In this document: positions 1 through 64,000 of the stretch, piece by piece
Layout of the letters: every line of letters starts with the position of its first letter
Numbering within the stretch: the stretch's first letter is position 1
From: Vicinamibacteria bacterium
GTDB lineage: Bacteria; Acidobacteriota; Vicinamibacteria; Marinacidobacterales; Marinacidobacteraceae
Direction: 5' to 3'
DNA length: 64,000 nucleotides
Assembly (NCBI GenBank): GCA_965199715.1
Contig: OZ241322.1
Span: 800,001 to 864,000, forward strand
The notes under the pieces: generated by a model
The model's input: the letters and a program-made list of their open reading frames with translations, nothing else
The model's database searches: none
Told to the model about the DNA's origin: nothing
Position numbers and translations under genes: made by a program

Positions 1-2618
1 TGCTCCCAGCCGGTCTGGCCGTCGAGGATCAGGCCGACGTTGTACACGAGGCTGCCGCCCTCGCCGGTGAGCATCAGGTTCCGCTCGCGCGCGATCGCGG
101 CGATCCACTGCCGCTGGTCGCGCCTCGGCTGCATGTACGACTTGATCGCGGGCGCGCCCCACGACGTGAGCCGCTCCACGTTGTCACGGGCGTCCTCGAA
201 GCTGCGGACGTCGTTCTGGCGCGAGCCGTCGCCGTTGTACATCGGGTCGCCGGTGCTGAAGGTGCGCGGCCCCACCATCTCGCCGGCCTCGATCAGCTCG
301 GCCGCCGAAAACACGTTCTGGGACCACTGCGAGTTGTCGAGCGTGGTGGTCATCCCGTAGGCGAGATAGACCGCCGACTCCCAGTTCCGCCGCGGGATCA
401 CGCCGGTGTGGTCCCGGTGGTGGTGGGCGTGCATGTCGATGAGGCCGGGGATCACGGTGCGCCCCGCCAGATCGACGACGCGGTCGCCGTCCCCGGCCTC
501 GCAGGCGCCCACGCAGGCGATCCAGCCGTCCTCGATCCGGACCGCGCCGTTCTCGATCGTCCCCTCGGGTCCGAGGGTCACGATGCGGCCTCCGGTCAGG
601 AGCAGGCCGCCGTTCGCCCGATGCCGCGGCAGCCGCAGGTCCACCTCGTAGCGCGTGGTCTCGCCGGAGTCGGGGTCGTAGGCGCTGATGCGGGGCCCGC
701 TCCCGAAATGGAGGCGGCCGTCGGCGCTCCAGCGCGGGAACATTCCGCCGTCCCGCGACAGCGTCCGCACCGGAAGCGACGGGTTCCGGCGGTCCACGTG
801 GGGCGGCTCGGCGCCGGCTCCCGGCCACGGCAGCGCGACGAGATAGACGTTGTCCCCCTCGGAGAAGGCCGCCCAGGCGCCGTCGGGCGAGGGCGCGACC
901 TCGTCGGCGAACGGGAACGTCAGATGGATGCGGCGGTCGGAGCCGTCCGCCCGCACCGACACGAGGCGCGTCACGTCCTGCCGCCGGCCGTCGCGCATCC
1001 AGGAGTCCTGCTCGGGGAAGAACAGGCGCCCCTCGGGTCCGAAGGAAGGCGCGACGATCTGTCGGCGGGGCATCAGCGGGCGCCCCGCGTTGAAGGGCCG
1101 CAGCGTCCGGGTCAGGAACGTCGCCTCGCCGCCGTCCGCCGGAATCCGCACGAGGTCGTAGTGGAGGTTCGCAGACCACGAGCGGCCCCGGGCCGGCGCG
1201 CCCTCGCCCCGAGCCGCGACGATCCCCGTCCCGTCGGGGGTCCACGCCGGGTGGAGGTACGGAGCCGCCTCGACGGAGAGCCGGGTCGGCGCGCCGCCTT
1301 CGGCCGGAACCCGCATCAGGGCCCCGACCGCGTCGTCCCACGACGCATAGGCGATCCACGCGCCGTCGGGGGAGAACGCCGGCGAGAGTTCGAAGGCGTC
1401 GTCGCCCGAGACCAGCCGCTCGGGAACGCCGTCCGGCAGGGTCATCCGGTACAGGCGGCCGGCGGCGTGGAACACGGCGGTCGTCCCGTCGGGGGAGATC
1501 GTCGGCCAGCGGATCATGCGCGCCCGGAACTCGGGCTCGCGGACGCTCAGTTCGGCCCGCGCCTGCTCCGAGACCGTGCGCCGCACCTCGGCGGTGAACG
1601 GGATCTCGGCGGTCTCGCCGGTCTCGACGTCCACCCGGACGATCCCGCCGCCCCGGGTGAGGAAGACCGCGCGGCTGTCGGGCGCCCACGAATAGCCGGG
1701 GAGCACGCGCTCCACCTTCATCCCCTCGGCGACGTCGGTCTCGATCGGGTCGGCGAGAAGCCGCTCGGCCCCGGTCGCGAGATCGCGTAGGAAGAGCGCG
1801 GTGCGCGGGCCGAAGCGATGCCCCTTGAACGAGATCGTCCCGCCCGGGATGCGCCGGGCGAAGGCGAGGAAGCGCCCGTCCGGAGACGGCTCGGGCGCGA
1901 TCGCGCCCCCGCTGGACCCCTGGTACTGCTGCTGGGCCTCTCCGGCGGTGACGTCCTCAGTCATGCCGGTGCGGAGATCGAACCGCTGGATCTGCATGCC
2001 GCCCCGGATCGGATCCCGCTCCGACGTGGGCGAGTAGTGGAAATAGAGCCCGGTCCCGTCTGGGTCGGGCGCCGGCCACGAGGCGCGGGCGCGGTCCTCG
2101 CCGAGAAGGGGAACCCCGCTGCCGCCTTCGGGATGGAAGAGGGTCAGGCCCGAGCGCCGGGGCGCGGAGAGCGTGAAGTGGCGGACGACGATCCCCTTTC
2201 CGTCGGGAAGCCACGCCGGAGTCGCCACCCGCGAGTTCCCGTCCTCGTGGACGGGCCTTGGGTCGCCGCCGTCGGCGTCCATCAGCCACAGGTTCGCCTG
2301 GCCGCCCCGGTCCGAGACGAAGGCGATCGTGGTTCCGTCGGGCGACCAGCGCGGGTGGTAGTTCACCGCCACGCCGCTGTCCTGCGTGAGGCACTCGGCG
2401 CGGCCGCCGGTCGCGGGAACCCGGTAGACGTGGCCGAGCAGGTCGAACACGAGGTTCCGCCCGTCGGGAGAGACGTCGAGGGACATCCACGTCCCCTCGG
2501 AGGTCTCGAAGGCGACCTCGTACGCGTCCCCGCGAGCGAGGGTCGGATCCCAGCCGGAGTCGTCGGTCAGCCCGCCCTGCGCCAGCAGGCCGAGCGCGAT
2601 GGTCAGTGCGAAGCTCAT
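1..2618 (-). CDS. PD40/TolB beta-propeller + amidohydrolase domain protein (3' end runs off the window)
   Basis: Own translation (absent from the ORF track because it is truncated): MSFALTIALGLLA signal peptide, 'EGTWMSLDVSPDG' and repeated 'P.WSPDG'-type motifs, metal-binding 'PGLIDMHAH'; same frame at position 1. Confidence 0.85.
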   Translation of the reverse strand, partial: MSFALTIALGLLAQGGLTDDSGWDPTLARGDAYEVAFETSEGTWMSLDVSPDGRNLVFDLLGHVYRVPATGGRAECLTQDSGVAVNYHPRWSPDGTTIAFVSDRGGQANLWLMDADGGDPRPVHEDGNSRVATPAWLPDGKGIVVRHFTLSAPRRSGLTLFHPEGGSGVPLLGEDRARASWPAPDPDGTGLYFHYSPTSERDPIRGGMQIQRFDLRTGMTEDVTAGEAQQQYQGSSGGAIAPEPSPDGRFLAFARRIPGGTISFKGHRFGPRTALFLRDLATGAERLLADPIETDVAEGMKVERVLPGYSWAPDSRAVFLTRGGGIVRVDVETGETAEIPFTAEVRRTVSEQARAELSVREPEFRARMIRWPTISPDGTTAVFHAAGRLYRMTLPDGVPERLVSGDDAFELSPAFSPDGAWIAYASWDDAVGALMRVPAEGGAPTRLSVEAAPYLHPAWTPDGTGIVAARGEGAPARGRSWSANLHYDLVRIPADGGEATFLTRTLRPFNAGRPLMPRRQIVAPSFGPEGRLFFPEQDSWMRDGRRQDVTRLVSVRADGSDRRIHLTFPFADEVAPSPDGAWAAFSEGDNVYLVALPWPGAGAEPPHVDRRNPSLPVRTLSRDGGMFPRWSADGRLHFGSGPRISAYDPDSGETTRYEVDLRLPRHRANGGLLLTGGRIVTLGPEGTIENGAVRIEDGWIACVGACEAGDGDRVVDLAGRTVIPGLIDMHAHHHRDHTGVIPRRNWESAVYLAYGMTTTLDNSQWSQNVFSAAELIEAGEMVGPRTFSTGDPMYNGDGSRQNDVRSFEDARDNVERLTSWGAPAIKSYMQPRRDQRQWIAAIARERNLMLTGEGGSLVYNVGLILDGQTGWE

Positions 2619-2650
2619 GGGCGTCACCGCGCCGCATAATACCCGCGCCC

Positions 2651-3592
2651 ATGCCCGCTCCCTTCATGGTGGAGCCGCCCGGATGGGCGGAAGCGGAGGC
2701 CGCGGCGCGCCGGCTCCGCGCGGTCTTTCCGCCGAGTCCCCTGGTCCCGGCGGACGGCCTGCTGCTGAAGTTGGAGACCCTGCTGCCGACCGGCTCGTTC
2801 AAGGTCCGGGGGATCCTCGACGCGGCGTCGCGGCTTTCCGACGAGGCGGTCGCGGCGGGGCTGCTGACCGTCTCCGCCGGCAACACGGCGCTCGCGCTTG
2901 CCTGGGCGGGACGCAGGCGGGGCGTTCCGGTCCGGTCGCTGCTCCCGGAGACGGCGCCGCGCGCGAAGGTGGAAGGGTTTCGGGCGGCGGGCGGCGAGCC
3001 GCGCCTCGTACCCGTTCCCGAGCTGTTCCGTTTCCTGAAGGAGCGCCTTTGGGAAGCGGAGCCCGAGGCGTTCGTCCACCCGTGGATCGAGCCCGCGGTC
3101 CACCGGGGGCACGCGAGCCTCGCCGTGGAGCTGCTGGAGGCCGCGCCGGACCTCGAGTCGGTGTTCATTCCGGTGGGCGGCGGCGGCCTCCTGACCGGGG
3201 TCGGCGGGGCGCTGAAGGACCGCCGCCCCGACATCCGGATCTACGCGGTCGAGCCCGCCGGATGCTGCGCGCTCCATGCGAGCCTCGAGGCCGGGCTGGC
3301 GGTGGCCGCGCCCTGCCGGACGATCTGCGACGGGGCCGCCGTTCCTTACCTCGCGGCCGAGCTCTTCCCCGCGCTTCGGCGGCTCGTGGATCGCACCGTG
3401 CTCGTTCCCGACAAGGACACGCTCCGGGCCTCGCGGCGGCTCCTGCTCGAAACGAAGATCGTGACCGAGCCGTCGGGCGCGCTCGCGGTCGCGGGAGCCC
3501 GGTCGGTTCCGGCGGCGGAGCGCGGGCGGAGCGCCGCGATCGTGACGGGAGCGAGCGTCGGCCCCGACGGAATCCGCAGGCTCCTCCCCTAG
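2651..3592 (+). CDS. PLP-dependent serine/threonine dehydratase family protein
   Basis: 'LKLETLLPTGSFKVRG' PLP-lysine motif, 'SAGN', 'PVGGGGL', 'EPSGA'; start uncertain (2651 or 2666). Confidence 0.85.
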   Translation: MPAPFMVEPPGWAEAEAAARRLRAVFPPSPLVPADGLLLKLETLLPTGSFKVRGILDAASRLSDEAVAAGLLTVSAGNTALALAWAGRRRGVPVRSLLPETAPRAKVEGFRAAGGEPRLVPVPELFRFLKERLWEAEPEAFVHPWIEPAVHRGHASLAVELLEAAPDLESVFIPVGGGGLLTGVGGALKDRRPDIRIYAVEPAGCCALHASLEAGLAVAAPCRTICDGAAVPYLAAELFPALRRLVDRTVLVPDKDTLRASRRLLLETKIVTEPSGALAVAGARSVPAAERGRSAAIVTGASVGPDGIRRLLP

Positions 3593-3604
3593 ACTCCCCA
3601 CTCC

Positions 3605-4405
3605 ATGAGCCTGCTCGGCGCCCTCATCGGCGGCACGCTGGGGTTCACGCTGGGCGGCCCGCTCGGAGCGCTTCTGGGCGCGTCGCTCGGGTCTTCGCTC
3701 GGGAATGCGGCGCAGGCGCAGGCCCGGGCCCAGCCGCGGCGGGGCCGCGGGGCGCCGCCGCGGCAGGATCCGAACGAGGTCCGCCGGGTCACCTTCTTCG
3801 TGGCCACGTTCGGCGTGATGGGCCACATCGCGAAGGCCGACGGGCGCGTGAGCGAGGAAGAGGCGGAGCTCGCCCGCGCCGTGATGCGCGGCCTCGGTCT
3901 CGACGCCGAGGACCGCCGGCTCGCCAACGACCTCTTCAACCAGGGGAAGTCGCCGAACTTCGACCTGAACGCCGCGCTGCGGCAGTTCAAGCGGACCATC
4001 GGACAGCGGCGGAACCTCGCCCGCGCGTTCATGGAGATCCAGTTGAAGGCGGCGTGGGCGGACGGCCGGGTGCATCCGGCGGAGCGGCGCATCCTCGACC
4101 ACGTCGCCGACTACCTGGGCTTCTCGCGGTCCGAGGTGGCGCAGATGGAGCGGCTCGCCGCGGCGGCGTTCCAGCCCGCCGGCCCGTCGCCCGAGGAGAA
4201 GCTCGCGGGCGCCTACGACGCGCTCGGGGTCGGCAGGGACGCGAGCGACTCCGAGCTGCGCGACGCCTACCGGCGGTTGATGCGCCAGCACCACCCCGAC
4301 CGGCTCGCGGCGCAGGGGCTCCCCGAGGCGATGAAGGAGGAGGCGACGCGGCGAACGCAGGAAATCCAGGAGGCGTGGAGAATCGTCCGCGACGCGAGGA
4401 AGTGA
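3605..4405 (+). CDS. djlA: Co-chaperone DjlA (TM anchor, TerB-like domain, J-domain)
   Basis: Gly-rich TM N-terminus, 'AKADGRVS' and 'ADGRVHPAE' TerB motifs, 'HHPDRLAAQGLPEAM' J-domain. Confidence 0.9.
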   Translation: MSLLGALIGGTLGFTLGGPLGALLGASLGSSLGNAAQAQARAQPRRGRGAPPRQDPNEVRRVTFFVATFGVMGHIAKADGRVSEEEAELARAVMRGLGLDAEDRRLANDLFNQGKSPNFDLNAALRQFKRTIGQRRNLARAFMEIQLKAAWADGRVHPAERRILDHVADYLGFSRSEVAQMERLAAAAFQPAGPSPEEKLAGAYDALGVGRDASDSELRDAYRRLMRQHHPDRLAAQGLPEAMKEEATRRTQEIQEAWRIVRDARK

Positions 4406-4720
4406 TCGCCAAGGTGCTCGCCGGCCCGCTCGGCGGAGCGTTGATCGGCTTGGTGCGTCAAGCGGCGGGCGCAGTCAAGGAGGGGAAGGCGGCCCCGTCT
4501 CCCGACCGGCAGGTCGGGGCGGCTAGCGCCGCGCTCGGACCGAAACCCGGCGCGGGGCTGCCGAGAGTGCGCATCGCGCACTCCCGCCTCCGTCGCCGAC
4601 ACGACCCCGACCGACTCGCCGCGCAGGGACTCCCGGAAGAGATGCGGCCCGAAGCGAAACGGAAGGCCCAGGACGTCAAGACGGCCCACTGGACGATCCG
4701 GGGCAGGCCGAGCTGGCTAG
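4402..4720 (+). pseudogene. Degenerate second djlA copy (TM start fused to J-domain, HPD changed to DPD, no in-frame stop)
   Basis: GTGA overlap with the djlA stop; 'VIAKVLAGPLGGALIG...RRHDPDRLAAQGLPEEMRPEAKRKAQDVK' aligns with both ends of DjlA. Confidence 0.7.
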
Positions 4721-5634
4721 CTCCGCCCGTGCAGGATGTGCGGGAGGTCGCGCTCCTTCCGCCGCACGCCCGCCTCGCGCCACTGCAGGATCGCGACCGG
4801 AACCACGATCATCGCGAGCGCGACGAGCGCCCTCGAGCTGACCTCCTCGCCCGCGACCAGCCAGCCCAGGAACACCGCGACCAGCGGGTTCACGAAGGCG
4901 TAGGTCCCGACGAGCGCCGGCTCGACCCGGCTCAGCAGCCAACTGTAGGAGAGGAACGCGATCACCGATCCGAAGACGATCAGGTAGAGGAACAGCAGCA
5001 GGTGGAACCGGCCGAGCGAGCTCCAGTCCACCTTCGCCCAGTCGCCCGACGCGGTCGCGAGCCCGAGCAGGACCGAGCCGCCGACCATCTTCTGGGCGCC
5101 GACGGACAGCGGCAGGCAGCGCGGCATCGTCCTGCGGCGCGCCCAGAGGCTGCCCGTCGCCCACGCGATCGGGGCGAACAGCAGCGCGACCACGCCCGCC
5201 GGGTGCAGCGCCGCCTCGGTCCGCCAGGGCGCGACCAGCACGACCACGCCGAGGAACCCGCAGGCGATGCACAGGACGGCCGCCAGCGAAGGCGCCCGCC
5301 GGCTCACGAAGACCGCGTCCAGCCCGACCAGCCAGAACGCGACGGTCGCCACGAGCACGGCCGCCGCGCCCGAGGGAACCCGCACCTGCGCCCAGTGGCC
5401 GAGCCCGTGGGTGCAGGCGAAGAAGAAGACGCCGGCGACCGCCGTCTCCATCCACTCGCGCCGGGTCAGCGGCGCTTCGCCCCGCCGCGCCCAGAGGTAC
5501 AGCAGGAGGCCGGCCGTGAAGAAGCGGCAGCCGGCGAGGAGGAACGGCGGAAGCTCCGCGACCCCCATGCCGATCGCGAGGTAGGCAGCCCCCCAGATCA
5601 GGTAGATCGCGGCGAACGCGAGGGCCTTGCGCAT
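4717..5634 (-). CDS. EamA/DMT family transporter
   Basis: About 10 TM segments, 'IYLIWG', 'YAFVNPLVAVFLG'. Confidence 0.9.
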   Translation of the reverse strand: MRKALAFAAIYLIWGAAYLAIGMGVAELPPFLLAGCRFFTAGLLLYLWARRGEAPLTRREWMETAVAGVFFFACTHGLGHWAQVRVPSGAAAVLVATVAFWLVGLDAVFVSRRAPSLAAVLCIACGFLGVVVLVAPWRTEAALHPAGVVALLFAPIAWATGSLWARRRTMPRCLPLSVGAQKMVGGSVLLGLATASGDWAKVDWSSLGRFHLLLFLYLIVFGSVIAFLSYSWLLSRVEPALVGTYAFVNPLVAVFLGWLVAGEEVSSRALVALAMIVVPVAILQWREAGVRRKERDLPHILHGRS

Positions 5635-5653
5635 TCGGCCGCGCCCCGGCGAT

Positions 5654-7696
<2,043 letters not shown>

Positions 7697-7880
7697 GATG
7701 GGAGCCTCCCGGAAGAATGGCGGACGGTCACCGGCGCGGGCCGGCCCACCCCTCCGGCCCCGCGTTCGCCGCGCGGAGCGGCGGAACGAAGCGTGGATCG
7801 TACCAAGCCGTTGGTTGCGACAGATGCTGTCGCGCCCGCTCCGGACGGGGCACCAGGATTTGGGAGCGAGCGCCGAGACC

Positions 7881-7970
7881 CACGAAATCGTCTTCGAGGT
7901 GACCGAGGCCGCCGAGGGCGGCTACGACGCCCGCGCGATCGGGCACGACGTCTTCACGCAGGGCGACGAC
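7881..7970 (+). pseudogene. N-terminal fragment of a HicB-like small protein
   Basis: '[29 protein letters not shown]' resembles the HicB-like N-terminus; no start codon and no continuation. Confidence 0.55.
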
Positions 7971-8521
7971 GCGCGGATCCACCCCATGAACAGGTGTCGG
8001 CTGATGTCCTGGGCCACGTCCCGCGAGGCTTGGCGGATGCGCACCCGATTCACGTCGCGCAGGCGCGCCGGCGCTGGATCTCCCCGGCCTCCGACGACGA
8101 TGGGGATCCCGTCCAGAGTCCCCTCTCCGGAGAAGGGACCGAACTGCGGCTCGCCGGGCGGCGCGTCGGGGTGGAAGCGCAGCAGGCCTTCGTCGCCCTC
8201 TGACGCCAGGTCGGCGCTGGCGGAGTCTTCCGCCGGGAATCGCTCCATGGCTGCGCGGGCCTCGAGCGCGTTCGCCGGCCCGGCGCCGGCCATCACCGCC
8301 GCGAGGCGCTCGTTCACTGCGGTCGCCGCGTCGGGCTTGACGGTCATCTCGGCCTCGATGCTCCCCGGCTTGACGCCCCGGAGGTGCACGCCGTTCGTCT
8401 CGCCGAGCAGCGTCGCGAGGTGCTTCAGGCACTGCGCCAGGCGCGCCATCGGCTTGGTCTCCGGCGTGTGTTCACGGATGCGGAACCGGAGCGCAACCGG
8501 GTCGGCCGATGCGTCCGCCAT
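7922..8521 (-). pseudogene. Hypothetical accessory protein, apparently C-terminally truncated
   Basis: SD GAGGAGG then ATG 8521; 'FRIREHTPETKPMARLAQCLKHLATLLGE' resembles a mobile-island hypothetical family (from memory); the end runs into the HicB-like fragment. Confidence 0.45.
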
Positions 8522-8605
8522 TTCGTCCTCCTCTTCCCGCGGCTTCGCGGGGCCGCGATTCCAGGCCCCCGACTGATAGAGTGCCCTGCCGCCCGGAACG
8601 CCCGT

Positions 8606-9412
8606 TTGCTCTCCGCCATCGCCCTTGGGACAGTCGCGCCGGCCGTCTTCCTCACGCTCGCGGCGACCGAGGAGCTTCAGTACCCGGTGGACGTGGCGGT
8701 AGCCGCCGACGGGGCGATCCTCGTGGCCGACCTCGAGGCGGCGGCGGTGCTGCGGTGGAACGGCTCCGACTTCGAGGTCGTGGCGCGCGGCGAGGGCCTC
8801 CCCCGCACCCCCCTCTTCGGCATCCGCCACATCGCTCCGGACGCGGACGGCACGCTCGTGGCGAGCGATCCCGCGACCATGGCGCTGTACCGCCTCGGAG
8901 CCGCCGGCGAGATCGAGCGAATTCCGGACGACGAGCATTTCGTGACTCCGTGGGGCGTCGCGCTGCCGCCGGGCGGCGGGGTGCTCGCGGTGGACCGGGT
9001 GACCCGGCGCCTGCGGCTCCTCTCGGAGAGCGGGATCGAGGACCTCGCCGAGATCGAGGCCGGACGCGCCATCCTGCCGGGGGCGGACGGCGAGCTTTTC
9101 GTTCTGACGGACCGGAACATCGTGCGCGTGCGGGACGGCGCCCTCGAGCCGCTGATCCAGTCGTCCCCGTTCGAGTTCCCGCACGACCTCGCGCGGGGCG
9201 GCGACGGCACCTTCTTCGTGACCGACGGCTACGCCCGCTGCGTGTGGGCCGTCAGCCCCGAAGGGCGGGTCTCCAAGCTGGCCTCGGGAACCCCCTTCAT
9301 GAGTCCGCAGGGGCTCGCCATGACCGGCGACGGCGCGTTGCTGGTCGCGGACGCCCACGCCCGAGCCATCTTCCGGGTCTCCCCGGACGGCTCGATCTCA
9401 CCGCTCGACTAG
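8606..9412 (+). CDS. NHL-repeat/SMP-30-like beta-propeller protein
   Basis: Repeated 'P.DVAV..DG.ILVAD', 'PWGVAL', 'PQGLAM..DG.LLVAD'; start uncertain (TTG 8606). Confidence 0.75.
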   Translation: MLSAIALGTVAPAVFLTLAATEELQYPVDVAVAADGAILVADLEAAAVLRWNGSDFEVVARGEGLPRTPLFGIRHIAPDADGTLVASDPATMALYRLGAAGEIERIPDDEHFVTPWGVALPPGGGVLAVDRVTRRLRLLSESGIEDLAEIEAGRAILPGADGELFVLTDRNIVRVRDGALEPLIQSSPFEFPHDLARGGDGTFFVTDGYARCVWAVSPEGRVSKLASGTPFMSPQGLAMTGDGALLVADAHARAIFRVSPDGSISPLD

Positions 9413-9427
9413 CAAGGGATCGGAACC

Positions 9428-10789
9428 ATGGCCACCGAACGAGGCAACTGGGGCTCCCGACTCGGGTTCATCCTCGCCGCCACCGGCTCCGCCGTGGGGC
9501 TCGGCAACGTCTGGGGGTTCCCGACGCAGGCCGGACAGGGCGGCGGCGCCGCCTTCGTGCTCGTGTACCTGATCTGCGTGGTGCTCATCTGCTCGCCGAT
9601 CGTGTTCGCCGAGGTGCTGCTCGGACGCTACGCGCAGCTCGGCCCGGCGGGCGCGGTGCGGCGCATCACTCCGCAGCGCTTCTGGTGGGTGCTCGGCGCG
9701 CTCGCGGTCTCGGCCGGCGTGTTCATCCTCTCGTTCTACTCGGTGATCGCCGGTTGGACGCTGCGCTACCTGTGGCTTGCGGTCACCGGCGGGCTCGCCG
9801 CCGACGCCGAGGGCTCGGCCGCGCTGTTCGGCCAGGTCTCCGGCGACGGCCTGATGAGCGTCGTCTTCACCGCGTTGTTCCTGCTCGCGACCGCGTGGTG
9901 CGTGAACCAGGGAATCCGCAAGGGCATCGAGAAGGCGGCGCGGATCATGATGCCGCTGCTGCTGGGCCTGCTCGTGATCCTCGCGATCCGGGCGGTCACG
10001 CTGCCGGGCGCGGCGGAGGGCCTGCGCTACTACCTCCAGCCCGACCTCTCGAAGGCCATGGACCCGACGGTCATGGGCGCGGCGCTCGGGCAGGCGTTCT
10101 TCTCGCTGAGCCTCGGCATGGGCGCCCTCATCACCTACGGCAGCTACCTGCACCGGCAAAGCGCGATCAAGTCCGCGGCGATCGCGATCGTGGGCATCGA
10201 CACCGGAATCGCGCTGCTCGCCGGATTCATCATCTTCCCGGCCGGCTTCTCGATCGCGGGATTCGACCCGTCGGCGGGCGGCCCCGGACTCATCTTCGCG
10301 GTGCTGCCGCAGCTCTTCGCCACGCTGCCGGGCGGCCTCGTCTTCGGCGCGGCGTTCTTCGTTCTTCTCGCGGTCGCGGCCTTCACCTCGACCATCTCGC
10401 TGCTGGAGGTTCCGACCGCGCACGCGATCGACCGCTGGAACTGGACCCGCAAGCAGGCGGTCGCGCGGATCACCGCGTTCACCCTCGCCGCCGCGATCCC
10501 GTCGGCGCTCGCGTTCGGAACGGTCGGATCGCTGACCGAACTCCCGGTGATCGGCGGGAGCTTCTTCGACCTGATGGTGAACGTCTGGAACGAAAACGCG
10601 CTGCCGATCGGCGGCGTGCTGATCTGCCTGTTCGTCGGCTGGAAATGGGGCATGAAGGCCGCCGCGCCCGAGTTCGATCGGGGCGGCGAGAGGTTCCCGA
10701 GCGCGGCGCTGTGGGGATTCCTGATCCGGTTCGTCTCTCCCGCCGCGATCCTGCTCATCGTGATCCAGCACGTCGTCGGCTGGTTCTGA
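9428..10789 (+). CDS. Sodium-dependent transporter, NSS/SNF family
   Basis: 'GSAVGLGNVW.FP', 'GQAFFSLSLGMG', 'GPGLIF'. Confidence 0.93.
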   Translation: MATERGNWGSRLGFILAATGSAVGLGNVWGFPTQAGQGGGAAFVLVYLICVVLICSPIVFAEVLLGRYAQLGPAGAVRRITPQRFWWVLGALAVSAGVFILSFYSVIAGWTLRYLWLAVTGGLAADAEGSAALFGQVSGDGLMSVVFTALFLLATAWCVNQGIRKGIEKAARIMMPLLLGLLVILAIRAVTLPGAAEGLRYYLQPDLSKAMDPTVMGAALGQAFFSLSLGMGALITYGSYLHRQSAIKSAAIAIVGIDTGIALLAGFIIFPAGFSIAGFDPSAGGPGLIFAVLPQLFATLPGGLVFGAAFFVLLAVAAFTSTISLLEVPTAHAIDRWNWTRKQAVARITAFTLAAAIPSALAFGTVGSLTELPVIGGSFFDLMVNVWNENALPIGGVLICLFVGWKWGMKAAAPEFDRGGERFPSAALWGFLIRFVSPAAILLIVIQHVVGWF

Positions 10790-10814
10790 GTTCCCGTCGT
10801 AACGGGAGGCATTC

Positions 10815-12179
10815 ATGTCCGAATTCTTCGCCTGGGCGTCCAACGCCATCTACCAGTGGTACGCGCTGCCGCTGCTTCTCGTCGTCTGCGGCCTCTACCT
10901 GACCGTCCGGACCGGCTTCATCCAGGTCCGCGGCTTCGCGGCCGGGATCCGGCAGGTCTTCCGCGGCATGTCGCACGACCAGAAGGGCGCCGAGGGCGAG
11001 ATCACGCCGTTCCAGGCGCTCTCCACCGCGCTCGCCTCGACCGTCGGCAACGGCAACATCGGCGGCGTGGCGACCGCGATCCTCGTCGGCGGCCCCGGCG
11101 CCATCTTCTGGATGTGGGTCACCGCGGTCTTCGGCATGGCCACCAAGTACGCCGAGGCGGTCGCCGGCGTCAGCACCCGCGTGCGCAAGGAAAGCGGGCA
11201 CTTCGCGAGCGGCCCGATGTACTACATCCTGGCCGGCGTCCCGTGGCCGGGAGTCGCGAAGGCGCTCGCGGTGATGTTCTGCGTCTTCGGCGCCGCGACC
11301 GCGCTTCTCGGAACCGGGAACATGGCGCAGTCGAACACGATCGTGGTCACGGCGGTGGCGGCGGCCGCCGACATGGGGGTCACCCTGACCCCGTGGGTCC
11401 CCGGCCTCGTCATCACCGCGCTGGTCGGCGCGGTGCTGCTCGGCGGCATCAGCCGGATCGCGTCGGTGGCCGAGAAGCTGGTTCCCGCGATGCTCGTGAT
11501 CTACCTCGGCATGGCGGTGACGTTCCTCGCGATCAACGTCTCGAGCCTCCCGGCGGTGTTCCAGACCATCATCGCCCACGCCCTGACGCCGCACGCGGCG
11601 GCCGGCGGCTTCCTTGGCGCGAGCGTGCGCCAGGCGATCGCCGCGGGCATCAGCCGGGGCGTGCTCTCGAACGAGGCTGGGCTCGGCAGCGCCCCCATCG
11701 CCCACGGCATCGCCCAGGTGAAGCACCCGGCGCAGCAGGGCCTCGTCGGCGTCTTCGAGGTGTTCGTGGACACCATCGTGGTCTGCAGCATGACGGCGTT
11801 CGCGATCATCTCCTCGGGGCTGTGGACGTCGGGCGACTTCGCGAGCGGCGACCTGACCGCCGCCGCCTACAGCACGACGTTCGGGTTCGCCCCGGTGGTG
11901 ATCGCGGTCTGCTCGCTGCTGTTCGGCTTCTCGACCATCATCGGCTGGTACTACTACGGCGAGACCTGCTGGGAGTACCTGTTCGGCGCGAAGGGCATCT
12001 TCTCGTACCGGGTGATCTACGTGGTGCTGCTGCTCGTCGGCGGCCTCGTGGCCGTCGAGACGGTGTGGAACGTGGGCACGCTCCTCAACGGGTTCATGGC
12101 GTTCCCCAACCTGATCGGCCTGCTCTTCCTCGGCGGCATGGTCGCGAAGAAGACGAAGGAGTACGACCTGCGGTCCTGA
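10815..12179 (+). CDS. Sodium:alanine/glycine symporter (AGCS family)
   Basis: 'VGNGNIGGVATAI..GGPGAIFWMW', 'SNEAGLGSAP', 'VDTIVVC'. Confidence 0.93.
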   Translation: MSEFFAWASNAIYQWYALPLLLVVCGLYLTVRTGFIQVRGFAAGIRQVFRGMSHDQKGAEGEITPFQALSTALASTVGNGNIGGVATAILVGGPGAIFWMWVTAVFGMATKYAEAVAGVSTRVRKESGHFASGPMYYILAGVPWPGVAKALAVMFCVFGAATALLGTGNMAQSNTIVVTAVAAAADMGVTLTPWVPGLVITALVGAVLLGGISRIASVAEKLVPAMLVIYLGMAVTFLAINVSSLPAVFQTIIAHALTPHAAAGGFLGASVRQAIAAGISRGVLSNEAGLGSAPIAHGIAQVKHPAQQGLVGVFEVFVDTIVVCSMTAFAIISSGLWTSGDFASGDLTAAAYSTTFGFAPVVIAVCSLLFGFSTIIGWYYYGETCWEYLFGAKGIFSYRVIYVVLLLVGGLVAVETVWNVGTLLNGFMAFPNLIGLLFLGGMVAKKTKEYDLRS

Positions 12180-12191
12180 CCCCCGCGCCGC

Positions 12192-13976
12192 CTACTCGGG
12201 CGGGATGATCGGGAGCACGACCTTCGACGGCCGTTCGGTGTCGTGGTGGATCGTGTTCTCCGCGACGACGACGGGCATGTCCTCGTCCATCTCGCGCCCG
12301 GTGTTCCCGTTCGGATACCACTTGGGGAACGAGCTGCTGGAGACGGTCATGCGGATCCGGTGTCCGGCCTTGAACAGGTTCGAGATCGGGTACATCTCGA
12401 TCGTGAACTTGTACGTTTCGCCGGGAGTCATCAGCGTCGGAGCCTCGTCGCCGTCGCGGTAGCGGGCGCGCAGGATGTTCTGCCGCAGCGTCTGCGAGTA
12501 GCCGTCCGGATGCACGTCGGTGATCGTGACGGTCCAGTCGGTGTCCACCGCGCTGGACGAAGCCCACAGCTCCACGGTGGGCATGCCGGTGACCTCCGTG
12601 TCCTCGGTGAGCGCCGGGGTCGTGAACGTCAGGCTCCGCCGCTCGGCGGGCCGGTTGTCCCGGGCCCCGTTCGGCTCGATGAACAGATCCCCGCCGATCG
12701 AGGGAACCGGGTCGTTCGGGTCGTAGGCGAAGCTCGTCGGCGGCTCGGCGCCCGGCGGCTCGGTCCGCAGCGTCCCGTCGTTCAGGGAGTCGATCGATCC
12801 CGAGGACTCGGCCGAGAAGAAGTAGTCGGTCCGGACCTCCCGGGCCAGCGGGTACTCGTGCTCGCCGCGCCAGGAGTTCGCGCCCATCACGAAGAGGCTC
12901 ACCCGGGGCTCGTCCATGACCCCGTTCTCGATCCCCTTCAGGTGGTGGTCGAACCAGCGCGCCCGCAGCGCGTTGTAGTCGATCGCGGCCTCGGGGCCGA
13001 AGTCGAGGTCGCCGATCACGCGCGCCGTGACGGCGCCGGCTCCGTGGAGCCACGGGCCGATGAACAGCTTCTGGGCGTCGCGGGCGTTCGGCCCGCCCTC
13101 GGCCTGGATGCCGTTGAAGTGGGCGACCTGCGAGTGGGGGTAGCGGTCGTACCAGCTCGCGTAGTGGAAGATCGGAACGTCGATCTGGTCCCAGCGCTCA
13201 TCGACCGCGTACTGGCGCCAGTAGTCGTTGTAGTACGGGTTCTCGATCATGTCCGTCATCATCCGGGTGAGCATGCTCTTGCCGAAGTTCATGCCGGTCT
13301 CGAGGCGCCGCTCGTGCCAGCGCCGCCACGCCTCGTCCCCGCCGACGTAGCCGCCACGCCGGCCCGGGTCGTAGAGCGGAACCGGCTGGACCATCTCGTT
13401 CTGGGTCAGCAGCCACGTCGGCATGATCATGTGGAGCGCCCCGCCGGCCCAGTAGAGATCGCGGTAGGCGTTCGCCGCCGAGTGGGCGCAGAACATCGCG
13501 GCGAGGTGCGGCGGGCGGGTCGGAGCGGTCAGGTACTGGTTGAAGCAGGTGAAGGAGAGGCCCATCGTGCCCACCTTCCCGGTGGACCACGGCTGGGTCC
13601 CCGCCCACTCGATCGTGTCGTGGCCGTCCTGCCGCTCGTGCCACGCCTCGTCCAGCAGCCAGTAGTACACGCCCTCCGAGTTGTAGCGGCCGCGCTCGTC
13701 CTGGACGACCGTGACGTAGCCCCGCTGCGCGAAGTACGGCGCGTGCCGGTGCTCGCAGCCGCCCTTGTTGTAGGGCGTGCGCTCGAGGATGACCGGGAAC
13801 GGGCCGTCGCCCTGCCCCATGGGCATGTACACGTCGGCGGCGAGGCGGACCCCGTCGCGCATGGGAACCATGACCTCGCTGCATTCGTACCCCTGGGCCA
13901 ACGCGCTCCCGGCGGCAAGGAGGAACGCGCCGGCGAAACCGGCGAGGATCGTGAGGAAACGGCGGTTGCGGCTCAT
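12192..13976 (-). CDS. CocE/NonD family hydrolase, secreted
   Basis: Signal peptide, 'MRDGVRLAADVY', 'RTPYNK', 'QDERGR..SEG', 'WYD', 'GPWLH'. Confidence 0.9.
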   Translation of the reverse strand: MSRNRRFLTILAGFAGAFLLAAGSALAQGYECSEVMVPMRDGVRLAADVYMPMGQGDGPFPVILERTPYNKGGCEHRHAPYFAQRGYVTVVQDERGRYNSEGVYYWLLDEAWHERQDGHDTIEWAGTQPWSTGKVGTMGLSFTCFNQYLTAPTRPPHLAAMFCAHSAANAYRDLYWAGGALHMIMPTWLLTQNEMVQPVPLYDPGRRGGYVGGDEAWRRWHERRLETGMNFGKSMLTRMMTDMIENPYYNDYWRQYAVDERWDQIDVPIFHYASWYDRYPHSQVAHFNGIQAEGGPNARDAQKLFIGPWLHGAGAVTARVIGDLDFGPEAAIDYNALRARWFDHHLKGIENGVMDEPRVSLFVMGANSWRGEHEYPLAREVRTDYFFSAESSGSIDSLNDGTLRTEPPGAEPPTSFAYDPNDPVPSIGGDLFIEPNGARDNRPAERRSLTFTTPALTEDTEVTGMPTVELWASSSAVDTDWTVTITDVHPDGYSQTLRQNILRARYRDGDEAPTLMTPGETYKFTIEMYPISNLFKAGHRIRMTVSSSSFPKWYPNGNTGREMDEDMPVVVAENTIHHDTERPSKVVLPIIPPE

Positions 13977-14059
13977 GGGAGACCTCCCGGCGGCTGGCGA
14001 AACGCGGGAGTCGAGAGTAGGAGGGCCGCCGCGCCCCTGTCAATCGCCGGCCGGCGAGG

Positions 14060-14350
14060 TCACTTCCTGGTCAGCTTCGGCCCGACGTACACCACGACCA
14101 CCGGTTCGCCCGCCCGGATCGGCCAACTGTGGTGAATCCGCAGGGTCATCCGGCTGACCTTGCCGTGCCACGGGAACATGCGCTTCGCTCCGGGATTCGC
14201 CGGATCCGAAAAGGTCAACTCCCTGCGGAACCTGTTCTTCTCGCGATTCGAAGAGTCCGGGAACGCCGCCCGATCCCCGGTGAAGTAGTCTTGGAAGATC
14301 GCGTGGCCCTCCGCACTGCGAGTCCCATCGGCGCCGAAGGCCCCCGCCAA
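14060..14350 (-). pseudogene. C-terminal remnant of the third (effector-like) gene of a DUF262/AAA defence operon
   Basis: 'PWHGKV...RIHHSWP...VVYVGPKLTRK*' has a RelE-like C-terminal pattern; N-terminus missing. Confidence 0.5.
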
Positions 14351-14355
14351 GCGGT

Positions 14356-14595
14356 TCAGGACGCCAATTCAAGGGCCAACGAAAACGACCGCCCGGAACT
14401 GAGCTGATCCGTTACGTCCCGCACTCTCCCCAGTCGCACCACCGCTCCGTTCAGGACCAAGCGCCGGGACCACTCGCGCTCGCGCATGGTCTGGTGCACC
14501 AAGCCGAGCGCCTGCATCACCGAGGATTTTCCGGACGCATTGCGACCGCTCAGCACCGTAAGCGGCTCCAGCCCGCAGTTCAGCCGGTCAAAGGT
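14356..14595 (-). pseudogene. N-terminal remnant of an AAA/ABC-type ATPase (DUF3696-associated type)
   Basis: 'PLTVLSGRNASGKSSVMQAL' Walker A and 'LNGAVVRLG', then a stop after about 75 aa. Confidence 0.7.
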
Positions 14596-14716
14596 GGGTT
14601 GACCGGATAAGCATGTCATCCAGCGGATAGTCGCCCCACGAAGCGGCCTCGGCTTCCATCCCCTCTGGTTCGGGCCGCTCGTCAGTAACTGCGGCTGAGT
14701 TCTTGTCGATGGACAT
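14588..14716 (-). pseudogene. N-terminal remnant of a DUF262-like protein
   Basis: Own translation MSIDKNSAAVTDERPEPEGMEAEAASWGDYPLDDMLIRSTHL*, with GGAG upstream; 'WGDYPLD..LIR' recalls DUF262 N-termini. Confidence 0.5.
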
Positions 14717-14744
14717 GAGCGAAACTCCGGTGGAGGCGAATCGA

Positions 14745-15599
14745 TTACTTTAGCCGGTCGTACTCCCGAACCACGCAAGCCTTGCCGAAGCCCGGCGTGA
14801 TCGTGTTGTTCCGGGAGAGCTTGCCGAAATCCATCCGCAGCAGGCGGGCGAGGGCGGCGGGCGAGTGGGCCTTGAAGAGGATCCACTGCGTCGTGCGCTC
14901 GCAGCGGTCCGCGTCGGTCTCCTTGCGCCCGTAGTCCTGGTAGCCCTGACGGGGCACCGCGAAATCGAAGCCGTTCCCGAACACGTGGAGCGCCTGGCGC
15001 GTGTTGTTGTACTGCCACATGTCGAAGTCGGGGTGGCGGATGGGGGGCGGCTGGCGAAGCCGGAGATCGGGGTAGCCGTGGCCCGGCGCGCGGGTCCAGA
15101 CCTGGAACTCGGCGTTCAGTCGATAGTCGGGGTTGTCGGGGGTGTAGAACGCGCTTTCGGGCAGCGCGTGCGTCGCGATCCACTGGAGGTCGGGGCGGAG
15201 GTTCCGGTGGACCGAGTACTTGCGGAACTGCACCGGGACGATCATGGCGATCGTGCTCGCGAATTCCGCGGCCCGGTTGAAGAAGCGGGTCGCGAGCCGG
15301 GCGCGGTGTCCGAAGGGCGGGTTGCCGACGACCGCCGTGCGGTCCGGTTCCGCCTCGGGCGGACGCCACGTCAGGAAGTCCTCCCGGCGGACGCCGTCGG
15401 CTCCCGGCTCCACGTCCATGCCGATGCGGCGGGACTCGGGCAGCAGCCGGAAGAACGCCCCTTCGCCGGCCGAGGGTTCGACCCACAGGAGTCGGTCCCA
15501 GTCGAGGAAGTCCCGCGCGACCGCGCGCAGGAACCGGAGGCAGTCCCGCGCCACGGCGCCCTTCGTGTAGAACTGGTCCAGCCGCCGGGCGCGGTGCAT
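14745..15599 (-). CDS. Orphan amino (N6A/N4C) DNA methyltransferase
   Basis: 'DQFYT', SAM motif 'EPSAGEGAF', catalytic 'GNPPFG'. Confidence 0.8.
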   Translation of the reverse strand: MHRARRLDQFYTKGAVARDCLRFLRAVARDFLDWDRLLWVEPSAGEGAFFRLLPESRRIGMDVEPGADGVRREDFLTWRPPEAEPDRTAVVGNPPFGHRARLATRFFNRAAEFASTIAMIVPVQFRKYSVHRNLRPDLQWIATHALPESAFYTPDNPDYRLNAEFQVWTRAPGHGYPDLRLRQPPPIRHPDFDMWQYNNTRQALHVFGNGFDFAVPRQGYQDYGRKETDADRCERTTQWILFKAHSPAALARLLRMDFGKLSRNNTITPGFGKACVVREYDRLK

Positions 15600-15604
15600 C
15601 GGCG

Positions 15605-18517
15605 CTACTCCTCGTTCAGCACCTCGAGCGCCTCCCGGATGATCCCGGTGAGCCGCTCCGCTTCGTCCCGGTGGAGCGGCTCCGGCGGATGCAGCGTTCC
15701 CTGCCGGACGGCGTCGCCGGTGAAGCCCCCGTAGAGGCGGGCGAGACGGGCGAGCGCGGAGGGGTTGCGGAACCCGCCGGTCGGGCTGAGTTGGTCGAGC
15801 GCCTCCTGCGCCTCGTCGCTCAGGTCGTCCTCGCCCTCGAGGCCCGCCGCGACCGCGCACGCCTCCATGACCGTCGCGTGGATCTCCTCGAGGAACTCCG
15901 AACGCTCCGCGTACTGCTCCTCGGTCACGGTCTGGCCGGCGTCGAGGACGACCTCGATCGGGGCCGTGCGGGTCGCGGTCTCGGTCTGGAGGCGCGCCTG
16001 CCAGGCGCCGGTCGCGACCCGCGGCCCGGCGATGCGGCAAACCCCCGGCGCGTCCTCGGCTCCGCCAGCGCGGCGCAGGTCCCAGGCCACGCGCTGGAAG
16101 CCGCGCCGCTCCTCCACCTCCACGTCGGCGACGACGTTCTCGTCCTCGTCGAGGATCTGCAGCGAGACCGGCGCCATCGAGTCGGGGGTGGTCAGGTACA
16201 CGGTGAGCAGCGCCCCGTACGGCGGGTTCTCGCCGGCGTAACGAGCCTGCGCCTCGTAGCTCTCGTCCTTCCACGGCAGGAACACCTCGGCCGGCTTCGG
16301 CTCGAAGAGGAGCGAGCCGTCGGTCGTGCGCCGCGCGATCGGGCCGCTGTCGTCGAGGATGTAGATGGACCGCCCGTGGGTGCCGAAGACGAGATCCAGC
16401 TCGGTGGGGTGGATCTCGACGTCATCGACGGGGACGTCGGGAAGCCCGCCGGCGAACCGGACCCACGACCGGCCCCGGTCGAAGGTGATCGACGCGCCGG
16501 CCTCGGTGCCCGCGATCAGCACGTTCTCGCCGGCGGGGTGCTCGACGATGTCGTTCACCCACGCCCGGGGGAGCCCGAGCGAGATCGGGCTGAAGCGTCC
16601 GCCGCGGTTCTCGGAAACGAGGACGTAACCCGAGAAGTCGCCGGACTGGTGGCGGTCGATGGCGACGTAGAGCCGGTCCTCCCGGTGCGCCGAGGGGGTG
16701 ATCCGGCTGATCGCGTGCCGCTGGGTGTCGAGCGGCAGGTTCCGCTCCACGAATCTCCACGACTCGCCGCCGTCTTCGGACCGGGCCAGCCGGCCGTCGT
16801 CGGTGCCGACGTAGATGAGCCCCGCCACGAGCGGCGACTCGGCGAGCGTCGTGATGGTTCCCCACGCCGCGACGCCGTCGTGCATCGACAGCATTCCCTC
16901 CGCCGGGCGCACGCCGAGGATCGGCAGCTCGCTGCGGTCCTCGCTGCGGGTGAGGTCCTCGCTGGCGGTCCACGTGCCGCCGAGGTCGTCCGACGCGAAG
17001 AAGCGGTTTCCGCCGACGAAGATGCGCCCCGGCTCGTGCGTGGAGGAGGCGATCGGCGAGAGCCAGTGGAAGCGGTAGCGATTCTCGTCCGGCCCCGGCG
17101 TCGGGCGGATCGACATCCGGTTCCCGGTGCGGACGTCCAGCCGGACGAACCCGCCGTTCTGCGACGAGGTGATCGCGGTTCCGGCCACGCCGGGAACCGA
17201 CTCCTGATCCATGCCGTCGCCGAAGTTGATCTGGATCCAGTCGCTGTTCAGGATCCCGGCCTGCCGGCGGGTCTGCGACGGCCCCATCCACGAATGGGTG
17301 TCCTGCGCGCCCGCGTAGATGTTGTAGGGGGTCTCCGCATCCAGCGAGATCGCGTAGAACTGGGCGAGCGGGATGTTGTTCAGCTTCCGCCACGACCTGC
17401 CGCGGTCCCACGACTCGTGGACGCCGCCGTCGTTGCCGAGCAGGAGGTGGTGGTTCTCCTCGGGATCGACCCACAGCGCGTGGTGGTCCCCGTGCACCCC
17501 GATGTCGTAGGTCGGGGTCATGTCCTCGTTGCGCGTGAACGTCTCGCCGTGGTCGTCCGAGTAGTAGAACGCGGACCCCAGCACGTACACCCGCGCGTCG
17601 TCCACCGGGTCCACCTCGATGTGCGAGTAGTACATCGGGCGCGGGTTCAGGTCGTTCACCTTCGCCCAGTTCTGCCCCCGGTCCGGAGACCGGTACGTGC
17701 CCGACTCGGTCGCGTGCTCGATGGTCGCGAAGAGGACCGCCGGGTTCGACGCGGCCACCTCGACGCCGATCCGTCCCAGCGGGCCCTCGGGGATCCCGTT
17801 CTCGAGACGGTCCCAGGCGTCGCCGCCGTCGAAGGTGCGCCAGAGCCCGCCTTCGGGGCCGCCGCCGTTGAACCCCCACGCCGTCCTCCGGCGGGTGTAC
17901 ACGGCCGCGTAGAGGATCGTGGGATCGGTGGGATCCATCTCGATATCGACGGCGCCGGTGTCCGCCGAGATGTCGAGGACGTGCTCCCAGGTCTCGCCGG
18001 CGTCCGACGTCCGAAAGACGCCGCGCTGTCCGCCGGAGCGCCACAGCGGCCCAAGCGCCGCGACATAGACGAGATCGGGATCCTCCGGGTGGACGAGGAT
18101 GCGGCCGACGTGTTCGGACTGCGCGAGTCCGACGTTCTCGAACGTGTCCCCGCCGTCGCGCGAGAGATAGATCCCGTTGCCGAAGGAGGAGCTCTGACGG
18201 TTCGTCGGCTCGCCGGTCCCGACCCAGATCGTCTGCGGGTCGGACGGCGCGACCTCGACGGCTCCGAGCGAGGTCGTCCCGTAGTGGTCGAAGATGGAGT
18301 CCCAGGTGATCCCGTTGTTGCGGGTGCGGAACAGGCCGCCCGACGCCGTGGCCACGTAGAAGTGGTGGGGCCGTCCGGGAACCACGGCGAGGTCGGTGAC
18401 GCGCCCGGCCATCACCGCCGGACCGATCGCGCGCAGCGGGAGGTCGTCGAAGGCCTCCGTCTGGGCGGCGGCCGGAGCGGCGAGGAGAAGCGAGGCGAGC
18501 AGGGCGAGCCGGGTCAT
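15605..18517 (-). CDS. Secreted VPS10/sortilin-like BNR-repeat (glycosyl hydrolase-like) protein
   Basis: Signal peptide, 'R.IGPAVMAGR', many 'S.DGG.TW' Asp-boxes, 'DHHALW', 'GNDGG'. Confidence 0.85.
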   Translation of the reverse strand: MTRLALLASLLLAAPAAAQTEAFDDLPLRAIGPAVMAGRVTDLAVVPGRPHHFYVATASGGLFRTRNNGITWDSIFDHYGTTSLGAVEVAPSDPQTIWVGTGEPTNRQSSSFGNGIYLSRDGGDTFENVGLAQSEHVGRILVHPEDPDLVYVAALGPLWRSGGQRGVFRTSDAGETWEHVLDISADTGAVDIEMDPTDPTILYAAVYTRRRTAWGFNGGGPEGGLWRTFDGGDAWDRLENGIPEGPLGRIGVEVAASNPAVLFATIEHATESGTYRSPDRGQNWAKVNDLNPRPMYYSHIEVDPVDDARVYVLGSAFYYSDDHGETFTRNEDMTPTYDIGVHGDHHALWVDPEENHHLLLGNDGGVHESWDRGRSWRKLNNIPLAQFYAISLDAETPYNIYAGAQDTHSWMGPSQTRRQAGILNSDWIQINFGDGMDQESVPGVAGTAITSSQNGGFVRLDVRTGNRMSIRPTPGPDENRYRFHWLSPIASSTHEPGRIFVGGNRFFASDDLGGTWTASEDLTRSEDRSELPILGVRPAEGMLSMHDGVAAWGTITTLAESPLVAGLIYVGTDDGRLARSEDGGESWRFVERNLPLDTQRHAISRITPSAHREDRLYVAIDRHQSGDFSGYVLVSENRGGRFSPISLGLPRAWVNDIVEHPAGENVLIAGTEAGASITFDRGRSWVRFAGGLPDVPVDDVEIHPTELDLVFGTHGRSIYILDDSGPIARRTTDGSLLFEPKPAEVFLPWKDESYEAQARYAGENPPYGALLTVYLTTPDSMAPVSLQILDEDENVVADVEVEERRGFQRVAWDLRRAGGAEDAPGVCRIAGPRVATGAWQARLQTETATRTAPIEVVLDAGQTVTEEQYAERSEFLEEIHATVMEACAVAAGLEGEDDLSDEAQEALDQLSPTGGFRNPSALARLARLYGGFTGDAVRQGTLHPPEPLHRDEAERLTGIIREALEVLNEE

Positions 18518-19590
18518 GGCGAATCCTTGGGCGCGGTTCCGGCGAGCCGGAGCGTGACGGCCGCGAGCGCCACCCGCGGCGGAACCGAAGTGGACTTCAA
18601 CTTGTGGTCAACATCCGCGATCTGGATGAGGAGGATTCCGAGCGCCTGCCGGTCGAAGCGAGAAGCCGCCCGGGCGATCCGATCGCCGACGGCGGTCGGA
18701 ACTCCGAGAAGCTCGTGGACGGATTCGCCCCGGGGAGCGAAGCGCACGATCTGGATGCGCACGGCTAGATTGTAAAGAAGGTTCAAGAGCGCAAGCGGCG
18801 ATTCCCCCTCGGCGAGCAGCGAATCGAGCAGCGCGAGCGCCTCCGCCGGGCGCCCGGCCTCGACCGCGTTCGAGAACCGGAAGCGGTCGCGGGCGCTCCC
18901 CTCGCCGAGGAGCCCGCTCAGGTCGTCGAGCGTCGGCTTGCCGTCGGAGGACCAGACCGAGAGCTTCTCCAGCTCGTTGTGGATGCGGCGGACGTCGCGG
19001 CCGAACCGCGAAACCAGCAGCGCCGCCGCGCCCTTCGGGAGGGTCAGCCGGAACGAGGCGGCGTGACGGGAGATCCACGAACCGAGCGCCCGTTCCGGCG
19101 GCGGGTCGCAGTCGAACGCACGCAGATGGCCGGCCTTCACGGCGGCCCGAAGCGCCTTCTCGATCGCCGACCACTCCTGCCCCGGACTCTTCTCCCACTC
19201 GAGGATCAGGACCGCCGACTTCGGCGCCTTCACGAGCTCCGGGAAGACATCGTACAAGCGCTTCTTCCTGTCCGGACGGGTCAGCCGGACCGAATCGCGG
19301 ACCACGACCACCGAGCCGCCGCTGAACCCCGCCGACCGGACCGCGCCGAGGACGTCGTCGCGCGAGGCCGTGGCGCCGTTCAGCCGGCGGAGGCGGAACG
19401 AGGTCTCGCCGTCCTTGCCGAGGTGGTGCCGGACGCAGTGGCGGATGACCCGCTGGCGCAGCCAACTGTCCGAGCCGCCCACGAGCACCACGCTGGGAGT
19501 GCCGGGCGGAGGCAGTTTCGGGGCGCGGCTCGCCGCCGAGACCGGCGCGAGCGCCCGGAAGCGGTCCGAAAAGCCCTTCCCCCGGGCCAT
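18514..19590 (-). CDS. holA: DNA polymerase III delta subunit
   Basis: 'NELEKL', C-terminal 'D.KLKST'; leuS-lptE-holA synteny. Confidence 0.85.
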   Translation of the reverse strand: MARGKGFSDRFRALAPVSAASRAPKLPPPGTPSVVLVGGSDSWLRQRVIRHCVRHHLGKDGETSFRLRRLNGATASRDDVLGAVRSAGFSGGSVVVVRDSVRLTRPDRKKRLYDVFPELVKAPKSAVLILEWEKSPGQEWSAIEKALRAAVKAGHLRAFDCDPPPERALGSWISRHAASFRLTLPKGAAALLVSRFGRDVRRIHNELEKLSVWSSDGKPTLDDLSGLLGEGSARDRFRFSNAVEAGRPAEALALLDSLLAEGESPLALLNLLYNLAVRIQIVRFAPRGESVHELLGVPTAVGDRIARAASRFDRQALGILLIQIADVDHKLKSTSVPPRVALAAVTLRLAGTAPKDSP

Positions 19591-20105
19591 CAGAAGCCCT
19601 CGAGGATGGCCACGACGAGCGAGTCGGCGAACGCCTGCGAGATGCGCCTGAACGCGAGGCCCTCGCGGTCGAACGCCGCGTCGGGGTCGTCCCCGATCGC
19701 GAACTCGTCGCGCAGCGTGAACTCCTCGGCGGAGAACAGCTCCACGTCGTTCACCACGTCCTCGAGGACGACCTCGGCGCGCACGACCACAAGATACGTG
19801 GAAGCGACCCCGGACGCCGAATCAAGCTGGGCCGGCGAGAAGTCCACGCTGTTGATCGTCGCCCGCAGCACCGCCTGCGCCCCCTCCTCGAAGTCCTGGA
19901 CGTCGAAGCCGCCGCGCCGCTGGAACAGTTCGATCAGCGCGTCGGTCATGCCGTCCTCGATCTCGGGGAACGCGCTCTCGTTGGTGAACGGCGGGACGCC
20001 GAGGATCTCGACGTGCCCCGGAAGCCCGCCGCCGACTCCGGCGAGGCGGTAGCCGCACCCGGCGAGAAGAAGGATCGCCGCGGCTCCGGCGCGGGTCCGG
20101 CTCAC
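19590..20105 (-). CDS. lptE: LPS-assembly lipoprotein LptE
   Basis: Lipobox 'LLAGCGYRL'; lies between leuS and holA; GTGA overlap with leuS. Confidence 0.85.
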   Translation of the reverse strand: MSRTRAGAAAILLLAGCGYRLAGVGGGLPGHVEILGVPPFTNESAFPEIEDGMTDALIELFQRRGGFDVQDFEEGAQAVLRATINSVDFSPAQLDSASGVASTYLVVVRAEVVLEDVVNDVELFSAEEFTLRDEFAIGDDPDAAFDREGLAFRRISQAFADSLVVAILEGF

Positions 20106-22567
20106 CGGACCACGAGGTTCACGAGCCGGTCGGGCACGACGATCACCCGGGCGAACTCCCGTCCGGCGACGGCGCGGACCACCCCCGGATGCTCCTTCGC
20201 CAGCTCGCCGAGGCGGTCGCGCTCGAGCCCGACCGGCGCCTTGATCCGGGCGCGGAGCTTGCCGTTGACCTGGACCGCGACCTCGACCTCCTCCTCCCGG
20301 GCGAGATCCTCGTGGCACTCCGGCCACGGCGCTTCGACCAGCATGCCCTCTCCGCCGAGCCGCTCCCACAGCTCCTCGGTCAGGTGGGGAGCCATCGGGT
20401 TGAGGAGCGTCAGGATGGTCTCGGCCGCCTCCCGCGCCGCGCGCCGCGCGCCATCCGTCTCGGCCTTCGGCAGGCGGGCGTGGAGCGCGTTCCACAGCTC
20501 CATGATCCGGGCGATCGCGGTGTTCGGATGGATGCGCTCGCCGAGGTCCCGGGTGACCGCCGCGATCGTCTGATGCGTCCGCCGGCGGAGCGCGACGTCC
20601 TCGGGAGCGAAGTCCTCGTCGCCCGACGGCGGCTGCGTCGAGGCGAGCCACGGAGCGTCGCCGGGAAAGGCGCGGTCAAGGCGGCGGAGGAAGCGGGCCG
20701 GCCCGCCCAGGCGGGCGTCGGTCCAGTCCATTTCCTTCTCGGGCGGCGCCTCGAACAGGACGTAGAGCCGGATCGCGTCGGCCCCGTGCTTCTCGACGGC
20801 CTCGTCGGGATCCACGACGTTCCCCTTGCTCTTGGACATCTTGGCCCCGTCCTTGACGACCATGCCCTGGCTGAGCTGGCGGACCACCGGCTCCTTCACA
20901 TGCACGAGGCCGAGGTCGTGCATCATCCGGGTCCAGAAGCGGCAGTAGATCAAGTGGAGGATGGCGTGCTCCACGCCGCCGATGTAGAGGTCGATCGGGA
21001 ACCACGCCCGCGCCCGCTCGGCGTCGAACGGCGCCTCGTCGTTCCGCGCGTCGAGGTAGCGGTAGAAGTACCAGGACGAATCCACGAAGGTGTCCATCGT
21101 GTCCGTCTCGCGCCGGGCGGCCTTGCCGCACCGGGGGCAGTCCACTTCGAGGAACGCGGCGCTGCGGGCGAGGGCCGAGCCGCCCTTGCCGGTGATCTCG
21201 ACGTCCCGCGGAAGCTCGACCGGAAGGTCCGCCTCCGGCACCGGAACCGCGTCGCAGTCGTCGCAGTGGATCATCGGGATCGGCGTGCCCCAGTACCGCT
21301 GGCGCGAAACGCCCCAGTCGCGGAAGCGCCAGGTGGTCCGAGCCTCGCCGAAGCCCTCCGCCGCCGCGTGCGCGGTCATCGCGTCGCGCGCCTCCTCGGT
21401 GGGCAACCCGCTGAACCAGCCCGAGTCCACGACGGTGCCGTACTCGACGAAGGCCGCGTCCTGGTTGTCCGCCTCGCCGTCCGAGTCGTTCGGGACGACC
21501 ACGGTGCGGATCTCGAGGCCGTAGCGGCGGGCGAACTCGTGGTCGCGCTCGTCGTGCGCCGGAACCGCCATGACCGCCCCGGTCCCGTACTCCATGAGCA
21601 CGTAGTCGCCGACCCAGATCGGGATCTCCTCGCCGGAGAAGGGGTTCACCGCCCGGACCGGGGTCGGGACGCCGGTCTTCCCGACCTCGAGCCGATCGCT
21701 TCCGGCGCGGTGCGCCTCGACCCGGGCCACGTATTCGCGCACCTGCGAGTCGTCTTTCGCGATCTCCTCGGTCGCCGGATGCTGCGGCGCGAGGACCAGC
21801 GCGGTGGCCCCGTAGATGGTGTCCACCCGGGTGGTGAAGACCGCGATCTCCCGGTCCAGCGCCGGAACCCGGAAGCGGACCTCGGCGCCGGTGGAGCGTC
21901 CGATCCAGTTCCGCTGGAGCGTGCGGACGGTCTGGGGCCAGCCGGGCATGCCGTCGAGCGCGTCGAGGAGGTCGGGCGCGTAGTCGGTGATGCGCAGGAA
22001 CCACTGCGGCAGCTCGCGCAGCTCGACCGGCGAGTCGCAGCGCCAGCAGGCGTCGGCGACGACCTGTTCGTTCGCGAGCACGGTCTCGCAGTCGGGGCAC
22101 CAGTTGACTTCGCCGTTCTTCCGATAGGCGAGGCCCTTCTCCCACATCTTGAGGAAGAACCACTGGTTCCAGCGGTAATAGGAGGGATCGCAGGTGGCGA
22201 ACTCCCGGTCCCAGTCGTAGCCGAAGCCGAGCCGCCGGAGCTGGCGACGCATGTGGTCGATGTTCTCGTGGGTCCAATCGTGCGGGTGCGCGCCCTGCTT
22301 CAGCGCCGCGTTCTCGGCCGGCAACCCGAGCGCGTCCCACCCGATCGGGTGCATCACCGAAAAGCCGCGCCGCTTCAGGAAGCGGGCGACCGCGTCGCCA
22401 ATCGTGTAGTTCCGCACATGGCCCATGTGGATGCGCCCGGACGGATAGGGCAGCATCTCGAGGCAGTAGAAGCGCGGCCCGTCGGGGACGTCCGGCGCGC
22501 GGAAGGCCCCCGCCTTCTCCCAGCGCTCCTGCCAGCGCAGCTCGATGCTCTCGTGGTTCGCGCTCAT
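20102..22567 (-). CDS. leuS: Leucine--tRNA ligase
   Basis: 'PYPSG.IHMGH', 'KMSKS', editing domain 'GTGAVMAVPAHDERD'. Confidence 0.98.
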   Translation of the reverse strand: MSANHESIELRWQERWEKAGAFRAPDVPDGPRFYCLEMLPYPSGRIHMGHVRNYTIGDAVARFLKRRGFSVMHPIGWDALGLPAENAALKQGAHPHDWTHENIDHMRRQLRRLGFGYDWDREFATCDPSYYRWNQWFFLKMWEKGLAYRKNGEVNWCPDCETVLANEQVVADACWRCDSPVELRELPQWFLRITDYAPDLLDALDGMPGWPQTVRTLQRNWIGRSTGAEVRFRVPALDREIAVFTTRVDTIYGATALVLAPQHPATEEIAKDDSQVREYVARVEAHRAGSDRLEVGKTGVPTPVRAVNPFSGEEIPIWVGDYVLMEYGTGAVMAVPAHDERDHEFARRYGLEIRTVVVPNDSDGEADNQDAAFVEYGTVVDSGWFSGLPTEEARDAMTAHAAAEGFGEARTTWRFRDWGVSRQRYWGTPIPMIHCDDCDAVPVPEADLPVELPRDVEITGKGGSALARSAAFLEVDCPRCGKAARRETDTMDTFVDSSWYFYRYLDARNDEAPFDAERARAWFPIDLYIGGVEHAILHLIYCRFWTRMMHDLGLVHVKEPVVRQLSQGMVVKDGAKMSKSKGNVVDPDEAVEKHGADAIRLYVLFEAPPEKEMDWTDARLGGPARFLRRLDRAFPGDAPWLASTQPPSGDEDFAPEDVALRRRTHQTIAAVTRDLGERIHPNTAIARIMELWNALHARLPKAETDGARRAAREAAETILTLLNPMAPHLTEELWERLGGEGMLVEAPWPECHEDLAREEEVEVAVQVNGKLRARIKAPVGLERDRLGELAKEHPGVVRAVAGREFARVIVVPDRLVNLVVR

Positions 22568-23601
22568 GTCGGGTCGGTCGGCGCCGGAGTGTAGCCGCCT
22601 CCGGCGAGGGTCTTGGCGAGCAGCGAGCCGCTCGGAATCCGGTCGAGGTCGGCCTCGGAAACGAAGCGTCCGGGCGGCGGTTTCGGGCCGTCGAGCGCGG
22701 CCCGGAACGGGATGACTCGATACCGGCGATTCATGATCGCGTGCCGGAATTCCGGCAGCGGCGCGAGGCCGCGGACGCGCATCCCGTAGCCCCGCGCGAC
22801 CCGTCGAAGCGCGGCCTCGGGCTCCTCGCCGGGGCGGCACGCGCCGCCAGGAAGCTCCCACATTCCTTCGAGCGGCGGCTCGGTCCGACGGAACACGAGC
22901 ACCCGGCCCTCGGCGTCCGCGACCACCGCCTCGACGAACCGCACCCGCTCGGGGCTCGGGCGCGGCGGCCGCTCGGGATATGCATCGACGCAGCCCTCGG
23001 CGCGGGCCGCGCAGACGCTCTCGACGGGGCATGCGCCGCAGCGCGGGGAGCGGGGAAGGCAGACGAGCGCGCCGAGCTCCATGAGCGCCTGGTTCCACTC
23101 GCCGGGATCCTCCGCGCCGCCCGACTCCATCAGCCGCGCCGCGGCGGAGCGCACGTCCCGGCCGGAGATCCGGAACCAGCGCGCGAGCACCCGGACGACG
23201 TTGCCGTCAATCGCCGGGACCGGCTCGCCGAAGGCGATCGAGGCCACGGCGGAAGCGGTGTACTCCCCGACTCCGGGGAGTTCCTTCAGGCCCGCGGCGT
23301 CGCGGGGGAAGCCGTCCGCCTCGATCATGCGGGCCGTTCGGTGGAGGAACCGGGCGCGCCGGTAGTAGCCGAGCCCCGACCACGCGGCCACGGCGTCGTC
23401 CTCGGCGACTCGGGCGAGGCTCGCCGGATCGGGAAAGCGCTCCACGAAGGCCCGGTAGCGGTGCTCCATGGCCCGGACCCGAGTCTGCTGCAGCATGAAC
23501 TCGGACACGAGGACGCGCCACGGGTCGGGCCCGTCGCGGAAGGCGAGCGGACGCCGGCGGCGGCGGAACCAGTCCCGAAGCGCCCGCGCGGCGTCCGTCA
23601 G
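22564..23601 (-). CDS. mutY: A/G-specific adenine glycosylase
   Basis: 'VSEFMLQQT', 'WSGLGYYRRA', HhH 'LPGVGEYTA', Fe-S 'C..R.PRCGACPV...C', NUDIX-like tail; likely CTG start. Confidence 0.92.
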   Translation of the reverse strand: MTDAARALRDWFRRRRRPLAFRDGPDPWRVLVSEFMLQQTRVRAMEHRYRAFVERFPDPASLARVAEDDAVAAWSGLGYYRRARFLHRTARMIEADGFPRDAAGLKELPGVGEYTASAVASIAFGEPVPAIDGNVVRVLARWFRISGRDVRSAAARLMESGGAEDPGEWNQALMELGALVCLPRSPRCGACPVESVCAARAEGCVDAYPERPPRPSPERVRFVEAVVADAEGRVLVFRRTEPPLEGMWELPGGACRPGEEPEAALRRVARGYGMRVRGLAPLPEFRHAIMNRRYRVIPFRAALDGPKPPPGRFVSEADLDRIPSGSLLAKTLAGGGYTPAPTDPT

Positions 23602-24599
23602 TCGAGCAGCGCCTCGCCGATCCGGCGGTAGTAGCCGACGGCGTCCACCAGATCGCTCTTCGCCACGGTCTCGTCGGCGGTGTGCGCGTCGTGAATGCTC
23701 CCCGGGCCGATCAGCAGCGGGACGCCCCAGCGGTCCATGAAGGGAATGTCGGTCGAGTACTTCACCGCGGTCGTCTCGAAGCCGGGGAGCGTGCGGCAGT
23801 GGACGGCGTCGTTCAGGCCGACCAGCTCGAAGCTGGTCCGCGGCTCGGCCCGAAGCAGCGACTCGACGCGCTGGCGGGCCGGATCGGCCTCGCCGACGAG
23901 CCGCCAGTAGAGCGTCGCGGCCGCGTGGGGCGCGAGCACGTTGCCCGCCACGCCGCCGGAGATCTCGCCCACGTTCAGGGTGACCTCGCCGAGCGCGCCG
24001 CGCTCCCATTCGAGGGCGCGGAGGCGCTCGAGGAGCCCGAGCAGCCGATGGATCGCCGAATCCCCGACCTCCGGGTAGGAGGAGTGCGCCGGAGTTCCCT
24101 CGATCTTGATCTTGATCCGCAGCGTGCCCTTGTGGCCGAGCGCCATGACGCCTTCGGTGGGCTCGCCGCAGACGAGGTGCCCGCGCCCGGAGCCGCGGGG
24201 ATTGAGGTGGATCGCTCCGGCGCTGTCCACCTCCTCGCCCACGGTGAACACGAGGCCGAGGCCGGTCGCGCCGGCGTCCACGAGCTCCCGCGCCGCGAAC
24301 AGCATCGAGGCGAGGACGCCCTTGGCGTCGCACGAGCCCCGCCCGCCGATGCGCGTCCCGGTCTCGTTCGAGGGGAAGAACGGCGGCACCGTGTCGAGGT
24401 GGGTGCAGAACCAGACGTTCGGCTCGCCGCCGGGATGGCGCGCGATCAGGTTCGGCCGGCCGGGAGCGATCTCGTCGCGCTCCACCGCGAGGCCGATGGC
24501 CTCGAGGTCGGCTCCCACGCGCTCGGCCACGGCCGCCTCGTCGCCGGTGACCGACGGGATGTCCACGATCTCGCGGACGTAGCGGAACAGCGCGTCCAT
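23598..24599 (-). CDS. M20 family metallopeptidase (ArgE/DapE-like)
   Basis: 'THLDTVPP', 'GRGSCDAKG', 'GEE', 'GEPT', 'AHT..E'. Confidence 0.9.
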   Translation of the reverse strand: MDALFRYVREIVDIPSVTGDEAAVAERVGADLEAIGLAVERDEIAPGRPNLIARHPGGEPNVWFCTHLDTVPPFFPSNETGTRIGGRGSCDAKGVLASMLFAARELVDAGATGLGLVFTVGEEVDSAGAIHLNPRGSGRGHLVCGEPTEGVMALGHKGTLRIKIKIEGTPAHSSYPEVGDSAIHRLLGLLERLRALEWERGALGEVTLNVGEISGGVAGNVLAPHAAATLYWRLVGEADPARQRVESLLRAEPRTSFELVGLNDAVHCRTLPGFETTAVKYSTDIPFMDRWGVPLLIGPGSIHDAHTADETVAKSDLVDAVGYYRRIGEALLD

Positions 24600-24602
24600 G
24601 GG

Positions 24603-25844
24603 TCAGCCCGCCTCGCCAATGATGAGCGAGGCGTTCATCCCGCCGAACCCGAAGGAGTTCGAGAGCATCGTCTCGAGGCGGGCCGGCCGGGCCTCGTTCG
24701 GCACCACGTCCAGTTGGCAATCGGGGTCCGGATCCTCGTAGTTGATCGTCGGGGTCATGACCTGGTGCTTGAGCGACAGGCAGCAGATCGCGGCCTCGAG
24801 CCCGCCGGCGGCGCCCAGCAGGTGCCCGGTCATGGACTTCGACGAGCTCACCGGCGTCCGGTCGAGCGCCTCGCCGAAGACCGTGCGCAGCGCCTTGGTC
24901 TCGGTGGCGTCGTTCAGCTTGGTGGAGGTGCCGTGGGCGTTCACCGCGCTGATCGCGGCGGGGTCGAGGCCGCTCTCGTCGAGCGCGGCGCGCATCGCCC
25001 GGACCGCGCCGTTTCCGTCTTCGGCGGGCGCGGTGGCGTGGAAGGCGTCCGCGCTCATGCCGTAGCCGAGGATTTCGGCGATCGGCTCGGCGCCGCGCCG
25101 AAGCGCGCGTTCGCGCTCCTCGAGGATGAGGACGCCGGCGCCCTCGCCCACGACGAAGCCGTCGCGCCCCCGGTCGAACGGTCGCGAGGCCCGCTCGGGC
25201 GCGTCGTTGCGGGTCGAGAGCGCCCGCATCGAGGCGAACCCGCCGACGCCGAGCGCGGTGATCGTGGCCTCGGCGCCGCCCGCCACCATCGCGTCGGCGT
25301 AGCCGTGGCGGATCTGGCGGAAGGCGTCGCCGATCGCGTGCGCGCCCGCGGCGCAGGCGGTCGCCGGAGCCGTGCTCGGCCCGGCGGCGCCGAAGCGGAT
25401 CGAGACCTGCCCGGCGGCGAGGTTCACGACCATCGCCGGAATGAAGAAGGGCGAGATCCGGCGCGGGCCGCGCTCGCGCAGCTTCGTGTGCTCGTTCTCG
25501 AAGGTCTCGAAGCCGCCGATGCCCGACGCGATGACGACCCCGACCCGGGCCGGGTCGGCGACGGGAAGCGCAAGCCCGGCGTCCTCCGCCGCCATGAGCG
25601 AGGCCGCCACCGCGAAGTGGGTGAAGCGGTCCATCTTGCGGACGTCCCGCCGCCCGATGAAGTCCGCGGGCTCGAATCCCTTGACCTCGCACGCGAACCG
25701 CACCGAGAAGGCCTCGGCGTCGAAACGGGTGATCGGCCCGGCGCCGGACCGGCCCGCGAGCAGGCCCTCCCACGTGGGGGCGGTCCCGACGCCGAGCGGC
25801 GAGATCGCCCCGACGCCGGTGACGACGACGCGTCTTGGGGTCAT
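24603..25844 (-). CDS. fabF: 3-oxoacyl-ACP synthase II
   Basis: 'TACAAG', 'NAHGTST', 'GHLLGAAG', 'NSFGFGG'. Confidence 0.97.
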
Positions 25845-25860
25845 GGCCTCCGGTTGCGGC

Positions 25861-26133
25861 TCAGCCCTTGAGCCGCTGCTCGATGAACCCGATCGAGTCG
25901 CCCACGTTCTGGATGCGCTCGGCCTGGTCCTCGGAGATCTCGATTCCGAACTCCTCCTCGAGCGCCATCATCAGCTCCACCATGTCGAGCGAGTCGGCGT
26001 TGAGGTCGTTCACGAAGGTGGCGTCGTCGGTCACCTCGGAGGCGGACACCGAGAGCTGTTCGCAGATGATCTCGGCCACTCGGTCGCGGATGGACTCCTC
26101 CGCCTCGGGCCGGCCGTTTGTTGTTTCGGACAT
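25861..26133 (-). CDS. acpP: Acyl carrier protein
   Basis: 'DLNADSLDMVEL'. Confidence 0.97.
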   Translation of the reverse strand: MSETTNGRPEAEESIRDRVAEIICEQLSVSASEVTDDATFVNDLNADSLDMVELMMALEEEFGIEISEDQAERIQNVGDSIGFIEQRLKG

Positions 26134-26176
26134 GGGGTCTCCTGTGTCGGGATGCGGCGGCTGCGGCCTCCGCGGG

Positions 26177-26911
26177 CTAGAGCGCGAGACCTCCGTGGAT
26201 CTCGAGTACGGAACCGGTGACGTAGCTGGCCGCCGGGGAGGCGAGGAACGCGGCGGCCGCCGCCACCTCGTCGGGCGTACCGTAGCGCCGCATCGCGATC
26301 CGCTTCACCGCCTCGGTCCGCGCCGCCTCGGGAAGGCCGTCGGTCATGGCGGTCCGGATGAATCCCGGCGCGATGGCGTTCACGGTGACGTTGCGCCGCG
26401 CCACTTCCTTCGCGAGCGCCCGGGTGAAGCCGATGATTCCGGCCTTGGACGCGGTGTACGCGGTCTGGCCGGCGTTGCCCCGAAGCGCCACGATCGAGCT
26501 CAGGTTCACGATGCGCCCGTAGCGGGCGCGGATCATGGGCCGGATCGCGGCCCGACAGGCGACGTAGAGCCCGTCGAGGTTCGCGCCCAGCACGGCGCGC
26601 CAGGCCTCGAACGACTGCGAGGCGAGAAGGCCGTCGCGGGTGATCCCCGCGTTGTTCACGAGGACCTGGAGCCCGCCGCCGTCGGCGACGACCTGGCCGA
26701 CGGCCGCCTGGACCGACTCCGGATCGGCGAGGTCCATGCCGATCCCGTGGACCTCGCCGTCCATTTCTTCGGCGACGACGGCGGCGCGCTCGGCGTCCGT
26801 GCCGGTGAGCCACACGCGGGCGCCGGCCCCGGCGAGGCGCTCGGCGACGGCGCGGCCGATGCCGCGGGTTCCCCCGGTGACGAGGGCGATCTGGCCTTCG
26901 ATTCCGCTCAT
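26177..26911 (-). CDS. fabG: 3-oxoacyl-ACP reductase
   Basis: 'TGGTRGIG', 'NNAGITRD', 'YTASK'. Confidence 0.95.
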   Translation of the reverse strand: MSGIEGQIALVTGGTRGIGRAVAERLAGAGARVWLTGTDAERAAVVAEEMDGEVHGIGMDLADPESVQAAVGQVVADGGGLQVLVNNAGITRDGLLASQSFEAWRAVLGANLDGLYVACRAAIRPMIRARYGRIVNLSSIVALRGNAGQTAYTASKAGIIGFTRALAKEVARRNVTVNAIAPGFIRTAMTDGLPEAARTEAVKRIAMRRYGTPDEVAAAAAFLASPAASYVTGSVLEIHGGLAL

Positions 26912-27840
26912 GCGGCGAAACGCTCCAGATCCTCGGGAGCGGCGACCGCGAAGCGATCCACTCCGCGCATCGCCCGCCGGGCGAGTCCGGTGAGCACCTT
27001 CCCCTCGCCGACCTCCACGACGGACGTGACGCCGGCCTCGACGAGCCCGCGCTGGATCTCCTCCCAGCGAACCGGGGCCTCCACCTGGCGCTTCAGGCCG
27101 TCCCGGACCGCCTCCGCGTCCCGCACCGGCGCGGCGTCCGCGTTGTTCCACAGCGGAACCGAGAGATCCCGGAAGTCGGCCGCGTCGAGATGCGGCGCGA
27201 GCCCGGCCGCGGCGGGGGCCATGAGGCGAGTGTGGAAGGGGGCGCTCACCGGGAGCCGCACCGTGCGCCGCGCGCCGGCGTCGCGCAGGCGCGCCTCGGC
27301 GGCCTCGACCGGCGCGACCTCGCCGCCGATCACGACCTGGCCGGCGCCGTTGAAGTTGGCCGGCTCGACCACCCCGCCCATCTCCGCCTCGACCTCGCGG
27401 AGGATCCGGACGACTTCCCCGGCGTCGAGGCCGAGCACCGCCGCCATCGCGCCCGTGCCCTCGGGGGCGGCCGCCTGCATCAGGTCACCGCGCATCCGGG
27501 TGAGGCGCAGCGCGTCGGCGAAGCGCAGCCCGCCCGCCGCGACCACCGCGCTGTACTCGCCGAGGCTGTGCCCGGCCACCGCGTCGAAACTCGCCGCGCC
27601 GCGCGCCTGAAGCGCCCGGAGCGCGGCGACGCTGACCGTGAGCAGCGCCGGCTGGCTGTTTCGGGTGCGGGTCAGCTCCTCCGCCGATCCCTCGAACACG
27701 AGCTGCGCGAACGGCTCGCCCAATACGTCGTCCGCTTCCTCGAACACGTGGCGCGCCTCGGGGAAGGCGTCGTGGAGGGCGCGCCCCATTCCCGGCCGCT
27801 GGGAGCCCTGGCCCGGAAAGACGAAGGCGATCCGGCTCAA
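26908..27840 (-). CDS. fabD: Malonyl-CoA-ACP transacylase
   Basis: 'FPGQGSQ', 'GHSLGEY', 'SAPFH'; TTG start overlapping the rpmF stop. Confidence 0.95.
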   Translation of the reverse strand: MSRIAFVFPGQGSQRPGMGRALHDAFPEARHVFEEADDVLGEPFAQLVFEGSAEELTRTRNSQPALLTVSVAALRALQARGAASFDAVAGHSLGEYSAVVAAGGLRFADALRLTRMRGDLMQAAAPEGTGAMAAVLGLDAGEVVRILREVEAEMGGVVEPANFNGAGQVVIGGEVAPVEAAEARLRDAGARRTVRLPVSAPFHTRLMAPAAAGLAPHLDAADFRDLSVPLWNNADAAPVRDAEAVRDGLKRQVEAPVRWEEIQRGLVEAGVTSVVEVGEGKVLTGLARRAMRGVDRFAVAAPEDLERFAA

Positions 27841-28022
27841 GATGCGCTGTTGCCCTCGACCGCCTTGCGGCCCCGGTAGGTTCCGCAGTGCGGGCAGACC
27901 ACGTGGGGGCGGATCAGGTTCTGGCAGTCGTTGCACACGGACATGCCGGGAACCGCGAGCCCGTCGTGGGCCCGCCGCATGTTGCGCCGGGAGCGGGAGT
28001 GCCGTCGCTTGGGATGGGGCAT
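27837..28022 (-). CDS. rpmF: 50S ribosomal protein L32 (Zn-ribbon form)
   Basis: 'PKRRHSRSR', 'CNDC...PHVVCPHCG.Y'. Confidence 0.95.
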   Translation of the reverse strand: MPHPKRRHSRSRRNMRRAHDGLAVPGMSVCNDCQNLIRPHVVCPHCGTYRGRKAVEGNSAS

Positions 28023-28061
28023 CGCTTGAATCCTCCTTGTCTCGAACGGGTCGTCGCCGGC

Positions 28062-28649
28062 TCAGCGCGAGCCGAGCAGTTCCCGGAGGCCGCCGAAGGC
28101 TCCTCCGCCGGAATCCGCCGCGTCGCACCGGCAGCGGGAGTCCAGATTCCGGTTCTCGCCGCAACCGGGGCACAGGCCGCGGCACGCGGACGCGCACAGA
28201 GGCTGGAACGGGAGGGCCAAGTGACTCTGTTCCCAGACGGTTTCGGCGAGTAGCAACCGGTCCCCGGTGAAGAACGAGACGTTCATTTCATCCTCGCCCA
28301 ACCCCTGCTCGCCGCCGGAGCGGCTGCGCGCGGAACCCGATGCGGCGGGATGATAGCCGGAATCCGCGCCTCCCGGCAGGAACACGAGGTCCAGCGGCTC
28401 GGCGATGGCGAAGCGGAACGGCTCGAGACAGCGCACGCACTCGAGCCCCACGTCGCCCTCCAGCTCGCCCACGAGGCGGAAGCCGCCGCCCTGAACCCTT
28501 CCGATGCGGCCCGAGAGCCGCAGCGGCCCGCCCAAGTCGAAGCCCGCCTCGCCGAAGTCGAGGTCGGCCGCCGAGGCGGTGAGGTCGAAGGACAGCCCGT
28601 GCTCCGGGATCTGGGCCGGATCCACGGAAAACCGGGGCCGCTCGGGCAT
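28062..28649 (-). CDS. DUF177/YceD family protein
   Basis: 'CVRCL', 'PLCASACRGLCPGCG.NRN'; directly upstream of rpmF. Confidence 0.9.
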   Translation of the reverse strand: MPERPRFSVDPAQIPEHGLSFDLTASAADLDFGEAGFDLGGPLRLSGRIGRVQGGGFRLVGELEGDVGLECVRCLEPFRFAIAEPLDLVFLPGGADSGYHPAASGSARSRSGGEQGLGEDEMNVSFFTGDRLLLAETVWEQSHLALPFQPLCASACRGLCPGCGENRNLDSRCRCDAADSGGGAFGGLRELLGSR

Positions 28650-28706
28650 CGCCAAGCCAGTCTATCCCCGCTCCGCCGGGTTCGCGGGGTTGCATACAAT
28701 CGGCCC

Positions 28707-29660
28707 ATGCGTCAGGTTCTCGGGCTGTTCCTTGTGTCTCTCATGGGATGCGAGGCCGAGGTTCCGCCCGAGCCGGAGCGGCAACCCTGGCAGTGGACCG
28801 AGGCCGAATGGCGGGCGCCCATCGAGGCCGTGCGCGCGGGGCGGCGGCTCGCCCCCGAGTCGTGGCCGGGCGGAGCCAGGGTCGCGGTGACGCTGTCCTT
28901 CGACTTCGACAACGAAACGGTCTCGCTGCGCGACAACGTGACCACGGCGTCGAACCTCTCGCGCGGCCAGTACGGCGCGGTCGCCGGCCTTCCCCGCGTG
29001 CTGGACCTGCTCGAGCGCAAGGAAATTCCGGCCAGCTTCTTCATCCCCGCGGTCAGCGCCCTGATCTACCCCGACGACGTGCGGGCGATCGCCGGCGCCG
29101 GACACGAGATCGGCGTGCACGGCTGGATCCACGAGCGCAACTCGCTGATTCCCGGCGACGTCGAGCGCGAGCTCATCGAGCGGTCCATCGAGACGCTGAC
29201 CGAACTCTCCGGCACGCGACCGGTCGGGATGCGGACCCCGTCGTGGGACTACAGCCCGAACACCCTCCAGATCGTCCGCGATCTCGGGTTCCTGTACGAC
29301 TCCAGCCTGATGGCCGACGACTGGCCCTACGAGATCGTCGCGAACGGCGAACCGACCGGAGTCGTCGAGCTTCCGGTCGAGTGGATCAACGACGACGCCC
29401 CGTACTTCGGCTTCAGCCGCTACGCGGCGATCCGGCCCCACAGCACGCCCGACGACGTGCTTTCGATCTGGCGGGCCGAGTTCGACGTGGCCCACCAGGA
29501 GGGCGGGATGTTCCTGCTGACGATGCACCCGCACGTCATCGGGCACCGCTCCCGCATCGTGATGCTGGAGAAACTGATCGACCACATGAACGCCGTCGGA
29601 GACGTCTGGTACGCGACCCACGAGCAGGTCGCCCGCTACGCGCTCGCGAACAGCCAGTAG
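28707..29660 (+). CDS. Polysaccharide deacetylase family (CE4) lipoprotein
   Basis: 'SFDFD', 'HEIGVHGWIH', 'RTPSW', 'LTMHPH'; lipobox-like 'SLMGC'. Confidence 0.88.
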   Translation: MRQVLGLFLVSLMGCEAEVPPEPERQPWQWTEAEWRAPIEAVRAGRRLAPESWPGGARVAVTLSFDFDNETVSLRDNVTTASNLSRGQYGAVAGLPRVLDLLERKEIPASFFIPAVSALIYPDDVRAIAGAGHEIGVHGWIHERNSLIPGDVERELIERSIETLTELSGTRPVGMRTPSWDYSPNTLQIVRDLGFLYDSSLMADDWPYEIVANGEPTGVVELPVEWINDDAPYFGFSRYAAIRPHSTPDDVLSIWRAEFDVAHQEGGMFLLTMHPHVIGHRSRIVMLEKLIDHMNAVGDVWYATHEQVARYALANSQ

Positions 29661-29696
29661 AGCGCCCCGGACGCGTTTCCGGGGGAAGGACGCACC

Positions 29697-30983
29697 ATGA
29701 AGCGCATCGCCCTGTCCCTGGCGGGTCTATTCCTGCTTGCGGCGCCGCTCGGCGCCGAGACGACGGCCGACGAGGCCGCGACCATCGCGCTCGAGGCGGA
29801 AATCCGGGGCGAGATCGACTCGCTCCGCGACCGCATCGACGCCCTCGAGGAGATGCTGGTCACGCTCGTCGCGGCCCGCACCCCCGCGCCCGCTGCGCCG
29901 GCGACGGCTCCGGTCACGGCGGCCGCGCCCGCCCAGGACGAGTCGATGGGAGCGGTGCGGACCGGCGGGCAGCCGCTGTCCTTCACCGGCGTGGTGGACA
30001 CCTACTTCACCCAGAACACGAACAGTCCGGCTTCCGGCAACAACGATCTCTACTACACGAACCCGAACGCCCGGGGATTCGGGTTCAACCAGTTGAAGCT
30101 CGAGATGGAGACGACCGGCGACGGGCCGATCGGCTTCCGCAGCGACCTTTGGTTCGGTTCGGGCGCGCGCCTCTTCCGGGACGGGCTCGAGCCGGGGCCG
30201 CTCGCGGACGTGCTCTACCTCCAGCAGGCGTACGGCTACTACCGGGATTCCGGCGGCGGCCAGTTGGACGTGGGTCTGTTCGGCACCGTGGCCGGGCTCG
30301 AGGTCGCGGAGTCGCACCTCAACTGGAACTACAGCCGGGGCATCCTGTGGGCCTGGAACGAGCCGTTCTCGCACCTCGGCGCCAAGTACAGCCGCCCGGT
30401 GTCCGACACGTTCACCGGCGCCGTGCTGCTGGTCAACGGCTTCGACAACGCCTTCGACCAGAACAGCGGGAAGAGCTACGGCCTCCAGGGATCGCTCGCT
30501 CCGAGCGATGCGTTCAACACCACCCTGACGTGGATCCACGGGCCGGAGAACGAGGGGACGACGAGCGGCTGGCAGCGCGACCTGAGCTGGAACGCCTACC
30601 TCGGGATCAGCGACCGGCTGGAGACCATGGTGAACATGGACGCCATTCAGGCGGTCTCCCCGGACGGGGCGACGGCGCTCACGTGGGGACTCGGCGGCTA
30701 TCTCCGGTTCCACCTCAACGACCAGTGGCGGCTCGCCGAGCGGTTCGAGTTCATGAACGACCGCGAGGCCCGCTCCACCGGCGTCGAACAGATGCTCATG
30801 GAGAACACGATCACGCTGGAGTTCCAGCCGATCGCCGACGACGCCCGGATGCTGACCCGCTTCGAGGTGCGGCGCGACTGGTCGGACGTGGACTTCTTCG
30901 ACTGCCCGAGCTGCACCGACGGGCTCTCCAGGTCGCAGACCACGTTCACCATCGGGCTCTCGTGGGTGTTCGGTCCGAAGTAA
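29697..30983 (+). CDS. Outer-membrane beta-barrel porin-like protein with N-terminal coiled coil
   Basis: Signal peptide, 'LQQAY', 'G.EVAES..NWNYSR', amphipathic strands, C-terminal 'WVF'. Confidence 0.75.
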   Translation: MKRIALSLAGLFLLAAPLGAETTADEAATIALEAEIRGEIDSLRDRIDALEEMLVTLVAARTPAPAAPATAPVTAAAPAQDESMGAVRTGGQPLSFTGVVDTYFTQNTNSPASGNNDLYYTNPNARGFGFNQLKLEMETTGDGPIGFRSDLWFGSGARLFRDGLEPGPLADVLYLQQAYGYYRDSGGGQLDVGLFGTVAGLEVAESHLNWNYSRGILWAWNEPFSHLGAKYSRPVSDTFTGAVLLVNGFDNAFDQNSGKSYGLQGSLAPSDAFNTTLTWIHGPENEGTTSGWQRDLSWNAYLGISDRLETMVNMDAIQAVSPDGATALTWGLGGYLRFHLNDQWRLAERFEFMNDREARSTGVEQMLMENTITLEFQPIADDARMLTRFEVRRDWSDVDFFDCPSCTDGLSRSQTTFTIGLSWVFGPK

Positions 30984-30987
30984 CCGG

Positions 30988-31656
30988 TCACCCGAAGCCG
31001 CCGGTCAGGACATCGGTCACGAACCGGGCCACCTGACCGGCGACCTGCTCACGCACGGCCTCCTGAGTGCGTCCGTCGCGGTGCGCCTTCGCGACGCGGA
31101 AGCCATGGTCGGCCCCGGCGATCCGCACGACGCGCTTCCATTCGTCCCCGACCCGCTCCAGCAAGCCGGGCGGCGCGAACGGATCGCGGCCGCCACTGAG
31201 GAAGAGCGCAGGCGTCCTGATCCCGGGCAGGTGCTCGACTCGGTTCGGCGGAACGTCCGGCTTTCCGGGCGGGCGCAGCGGATAGGCGAGGAAGATCGCA
31301 CCCCGCACCGCAGGCGGCTCGGAGCTGGCGAGGACTTCCGAGACCATCCGCCCGCCGAAGGAGCGTCCGCCGAGAAAGAGCGGAGCCGGCCCGGCCAGTC
31401 CGCGAGCGACCGAAGCGATGCAGCGGGCGGCGACCGCCGGTCGATCCGGTCGGCGGCGTCCCGCCTCGGCGGCGGGCAGGTTGAACCGCACCACGCGGAA
31501 CCCGCTCCGGGCCAGCGCGAGCCCGAGCGCGACGAGTCCCGGGGTCTCCCGGTCGCCGCCCGCGCCGTGGGTGAGCGCGATCCGGGCGGCGGCGGGGCCA
31601 TCCGGCAGGTGCTCGAACGCGCTGATTCCGGCGAGCGCGAACTCGCGTCCGCTCAT
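30988..31656 (-). CDS. Alpha/beta hydrolase
   Basis: 'HGAGG', 'GGRSFGGR', 'G.RDPF', 'GADH'. Confidence 0.85.
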   Translation of the reverse strand: MSGREFALAGISAFEHLPDGPAAARIALTHGAGGDRETPGLVALGLALARSGFRVVRFNLPAAEAGRRRPDRPAVAARCIASVARGLAGPAPLFLGGRSFGGRMVSEVLASSEPPAVRGAIFLAYPLRPPGKPDVPPNRVEHLPGIRTPALFLSGGRDPFAPPGLLERVGDEWKRVVRIAGADHGFRVAKAHRDGRTQEAVREQVAGQVARFVTDVLTGGFG

Positions 31657-32429
31657 TTCCATGCGTCGGGCCTTGTGATGGATGTTCCGGGAATCGGCGA
31701 GGGAAGCTGACAGCGCCTGAGCTGGGCCCGGTGGATGTAGCGGATTCGCGTCGCGACCTCGCGTGACGGAAGCGCGGCCGGCAAGCGCCCGGGACACGCG
31801 ACCGTGATGGGCTTGCGCTCGGCGACCATGCCGATCGGCGTGACGAGATCGGTGTCGTTCGAGATCACGACCGCCTCGTCAAAACGGTCGTTCCAGAGGT
31901 CGTCCAGCAGGTACGCAGCCAGATTGACGTCCGACGCCTTCTCCTCCCGTGTTTGGAATTCGGCGACCAGGGCGTCCGGTGGGAGGGCCGTCCGGTTTGG
32001 CTTCCCTCGGGCGCCGCGGCGGGGGTGCCCACCGACGCGAAGCGTTCGGCCACGTTGCTCGTCCGGAGCGCGGACTACGTGATCTCCGGCGGGCGACACA
32101 CTCGGCGCCGGCGCATGGATCGTCTTCCCCGCCACGGGGAGATTGGTGAGCGGGCGCCAGTCTCGCTTCGCCGAGAACCGCCCCATGTGGATCGTCACTT
32201 CCGGCAGGGCGCCGAGCGCACTCAGATATGCCTGCTGGCGTCCGGGCGCTCGCGAGTCCGGATTCCCGGCGATGCGGGCCGTGAAGTACCGCACGCCCCC
32301 AACCACCGCGTCACACCAAAACAGTTCACGGGCAAGGTCCACGAGGTTCAGCCACTTGAACGGAGTGCCTCGGACCGCCCCGTAGTGCAGGTTGAACCCG
32401 TCAACGTAGACACGAACGCGCATCCCCAT
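31653..32429 (-). CDS. NYN (LabA/DUF88, PIN-fold) ribonuclease domain protein
   Basis: 'VYVDGFNL', 'YFTA', 'EEKASDVNLA', 'VISNDTDL' acidic catalytic motifs intact. Confidence 0.88.
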   Translation of the reverse strand: MGMRVRVYVDGFNLHYGAVRGTPFKWLNLVDLARELFWCDAVVGGVRYFTARIAGNPDSRAPGRQQAYLSALGALPEVTIHMGRFSAKRDWRPLTNLPVAGKTIHAPAPSVSPAGDHVVRAPDEQRGRTLRVGGHPRRGARGKPNRTALPPDALVAEFQTREEKASDVNLAAYLLDDLWNDRFDEAVVISNDTDLVTPIGMVAERKPITVACPGRLPAALPSREVATRIRYIHRAQLRRCQLPSPIPGTSITRPDAWK

Positions 32430-32469
32430 CCCGACGACTCCCGGAGCCGCACCGCAGGGCCCTCTGGAT

Positions 32470-32487
32470 TCGGCGACCGGTCGCCGA
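32470..32487. repeat. Perfect 18-bp palindrome TCGGCGACCGGTCGCCGA
   Basis: Self-complementary by inspection; lies about 40 bp upstream of the NYN start. Confidence 0.8.
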
Positions 32488-32536
32488 CGGGTGGCTACTT
32501 TTTCGAGATGGGCGCAGGAACCGGGGCGCGGTTCGT

Positions 32537-32600
32537 CCCGGAAATACGCTGGGGCCGCCCGGCTGGACGGCCCCAGTACCGACGGCGCGCCGCCGGCCGG
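32537..32600 (-). repeat. 64-bp direct repeat, copy 1 (double hairpin; candidate ncRNA)
   Basis: 58/64 identical to 32652-32715; minus-strand stems GCCGGCGG/CCGUCGGU and CUGGGGCCGUCC/GGGCGGCCCCAG. Confidence 0.85.
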
Positions 32601-32611
32601 TCAGAACATGG

Positions 32612-32639
32612 ACTCTAGCGCATCCGAGCCGCCCGTCAA
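32612..32639 (-). promoter_or_regulatory. Sigma70-like promoter TTGACG-N16-TAGAGT
   Basis: Reverse complement of actcta(32612-17)...cgtcaa(32634-39); predicted start near 32605, just before repeat copy 1. Confidence 0.65.
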
Positions 32640-32651
32640 GGAGGAAATGCG

Positions 32652-32715
32652 CCCGGAATCACGCTGGGGCGGCCCAGTTGGACGGCCCCGGTACCGACGG
32701 CGCGCCGCCGGCCGG
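32652..32715 (-). repeat. 64-bp direct repeat, copy 2
   Basis: Aligned by eye to copy 1 with 6 mismatches; 115-bp period. Confidence 0.85.
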
Positions 32716-32749
32716 AAGCCCGGCGCATCGCTCGCCTAGGCTTCCCTGA

Positions 32750-34594
32750 ATGGCCTATCGCTCGCTCGCCGCGGCCGTCGCCGACCTTGAGCGGAACCGG
32801 ATGCTCGTCCGGATTCCGAACGAGGTGGACGGCCACCTTGAAGCCGCCGAGATCCAGCGCCGGACCTACGCCGCACGCGGTCCGGCGATCCTCTTCGAGC
32901 GGGTCAAGGGATCGCCGGTTCCGTGCGTCTCCAACCTCTTCGGAACGCCGGAGCGCGCCCGCTTCCTGCTCCGGCACGGGCTTGAGAACGCCAAGGCCGC
33001 CGTGCGCTACCGGGCGAAGCCGGGCCGGGTCCTCGCCGACCTCGGCCGGCCCCGGGAGCTGCTCCGCGCCGCCAACGCGGCGGTGCACTCGCTCCCCCGC
33101 CGTCGGTTCCGACCGGCGAGTCAGGCGGTGCGGATTCCGCCGGAGGAGATTCCGGCGATCACGTCGTGGCCCGACGACGGAGGCCCGTTCATCACGCTGC
33201 CGCAGGTCTTCACCGAGGAGCCGCCCGGAGGAAAGCCGCTCCGTTCGAACCTCGGGATGTACCGGGTGCAGCTCTCCGGCAACGACTACGCCCCGGGCGA
33301 GATCGGGCTGCACTACCAGATCCACCGGGGCGTCGGGGTCCACCACACGGCGGCGCGGGAGCGCGGCGAATCGCTGCGGGTGAGCATCTTCATGGGCGGC
33401 CCGCCGGCGCACACGCTCGCCGCGATCATGCCGCTGCCGGAGGGCCTCTCCGAGCTGCTGTTCGCCGGGATGCTCGGCGGGCGGCCGTTCCGCTGGGCGC
33501 GGGACCCGGACGGCTTCCTCGTTTCGGCGGACGCCGACTTCACGATCACTGGCTGGGTGGATCCGGAGCGCACGCTCCCCGAGGGTCCGTTCGGCGACCA
33601 TCTCGGCTACTACAGCCTGACGCATCCCTTCCCGGTGCTCACGATCGGGCGCGTCCACCGCCGGAGGGACGCGATCTGGCCGTTCACGGTCGTGGGCCGG
33701 CCCCCGCAGGAGGACGCCTCGTTCGGGTCGCTCATCCACGAGATCACCGAGCCGATGGTGCCCGAGACCCTGCCCGGGGTGCATTCCGTCCACGCGGTGG
33801 ACGCCGCCGGGGTGCACCCGCTGCTGCTCGCCGTGGGCAGCGAGCGCTACGTGCCCTTCGCGGAACGGCGGCCCCGGGAGCTGTGGACCATCGCCAACGC
33901 GATCCTCGGGTTCGGGCAGTGCTCGCTCGCGAAGTACCTGTTCCTCGCCGCGAAGGAGGACGACCCGGCCCTGACCGCCTCCGACGTGCCGGCGCTCCTC
34001 GGCCACGTGCTGGAGCGCGCCGACTTCCGCACCGACCTGCACTTCCAGACCGCCACGACCATCGACACGCTCGACTACTCGGGCACGGGGCTCAACATGG
34101 GCTCCAAGCTCATCGTCGCCGGAGCCGGGCATCCGAGGCGCAAGCTCGCGAACGCGATTCCCCGCGAATACGGCGAGGCCATCCCCGAAGGGTTTCACGG
34201 CCTGCGCCTCGTGCTGCCCGGCGTCGCAGTCCTCGGCGGGCCTCCCTTCCGGGGCCGGGCCGAACGCGATCTGAGGCCGTTGTTCGAGGCGCTGGACGCG
34301 GCGCGAACCGACCTCGCCGGGATTCCGTTTCTGGTGTTGTGCGACGACCCGGGGATGGCCGCAGAAAGCCTGCGGAACCTGCTCTGGGTCGCCTTCACCC
34401 GCTCCAACCCCTCGCACGACGTCCACGGCCGCAACGCCGCCATCCGCGACAAGCACTGGTCGTGCGAGGAGCCTCTGGTGCTGGACGCCCGCCGGAAGCC
34501 CCACCACGCCCCGCCGCTGGTCGAGGATCCGGCGGTCACGCGGAAGGTGGACGCGCTCGCCGCTCCGGGAGGGCCGCTCCACGGCGTCCTGTAG
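32750..34594 (+). CDS. UbiD family decarboxylase
   Basis: 'NLGMYRVQ', 'EGPFGDHLGYY', 'GRPPQED', 'DTLDYSG'. Confidence 0.92.
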   Translation: MAYRSLAAAVADLERNRMLVRIPNEVDGHLEAAEIQRRTYAARGPAILFERVKGSPVPCVSNLFGTPERARFLLRHGLENAKAAVRYRAKPGRVLADLGRPRELLRAANAAVHSLPRRRFRPASQAVRIPPEEIPAITSWPDDGGPFITLPQVFTEEPPGGKPLRSNLGMYRVQLSGNDYAPGEIGLHYQIHRGVGVHHTAARERGESLRVSIFMGGPPAHTLAAIMPLPEGLSELLFAGMLGGRPFRWARDPDGFLVSADADFTITGWVDPERTLPEGPFGDHLGYYSLTHPFPVLTIGRVHRRRDAIWPFTVVGRPPQEDASFGSLIHEITEPMVPETLPGVHSVHAVDAAGVHPLLLAVGSERYVPFAERRPRELWTIANAILGFGQCSLAKYLFLAAKEDDPALTASDVPALLGHVLERADFRTDLHFQTATTIDTLDYSGTGLNMGSKLIVAGAGHPRRKLANAIPREYGEAIPEGFHGLRLVLPGVAVLGGPPFRGRAERDLRPLFEALDAARTDLAGIPFLVLCDDPGMAAESLRNLLWVAFTRSNPSHDVHGRNAAIRDKHWSCEEPLVLDARRKPHHAPPLVEDPAVTRKVDALAAPGGPLHGVL

Positions 34595-34687
34595 GCGCCG
34601 CGCCTCCGCACTCCGGTACGATCGGCGCCCGACTCTCGAGCGTTCCGTTCGGGATCGGTCACGCACTGTTACGGGAGGAACTCCGAC

Positions 34688-37606
34688 ATGACCAGCGCAC
34701 ACCGCTCCAGGCTTCGTGGAAATCCGCGGCGTGGCCGGCGGGGCATTTGTGCGGGGGCGGCCGTTGCGGCCGCCCTGCTGCTCGCGACTCCCGCGTTCGC
34801 CCAGTACGGGCAGATCGAGGGAACCGTCGCGGACTCCACCGGGGCCGTCCTTCCGGGCGCGACGGTCACCGCGACGAACGACGCCACCGGCGTGTCCCGT
34901 TCCGCCGTGACCGACGCGGGAGGCGGCTACCGCCTGCCGGCGCTGCTTCCCGGCGCTTGGTCGGTGACCGCCGAACTGACCGGGTTCGGCACGGTCGTCA
35001 ACCAGAGCGTCGCGCTGTCGATCCAGCAGACCATCGTCATGAACTTCGAGATGGGCCTCGCCCAGGTCGAGGAAATGGTGACCGTCACCGGCGCCGCGCC
35101 GCTTCTGGACACGCGCCGCTCCGACGTCTCGACTTCGGTCTCCGACCTCCAGATCCAGGACCTGCCGGTCGCCTCCCGGCGCTGGGTGGACCTCGCGCTG
35201 CTGACGCCGGGCACCAGCCAGGACGCCATCCGGGGCTTCTACTACCGGGGCAACGTGAACATGGGCGGCGGCGGGCGCTACTACGCCAACGGATTCATCG
35301 TGGACGGCGTGAACAACACGTGGGCCGAGATGGGCGAGGCGCGGCAGAACTTCCCCATGGACGCCATCGGCGAGTTCCAGATCACGACCAGCAACTTCAA
35401 GGCGGAGTACGGCCTCGCCACCGGCGGGCTGATGACGGTGGTGACCAAGTCGGGCACCAACAATTTCGCCGGCAGCGGGTTCTGGTTCTTCCGCGACCGG
35501 TCGCTCACCGAACTCACCTACCAGCAAAAGGAGTTCGCGGCCGACGACCCGGACTTCGAGGAGCCCGCCTACCGGCGCCACCAGTTCGGCGGCTCGCTCG
35601 GCGGCCCGATCCGGGAGGATCGCACCCACTTCTTCTTCGCCTACGAGCGGACCAACGAGGAGCTCTTCTACGACATCTCCACCGGCGGCGTGTTCCCCGA
35701 GCACGAGGGCACGTTCCCGAAGGACGAGTGGCGCTACATGTGGCTCGCCCGGATCAACCATCAGGTGAACGAGGACCACTCGGTCTGGCTGCGCGTCGCG
35801 TGGGAGAACGAGTATCGGCCGAACCTCAACGCCCGCGGGATCACCACCGAGGGATTCGACTTCGCCGTGCCCCGCAACGCGGAGGTCGTCGGATGGACGT
35901 GGGTGGCCGGCGAGGACGCCCTGAACGAGTTCCGCTTCCAGCGGGCGTTCTCCAAGTACGAGGTCAGCCCGGCGTTCAGCGCCGGCTCCTACGACGCGGG
36001 CGACTTCAGCGACGAGCGGCTGGGCCTGTGCGACGTGAACATCCGTCGCCCGAACCTCCGAACCGGCTCCTGCAACGACCAGATGGGCCCCGAGTACCGC
36101 TGGCAGTTCAAGGACGACCTGACCCTGTTCCGGCAGGGGTTCGGCGGAACCCACCAGCTCAAGCTCGGCTTCGACTACAACTGGATCGACTTCTCCGCGG
36201 ACATCGTGAACAACTACGCGGGGACGTTCACCTTCGACACGAACGCGCCCTTCGACACGAACGACCCGGACACCTACCCGATCCAGTACTCCCAGTCGCA
36301 GCCGCGCTACGACGAGGTGCCCGTCCACCACTTCTCGGTGTACGCGCAGGACGACTGGGTGAGCGACCGGCTCACCCTGAACCTCGGACTCCGCTACGAC
36401 CTCCAGTCGGGCACGTTCAACGAGGACATCACCTCGATCCAGTTCCCGATCCCGGTGCCCTTCCACGACGGGGCCGACCGCCGCGGCGACCTGAACAACC
36501 TGGGTCCCCGCATCGGGTTCGTCTATGACCTTTCGCGCGAGGGGACCGGGCGCACGACGGTGAAGGGCGGCTACGGCAAGTTCTTCGAGAACATCCGGAC
36601 GCTGACCAACTTCGGCGAGCGGTGGTGGCACCAGGCCTCGACGATCATCATCAACGACCCGGACTTCCTCGACCCGCTCGGCGGCCGTTCCCGCGAGGAG
36701 TACCTCTCGACCGCGGCTCCCAACATCACGATCCTCGACAACGACTACGAGCAGCCGTACGCCCACCACTTCAACGTGGGCGTGGCCCATCAACTGGGCG
36801 AGACCGCCGCGCTGTCGCTGGACCTGACCCGGGTCATGACCCGCGCCGACGCGATGCGACGCGTGAACCTCAACTACGCCATCGACGGCGTGCGTCCGTA
36901 TCCGCAGTTCCGCCGGGTGGACGCCACGTACTCGCTGCTCGACCACGACTACTCGGCGTTCTACGCCAAGTTCGAGAAGCGGTACTCCGACAACTGGCAG
37001 TTCCTCGTGAGCTACACGCTCGCCAAGTCGGACTCGACCGAGCTGTGGACCCGCAACACGAACCCGAGCGGCTGGCATCCGGAGTTCCCGGGGTACACCG
37101 AGGTGACCCGCCCCGGCGACACCGACCGCCGGCATCGGCTCGTGTCCAGCGGCATCCTCACGCTTCCGGGCGACATCCGGCTCTCGGCGATCCTCGACTA
37201 CCGCTCGCCGCTTCCGGTGCGGGTGGACTCGGGAACCAACCTGAACGGCGACGACTACGGCGGCGACCTCGCTCCGGGGTTCTCCGCGGACAACGCCTAC
37301 GGCTGCCGCAACCTCGACCTCTCGGCGGCGAACGCCTATCGGCAGTCCATCGGGCAGGCGGCGGCCAGCGGCTTCGAGTGCTCCAACTTCCTGAACGTGG
37401 ACTTCCGCGCCTCGTGGGGCATGTATCTCGGGATCCACCGCTTCGAGGTGGTGGCGCAGGCGCTGAACGTGTTCGACCGGGCGAACTTCGACACGCCGGT
37501 CGGCAACCTGCGTTCCGGGAGCTTCGGCGAGAACGACCTGTCGCTGGCCTCGAACATCAACGCGCCGTCCCGCCAGTTCGAGCTGGCGCTGCGCTACTCG
37601 TTCTGA
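34688..37606 (+). CDS. TonB-dependent receptor (Oar-like, carboxypeptidase-regulatory N-domain)
   Basis: 'G.VADSTGAVLPGATV', 'DAIGEF', 'TKSGTN', 'LNLGLRYD', C-terminal 'RYSF'; GGAGG SD. Confidence 0.92.
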   Translation: MTSAHRSRLRGNPRRGRRGICAGAAVAAALLLATPAFAQYGQIEGTVADSTGAVLPGATVTATNDATGVSRSAVTDAGGGYRLPALLPGAWSVTAELTGFGTVVNQSVALSIQQTIVMNFEMGLAQVEEMVTVTGAAPLLDTRRSDVSTSVSDLQIQDLPVASRRWVDLALLTPGTSQDAIRGFYYRGNVNMGGGGRYYANGFIVDGVNNTWAEMGEARQNFPMDAIGEFQITTSNFKAEYGLATGGLMTVVTKSGTNNFAGSGFWFFRDRSLTELTYQQKEFAADDPDFEEPAYRRHQFGGSLGGPIREDRTHFFFAYERTNEELFYDISTGGVFPEHEGTFPKDEWRYMWLARINHQVNEDHSVWLRVAWENEYRPNLNARGITTEGFDFAVPRNAEVVGWTWVAGEDALNEFRFQRAFSKYEVSPAFSAGSYDAGDFSDERLGLCDVNIRRPNLRTGSCNDQMGPEYRWQFKDDLTLFRQGFGGTHQLKLGFDYNWIDFSADIVNNYAGTFTFDTNAPFDTNDPDTYPIQYSQSQPRYDEVPVHHFSVYAQDDWVSDRLTLNLGLRYDLQSGTFNEDITSIQFPIPVPFHDGADRRGDLNNLGPRIGFVYDLSREGTGRTTVKGGYGKFFENIRTLTNFGERWWHQASTIIINDPDFLDPLGGRSREEYLSTAAPNITILDNDYEQPYAHHFNVGVAHQLGETAALSLDLTRVMTRADAMRRVNLNYAIDGVRPYPQFRRVDATYSLLDHDYSAFYAKFEKRYSDNWQFLVSYTLAKSDSTELWTRNTNPSGWHPEFPGYTEVTRPGDTDRRHRLVSSGILTLPGDIRLSAILDYRSPLPVRVDSGTNLNGDDYGGDLAPGFSADNAYGCRNLDLSAANAYRQSIGQAAASGFECSNFLNVDFRASWGMYLGIHRFEVVAQALNVFDRANFDTPVGNLRSGSFGENDLSLASNINAPSRQFELALRYSF

Positions 37607-38019
37607 GCCGGCGCGCAGGGCGCCTCGATTCCGATCGGGGCGCCCTCGCCGAACCGGGCGCTGTCCGAGCGCTTGACGTACCACTCCCAGCGCGCCCCGT
37701 CGGGGTCGGTCACCCACGTCTCGGTCTTGCCGGCGTAGCAGCAGGCGGCGTCCTCGACCGAGGTCGGGGCGAGCCCCTCGCGCTGGAGCCGCGCCTCCGC
37801 CTCGACGACCTCCTCGCCCGTACCGACCTCGACGCCGAGATGGTTGATGGTGGCGCCCTCGGACCCCTCGAACAGCACGAGCTTCAGCGGCGGGTTCGCG
37901 ATGGCGAAGTTGGCGTAGCCGGGCTTCACCTTGGCGGGGGGCGTGTCGAACATCCGCGAGTAGAAGTCGATGGCCTGCTCGAGGTCGGTCACGTTCAGGG
38001 CGAGCTGGAGTCGGGACAT
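37594..38019 (-). CDS. ArsI/CadI family VOC metalloenzyme
   Basis: 'QLALNV', 'KPGYANF', 'NHLGVEV', 'CCYA', 'DPDG.RWEWY'. Confidence 0.88.
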   Translation of the reverse strand: MSRLQLALNVTDLEQAIDFYSRMFDTPPAKVKPGYANFAIANPPLKLVLFEGSEGATINHLGVEVGTGEEVVEAEARLQREGLAPTSVEDAACCYAGKTETWVTDPDGARWEWYVKRSDSARFGEGAPIGIEAPCAPAQNE

Positions 38020-38321
38020 GGGGATTCCTCCGTGGGAGCCGCCGAGCAACACTCGGCGGTCAGAAAGGTCAGGAGCCGGTTCATCAGCGCGAAGTCCGGG
38101 CGGGTGCGCACCTCGCGCCCCCGCTGCTCCTGCGTGACGAGCCCCGCCCGGCGGAGCGCGTCGAGATGGAAGGCGACGGTGGAAGGCGGCGCGCCGGCGG
38201 AACGCACGAGCGCGCCGACGGTCAGGCCGGCGGGACCCGAACGCACGAGCGCCCGGTAGAGCCCGAGCCGGGTCGGGTTCCCGAGCGCGCCGAGGCTGCG
38301 CGCCGCGTCTTCCGGGGTCAC
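37995..38321 (-). CDS. arsR: ArsR/SmtB transcriptional repressor (C-terminal CC type)
   Basis: 'ALGNPTRL', 'STVAFHL..L..AGLV', 'FLTAECC'; start GTG 38321 or 38324. Confidence 0.85.
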   Translation of the reverse strand: MTPEDAARSLGALGNPTRLGLYRALVRSGPAGLTVGALVRSAGAPPSTVAFHLDALRRAGLVTQEQRGREVRTRPDFALMNRLLTFLTAECCSAAPTEESPCPDSSSP

Positions 38322-38327
38322 CACATA

Positions 38328-38349
38328 ACTATATCACTGGTTATATCGT
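38328..38349 (-). promoter_or_regulatory. -10 box TATAGT within an imperfect palindrome (putative ArsR operator)
   Basis: ACTATATCACTGGTTATATCGT matches its reverse complement at 16/22 positions; AT-rich patch directly upstream of arsR. Confidence 0.55.
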
Positions 38350-38402
38350 CCTCGTCAGAACCTGACGCGCTCTCCAGAGGATCAGCCGTACACTCGCCAA
38401 CC

Positions 38403-41400
38403 ATGGGGTTTCACGAGACACTGGAACAACTCCGGGCGCAGGCGACCACATCAACCGAACAGGGGCAGCTCTTCGAACGCCTCATGAAGCGGTTCTTCCA
38501 GTTGGACCCGGTGTACCGGGACCGCTTCTCGAATGTCTGGCTCTGGTCGGAGTGGGCCAAGGACCGGCCCGGCTTCACGGCGCAGGACATCGGGATCGAC
38601 CTCGTCGCCGAGGAGCGGGGCGGCGGCGTCTGCGCCATCCAGTGCAAGTTCCACGGACCGAACACCAAGATCCAGAAACCTGCGATCGACTCGTTCATCG
38701 CCGCCTCGGCGCAGGAGGCGTTCACCGGGCGGCTGATGGTGGACACCGGCAAGGAGTGGGGCGACAACGCGATCAAGACCATCGAGAAGGTCACCCCCGC
38801 TTGTCAGGTTCTCCAGACCGCGGAACTGGCCAAGGCCGCCATCCACTGGCCGGATCTCGCGCAACAGGCCCCGGAGGACATCCGCCGGGCGGAAAAGCTC
38901 ACGCTGCGGCGGCACCAACGCGAAACCGTCCACGACGTCCAGAAAGGGTTTCAATCAAACGACCGGGGCAAGCTGGTCATGGCGTGCGGCACCGGCAAGA
39001 CGTTGGCCGCGCTCGCGATCGCCGAGCGGGAAGCCGGCGTGGGCGGCAGGGTCCTCTATCTCGTCCCGTCCATCTCGCTCTTCCAGCAGTCGATGCGGGC
39101 GTGGGCCGAGCAGCGGACCGTCCCCCACCACTACGTGGGCATCTGCTCGGACACGCGTGCGGGGAAAGAGGACGAGGACGCCTCGATCCAGGAGCTGGAG
39201 ATCCCGGTCACGACCAACCCCGAGAAGATCGGCGAGGCGCTCGGGAAGAACCGGCCCACGTCCATGACGGTGGTGTTCTCGACCTACCAGTCGCTGCCGC
39301 TGGTGCAGGCGGCGCAGGACGACGGCGCTCCCGCCTTCAACCTCGTGATCTGCGACGAGGCGCACCGGACGACCGGCGTGGACAAGCCCGGCGACAAGAC
39401 CTCGCCGTTCGTCCTCGTCCACGACCGGAACGCGATCCGGGCCGAGAAGCGGCTCTACATGACCGCGACCCCGCGCCTCTACACCGCCGGGGCCAAGGCG
39501 AAGGCCGCCCACCATTCGGTGGAAGTGTTCTCAATGGACGACGAGGCGACCTACGGCCCGGAGTTCCACCGGCTGCGCTTCTCGGACGCGGTCGAGCAGG
39601 ACCTGCTGTCGGACTACAAGGTCGTCATCTTCGCCATGTCGGAGGAGCACGCGGCGGCGGCGCTCCAGAAGCACCTCGCGACCGACGAGGGCGAGATCAA
39701 GCTGGACGACGCGGCCAAGATCGTCGGCTGCTGGCGGGCGCTCCAGAACCCCGAGGACAAGAAGCCCGGGGACGGCCCCATCCAGCCGCTCCGCCGGGCC
39801 ATCGCCTTCACCAACAAGATCAAGTCCTCAAAGCTCGTCACGAAGCACTGGGGCGGCATCGTCGAGCAGGCCGTCAAGCAGTTGCCCGAGGACGAGCGCG
39901 ACGGAGCGTTCCGCTGCGAGCTGGAGCACGTGGACGGCCAGCACCACGCCCTCGACCGGAAGAGCCGCCTCGAATGGCTGAAGGAGGACTCCGAAGGGGC
40001 CTGCCGCATCCTCTCGAACGCCCGCTGCCTGTCGGAGGGCATCGACGTGCCGGCGCTCGACGCCGTCCTGTTCCTCAGTCCAAGGAACAGTCAGGTGGAC
40101 ATCGTGCAGGCCGTGGGCCGCGCCATGCGGAAGGCCCCCGGCAAGAAGTACGGCTACATCGTCATCCCGATCGCCGTACCCGCCGGAACCGACCCGGCGA
40201 GAGCGCTCGACGACAACAAGCGCTTCGCGGCGCTCTGGGGCGTGCTCCGGGCGCTGCGGTCCCACGACGACCGCTTCAACGCGGAAATCAACAAGATCGA
40301 TCTCAACCGGAACAAGGGCTCCCGGATCATCCTCATCAACGGGAACGGCCCGCGCCCCGTCCCAATCCCGTTCCCGACGCTCGACCTGCCGCCGGGCGCC
40401 ATCTTCGCCAAGATCGTCGAGAAGTGCGGCGACCGGAAGTACTGGGAGTCGTGGGCGAAGGACGTGGCCGACATCTTCTCGCGCCTCGTCGTCCGCATCG
40501 ACGACCTGCTGGCCACTCCCGAGAGCGACACCCTGCGCGAGTGGTTCGACGCCTTCCTCGACGAACTGAAGGAATCCATCAACGACTCCATCACGCGCAA
40601 GGACGCCGTCAGCATGATGGCGCAGCACATCCTCACCCGCCCGGTGTTCGAGGCGCTGTTCGAGAACTACGACTTCGCATCGAACAACCCGGTGGCCCGG
40701 GCGCTCGACGAGCTCAGGAAGGACTTCGGCGAGTTCGGGCTGGAGAACGAGATCCGGGATCTGGAGGGCTTCTACCAAAGCGTGCGGCAGCGGGCGCGGG
40801 GCCTCGACAACAGCGAGGCGCGGCAGAAAGTCCTGATGGAGCTCTACGAGAACTTCTTCGCGACCGCGCTGAAGAAGGAAGCCGACCGCCTCGGCATCGT
40901 GTACACGCCGGTCGAAGTCGTGGACTTCATCCTGCATAGCGCCGACCACGTGCTGCGGCAGGAGTTCGGTCGCTCGCTCGGCGACGAGGGCGTCCACGTC
41001 ATGGACCCGTTCACCGGAACGGGCATCTTCCCGGTGCGGCTCCTCCAGTCAGGCCTGATCCCGAACGAAGACCTCGAACGCAAGTACCGGGAGGAACTCC
41101 ACGCCAACGAGATCATGCTGCTCGCCTACTACATCGCGGCGGTGCACATCGAGGAGGCGTACCACGGCAGGCGCGGAGCGGGAAGCGGTTACGAACCGTT
41201 CGAGGGGATCGTCCTCACGGATACGTTCAATCTCCAGACGAAGAAGGGAACGCTCCCCTACGACTGGCTCCCGGCGAACAGCGAACGCCTGAAGCGCCAG
41301 CAGGAACTTCCGATCGAGGTGATCGTGGGGAATCCTCCGTGGTCCGCTGGCCAGCGCAGTTCAGCGGACGACAACCCGAACGTCGCCTATCCGGCGCTGG

Positions 41401-43136
41401 CGAAGCGCGTGGCCGAGACCTACGCGGCCCGCTCCACCGCCACGCTCAAGAACAGCCTCTACGACAGCTACAAGATGGCGATCCGGTGGGCTTCGGACCG
41501 GATCGGGAAGAAGGGGGTCATCGCACTGGTCACGAACGGTTCATGGATCGACGGCAACGCGGACTCCGGAATCCGTGCCTGCCTTGCGGAGGAGTTCAGT
41601 TCGATCTGGGTGCTGAACTTGCGCGGAAACCAACGCACGCAGGGTGAACGCTCGCGTCGTGAGGGCGGCAAGGTGTTCGGGCAGGGCTCACGGGCACCTG
41701 TGGCCATCACGCTCCTCGTCCGTAATCCCAAGGCAGGTCACGACGGCTGCCAGATCCACTACCACGACATCGGCGACTACCTGAAGCGTGAAGACAAGCT
41801 CGGCATTCTGGAGGAAGCTGAGTCAATCGACGGAATCAGCGACTGGAAGGCGATCACACCCGACGCGCATCACGACTGGATCGGCCAGCGCGACCAGTCG
41901 TTCCAAGCCTTCTACCCAATCGGCTCCAAGGACGTCAAGTCCGGCGCTTCTGAAGAGGCGGCATTCAACCTGTTCAGTCACGGCTACAAGACAAATCGAG
42001 ATGCTTACATCTACAGTTTCTCAGAGGAAGCCTGCACGGAAACCGCACGTTTGATGGTCGGCGAATACATGGGGGCAATGCAGCTTCGCGAAGATGATCC
42101 CGACTACACGGTTGACGAGGCCGCTCATCGTCGCTCGTCACATTTGCGATGGGATCGAGAGTTGAAGGATCGGCTCCGGCGAGGGCAGCACGTTGTGTTT
42201 TCTTCCGATCGCGTCCTTGCCGCTCAGTACCGTCCCTTCGTGAAGCAACGCTGCTACGTGGACTACGTTCTCGCCAGCGTGAAAGGACAACACGACCGCA
42301 TGTTCCCGAGTTGGTGGCACGAAGGCGCTGAACCGACCGAACGCAAGAATCATGCTATTCTTGTTCCCGGAATTGGGGCGACGAAGTCATTCGGTCCACT
42401 GATCGTGGACACGATGCCCGATGTGGAGGTCATGACAAAGGGCCAGTGCTTTCCGCGTTGGACCTATCCCCAGCGAGAGTTCAACGGCCCAACAGCACTG
42501 TTACCGACTTCCGTTGAGCGCGTAGACAACATCACCGACCACGCGCTCCACACGTTCCGCGAGCACTACGGCGACGAGTCGATTACGAAGGACGCGATCT
42601 TCGACTACGTATACGGCATGCTTCACGCCCGGGAGTATGGAACCCGCTTCGCCAACGACCTCTCCAAGGGCTTGCCGCGGATTCCGTTCGCGCCGGACTT
42701 CCGAGCCTTCGAGAGGGCCGGACGCGATCTCGCCGTGCTCCACCTTGAGTACGAGACCTGCGACGAGTACCCGCTGGAGCTCGTCACCGCAGGCTCCGAG
42801 CCGCTCCAGTCAGAGCACTACCGGCTGACCACAAGGGCCATGCGGTACGCCGACAAGGAGCGGACTGAACTCATCGTCAACGACCACGTTCGACTCCGGG
42901 GCATTCCCGCCGAGGCGCACGAGTACGAAGTCAACGGGCGCTCGCCGCTCGGCTGGTTCATCGACCGCTACCGGATCAAGCAGGATCGGCGCAGCGGGAT
43001 CGTGAACGACCCGAACGGCTGGTTCGAGAAGCCCGAGGACCTGATCCCGGCGATCCGCCGGATCGTCCACGTCAGCGTCGAGACCGTCCGCATCGTCGCG
43101 GGGCTCCCGACGCCGTTCCCCGCCAACCTCTCCTAA
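38403..43136 (+). CDS. Type ISP restriction-modification enzyme (Mrr-like nuclease, SF2 helicase, N6-MTase, TRD)
   Basis: 'DIGIDLV...AIQCK', 'ACGTGKT', 'DEAH', 'QAVGRAMR', 'DPFTGTG', 'GNPPW', C-terminal 'SGIVNDPN'. Confidence 0.93.
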   Translation: MGFHETLEQLRAQATTSTEQGQLFERLMKRFFQLDPVYRDRFSNVWLWSEWAKDRPGFTAQDIGIDLVAEERGGGVCAIQCKFHGPNTKIQKPAIDSFIAASAQEAFTGRLMVDTGKEWGDNAIKTIEKVTPACQVLQTAELAKAAIHWPDLAQQAPEDIRRAEKLTLRRHQRETVHDVQKGFQSNDRGKLVMACGTGKTLAALAIAEREAGVGGRVLYLVPSISLFQQSMRAWAEQRTVPHHYVGICSDTRAGKEDEDASIQELEIPVTTNPEKIGEALGKNRPTSMTVVFSTYQSLPLVQAAQDDGAPAFNLVICDEAHRTTGVDKPGDKTSPFVLVHDRNAIRAEKRLYMTATPRLYTAGAKAKAAHHSVEVFSMDDEATYGPEFHRLRFSDAVEQDLLSDYKVVIFAMSEEHAAAALQKHLATDEGEIKLDDAAKIVGCWRALQNPEDKKPGDGPIQPLRRAIAFTNKIKSSKLVTKHWGGIVEQAVKQLPEDERDGAFRCELEHVDGQHHALDRKSRLEWLKEDSEGACRILSNARCLSEGIDVPALDAVLFLSPRNSQVDIVQAVGRAMRKAPGKKYGYIVIPIAVPAGTDPARALDDNKRFAALWGVLRALRSHDDRFNAEINKIDLNRNKGSRIILINGNGPRPVPIPFPTLDLPPGAIFAKIVEKCGDRKYWESWAKDVADIFSRLVVRIDDLLATPESDTLREWFDAFLDELKESINDSITRKDAVSMMAQHILTRPVFEALFENYDFASNNPVARALDELRKDFGEFGLENEIRDLEGFYQSVRQRARGLDNSEARQKVLMELYENFFATALKKEADRLGIVYTPVEVVDFILHSADHVLRQEFGRSLGDEGVHVMDPFTGTGIFPVRLLQSGLIPNEDLERKYREELHANEIMLLAYYIAAVHIEEAYHGRRGAGSGYEPFEGIVLTDTFNLQTKKGTLPYDWLPANSERLKRQQELPIEVIVGNPPWSAGQRSSADDNPNVAYPALAKRVAETYAARSTATLKNSLYDSYKMAIRWASDRIGKKGVIALVTNGSWIDGNADSGIRACLAEEFSSIWVLNLRGNQRTQGERSRREGGKVFGQGSRAPVAITLLVRNPKAGHDGCQIHYHDIGDYLKREDKLGILEEAESIDGISDWKAITPDAHHDWIGQRDQSFQAFYPIGSKDVKSGASEEAAFNLFSHGYKTNRDAYIYSFSEEACTETARLMVGEYMGAMQLREDDPDYTVDEAAHRRSSHLRWDRELKDRLRRGQHVVFSSDRVLAAQYRPFVKQRCYVDYVLASVKGQHDRMFPSWWHEGAEPTERKNHAILVPGIGATKSFGPLIVDTMPDVEVMTKGQCFPRWTYPQREFNGPTALLPTSVERVDNITDHALHTFREHYGDESITKDAIFDYVYGMLHAREYGTRFANDLSKGLPRIPFAPDFRAFERAGRDLAVLHLEYETCDEYPLELVTAGSEPLQSEHYRLTTRAMRYADKERTELIVNDHVRLRGIPAEAHEYEVNGRSPLGWFIDRYRIKQDRRSGIVNDPNGWFEKPEDLIPAIRRIVHVSVETVRIVAGLPTPFPANLS

Positions 43137-43342
43137 ACGATAGAACGTAAGTGAGTTGTATCTCTTCGTGCGACCGGCTGGTCGCGGAGCAGGGCGTCTG
43201 GACGGCGGCGGGATCAGCACTTGCGCCAGTCAGCGGCTGAGAGCGCACCGGGATACCATAGAGGCCTGTCGCGTTGACGGCCGTTGGCCCTTCGGAGGCC
43301 TCAGCCCGTGACGCTAGTCCCGCGCAGGAGGGCGGCGAGGGA

Positions 43343-43573
43343 ATGAGCGATGCTAAGGCGGCACGGCATGACTCTCCGGTAGCGGAGGCCGGACGCACGC
43401 GCAGGCAAGCGCATGACGACCTCCTCAAGGAGGCTCTCGCTCGCCCCGGGATCCGAGAGGTCATGAAGGTGTACGGCGATTGGTACCGCGCCGATCGTGC
43501 GATGGACCCTTGGCGCGCGGCGACGCAAGAAAGGTATCGGAACCCGACGACGGACAGAACCAATCAGGGCTGA
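43343..43573 (+). CDS. Small hypothetical protein (76 aa) directly upstream of the protease gene
   Basis: GAGGG SD + ATG; stop lies 6 bp before the protease ATG. Confidence 0.55.
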   Translation: MSDAKAARHDSPVAEAGRTRRQAHDDLLKEALARPGIREVMKVYGDWYRADRAMDPWRAATQERYRNPTTDRTNQG

Positions 43574-43579
43574 GCGGTC

Positions 43580-44546
43580 ATGCCCACTTGGAGTGGCGTC
43601 CTAGAGCGCTTGGTACGGAGTCCGCTGCCAAGCGCAGCTCCAGACTTCGACGGCGTCCGACGACATTACCTGCACGCCCTGCATCGGCACACCGGTCGTA
43701 GCGTCGTCCTCTACGCCACGGCGTGGCTCCAGAAGCAGGCTCCTCCCCCAGCTCATCTCCATCCATGACGAAGACATTCATGCGCTCATGGAAGTCACGG
43801 CGGGACCGCAGAACAAGAAACTCGATTTAATTCTGCACAGCCCGGGCGGATCTCCCACAGCTGCCGAGGGCATCGTGACCTATCTGCGTTCCAGATTTGA
43901 GCACATCAGGGTGATCGTCCCGAACCTCGCCATGTCGGCAGCCACCATGGTCAGTTGCGCGGCCGACGTCATCGTAATGGGAAAGCACTCATTCCTTGGC
44001 CCCATTGACCCACAGCTCCTTCTTTCCACACCGCTCGGGATGCGCTCCGTTCCGGCGCAGGCGATTCTGGACCAGTTTGACCGCGCTCAGCGCGAATCGG
44101 TTTCTCCGGAAAAGTTTGCCGCATGAGTGCCCATGTTGAACCAATACGGCCCCGACCTTCTGGAACAAAGCGAAGCAGCCCTTGAACTTTCCCGCGACTT
44201 GGTTCGTGCGTGGCTCACGGAGTTTATGTTTCGAGACTTGCCCAACGCCGTGGAGAGTGCTGATGCGATCGCCAAATGGTTGTCAGACCATGCGGAGCTC
44301 AAGAGTCACAGCCGGCACATTCCGAGAACCGAACTCCAACAACGAGGCCTCGTAGTCAAGAATCTGGAAGATGACCCCGACCTCCAAGACTTGAGCCTCT
44401 CTGTATTCCACGCGGCGACGCATGCGTTCAACGGCACACCGACTGCCAAGATCGTGGAGAACCACCTAGGAAGAGCGTTCGTCAAGCAGAATGCAGTCGT
44501 GCCTAGCATGAACGCGGCACCGGGCGCATGGACGGACCAACGCTGA
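43580..44546 (+). pseudogene. SDH_sah/ClpP-like (S49) serine protease, disrupted
   Basis: 'LHSPGG', 'AMSAATM', 'GPIDPQ', 'SHSRHI'; frameshift at the C5 run 43745-43749 and in-frame TGA at 44124-44126. Confidence 0.85.
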
Positions 44547-44668
44547 CGCTCCGGTAACTCGGGAAGGAATCCTAGGCTACCGTCCGTCGACTCTCGGGGC
44601 GCAGGATTCAGCCGAACTGCCCGCCAGCGTCCGGCTGAGGCGAACCCCAGCCGAACCCCCGCGCCGAC

Positions 44669-47600
44669 CTAGTTCTCCTCGGTCGCCACCACCACGGCGG
44701 GTACGCCGAGGGACGCGACGCGCTCGTTGAAGGGCGCCATGTGCTCGGCCAGCGCGCTCTCGATGGACTCGTGGATCGCGTCCAGTTCGGGCTTCAGGTC
44801 GTCGAAGCGCTCGTAGGCTCCGGCGGTGGGCTGGTCGTTGCCCTGGACGATGTAGCCGTAGAGCGTCACGAGCTGGTTGTCGATCTGCGGCGGGAAGTTG
44901 ATCGGGTCCTGCGAGGACTTGCTCTGGACCTGGGTGATCGTCTCCTCGATCTCGGTGAGTCGCTCGTCGAGCGCCTTCGAGAGCGTGTCCAGCTCCTCGT
45001 CGGCGCGCTCCGCCTTCTTCAGGCGGGCCACGATGTCGGTCGCCTGCGTTTTCACGTCGCGCACCCGGTTGAGCGCGTCGAAGAGCTTCGTGACCTCGGC
45101 CGCGACCTGCTTGCCGAGGTCGTACTGCTTCTGGAGATCGTCCGTCGTGATCGTGAGATTGGGCCGGACGCCGACCTCGATCATCTGCGAGTGGGTGGTC
45201 TCGCCGACGGTGAGGCGCACCTCGAAGGTTCCGGGGACGACGCTCAGGCCGGGGGTGCCGCCCCAGTGCACGACGCCCGCCGGACGCTGGACGCCCTCCT
45301 CCCGGAGGTTCCAGCGGAACGAGTTGAGGCCCGCTTCGGCGGGGAGCCGCGCCCTCGGACCGCCGCCGAAGAACGCGGCGAACGGCGAGACCGGGCCGGT
45401 CGGAGCCGCGGCGCCCGGCTGGCCGGTGACCTTCCGCACGCTGTTCCCCTCGGAATCGAGGATCTCGAGCGTGATCGCCGACTCCGGGGTCTCCTTCAGG
45501 TGGTAGCGGACGTTCGCGCCCGAGAAGAAGTCGCCGCGGTAGGCCATGCGGGGCTCGTAGAGCCACGAATCGGCGGCCATCACCTCGTCGGTGATCTGGT
45601 GCAGCGGGGTCAGGTCGTCCAGCACCCAGAACGAGCGGCCCTGGGTGGCGACTACCAGATCCTGCCGGTGGACCTGCATGTCGGTGATCGGGCTCACCGG
45701 GAGGTTCTGCTGGAAGCGCTGCCAGTGCGCCCCGTCGTCGAACGAGACGTAGAGGCCGAACTCGGTCCCGGCGTAGAGCAGGCCCATCCGGTCGGGGTCC
45801 TCGCGGATCGCCCGCACCGGGTGCGTCGGCGGGATGCCGTTGGTCCCGTCGGTGAGCAGGTCCCAGCTCTCCCCGGAGTTCGTCGTGCGGAAGACGTACG
45901 GGCGAAAGTCGTTCTCGCGGTAGCGGTACACGGCGATGAAGACCCGCGCCGGGTCGTGCGAACTGATCTCGATCACGTTCACGGTGCCGCCCTCGGGCAT
46001 GTCCTCGGGGGTGACGTTCGTCCACGTCTCGCCCCGGTCGGGGGAGATGTGGACGCGCCCGTCGTCGCTGCCGGCCCACAACTGGCGCTCGACGTGCGGC
46101 GACTCCTCGAACGCGAAGATCGTGTTGTACACCTCGACGCCGGTGTTGTCTCTGGTGATCGGGCCGCCGGCGTAGTCCTGCTGCTCGGGGTCGTTCGACG
46201 TGAGGTCGGGGCTGATGATGCGCCAGCTCTGGCCCTCGTCGCGGGACATGTGGACCACCTGCGAGGCGTGGTAGAGGATGTCGGGATCGTGCGGCGAGAG
46301 CCGGATCGGCGCGTTCCACTGGAACCGGTAGTCGAGGTCGCGCGCCGCCTGCCCCAACTGGAGCTGCGGGTAGTGGAGGATCTGGCGCACTTCGCCGGTG
46401 TTGCGGTCCACCCGGGTGATCGAGCCGCCGTAGCAACCCGCGTAGATGACGTTGTGGTCTCTGGGATCCACGGCGATGTGGCCGCTCTCGCAGCCGCCGA
46501 CCTGATACCAGTCGGGCACCACGCTGAAGCCGCCCCGGGACGGCACCGAGATCGTGCTGTTGTCCTGCTGCGATCCGTAAATCCGGTAGGGCCACTGGTC
46601 GTCCACATAGACCCGGTACATCTCCGAGGTCTCCTGCCCCATCTGGTCGGTCCAGCTCTTCCCGCCGTCGAAGCTCACGTTCGCGCCGCCGTCGTTCGCG
46701 TTGATCATGTTCATCGGGTTGTCGGGGTTGATCCACAGGTCGTGGTTGTCCCCGTGGGGGACCCGGATCCGCTCGGGGAAGGTCCGGCCCCCGTCGATGG
46801 ACTTGTGGAACCCCACGTTGAGGCCGTACACCGTGTTCTCGTCGTGCGGGTCGGCGAAGATGTGGATGTAGTACCAGGGCCGCTGCCGCAGGTTCGCGTC
46901 GCCGTTGATGCGGGTGAAGGAGTCGCCGCCGTCGTCGGACCGGTACACGCCGCCGCGCTCGCCCTCGGCCTCGGTCAGCACCCAGATGCGGTCGGAGTTG
47001 GCCGGGGAGATCGCGACCTTGGTCTTGCCGACGAGTCCGGTGGGAAGCCCGTTCTCCACCTTCTCCCACGTGTCGCCGCCATCCCGGCTGCGATACACGC
47101 CGTCGTCCTCGCTGCCCGAGATCATCGTCCACGGCTTGCGCTCGGCGCTCCACGCGCCGGCGTAGAGGATGCGCGGGTTGTTCGGATCCATCTGCACGTC
47201 CACGAAGCCGGTGCGGTCGGAGATGTGGTGCACCTGCTCCCAGGTCTCGCCGCCGTCCTGCGTGCGGTAGATGCCCCGGTCGTCGTTGGGGCCGAAGATG
47301 TGGCCGAGCGCGGCCGCGAACACCAGATCGGGGTCCTCGGGGTGCACTGCCAGCGCGCCGATCTGTCCGGCCTGGCGCAGCCCGATATGCGCCCACGTCT
47401 TGCCGGCGTCGGTGGACTTGTACATGCCGTCGCCGACCGAGATGTTCCCTCGGGGCGAGGCCGAACCGGTCCCGACATAGACCACGTTCACGTCCGACTC
47501 GGCGACCGCGATGGCGCCGACCGAGCCGACTCCGAAGTACCCGTCGCTCACGTTGACCCACGAGTGGCCGGCGTCGGTGCTCTTGAACACCCCGCCGCCG

Positions 47601-47827
47601 GTGCCGCCGAAGTAGTAAGTCAGGGGATCGCCGGGAACCCCGGTGGCCGCGGTGGAGCGCCCGCCCCGGGTGAACCCGACCGAGCGGAACTGCATGCCTT
47701 CGAGGTACTCGTCGGGAACGGTGACGTTCGCCTCGTTGAAATGCTCGTCGTAGTCGCGGTGGCTGCCCTGCCCCGCGGCGAGGGGAGCCGCGAGGAGCGC
47801 GGCGGCGAAGAGGATGCGGAACTTCAT
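44669..47827 (-). CDS. Secreted VPS10/sortilin-like BNR-repeat (glycosyl hydrolase-like) protein
   Basis: Signal peptide, 'RGGRS', Asp-boxes, 'HGDNHDLWI', 'ANDGG', coiled-coil C-terminus. Confidence 0.88.
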   Translation of the reverse strand: MKFRILFAAALLAAPLAAGQGSHRDYDEHFNEANVTVPDEYLEGMQFRSVGFTRGGRSTAATGVPGDPLTYYFGGTGGGVFKSTDAGHSWVNVSDGYFGVGSVGAIAVAESDVNVVYVGTGSASPRGNISVGDGMYKSTDAGKTWAHIGLRQAGQIGALAVHPEDPDLVFAAALGHIFGPNDDRGIYRTQDGGETWEQVHHISDRTGFVDVQMDPNNPRILYAGAWSAERKPWTMISGSEDDGVYRSRDGGDTWEKVENGLPTGLVGKTKVAISPANSDRIWVLTEAEGERGGVYRSDDGGDSFTRINGDANLRQRPWYYIHIFADPHDENTVYGLNVGFHKSIDGGRTFPERIRVPHGDNHDLWINPDNPMNMINANDGGANVSFDGGKSWTDQMGQETSEMYRVYVDDQWPYRIYGSQQDNSTISVPSRGGFSVVPDWYQVGGCESGHIAVDPRDHNVIYAGCYGGSITRVDRNTGEVRQILHYPQLQLGQAARDLDYRFQWNAPIRLSPHDPDILYHASQVVHMSRDEGQSWRIISPDLTSNDPEQQDYAGGPITRDNTGVEVYNTIFAFEESPHVERQLWAGSDDGRVHISPDRGETWTNVTPEDMPEGGTVNVIEISSHDPARVFIAVYRYRENDFRPYVFRTTNSGESWDLLTDGTNGIPPTHPVRAIREDPDRMGLLYAGTEFGLYVSFDDGAHWQRFQQNLPVSPITDMQVHRQDLVVATQGRSFWVLDDLTPLHQITDEVMAADSWLYEPRMAYRGDFFSGANVRYHLKETPESAITLEILDSEGNSVRKVTGQPGAAAPTGPVSPFAAFFGGGPRARLPAEAGLNSFRWNLREEGVQRPAGVVHWGGTPGLSVVPGTFEVRLTVGETTHSQMIEVGVRPNLTITTDDLQKQYDLGKQVAAEVTKLFDALNRVRDVKTQATDIVARLKKAERADEELDTLSKALDERLTEIEETITQVQSKSSQDPINFPPQIDNQLVTLYGYIVQGNDQPTAGAYERFDDLKPELDAIHESIESALAEHMAPFNERVASLGVPAVVVATEEN

Positions 47828-47853
47828 GGGGAACCTCCCGGAAGACGGGAATT

Positions 47854-48783
47854 CTACGGTGGAGCGGACTCTCGGAACGCGACGACCTCGTCAAGGCTGG
47901 AAGCGCCGACGGCCGCCATGACCAACCGGTCCACGCCGAGGGCGATTCCGGCGGCCCTTGGGAACGTCCCGTCCTCCAGCGCCGCGAGGAATCGGGAGTC
48001 GGGCGGGCCGACCGGCCGTCCGGCGGCGGCGCGGGCTTCGGACTCGATCCGGAAGCGGCGGCGGTGCTCTTCGGGATCGCGGAGCTCGTCGTAGCCGTTC
48101 GCGAGTTCCAGCCCGTCCACGAAGACCTCGAAGCGGCCGGAGAGCCGGGAATCGGAGGCCAGCAGCCGGGACAGCGCGGCGAGCGGAGCGGGGTACTCCG
48201 TAACGATGTCGGGAGCCGGCTGCCCAAGATCGGGCTCGACGAGCGCCGAGAAGAGGAAGTCGAGCGCCCCGACCCGATCGGGAGCCGGGGCCGGATGGCC
48301 GTGGCCGAGCGCCAGCTTCCCGAGCAGGTCGTCCCCGGCTTCGACGGGGTCCACGCCGACGGCGGCGCGAAAGACCTCCCGGTGCGGGCGAATCCGGGCG
48401 GGCGGACGACCCAGCAGGTGCTGGAGCATGAGATCGATTTCGGCGACGAGCGCCTCGACCGTTCCCGGCCGGTACCACTCGGCGATCGTGAACTCGGCGG
48501 CGTGCAGGCGGCCTTCCTCGCCGCCCCGGAAGCACTTCACGATCTGGAAGATCGGCCCGCTTCCGGCCATCAGCAGCCGCTTCATCGCGAACTCGGGCGA
48601 CGTGTGGAGGAACCCTCCGGCGGCGGGGACGCTTTCAAGCTGACGGTCGGGAGCGCGGAAGGGCCCGAGGATCGGGGTCTCGACTTCGAGGTAACCACGA
48701 GCCTCGAAGAAGCCGCGCATCCGGCGGATCAGCCGGGCGCGCTCCCGCAGCCGCTCCGGGGTCGCGGAAGGTCGCCAGCTCAG
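47854..48783 (-). CDS. epmA: EF-P lysine aminoacylase EpmA (GenX/PoxA)
   Basis: 'WRPSA', '[11 protein letters not shown]', 'EFTIAEWY', 'ELANGY.EL', 'GIALGVDRL'; follows efp; likely CTG start. Confidence 0.92.
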
Positions 48784-49352
48784 CTCTTCAGGCGGCCCAC
48801 GTACTCGCCGGTCCGGGTATCGACCCGAAGCACCTCGCCGGTTTCGATGAACAGCGGCACCCGCACCACGGCGCCGGTCTCCAGCGTCGCGTTCTTCGAG
48901 CCGCCGCTCACCGTGTCGCCCCGGATGCCCGGCTCGGTCTCGACGACCCTGAGCTCGACGAACTGGGGCGCGGCCACCTGCAGGATCGCGTTGTTGTAGA
49001 GCGTGATCGCGCAGTTCGCGCCCTGGAGCAGCCAGAGGTGCACGTCGCCCATCGCCTTCTCGTTCGCGGCGAACTGCTCGTAGCTGTTCGGGTCCATGAA
49101 GTGCCACTCGTCGGCGTCGGCGTAGAGGAACTGCATCTCGGTCGAGATCACGTCCGCCGCCGGCACCTTCTCGCCGGAGCGGAGCGTCTTGTCGAGCACG
49201 CGCCCGGTCTTGAGGTTGCGGTAGCGGATCTTGGTGAACGCCTGGCCCTTGCCGGGCTTCACGAACTCGCAGTTGATGAGGATCGCCGGATCGCCGTCCA
49301 GCATGACCTTGAGCCCGCTGCGGAACTCGTTCGTCGCGTAGGTGTCGGCCAT
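48780..49352 (-). CDS. efp: Elongation factor P
   Basis: 'KPGKGQAF', 'PGIRGDT', 'VPLFI..GE...VDTRTGEY'. Confidence 0.97.
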
Positions 49353-50567
49353 TCAGATCTCGGTGAGGAGATGCCCCATGCGCTTCTTCTTCGTGCGCAT
49401 GTACTCGAGCGAGTGCTCGCTCGGGGGCACCTCGATGGGAACGCGCTCCTCGATGGTCAGCCCGTGGGCCTCGAGCGCGACGAACTTGCGCGGGTTGTTC
49501 GTCAGCAGGCGGATGCGCTGGACCCCGAGGTCGCGCAGGATCTGCGCCCCCACGCCGTACTCGCGCTGGTCGGCGCGGAACCCGAGGTGCGTGTTCGCGT
49601 CCACCGTGTCCATGCCCTCGTCCTGGAGGGCGTAGGCCCGCAGCTTGTTCACGAGGCCGATGCCCCGGCCCTCCTGGTTCAGGTAGAGCAGCACGCCCCG
49701 GCCCGCGCGGCCGATCGCGTCCAGCGCCGCCTCGAGCTGGGGGCCGCAGTCGCACCGCATCGACCCGAAGACCTCGCCGGTGAGGCACTGGCTGTGGACC
49801 CGGACCAGAACCGGCTCGCCCGTATCCACGTCGCCGAGCTTGAGGACGAGGTGCTGCGCCCCGTCGAGCGTGTTCTCGTAGGCGACGGTGGGGAAGGTCC
49901 CGAAGGGGGTCGGGAGCACCGTCTCGGCGAGGCGGCGCACGAGGGACTCACTGCGCAGCCGGTGGCGGATCAGCGACGCCACGCTGACCACCCCGATTCC
50001 GTGCGCCTCGCCGAACTCGACGAGGTCGGGCAGGCGCGCCATCGAGCCGTCCTCGTTCATGATCTCGCAGATGACCGACGCCGGGTACAGCCCGGCGAGC
50101 CGGGAGAGATCGACTCCCGCCTCGGTCTGTCCGGCGCGCTGGAGCACGCCGCCCGGCCGGGCGCGCAGCGGGAAGACGTGACCGGGGCGGCGCAGGTCGC
50201 CGGGCCGGGTTCCGGGGTCGATCGCGGCCTGGACGGTGCGGGCGCGGTCGGCGGCCGAGATGCCGGTGGTCACGCCCTCGCCCGCCTCGATGGAGACGCA
50301 GAACGCGGTCTCCAGCGCGGAAGTGTTGTCCCGGACCATGAGCGGGACGTCCAGCTCGTCGAGGCGCTCGCCGGTCATCGCGAGACAGATCAGGCCCCGG
50401 CCGTGGGTGGCCATGAAGTTGATCGCGTCGGGCGTGACGTGCGAGGCCGCGATGGTCAGGTCGCCCTCGTTCTCGCGGTCGGCGTCGTCCACGACGATCA
50501 CCATGCGCCCGGCGGCGATTTCGGCGATCGCGGCGTCGGGGCTGAGGAACGGGGTTTCTTCGCTCAA
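49353..50567 (-). CDS. ribBA: Bifunctional DHBP synthase/GTP cyclohydrolase II
   Basis: 'DRENEGD', 'RVHSQCLTG', 'RCDCG', 'QEGRGIGL', 'LLTNNP'. Confidence 0.97.
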
Positions 50568-51151
50568 TGCGCCGGGATCTTACCGAGCTGAGCGGCCACG
50601 TACTTGCCGAGGACGTCGTATTCCACGTGCACCGGATCGCCCGGACCGAGCCGGCCGAGCGTCGTGATCTCCCGCGTGTGGGGGATGATCGCCACGTCGA
50701 AGGCGCGGCGTCCCGGCTCCGAGCGGGCGACGGTCAGGCTCACGCCGTCGAGGGCCACCGACCCCTTCTCGACGATCCAGCGCGGCTCGGGGTGCTCCAC
50801 CCGGATCCGGTAGTCGGAGTCGTCGCCGCCGGCGGCGAGCACCGTCCCGACCGCGTCCACGTGCCCCTGGACGAAGTGGCCGCCGATGCGGTCCGAGGCG
50901 CGCAGCGGCAATTCGAGATTGACCCCGTCGCCCGGGCGCAGCCGCCCGAGCGCGGTGCGGTCGAGCGTCTCCCGGGCGAGGTCGAACGCGAGGGCGCCGG
51001 ACCGCGCCTCCACGGCGGTGAGGCAGACGCCCGAGACCGCGACGCTGTCGCCGAGGGCGACGTCCGGGAACCCGGGCGGCGGGGCGACGACGAGCCTCCC
51101 GCCTCCGGCCTCGCGCACGGAGCCCGCGCCGAGGACCAGGCCGGTGAACAT
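50564..51151 (-). CDS. ribE: Riboflavin synthase (alpha chain)
   Basis: 'MFTGL', 'GVCLT', '[10 protein letters not shown]', 'GVSLT'. Confidence 0.96.
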
Positions 51152-52442
51152 CAGTTCCGGCGGGGCCGGTGGATCGGCAGGCCGCCCCTGGCGTCGAGCG
51201 AGACCGCGGGGAACAGCTCCATCTCGTAGCCGGCGGGCAGCTCGGCCCGCCGGTCCTGGCCCATCCGCGCCATCATCGGACGAATCGCCATGAGCGAGAA
51301 CCGGTCGCCGACGCGCTGGCGCGACCCGCCGCCGAAGCGAAAGAAGGCGAACCGGGGGAGGGACTCGCGATACCCGGGAACCCAGCGGCCGGGGCGGAAT
51401 TCGAGCGGGTCGTCGAACCAGCGCGGGTCCCGCTGGACGGCGAGCTGCGACGCGCGCACGAGCGCGCCCGCCGGATCGTGGAACCGCCCAGCTCGAACGG
51501 CTCCTTCACGCCCCGCAACGCCAGCCAGGTCCATGAGCAGAGCCGCAGGGTCTCGGTGACGATGCGCGCCGTGAACGGCGGATCGGGCAAGTCCGCGACG
51601 GTGGGGCGCCGACCGCCGAGAACGTCGTCCAGCTCGGCGTGGAGCCGCGCCTGGATCTCCGGGTGGGCCGCCAGCGCGTACCAGTTCCACATCAGCGCCG
51701 AGGAGGTCGTGGAGACGCCGGCGGTGCACATGGTCATCGCCTCGTTCCGGACCTGGCGTTCGCTCATCGCCCCGCCGTCGCCGCCGTCCTCGTTCTCGTA
51801 CCGGAGGCCGAGCGGCATGCCGGGCATGTCCTCCCCACGGCGTCCGCTGCAGCGGCGCGATGGAACCGACGCACCGCCGGAAGCGGCCAGCGCGCGGCCG
51901 CCATGCCGAAGACCGCCCGGCGGCGAAGGAACGCGGACGCTCGCCGGGAGGCGTCGGTCAGCTCCTTCACTTCCGCGTCCAGCTCGCCGCCGAGGATGGC
52001 CCGCACGATCGTGCGCTTTCCGTGGACATGACGAACCGCGAGCCGTCCGCTGCCGCCGACCACCGCCGCGACTGCTCCCCGGCCTGGGCGACCACGTCGT
52101 CGGCGTACGTGGCGACGTGAGCGCGATGGAACTTCGGCGCGATGACCTTGCGATCGCGCATGTGGTCGGGCTCGTTGGCGGGGAGGAGCCCGTTCCCGAG
52201 GTCAGCGTGAGCGCGTCGAGAATCCGGCGACGCATCGTCTTCGGGCGTCGAAGGGTGGCCAGCTCCTTGACGAGCGCCGGATGGCTCACCAGGACGTCCA
52301 ACTGCGGCTTCGCGAGGACGGTCGCGACGTCGCCGCAGGCGGCCACGTCCTGGAGGCGTCCGATCGGGTCGCGGACCATCCGGAGGACGTTCCGGATCGC
52401 CGGGAGCCGCGACGGGGGAGCGGGAGGAACTCCGGTGGGCAC
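51151..52442 (-). pseudogene. Cytochrome P450, multiply frameshifted, heme Cys lost
   Basis: Fragments in different frames: 'LGNGLL', 'AGVSTT', 'ETLR', 'FRPGRW', 'FGGGSRQRVG' (Cys replaced by Arg). Confidence 0.88.
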
Positions 52443-52486
52443 GGGGCGCGACGATACACCGAGGGACTGATACCTTCCCGCGCCCG

Positions 52487-53437
52487 ATGGGGAAAACGCT
52501 CGCGCTCGCGCTCGCGCTCGCCGGCTGCGGCGGCGGCGGAGGCGGCGCGTTCCCGGACCGACCGATCCAGATCGTCTCGTGGGCCACCCCCGGCGGACCG
52601 AGCGACCTGCTCGCCCGGGCGCTCGCCGAGTCCGTTCCGGAGCACTTCGGCGGGCAGCGGGCGAGCGTGGTGACCCGTCAGGGCGGCGCGGGGGCGATGG
52701 GGATGCAGTACCTGCGGGGACGGGAGGGCGACCCGCACGTGCTCGGAGTCTTCACGGCGAGCGGCACGGTGAACATGGCCACCGGGCGGATTCCCTTCCG
52801 CCCGGCGGATTTCACTCCGATCCTGCGCATCCAGACCGATCCGTTCCTCGTGGCGGTGCGCGCCGACAGTCCGTTCCGGACGCTTCCCGAGTTCTTCGAG
52901 GCGGCGCGGCGGGAGCCGGGATCGGTCTCGGCGTCCGGGTTCGGCTCGGCGTCGGCGCACTTCCTCGGCTTCGCCCGGCTTCTCGAGGCGGCCGGCGGCC
53001 CGGACGTGCGCTGGATCGCCTACGAGGGCTCGGGAGACGCGGTGGTGGCGGCGCTCGGCGGCCATGTGGACGCCGCGCACACGAACTACAACATCGTGCG
53101 CGAGCACCTGCGGGCGGGCTCGATGCGGGTGCTCGCGATCGCCGACGCGCTGCCCGCGCTCCCCGACGCGCCGTCCTACGCCGACCTCGGGTTCGACCTG
53201 GCGCCGGCGCACTGGCGCGGCGTCGTCGGCCCGCCGGGGCTCGATCCGGCGATCCGGGCGGATCTCCGCGAGCGCCTGCTCCGGACGATCCGCTCCCCCG
53301 AGTTCGCCGCCTACATGGAGACCGCGGCGATGGAGTACGCCGTGCTCGGCGACGCCGACGCCTTCGGCGCGTGGATGGAGGAGGAGGTCGCGGCGAGCGC
53401 CGAACTGCTCGCCCGGTTGGGACTGGCGGGTGAGTGA
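52487..53437 (+). CDS. Tripartite tricarboxylate transporter substrate-binding lipoprotein (TctC/Bug)
   Basis: Lipobox 'LAGC', 'FPDRPIQI', 'GGPSDLLAR', 'ALGGHVD', 'WRG...PPG'. Confidence 0.9.
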   Translation: MGKTLALALALAGCGGGGGGAFPDRPIQIVSWATPGGPSDLLARALAESVPEHFGGQRASVVTRQGGAGAMGMQYLRGREGDPHVLGVFTASGTVNMATGRIPFRPADFTPILRIQTDPFLVAVRADSPFRTLPEFFEAARREPGSVSASGFGSASAHFLGFARLLEAAGGPDVRWIAYEGSGDAVVAALGGHVDAAHTNYNIVREHLRAGSMRVLAIADALPALPDAPSYADLGFDLAPAHWRGVVGPPGLDPAIRADLRERLLRTIRSPEFAAYMETAAMEYAVLGDADAFGAWMEEEVAASAELLARLGLAGE

Positions 53438-53834
53438 GCGGCTGGAAGCCGGGGCGCTCGCGCTGGTCGCGTCCGGAGTCCTCGCCGCGTCCTTCGGCTG
53501 GCCGGCGCCGCTGACGCCGGGAGTTCCCGGTCCGGCGTTCTTTCCGCGCCTCGTCGCGGCGCTGCTGCTCGTCTGCGCCCTCGGCCTCCTTCGCCGGAAG
53601 GGACGGCCCGCCGAGCCGCTCGGGCGCAACCGGATCCTCGCCGCGCTCGGGATCGCCGGATTCCTCCTGGCCGCGCCGTGGATGAGCGCGCTCCTCGCGC
53701 TGCCGCCGCTCGTGGCCGGGCTGATGTGGCTCGCCGGCGAGCGCTCGCCGGCGCTCCTCGCCGGGGTCTCGATCGGCTTCGCCGGGGCGGCGCACCTCCT
53801 CTTCGCCGTCGCGCTCGGCGTTCCCCTGCCCTGA
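53430..53834 (+). CDS. TctB family small membrane subunit
   Basis: 'GPAFFP', 4 TM segments, C-terminal 'LGVPLP'. Confidence 0.85.
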   Translation: MSERLEAGALALVASGVLAASFGWPAPLTPGVPGPAFFPRLVAALLLVCALGLLRRKGRPAEPLGRNRILAALGIAGFLLAAPWMSALLALPPLVAGLMWLAGERSPALLAGVSIGFAGAAHLLFAVALGVPLP

Positions 53835-55291
53835 TGGAGGGTCTTCTCGCCGCGTTCGAGCCGGCGCATCTCGCGGTCATCCTCGCCGGATGCGTGATCG
53901 GGGTCTTCGCCGGCGCGGTTCCCGGGCTCAGCTCCACCGTCGGCCTCGCGCTGGTGCTGCCGCTCACGTTCGCGCTGGAGCCGGTTCCGGCGCTCCTCAT
54001 GATGATCTCGATCTACATGGCGGCGGAGTACGGGGGATCCATCACCGCGGTCGCGATCGGCGTTCCCGGCAGCCCGCCCGCGCTCGCGACGACGTTCGAC
54101 GGGTACGCCATGACGCGGAGCGGCGAGGCCGGACGCGCGCTCGGGGTCTCGCTCTTCTCGTCGATGTGCGGCGGCTTCCTCGGGACGCTCCTGCTCGTGG
54201 CCGCGCTCGGGCCGCTGTCGCGCGCGGCGCTCGCGTTCGGCCCGCCCGAGTACTTCGGACTCGGCGTCTTCGGGCTCGCCATCGTCGCGAACCTCGTCGG
54301 AAAGGACCCGCTGCGCGGCGTCGCGAGCGCGCTCCTCGGCCTCGTCGCCTTCGTCGTCGGGCTCGACGTGCTCACCGGCGCGCCCCGGCTCACCTTCGGC
54401 TCCACCGCGCTCATGGACGGGTTCGGCCTGGTGCCGATGCTGATCGGCTTCTTCGCGATCGCGGAGGCGCTCTCGGCGATGGGGCGGTCCGGGGCCGGGG
54501 GCGAACGCCCACGGATCGAGGGCGGCCTGCCGCGGCTGCGCGAGCTGCTTCGCCTCGGCCCCTCCATCCTGCGCGGCTCGGCGATCGGCGGCGTCGTCGG
54601 CGCGATCCCCGGGGCCGGCGCGACGATCGCCTCCATCGTCGCGTGGAACGAGGAGCGCCGCCTCTCCCGGGAGCCGGAGCGCTTCGGCAAGGGCGACCCC
54701 CGCGGGATCGCCGCGCCCGAGGCCGCGAACAACGCCTGCGTGGGCGCCGCGATGATCCCGCTGCTCGCGCTCGGGGTGCCCGGCTCGGCGAGCGCCGCGG
54801 TGCTGCTCGGCGGGCTGACGATGCAAGGCGTCGCGCCCGGGCCGCTGCTGCTGACCGAGCGGGCGGACCTCGTCCATACGCTCTACGCCGGGTTCCTGAT
54901 CGCGGTCGTCTTCATGCTCGCGGTCGGCCGGCTCGGCATTCCGTTCTGGGTCCGGGTGGTGCGGCTGCGCCCGTCGGTGCTCATGCCGGTCGTGGCCGCG
55001 ATCTCGCTCGTGGGCGCGTTCGCGGTGCGCGGGAACCTCGCGGACGCCTGGTTCGCGCTCTTGTTCGGCGTGGTCGGGTTCCTGATGGAGCGGCGCGGGT
55101 ACCCGCTCGCCCCGGCGATTCTCGGATTCATCCTCGGCCCGATGGTGGAGATGAACTACCGCCGCTCGCTGGCGCTCTCCTCGGGATCGCACGGCGTGTT
55201 CCTCGACAGCCCGATCGCGCTGGTCCTGCTGCTTCTCGCCGCCGCCAGCTTCGCCGCCCCGCTCGTCCGCCGGCGGCTCCGGGCGCGCTGA
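53834..55291 (+). CDS. TctA family large permease
   Basis: 'YGGSITA...GVPG', 'APEAANNA', 'LGVPGS'. Confidence 0.93.
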   Translation: MEGLLAAFEPAHLAVILAGCVIGVFAGAVPGLSSTVGLALVLPLTFALEPVPALLMMISIYMAAEYGGSITAVAIGVPGSPPALATTFDGYAMTRSGEAGRALGVSLFSSMCGGFLGTLLLVAALGPLSRAALAFGPPEYFGLGVFGLAIVANLVGKDPLRGVASALLGLVAFVVGLDVLTGAPRLTFGSTALMDGFGLVPMLIGFFAIAEALSAMGRSGAGGERPRIEGGLPRLRELLRLGPSILRGSAIGGVVGAIPGAGATIASIVAWNEERRLSREPERFGKGDPRGIAAPEAANNACVGAAMIPLLALGVPGSASAAVLLGGLTMQGVAPGPLLLTERADLVHTLYAGFLIAVVFMLAVGRLGIPFWVRVVRLRPSVLMPVVAAISLVGAFAVRGNLADAWFALLFGVVGFLMERRGYPLAPAILGFILGPMVEMNYRRSLALSSGSHGVFLDSPIALVLLLLAAASFAAPLVRRRLRAR

Positions 55292-55312
55292 ACCCGCTGG
55301 TACGCTTTGGAA

Positions 55313-56689
55313 ATGAGCGAAACGCGCCGCGCGGCGGACTTCATCCTCGGAGCCCGCCTGGCGGACTTTCCGGCGGCGCTCGTCGCCGAGGGACGCCGCT
55401 GCGTGACCGACGGCGCCGGCGTGCTGCTCGCCGGGGCTACCGAACGCGCCTCGCGGATCGTCCAGAAGCAGATCCGCGACCAGGGCGGCAAGCCCGAAGC
55501 GCAGGTGTTCGGCGCGGGGGGCCTCCGGGCGCCGGCGTCGCTCGCCGCCCGCGCCAACGGGACCGCCGGGCACGCGATGGACTTCGACGACACCCAGTTG
55601 TCCACCGCTCCCGACCGCATCTTCGGGCTGCTCACCCATCCCACGGTCGCGCCGCTCGCGGCCGGGCTCGCGGTCGCCGAACGCGAGGACGCGAGCGGCG
55701 CGGCGCTGCTGGAGGCGTTCCTGATCGGGTTCGAGGTGGAGTGCAAGATCGCGGAGGCCATCCATCCGCGGCATTACGGCGAGGGGTTCCACACCACCGC
55801 CACGATCGGCGCGTTCGGCGCGGCCGCGACCGCCGCCCGGCTCGCCGGGCTGGACCGCCCGCAGGTCGAGATGGCGCTCGCCGTCACGGCGAGCCTGTCG
55901 TCGGGGATCCGGCTCGGCTTCGGCACGATGACGAAGCCGCTCCACGCGGGCCGGGCGGCCGAGAACGGGGTGCTCGCGGCGGACCTCGCGGCCCGGGGGT
56001 TCACCTCGGGGAACGAGGCGCTGGAAGGGACGTGGGGGTTCTTCCGGGTCTTCGGCGGCGGGTTCGACGCCGAGCGGCTCGCGTACGGCGATCCGTGGAC
56101 GCTGCTCGACCCCGGGGTCTCGGTGAAGCCGTACCCGTCGGGGAGCCTCGGCCACCCGAGCGTCGCCGCGATGCTCGCGCTGGTTCGGGAGCGCGACGTC
56201 GCTCCCGACGCGGTCGAGCGAATCACGTTCCGCGCCGGACGCAACATCCTGAATCCGCTCCGCTACCTCGACCCGCAGACGCCGCTGGAGGCGAAGTTCT
56301 CGATTCCGTTCGTGATGGCGGCGGCCGTGCTCCGCCGGCGGGTCGGCGTCCACGAGTTCGACGGGGGCTTCGTCCGCTCCGCCGAGGCGCGGGCGCTGAT
56401 GGCGCGGGTGGACGTCCAGTTCGACGCCGCGATCGACGCCGAGGGCTACGACCGGATGCGCAGCGCCATCGACGTGCGGCTGAAGGACGGAACCGAGCTC
56501 CGCACCCGCGCCGACGCCTATCCGGGCGGGCCGGAGCGCCCGCTCACGCCGGACGAACTCGCGGCCAAGTTCCGGGAATGCGCGGCGCTCGCGCTGCCCG
56601 AGGAGCGGGTGGAGCCGGCGCTCGGCCTCGTCGCCGAAGTGGACCGGGTTCCCCGGGCGGCCGACCTCGCGGCCGGGCTCGAGCCATGA
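55313..56689 (+). CDS. MmgE/PrpD family protein
   Basis: 'HAMDFDD', 'THP', 'GFH.T', 'KPLHAG', 'KPYPS', 'AKFS'. Confidence 0.92.
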   Translation: MSETRRAADFILGARLADFPAALVAEGRRCVTDGAGVLLAGATERASRIVQKQIRDQGGKPEAQVFGAGGLRAPASLAARANGTAGHAMDFDDTQLSTAPDRIFGLLTHPTVAPLAAGLAVAEREDASGAALLEAFLIGFEVECKIAEAIHPRHYGEGFHTTATIGAFGAAATAARLAGLDRPQVEMALAVTASLSSGIRLGFGTMTKPLHAGRAAENGVLAADLAARGFTSGNEALEGTWGFFRVFGGGFDAERLAYGDPWTLLDPGVSVKPYPSGSLGHPSVAAMLALVRERDVAPDAVERITFRAGRNILNPLRYLDPQTPLEAKFSIPFVMAAAVLRRRVGVHEFDGGFVRSAEARALMARVDVQFDAAIDAEGYDRMRSAIDVRLKDGTELRTRADAYPGGPERPLTPDELAAKFRECAALALPEERVEPALGLVAEVDRVPRAADLAAGLEP

Positions 56690-58548
56690 GATTCGCAAGC
56701 CTGCTGCTGCTCGCCGTCGGGTGCGGCGGCGGAGCGTACGAGGCGCTGAAGGTCGAGGACGGCCTGATGCTCCCGATGCGCGACGGGGTGCGCCTCGCCA
56801 CCGACGTGTACCGCCCGGCGCGGGGCGGCGAGCCGGCGAACGACGCGTTCCCGGCGCTGCTCCACCGCACGCCCTACGACCGGACCTCGGAGCGCCTCTC
56901 CGAGCAGGCGCGGTACTTCGCGACCCAGGGGTACGTCGTGATCGTCCAGGACATGCGCGGCCTCTACGGCTCGGAGGGCACGTTCCAGAAGTACCACGAG
57001 TTCGACGCCCCCGACGGCTACGACACGGTCGCGTGGGCCGCCGGGCTCGACTACGCGCTGCCGTCCGTCGGGATGTGGGGGACGTCCTACGGGGCGCACA
57101 CCCAGGCTGACGCCGCCAAGCTGGACCCGCCCGGCCTCGCGGCGCTCGTCCTGACGATGGGCGGGCTGTCGGACTCCTGGACCCACAAGGTGCGCAACCA
57201 CGGGGCCTTCGAGCTGGGCCAGCAGCTCGGCTGGGCGCACAGCCAGCTCGCCGCGGCTTCGGACGACCCGGAGCTGCGGGCGCGGCTCCGGGAGGAACCG
57301 GCGTCCGACTGGTTCCCGAGCGCGCCCTTCCGCAAGGGCGAGAACCCGCTGGCCGCCGCCCCCAACTTCGAGGACTACTACCTCGAGATGCAGAATCGGG
57401 GCGAGTACGACGAGTACTTCCGCGGAATCGGCCGCAACTGGACCGAGTACTACGACCAGACCGCGGACGTCCCGATGATGCACGTCGGCGGCTGGTACGA
57501 CTCGTACGCGCCGGGGACGATCCAGAGCTTCGTGGAGCTCTCCCGGCGGAAGGAATCGCCCATGACGCTGCTCATGGGGCCGTGGACGCACGCGGCGACG
57601 ACGCGCTCGCACGCCGGGGACGTCGAGTTCGGCGCGGACGCCGCGATCCCCGACTTCGCCCGCGAGTTCCACGCGCGCTGGTTCGACTGGAAGCTGAAGG
57701 ACCAACCCCCCGAGGACGTTCCGCCCCCGGTGCGGCTCTTCGTGATGGGCGGCGGCGACGGCCGCCGCGACGAAGACGGCCGGATCTTCCACGGCGGGCG
57801 CTGGATCGCGGCGGAGTCGTGGCCGCTCGAGGACGCAGTCGCGACCGCCTTCCACCTTCGCGGCGGCGGCGGCCTCACGCTCGAGGCGCCGGGCGACGAC
57901 GAGGGGTCCAGCGGCTTCGCGTTCGACCCGGCGCATCCGGTCCCGACCATCGGCGGCGCGTTCTCGGGGGCGCTCAAGCGCGGCGGATTCGACCAGCGGG
58001 AGCGGACGTTCCGCTCGCTCGGCGGCGGCTCGGAGAACGGCTTCTTCGGGTCCGAGGCGGACGGACGGCGGACCGCCGACCGCCCGGACGTGCTCGTCTT
58101 CGAGACCGAGCCGCTCGAGGAGGACGTGGAGGTCGTCGGGCCGGTCTCGCTGCGGCTGTGGGCGTCATCCAGCGCGAAGGACACCGATTTCACCGCGAAG
58201 CTCGTGGACGTCTATCCGGCGAGCGACGACTGGCCCGACGGGTTCGACCTGAACGTCACCGACGGGATCCTGCGGACGCGCTACCGCGACTCGCGGGATG
58301 CGCCCGCCTTTCTCGAGCCGGGCGAGGTCGTGGAGATGGAGATCGCGCTGTTCCCGACCGCCAACCGGTTTCAGGCGGGGCATCGGATCCGGGTGGAGGT
58401 CTCCAGCTCCAACTACCCGCGGTTCGACGTGAACCCGAACACCGGCGAGCCGCTCGGGCGGCACACCGGAATGGTCGTCGCGGACAACCGGGTGCACCAC
58501 TCGGTCGTGCGTCCTTCCGCCCTGATCCTGCCGATCCGCAGGCCCTGA
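56686..58548 (+). CDS. CocE/NonD family hydrolase (lipoprotein)
   Basis: 'AVGC' lipobox, 'MRDGVRLATDVY', 'GTSYG', 'GGWYD', 'GPWTH'. Confidence 0.92.
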   Translation: MRFASLLLLAVGCGGGAYEALKVEDGLMLPMRDGVRLATDVYRPARGGEPANDAFPALLHRTPYDRTSERLSEQARYFATQGYVVIVQDMRGLYGSEGTFQKYHEFDAPDGYDTVAWAAGLDYALPSVGMWGTSYGAHTQADAAKLDPPGLAALVLTMGGLSDSWTHKVRNHGAFELGQQLGWAHSQLAAASDDPELRARLREEPASDWFPSAPFRKGENPLAAAPNFEDYYLEMQNRGEYDEYFRGIGRNWTEYYDQTADVPMMHVGGWYDSYAPGTIQSFVELSRRKESPMTLLMGPWTHAATTRSHAGDVEFGADAAIPDFAREFHARWFDWKLKDQPPEDVPPPVRLFVMGGGDGRRDEDGRIFHGGRWIAAESWPLEDAVATAFHLRGGGGLTLEAPGDDEGSSGFAFDPAHPVPTIGGAFSGALKRGGFDQRERTFRSLGGGSENGFFGSEADGRRTADRPDVLVFETEPLEEDVEVVGPVSLRLWASSSAKDTDFTAKLVDVYPASDDWPDGFDLNVTDGILRTRYRDSRDAPAFLEPGEVVEMEIALFPTANRFQAGHRIRVEVSSSNYPRFDVNPNTGEPLGRHTGMVVADNRVHHSVVRPSALILPIRRP

Positions 58549-58551
58549 GCC

Positions 58552-58923
58552 GTGCCGCTGCGGTTCAACCCGATCCCGTGGACGCCGACCTGCGTGACGA
58601 GCCGGAACGCCCGGGCGCGATGGCAGCGGATCCGGCCGCTGGACGCCGGGAGCGACCCGGAGGCGACGTTCCGGCTGCTGCGAACGGTGCTGGCCGGGAT
58701 GAAGGGCGCGACGGTCGAGGACGCGACCGACGAGGTCCTCCACGCGGTGTTCCGCACGCCGCTCGGGTTCCGCGACGACGTGGAGTGCGCGGTCGCCCGG
58801 GAGGAGTGCGTCATCCACGTGCGCTCGACGTCCCGCATCGCGCCGATCTGGGACTTCGGCGCGAACCGCCGGCGGGTCGAGGCGATCCGCCGGCGGCTGC
58901 GGAACCAGCGCCGTTCCGGGTAG
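58552..58923 (+). CDS. DUF1499 family protein
   Basis: 'PTCVTS', 'LGFRDDVE', 'IHVRSTSR...DFGANRRR'. Confidence 0.75.
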   Translation: MPLRFNPIPWTPTCVTSRNARARWQRIRPLDAGSDPEATFRLLRTVLAGMKGATVEDATDEVLHAVFRTPLGFRDDVECAVAREECVIHVRSTSRIAPIWDFGANRRRVEAIRRRLRNQRRSG

Positions 58924-59383
58924 AGCGGAATCCCGCCCTTCGCCCGGAGGGTGAGCATCGGCTCCCGCTCGCGGGCGCGGGCGTGCCGGACCATGGCCTC
59001 GGCGTAGCCCTCGATCCGGCGGCGGTGGAACTGCGGCTGGATCATCCGGCGGTGGCGCAGGTGGGCGGGCTCCTCCGCGGTCAGCAGGCCGTCGCCGCGC
59101 ACCCGGCGGAGCGTCTCGAACGTCCATGGGCGCCGGAGCTTGCGGGCGTTGTTGACGATCGCCTCCTTGATGAGCTCCGGCTCGCTCACCTGGACGACGA
59201 CCGCCGGCTTCGTGGCCATCGCGAGAGATCGCGGTGCGTCGCCGTCTCCTGCATCAACCGGAGCGGGTCGCGGATCAGCCGCAACAGGTTGCCCACGACG
59301 GGGAGCTCCTCAGGTCCGGGCGGCAGTTCGCTGCGTTGGCCCCTCGGGCGGGGGATGTGCGCCGAGGCTTCCGGAGCGGACAT
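58905..59383 (-). pseudogene. Second cytochrome P450 remnant (N-terminus joined to extreme C-terminus)
   Basis: 'PPGP..LPVVGNL...RDPL', frameshift, 'GDGLLTAE...H...RRMIQPQFH', then directly 'LTLRAKGGIP'. Confidence 0.75.
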
Positions 59384-59511
59384 GCGTCGAAAACGCCGTG
59401 TCACATTCGCGCCGGTACAATGTTCGCGATTTCCTGACCTGGACCGCCCGATCGCTTCCCGGACTGGCGGCGACGCAGGATGGGTCTGCGCACAACCACC
59501 GAAGCACCGAC

Positions 59512-60338
59512 ATGTCCGATCATCGGATCGCGCCTCACGGCGGCGCCCTCAAGGATCTCGCCGCAGGCGGCGACCGCGCCGCCGCGCTGAAGGCGGAGTC
59601 CCGCGACTGGCCGTCGCTGGACCTCACGCCCCGCCAGTCGGGCGACCTCGAGCCGCTGATCGGCGGCGGCTTCTCGCCGCTCGCCGGCTTCCTCGGCTGC
59701 GCCAGCGCCTCGCGACCGGCCGGGCGATCCCCGAGCGGTTCACCTTCCCCGACGTGGCCGAGGAGCTGCGCCGCCGCCACCCGCCGCGCGAACGGCAGGG
59801 AGTCACGGTCTTCTTCACCGGGCTCTCGGGCTCCGGCATATCGACCACTGCGAACGCGCCGGTCGTGAAGTTCCTCGAGTTCGGCGGGCGGCCGGTCGCG
59901 CTGCTGGACGGCGACCTCGTCCGCAAGAACCTCGCGAGCGAGCTCGGCTTCTCGAAGGAGCACCGGAACATCAACATCCGGCGGATCGGCTGGGTCGCCT
60001 GCGAGATCGCGAAGAACGGCGGCGTCGCCATCTGCGCCCCGATCGCGCCGTACGACGGCGTCCGCAAGGACGTCCGCTCGATGGCGGATCCCGCGGGCGG
60101 CTTCGTGCCGGTCCACGTGGACACGCCGATCGAGGCGTGCGAGCAGCGGGACCGGAAGGGGCCCCATGCCAAGGCGCGGGCCGGCGTCATCGAGGAGTTC
60201 ACCGGAATCCCGGATCCGTACGAGACGCCCGAGGACGCGGAGCTCGGGATCGACACGACCGCGCTCACGCCGGACGAGGCCGCCCAGCGCATCATCCTGT
60301 TCCTCGAGCGGGAGGGGTACGTCGGCGCAGCGGACTGA
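59512..60338 (+). pseudogene. Bifunctional sulfate adenylyltransferase/APS kinase (sat-cysC) with internal deletion
   Basis: Sat N-terminus 'PHGG...GGFSPLAGF' jumps frame near 59700 to 'IPERFTFPDV'; kinase P-loop reads 'GLSGSGIST' (Lys lost). Confidence 0.85.
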
Positions 60339-60360
60339 TCCCCGCCGGGAGCGCCGCTAC

Positions 60361-61476
60361 ATGCGGCGGGCGCTGGAGCTCGCCGCGCTCGGCCGCTTCA
60401 CGGCGTCGCCCAACCCCGCGGTCGGCGCGGTCCTCGTCCGGGACGGCCGGACCATCGGCGAGGCGTACCACGCCCGCGCCGGCGAGCCGCACGCCGAGCG
60501 TCGCGTGCTCCGCGCCGGCGAGGCCGCCCGGGGCGCGGTGCTGTACGTGAACCTCGAGCCGTGCTGTCACGTCGGCCGCACGCCTCCCTGCGTGGAGCGG
60601 ATCGTCGGGTCCGGCGTCCGGCGCGTGGTCGCCGCCCACGAGGATCCGGATCCGCGGGTGTCGGGCGGCGGCTTCGCGTTCCTGCGCGCCCGCGGAGTGG
60701 AGGTCCGCTCCGGCGTGCTGGAGGCCGAGGCGCGCGAGCTGAACCGGGCGTACCTCAAGTTCCTCGCCACCGGGCTGCCGTGGGTCACGGTGAAGGCCGC
60801 GGTCTCGATCGACGGGGCGATGGCCCCGCCGGGGGCTCGCTGGATCACCCGGGCGTCGAGCCGCCGCCACGGACGGGTGCTGCGGCGCGAGCACGAGGCC
60901 ATCCTGACCGGCATCGCGACCGTGCTGGCGGACGATCCCCGGCTCACGCCCCGGCCGCGCCGCGGGGCGGACGGCCTCCTGCGCGTCGTGCTCGACCACG
61001 ACCTGCGCATCCCGGAGACCGCCCGGGTGCTCGACGGACTGGACGAGGATCCGGCGCTGGTGTTCACCGGGGCGCACGTTCCCGACAGCCGGGTCGAACG
61101 CATCACCCGGCTCGGAGCTTCGGTGCGCGCCACGCCGGGCGCGACCGGTTCGCGCCGCGAGCTGGCGCTGGAGCCGGTCCTGCGGGAGCTGGGCCGGCGC
61201 GACGTCCGCTCGGTGCTGGTGGAGGCGGGGCCCCGGGTCACGTCCGCCTTCCTGCACGAGGGACTCGCCGACCGCCTCGTGCTCTACGTCGCGCCCAAGT
61301 TCTTCGGGCGCGGCGAGGGCACCGGGCTCTTCGACGCGACGCGCCGGGCGGGCGCGCCGGCGACGCGCCGGCTTCCGGTGTCGCAGCCGAACGGCGTCCC
61401 GCGCTACGCCCGGCTCGGACCGGACCTGCTCGCGGATTTCCGGCTGTCGAGCGAGAACGCCGCCACCGTCTCGTAG
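60361..61476 (+). CDS. ribD: Riboflavin biosynthesis deaminase/reductase
   Basis: 'SPNPAVG', 'HAE', 'LEPCCH.GRTPPC', 'DDPRLT', 'VEAG'. Confidence 0.95.
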   Translation: MRRALELAALGRFTASPNPAVGAVLVRDGRTIGEAYHARAGEPHAERRVLRAGEAARGAVLYVNLEPCCHVGRTPPCVERIVGSGVRRVVAAHEDPDPRVSGGGFAFLRARGVEVRSGVLEAEARELNRAYLKFLATGLPWVTVKAAVSIDGAMAPPGARWITRASSRRHGRVLRREHEAILTGIATVLADDPRLTPRPRRGADGLLRVVLDHDLRIPETARVLDGLDEDPALVFTGAHVPDSRVERITRLGASVRATPGATGSRRELALEPVLRELGRRDVRSVLVEAGPRVTSAFLHEGLADRLVLYVAPKFFGRGEGTGLFDATRRAGAPATRRLPVSQPNGVPRYARLGPDLLADFRLSSENAATVS

Positions 61477-61946
61477 CGCGCTCCTTCCGCGCGGAGCTCG
61501 CTCCGAAGAAGCTCCAGCCGGTCGATCGGCTGCGTTCCGGCGGGAATCGGAAGCGCGTGGGCCGGCGGCGGACGGCGGAAGCGGGCCACGGTGACGTGCG
61601 GGCGAAACGGGCGCGCCCGTGGCGGGACTCCGACCGCCTCGGTCGCCCGGCGCAGCGCCCGCAGGAGCGAACGCGCCCGGTCGTCGCCGTCCAGCTCGGC
61701 GAAGACGCCGCGGGCGAAGCGGGCGAAGCCGACGACCCGCAGTTCCGGCGGGATTCCCGGCGGGGGCAGCGCGGCGGCGAGCGCGTCGCGCACGGGCTCG
61801 ATCTCGACGGTTCCGAAGAAGCGCACCGTGACGTGGAGGTTCGCTTCGGGAACCGGCCGGGCGCCCGGAACGAGCCGGCCCGCGCGAGCCAGCGCGGCGC
61901 GCAAGGGGCCGGCCAGCGGGATCGCCGCGAAGAGACGCGCCCTCAC
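61404..61946 (-). CDS. thpR: RNA 2',3'-cyclic phosphodiesterase
   Basis: 'RLFAAI', two HxT motifs ('LHVT', 'PHVT'). Confidence 0.9.
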   Translation of the reverse strand: MRARLFAAIPLAGPLRAALARAGRLVPGARPVPEANLHVTVRFFGTVEIEPVRDALAAALPPPGIPPELRVVGFARFARGVFAELDGDDRARSLLRALRRATEAVGVPPRARPFRPHVTVARFRRPPPAHALPIPAGTQPIDRLELLRSELRAEGARYETVAAFSLDSRKSASRSGPSRA

Positions 61947-63139
61947 TCGAGGGTCCGGCGGACCAGATCGAGCGCCCGGGTGGCGGTCAACTGGCGCACC
62001 AGCTCGCGTCCGCCGGGGAGACGATGGCGGACCGCCGTCGTCTCGGCGCCGGCGAGCGCGATCCAGACCGTGCCCACGGGCTTCCCCGGCGTCGCCCCCG
62101 TCGGGCCGGCGATTCCGGTCACCGCGAGCCCGAGCGCGCGGCCGCCGGCGCGTTGGCGGACGCCCTCGGCCATCGCCCGCGCGGTTTCCTCGCTCACGGC
62201 GCCGAACGACGCGAGCGTGGCTTCGGGCACGCCGAGGAGATCCCGCTTGGCGCTGTCGGCGTATGCGACCACGCCCAGGTCGAACCAGCCCGACGCCCCG
62301 GGAACCGAGGTCAGCCGGTCGCCGATCAAGCCGCCGGTGAGCGACTCCGCCACCGCGAGCCGGAGGCCCCGCTCCCGCAGCATCCGGCCCACCCGCGCCT
62401 CGAGCGAGTCGCCCGGCTTCCGGCTGAACAGCGCGGGGCCGGCCCGCTCCGCGATCTGGTCGGCGAGTCGATCGGCGCCGCGACCGGCGACCCGCAGCTC
62501 CAGGACTCCCCTGGACGCGAGGATCGAGAGCGACAGCGGGCCGTCCGGAAGCGGGGTCAGGTCCGCGATCCGTTCCTCGAGCACGGACTCCGGCATGCCG
62601 GCCAGCAGCAGCGTCGCCTCGGCGGGCGCCTGGCCCCGGGGAAGCCGGGGCGCGACCTCGGCGTCGAACATGGCCTCCAGTTCCCGGGGCGGCCCGGGGA
62701 GGAGCACGAGCCTTCCCGCGGCGAGCGCCCCGGGCGCAGTTCCGGCCGAATTCGGAAGCGCCGTCGCGCCCTCGGGGACGTACGCCTGCCGTAGGTTCAC
62801 TTCAACCGAGCCGTACCGGCGCCGGCGGAGCCGCTCGGCGGCGGCTTCGTCCAGAACGAGCGGAACCCCGAGCGCCCCGGCCGCCGCCGCCCGGGTCCGG
62901 TCGTCGCTCGTCGGGCCGAGGCCGCCCGCGACGAAGACCCAGTCGGCCCTCCCGAGCGCGAGCCGGATCGCCTCGACGAGAGTCTCCTCGTCGTCGGGGA
63001 GGACCGCGCTGAAGACGACCGGGATCCCGAGGCTCGCGAGCCGCCCGGTCAGGAGCGGGGTGTTGCGGTCGCGGCGTCCGGGCCGAAAGAGCTCGGTCCC
63101 GACCGCGAGGATCGCCGCGACGGGGCCGTCAGCGGGCAA
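61943..63139 (-). CDS. cinA: CinA (MoCF-like + NMN deamidase)
   Basis: 'VGTEL', 'GGLGPTSDD', 'GTAPG', 'AESLTGG', 'TGIAGP'; TTG start uncertain. Confidence 0.92.
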   Translation of the reverse strand: MPADGPVAAILAVGTELFRPGRRDRNTPLLTGRLASLGIPVVFSAVLPDDEETLVEAIRLALGRADWVFVAGGLGPTSDDRTRAAAAGALGVPLVLDEAAAERLRRRRYGSVEVNLRQAYVPEGATALPNSAGTAPGALAAGRLVLLPGPPRELEAMFDAEVAPRLPRGQAPAEATLLLAGMPESVLEERIADLTPLPDGPLSLSILASRGVLELRVAGRGADRLADQIAERAGPALFSRKPGDSLEARVGRMLRERGLRLAVAESLTGGLIGDRLTSVPGASGWFDLGVVAYADSAKRDLLGVPEATLASFGAVSEETARAMAEGVRQRAGGRALGLAVTGIAGPTGATPGKPVGTVWIALAGAETTAVRHRLPGGRELVRQLTATRALDLVRRTLE

Positions 63140-63875
63140 GGAAGACGAACAGGAACGCCCGCACCGCAAGCCCGGCGGCGAGATCGTCCGCCATGATCCC
63201 CGATCCGCCGGGGAGCCGCTCCAGCCACCGGATCGGCGGCGGCTTCGCGATGTCCAGCACCCGGAACGCGACGAACGCGCCGGCGGCGACGACGAGGTCC
63301 GGCGCGGCGAGGACGAGGGCCAGCCACATCCCGCAGAACTCGTCCACGACGACTTCGTTCGGGTCCTCGCGCCCGACCGCGCAGGCGTAGGCCTGGGACG
63401 CCCGCCAGCCGGCCGCGGTCGCCACGCCCAGCAGGCCCAACTGCCACGCGGCGGGGAGACCCATCGTGAGCGCGAACGCGCCGAGGCCGACGAGCGCGCC
63501 CGCCGTGCCGGGCGCGAACGGAATCCTTCCTACCCCGCCGCACGTCGCGATGAGGGCCGCGAGGCGCGGCGGAAGGACTTCGTCCGGCTCCGGCGCCGGC
63601 TCGTCCCGGGGCTCCAGCTCGACGCGCTCCGGCTCCTCGCTCTCCGGTTCGGGGGGCGGCTGTTCGCGGATCTCCTCGCGCCGCATCTCCGCGTCGCGCA
63701 GTCGGGCCTCGATTCGGTCGCGGACCGTCTCCGATTCGGCGGACTCGACCTCGGGGGCTGCGCTCTCGGGTTCCGCCGGAGCGCCGGTCCGCTCCCGCGC
63801 CCGGCGGCGGACCTCCTCGCTCCAGTGCTTCGGATCCCGGCGGCCGCTCGTGTCGGACGGGTCTCCGAGTGGCAT
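63129..63875 (-). CDS. pgpA: Phosphatidylglycerophosphatase A with acidic N-terminal extension
   Basis: 'APGT', 'DPNEVVVDE', 'FRVLDIAKP', 'IMADD'. Confidence 0.88.
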   Translation of the reverse strand: MPLGDPSDTSGRRDPKHWSEEVRRRARERTGAPAEPESAAPEVESAESETVRDRIEARLRDAEMRREEIREQPPPEPESEEPERVELEPRDEPAPEPDEVLPPRLAALIATCGGVGRIPFAPGTAGALVGLGAFALTMGLPAAWQLGLLGVATAAGWRASQAYACAVGREDPNEVVVDEFCGMWLALVLAAPDLVVAAGAFVAFRVLDIAKPPPIRWLERLPGGSGIMADDLAAGLAVRAFLFVFLAR

Positions 63876-63903
63876 GTTGGCGCTGCGTATTATCGCCCGT
63901 GCG

Positions 63904-64000
63904 ATGCTCGAGGCGGTCCCGAACGTGAGCGAGGGACGCGATCCGGAAGTCATCCGCCGCCTCGCCGAAGCGACGGAGCCGCTGCTCGCCGACCTGCACT
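63904..64000 (+). CDS. Glutamate formiminotransferase, 5' fragment
   Basis: 'MLEAVPNVSEGRDPEVI' matches the FTCD N-terminal 'VPNFSEGR' motif. Confidence 0.7.
   Translation, partial: MLEAVPNVSEGRDPEVIRRLAEATEPLLADLH

Follow-up and report, generated by a model that had tools for sequence, protein, structure and literature searches.

A conserved two-hairpin RNA linked to a mobile NYN nuclease gene: a candidate RNA-antitoxin-like module in bacteria

Results

An NYN nuclease gene inserted at a gene start

The features found at the locus are reported in Table 1, with positions given in the window, i.e. the whole 64,000-nucleotide stretch of DNA analysed. The intact NYN nuclease gene that the sequence-only reading had placed on the minus strand was recovered as a 258-aa ORF; judging from the consensus start of the family, the ATG at 32423 may be its real start. 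Against the Pfam NYN domain (PF01936), the encoded protein scored 21 bits with an E-value of 5e-4, below the cut-off of 24.2; the same domain was matched by 25 of the 25 aligned family members at E<=0.001 (best 1.5e-8). No match was found in NCBIfam. The PADLOC HEC-09 profile, of 203 positions, recognised the protein at 4.1e-38 (129.1 bits), in two stretches because the window protein contains an insert of some 75 residues. When a predicted model (mean pLDDT 69.3) was submitted to Foldseek, the top fold matches were all NYN domains (2qip, 5yaa and 6fdl), and not ToxN or AbiQ. 2qip was retrieved with an E-value of 1.4e-6 and a TM score of 0.74 on the target, and the NYN folds of MARF1 with 0.70 and 0.66. 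Residues D10, N13, E162-E163-K164, S166-D167 and N191-D192-T193-D194 are invariant in the 25 aligned sequences, which places four invariant aspartates (D10, D167, D192 and D194) on an NYN/PIN-like fold. GC3 of the gene is 0.79, compared to 0.85 and 0.92 for its neighbours.

Table 1. Features of the NYN locus, in window coordinates.
Feature	Position	Strand	Basis
Alpha/beta-hydrolase gene (flank)	30988..31662	-	Pfam Abhydrolase_11, E 2.5e-34
NYN-domain nuclease gene, HEC-09-type long form	31653..32429	-	ORF, 258 aa
Inserted cassette (NYN and three leader units)	~31656..32725		blastn and junctions vs sister genomes G001 and G003
Leader unit, proximal, degenerate	32423..32508	-	Model R1, 16.3 bits, E 1.7e-4 (3-kb search)
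Leader unit, middle	32531..32617	-	Model R1, 71.5 bits, E 1e-20; contains the 32537-32600 repeat
Hairpin 2, middle unit	32549-32576	-	Covariance model R1
Hairpin 1, middle unit	about 32578-32597	-	Covariance model R1
Sigma-70-like promoter, TTGACG-16-TAGAGT	32612..32639	-	Promoter scan
Leader unit, upstream	32646..32732	-	Model R1, 53.9 bits; contains the 32652-32715 repeat
UbiD-family decarboxylase gene (flank)	32750..34594	+	Pfam UbiD, UbiD_C and UbiD_N; divergent from NYN

In the sister genomes G001 and G003, the starts of the hydrolase and UbiD genes are about 50 nt apart, without the 1.07-kb cassette. Judged by sequence comparison with these two genomes, the NYN cassette is an insertion placed at a gene start. 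Consistent with this, NYN was not found in any of the 3 same-genus and 24 same-family genomes searched. The start of the hydrolase gene overlaps the NYN stop, and on this strand the hydrolase thus now follows NYN. A similarity of 14 nt between 32728-32741 and 32762-32775 was considered as a target-site duplication and rejected, as the ancestral UbiD upstream region explains it better.

UbiD orthologues were present in 5 of the 5 relatives searched (74-85% identity). The repeat region of the window gave no alignment at the UbiD loci of these five relatives, and inspection of the sequences upstream of UbiD in G001, G002, G003 and G008 did not reveal the repeat. A role of the repeats in regulating the divergent UbiD gene was discarded, since the element was lacking at the orthologous loci of the relatives searched, and since its G·U pairs (see below) fit the NYN strand only.

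Three leader units and a single promoter in the window

The two 64-nt direct repeats described earlier upstream of the NYN gene were found again, at 32537-32600 and 32652-32715, with 91% identity (58/64) and a start-to-start spacing of 115. A third unit was added to them by covariance model R1, bringing the total in the window to three whole units of about 110-115 nt each. The three are not equivalent. In the middle one, 20 of the 20 model pairs are formed, so that the two adjacent GC-rich hairpins proposed for repeat 32537-32600 both fold as described; the unit ends with a weak U-run, and it aligns to the leaders of homologous genes with compensatory changes. The proposal that this double hairpin is duplicated held in part only: the second copy is present in the upstream unit, but its hairpin 2 contains two mismatched pairs, and alignment of the three units showed that it has no -10 element of its own. 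The proximal unit abuts the NYN start codon, which is the canonical leader position in homologues. In the same alignment its hairpin 1 appeared mostly intact, its hairpin 2 broken, and its U-tract absent. Promoter and perfect stems are thus combined only in the middle unit. Folding of a 330-nt minus-strand RNA gave −193.4 kcal/mol (z = −3.94, a value as low being reached in 0 of 100 shuffles); the plus-strand fold of the region had a z of −0.71.

The promoter announced between the two repeat copies was also re-found, and is the sole TTGACG-16-TAGAGT site in 32300-32900 (1 found, for a mean of 0.0 in 50 shuffles). The end of its -10 lies 14 nt ahead of hairpin 1, in agreement with the modal distance of 13-14 nt conserved in the family, and transcription is therefore predicted to start near 32605.

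A covarying leader RNA precedes homologous NYN genes

Roughly 580 or more loci were found, and comparative analysis was carried out on 80 homologous NYN loci. In 69 of these 80, model R1 matched at full length on the sense strand, up to the start of NYN, and 7 of the 11 loci that it missed carry a sequence variant, type B. The regions upstream of homologous NYN genes therefore contain the same structured element as the window. The order within the unit is promoter, short 5′ tail, 8-bp hairpin 1, GC-rich hairpin 2 and NYN ribosome-binding site. The apex of hairpin 1 is nearly invariant, with a CGUG loop in one variant and UUCG in the other. Covariation was strong. Pairing was observed in 98.1% of 1063 cells, against 86.7% in shuffles and at most 49.5% in slid controls. 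Changes on both sides affected 17 of 20 pairs; a structure-independent MAFFT alignment gave 13 of 20, and type B gave 13 of 15. G·U pairs occupied 117 of the 1063 cells, and pairing dropped from 98.1% on the sense to 88.1% on the antisense strand; as the G·U cells pair on the sense strand, the fold is placed on that of NYN. We conclude with confidence that a conserved structured RNA is linked to NYN.

Signals for transcription surround this RNA. Of the 69 loci, 49 have a TANNNT sequence 6-18 nt ahead of hairpin 1, and in 37 of these it is accompanied by a -35 that matches at 4 or more of 6 positions; in locus L087, a promoter with 11 of 12 consensus matches leads straight into the terminator. 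At least 5 T are present in the 9 nt following hairpin 2 in 45 of the 69 loci. Because a U-run follows it in most homologues, hairpin 2 appears to be an intrinsic-terminator-like element. An independent scan called hairpin 2 of L062 a terminator, and among ten upstream regions that were folded, clear terminators were read by eye in L172, L174, L175, L178, L179 and L180. Chromosomal and plasmid members alike have the terminator-like hairpin directly before the ORF.

No conserved protein partner was detected in the 80 loci. Leader arrays were likewise not found within 500 nt upstream of NYN in these loci, the unit being single-copy in nearly all. In one lineage of E. coli plasmids, 4.6 kb in size and represented by 17 records, a promoter is followed by 3.5 repeats of a 33-nt hairpin 1 sequence, a terminator and NYN. 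The type of RNA tracks the NYN tree, in which phyla are mixed; this tree came from a quick IQ-TREE search, a crude regular expression served to assign the RNA types and mislabelled L105 as A, and 7 of the 80 loci (L078, L084, L108, L109, L115, L124 and L131) were excluded because their frame stayed open for fewer than 170 aa beyond the match start.

Of 50 leaders for which minimum free energy folds were computed, many appeared to pair the conserved ACCC of the 5′ tail with the G-rich region of the ribosome-binding site, the starts of several loci being miscalled in this analysis. An antiterminator, in which this tail would pair with the 5′ arm of hairpin 2, was also considered, and abandoned, as inspection of the alignment by eye gave no consistent covariation.

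The RNA has no counterpart in Rfam 15: window positions 30000-35000 did not match any family even at E<=1, and 10 homologous loci gave nothing at the gathering score. The BjrC68 sRNA (RF02353) scored 21.7 bits at one locus, for a gathering score of 39. It is unrelated, as its sole genuine copy in 121 Hyphomicrobiales genomes follows the end of another gene and has no NYN in its 3-kb locus. We found no description of an NYN-linked RNA in the literature searched. NYN, DUF88 and LabA do not occur in the main text of a catalogue of 224 motifs (PMC5737381), whose supplementary motif tables might still list the motif.

The gene and its leader travel together

The possibility of a dispersed REP/MITE-like repeat was addressed by mapping the element over whole genomes. 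A 191-nt query matched only itself in the 2,656,567-base genome of the window, the other 40 matches having at most 35.6 bits, and the covariance model gave a full-length match at the NYN locus only. Five complete genomes out of five contained exactly one leader locus, located at NYN. The element is therefore not of the dispersed kind. The missing promoter and two mismatches of the upstream unit could be brought in support of a local duplication devoid of function, or of a REP/MITE-like repeat that has nothing to do with NYN. Such a reading is hardly credible and is refuted for the whole element by its uniqueness to the locus and its covarying conservation upstream of NYN across phyla; it is conceivable for the extra upstream copy alone.

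The module is present on 133 plasmid records and one prophage, integrases adjoin it in 6 of the 80 loci, and plasmids of 3.4-4.6 kb contain very few genes besides NYN. NYN and its leader RNA were met together in bacteria of soil and sea as well as on small plasmids of E. coli, and form a self-contained, horizontally mobile two-part module. Leader copies were also seen to persist next to dead NYN genes; in genome G053, the extra copies precede NYN fragments.

Comparison with known systems

In type III toxin-antitoxin systems (ToxIN, CptIN and TenpIN), one promoter serves a non-coding RNA, its intrinsic terminator and, further along the same strand, the gene of an endoribonuclease. This toxin inhibits growth, cleaves the RNA precursor and is neutralised in a complex with RNA. 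The NYN module resembles them in having an RNA gene directly upstream, on the same strand and with a shared promoter (69 of 80 loci, plus the 7 of type B), and an intrinsic terminator between RNA and ORF (45 of 69 loci, the U-run being weak in the window). It is likewise a small module without a protein partner, found on plasmids and islands, with an array in one E. coli plasmid lineage. It differs from them by the nuclease, which has the NYN fold of eukaryotic MARF1 and Regnase-type RNases instead of that of ToxN/AbiQ, and by the RNA, a single two-hairpin unit rather than a repeat array in nearly all loci. To our knowledge, the NYN fold is not known in RNA-antitoxin systems. The type III-like layout first suggested for this locus is thus upheld as regards the succession of promoter, structured RNA, terminator and RNase gene, which recurs across phyla, and the array in one E. 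coli lineage. It is weakened by the usual single copy of the RNA, by a fold unrelated to ToxN, and by the non-equivalence of the two window copies.

A second comparison is with the autoregulatory 5′ leaders of E. coli rnc, rne and pnp, and with the stem-loop in the mRNA of Regnase-1 itself. There too, a structured element lies in the transcript of a nuclease that potentially recognises it. We know of no case among them of a terminator directly before the ORF, of a cassette travelling across phyla, or of tandem arrays.

The protein family itself has been met before, as HEC-09 (PADLOC PDLC04163), described in a preprint as a candidate defence gene embedded in Hma, with a MARF1-like NYN domain and conserved aspartates (10.1101/2024.01.29.577857). 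The window protein belongs to the same family, with the same type of domain, and differs by its insert of ~75 residues and by its location, between hydrolase and UbiD decarboxylase genes and not inside a defence system. In the one published test, HEC-09 was cloned together with the region of its native promoter and did not protect against any of the phages used (10.1101/2024.01.29.577857). A terminator between native promoter and ORF provides a hypothesis for this absence of phenotype. A word search of that preprint (Payne et al. 2024, 10.1101/2024.01.29.577857) returned no occurrence of "non-coding" or "ncRNA", and to that extent the upstream RNA is not described in it.

A leader RNA that may hold the nuclease in check

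These features suggest the following scheme. Transcription from the window promoter would begin near 32605. In typical members, most transcripts would end at hairpin 2, yielding an abundant RNA of ~60-65 nt, and NYN mRNA would be made by read-through only, in which case the RNA would greatly outnumber the protein. The NYN protein would specifically recognise hairpin 1, and the leader RNA would hold the nuclease in check in the manner of an antitoxin. Loss of the RNA supply, by phage transcription shut-off or plasmid loss, would then free the nuclease. By analogy, such an antitoxin-like mechanism, of the type III or abortive-infection style but built on another nuclease fold and, as a rule, a single RNA unit, may operate here, and our confidence in it falls a little short of even. 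The more complete proposal, in which hairpin 1 neutralises the nuclease, the terminator sets the RNA-to-protein ratio, and the whole is a cassette that passes between phyla and inserts at gene starts, thus defining a new and very widespread family of type III-like toxin-antitoxin or abortive-infection systems, is put forward more tentatively.

Several observations count against an antitoxin. The leader units of the window have weak U-runs, and of the three, the proximal one has decayed and the upstream one is without a promoter. Expression of the downstream hydrolase requires transcription across NYN, which argues against tight termination at this locus. The RNA is single-copy in nearly all loci, the fold is that of NYN, and HEC-09 did not protect when tested.

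A regulatory leader acting purely in cis would moreover be expected to show linkage, covariation and co-inheritance just as much. The RNA would then be no more than the 5′ end of the NYN mRNA, and NYN would bind or cut hairpin 1 of this mRNA, or modulate termination at hairpin 2, and thereby limit its own amount, with no role of the RNA in trans. The element is always in cis, just before the ribosome-binding site, and mostly single-copy; a terminator-like hairpin 2 separates promoter and ORF; and the ACCC tail may pair with the ribosome-binding region, as in many of the 50 folds mentioned above. All this fits an attenuator, which is a serious rival to the antitoxin reading. We nevertheless consider it the less likely of the two, for three reasons. 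A simple autoregulatory site accounts less easily for the tandem hairpin 1 array of the E. coli plasmids and for the triplication in the window. Leader copies remain beside dead NYN genes. Finally, strong promoters that run straight into a terminator, as in L087, point to the short RNA as a product in its own right.

Another reading is that hairpin 2 is a lock. The terminator would silence the nuclease until a phage or stress signal (an antiterminator or an altered RNA polymerase) permits read-through, with hairpin 1 acting as the sensor and NYN itself not recognising the RNA. The terminator-like hairpin that members on chromosomes and on plasmids have immediately ahead of the ORF agrees with it, as does the fact that the family is a published defence candidate, found embedded in defence systems. 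On the other hand, the alternative antiterminator pairing showed no covariation in the alignment read by eye, and the type of hairpin 1 follows the NYN clade across phyla, which fits recognition by the cognate protein better than by host or phage factors that differ between phyla. We hold this reading to be improbable.

Still less probable, to the point of being a very small chance, is an element active as DNA, whose palindromes would serve as operator or recombination sites, or as single-stranded hairpins for mobility of the cassette. The insertion of the cassette exactly at a gene start and the integrases next to 6 of 80 modules would be in its favour. The G·U cells (117 of 1063), which pair only on the NYN sense strand, are not expected of it, nor are the promoter at a fixed distance upstream, the U-run downstream, or the position of the element inside the cassette rather than at its ends.

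Returning to the antitoxin-like mechanism, RNA-antitoxin systems would, if it is true, extend to the NYN fold. Should the RNA be the partner of the nuclease, it would constitute a class of structured RNA absent from Rfam 15, present in at least 10 phyla and on more than 100 sequenced plasmids. Were it to act in cis only, it would still be a clean and widely conserved attenuator that accompanies a nuclease gene in its moves. A ready test system is offered by the E. coli plasmids of 4.6 kb, with promoter, repeats, terminator and NYN.

The locus in metatranscriptomes

Four metatranscriptome runs, all from one study, contain 37-57% of the sampled words. Over 31000-34000 they are represented by short Logan contigs, at a depth of about 2-6 over all genes, in which strand, ends and level are unreadable and DNA carry-over is possible. 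One metatranscriptome contig of 743 nt spans both divergent genes. In the contigs of two runs, G>A changes were present at 32584 and 32587; pairing of hairpin 1 is kept (G-C to G·U), and these variants convert its loop to the family consensus.

Repeats and leader units in the window

The sequence-only reading had described two direct repeats, each forming a double hairpin, on the 5′ side of an NYN nuclease gene, and this description proved correct, beyond what chance would give. The two copies are 91% identical, with a period of 115 nt, and each 64-nt repeat contains two adjoining GC-rich hairpins. Folding of the minus-strand RNA (330 nt) gave −193.4 kcal/mol (z = −3.94), a value as low being reached by none of 100 shuffled sequences, while the plus strand of the same region showed no such advantage (z = −0.71). 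A promoter scan of 32300-32900 returned TTGACG-16-TAGAGT as the sole sigma-70-like site, the mean over 50 shuffles being 0.0. Nor does the repeat recur in the 2.66-Mb genome, where a query of 191 nt found itself alone and the other 40 matches scored at most 35.6 bits. The scenario of a dispersed REP or MITE element, which the same reading had proposed to check by a genome-wide map, is ruled out by this single locus.

Features of the NYN locus in the window
Feature	Position	Strand	Remarks
NYN ORF	31653-32429	minus	258 aa
Direct repeat copy 1	32537-32600		64 nt; 5′ of NYN ORF
Direct repeat copy 2	32652-32715		64 nt; 5′ of NYN ORF
Sigma-70-like site TTGACG-16-TAGAGT	32639..32612	minus	between repeat copies
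Upstream leader unit	32646-32732		53.9 bits; two mismatches, no −10
Middle leader unit	32531-32617		71.5 bits; every pair formed, has promoter
Proximal leader unit	32423-32508		16.3 bits, E 1.7e-4 in 3 kb; canonical site, hairpin 2 broken

Three leader units were detected in the window by the covariance model presented below, and their alignment showed weak U-runs in each of them. A possible history is decay of the original proximal leader and takeover by a duplicated unit 5′ of it. Termination in the window may have been relaxed, because the hydrolase gene would now depend on transcription through NYN. Two RNA-library runs of a single study gave contigs (depth about 5-6) with G>A changes at both 32584 and 32587. 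On the NYN strand, the hairpin 1 loop becomes the family consensus CGUG and one G-C pair becomes G·U; the structure of hairpin 1 is retained in this co-occurring strain.

Insertion of the cassette between the hydrolase and UbiD genes

A search of three same-genus and 24 same-family genomes did not find the NYN gene, and of 16 additional genomes from the order just 2 have it. The hydrolase and UbiD genes diverge from each other, ∼50 nt apart, in the sister genomes G001 and G003. The window genome has 1.07 kb between the two genes, containing NYN and the entire repeat region, and from this gene order we conclude that the cassette is an insertion relative to G001 and G003. The NYN stop overlaps the hydrolase start, and GC3 is 0.79 for NYN compared to 0.85 and 0.92 for its neighbours.

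At the identical site, a third sister genome (G002) carries a different insert of ∼580 bp (L036:1022-1369, plus strand). Its product is a truncated NYN domain (PF01936, 46.6 bits) that covers only profile positions 60-131 and belongs to another subfamily; the orientation is reversed and there is no leader. NYN cassettes may have a hot spot at this site; alternatively, the fragment could be what is left of an older one. By eye, a TAnnnT hexamer was seen 8-12 nt 5′ of the UbiD start in the window (32725-32749) and in four relatives (L035, L036, L037 and L038), which suggests that the leader of the UbiD mRNA is very short or absent.

A conserved leader upstream of NYN homologues

We compared the homologous loci of the best 80 of 580 confirmed relatives, drawn from reference genomes that span many phyla. 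Weak blastn matches of repeat copy 1 were obtained at −75 to −3 from the NYN start in about ten of them. When the upstream sequences were read, a recurring layout appeared. The promoter is followed by a short tail that closes on ACCC, then by hairpin 1, of 8 bp and with an apex that hardly varies, and, after 1-4 nt of linker, by the GC-rich hairpin 2; a U-run separates hairpin 2 from the ribosome-binding site and the start codon. The two copies in the window can be aligned with this family leader, their differences being compensatory.

A covariance model built from 29 sequences gave a full-length, sense-strand match ending at the NYN start in 69 of the 80 loci (E≤1). Seven of the 11 misses have a variant (type B) that shares the architecture and has UUCG as its loop; in this variant, 13 of 15 predicted pairs have changed on both sides. 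The remaining misses are a gene fragment (L115), a locus with two hairpins by eye (L128), and L136 and L137, where nothing clear was seen on reading the upstream sequences. For the 54 strongest matches, in an alignment that is fitted to the model, 98.1% of 1063 cells were paired, compared to 86.7% in shuffles (0 of 500 reaching 98.1%), and 17 of 20 pairs showed both-sided change, with slid controls at 49.5% or less. In a structure-blind MAFFT alignment, 13 of 20 pairs did so. The expectation that the upstream regions of NYN homologues share a structured element with covariation is borne out by these figures. Finally, 117 G·U cells make pairing better on the sense strand (98.1%) than on the antisense strand (88.1%), so that the folded molecule is the NYN-sense strand, most simply an RNA.

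In 49 of 69 loci, hairpin 1 is preceded at 6-18 nt by a TANNNT hexamer, and in 37 of these a −35 matching at 4 or more of 6 positions is also present. The distance from hexamer to hairpin is most often 13-14 nt; the window TAGAGT lies at 14 nt, in support of the transcription start predicted near 32605. At one locus (L087), an 11/12 consensus promoter leads directly into the leader. In the 9 nt 3′ of hairpin 2, the median T count is 5, and 45 of 69 loci reach 5 or more; hairpin 2 of L062 was called a terminator by an independent scan. Comparative evidence establishes a conserved sense-strand structure with a promoter and a terminator-like end. As the 10-25 nt before the NYN start are too short for another promoter, NYN would be produced by read-through only.

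Linkage to NYN and mobility

The leader occurs once per genome, at NYN, in each of 5 complete genomes, and in the window's own genome the covariance model search placed it at the NYN locus alone. Five strong copies were present in genome G053. Three of these cluster within 4.5 kb (L162, G053:C5:2543000-2553500): one immediately precedes a decayed NYN fragment, another precedes an NYN gene that a transposase gene interrupts, and the remaining one is ∼580 nt 5′ of an unrelated ORF of 294 aa. At L074, an orphan copy lies beside an intact NYN gene and abuts a transposase-like gene. No protein neighbour was common to the 80 loci; the only recurrent one was a tyrosine integrase (6 of 80 loci, 4 of 4 checked with Pfam being integrases).

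In a quick-search tree of 74 NYN proteins (7 loci dropped), leader type tracks NYN clade, type A requiring 4 changes compared to 24.4 in shuffles, while phyla are intermixed at short distances. The pair is therefore inherited and transferred as a unit. The genomic distribution shows a leader linked exclusively to NYN genes, and a mobile pair.

At L104 (2177-2258 and 2472-3277), a second type-B leader copy has no NYN gene behind it. What follows is a 23-codon ORF, then one of 65 aa, then the gene of a 203-aa protein that has a Fic-type motif. It is possible that other toxin-like genes are now and then served by the leader, or that NYN was replaced there.

The NYN protein

The Pfam NYN match of the window protein is sub-threshold (21 bits, for a cut-off of 24.2). 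Its place in the NYN family is nevertheless firm, because of family matches, invariant residues, structural matches and a PADLOC match. The family is large and well conserved (of 6348 candidates, 1414 proteins match at E≤1e-5, the closest with 57% identity), and 25 of 25 aligned members matched NYN at E≤0.001. Residues D10, N13, E162-E163-K164, S166-D167 and N191-D192-T193-D194 are invariant in the alignment of 25 sequences. The AlphaFold model (mean pLDDT 69.3, low confidence at residues 86-163) best matched the LabA-like protein 2qip (E 1.4e-6, TM 0.74 on target) and MARF1 NYN domains, and the PADLOC profile HEC-09 matched at E 4.1e-38.

HEC-09 is an NYN-domain defence candidate embedded in Hma systems; cloned with its native promoter region, it gave no protection against any tested phage (10.1101/2024.01.29.577857). 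A word search for ‘non-coding’ and ‘ncRNA’ found neither in that preprint.

The long-form clade shares a conserved insert of ∼75 residues (86-163 in the window protein), with for instance a W-R-P-L-x-N-L-P-V-A motif, modelled at low confidence and without structural match; a role in RNA binding would be a guess.

Plasmid copies and the proposed role of the leader

The NYN family was found on 133 plasmid records and one prophage. Some of these plasmids measure 3.4-4.6 kb and carry three to six genes in all, NYN among them. In the E. coli plasmid NZ_CP075066.1 (4609 bp), a promoter-like site is followed by repeats, a terminator, the ribosome-binding site and NYN, in this order. The repeats are 3.5 tandem units of 33 nt, each a hairpin-1-like stem with a CGUG loop, and the intrinsic terminator is clean and spans the record origin. 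The array region is present on seventeen near-identical plasmids. As read from folded upstream regions, a hairpin and a terminator precede NYN in plasmid copies from Leptospira, Xanthomonas, Thiothrix, Pseudomonas and Roseateles as well as on another type of E. coli plasmid; the copy from Granulicella was matched by the covariance model. No arrays were found 5′ of NYN in the 80 genome loci, so leader arrays are lineage-specific.

No matching family was found in Rfam 15 for the window region or for 10 homologous loci, a resemblance to BjrC68 being weak and spurious. The literature searched gave no description of an NYN-linked RNA, and NYN, DUF88 and LabA go unmentioned in the main text of a 224-motif catalogue. 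The defining features of type III systems include the ToxN fold and, as a rule, a repeat array. The NYN module has no ToxN fold and an array is not its rule; it is therefore classed as working like a type III system, and not as a member.

We tentatively favour an antitoxin-like role of the RNA, in the manner of a type III toxin-antitoxin pair. An abundant short RNA would be made from the leader promoter, read-through would give a low NYN output, and hairpin 1 would be recognised by the NYN protein. Our preference is due to the strong promoter that runs into a terminator, the array of repeats on the E. coli plasmids and the triplication in the window, the persistence of leaders beside dead NYN genes, and the carriage of the module on tiny plasmids. 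A purely cis-acting, autoregulatory leader accounts for every comparative signal equally well, and is in our view a serious though less likely alternative. Less likely than either is a terminator lock opened by a trigger, which we consider improbable. A DNA-level role of the element, also ranked below the first two, is very improbable.

Some plasmid homologues are longer, about 320 aa (L180:1495-2472 and L179:1474-2430), and their annotation, ‘antitoxin Xre/MbcA/ParS toxin-binding domain-containing protein’ or nicotine-pathway monooxygenase (nicB), may reflect NYN fusions or may be erroneous. An E. coli plasmid of 3461 bp has a perfect ∼33-bp inverted repeat just 5′ of the NYN promoter (L171:1175-1245), and its only other annotated genes encode an HTH protein and a VbhA-family antitoxin.
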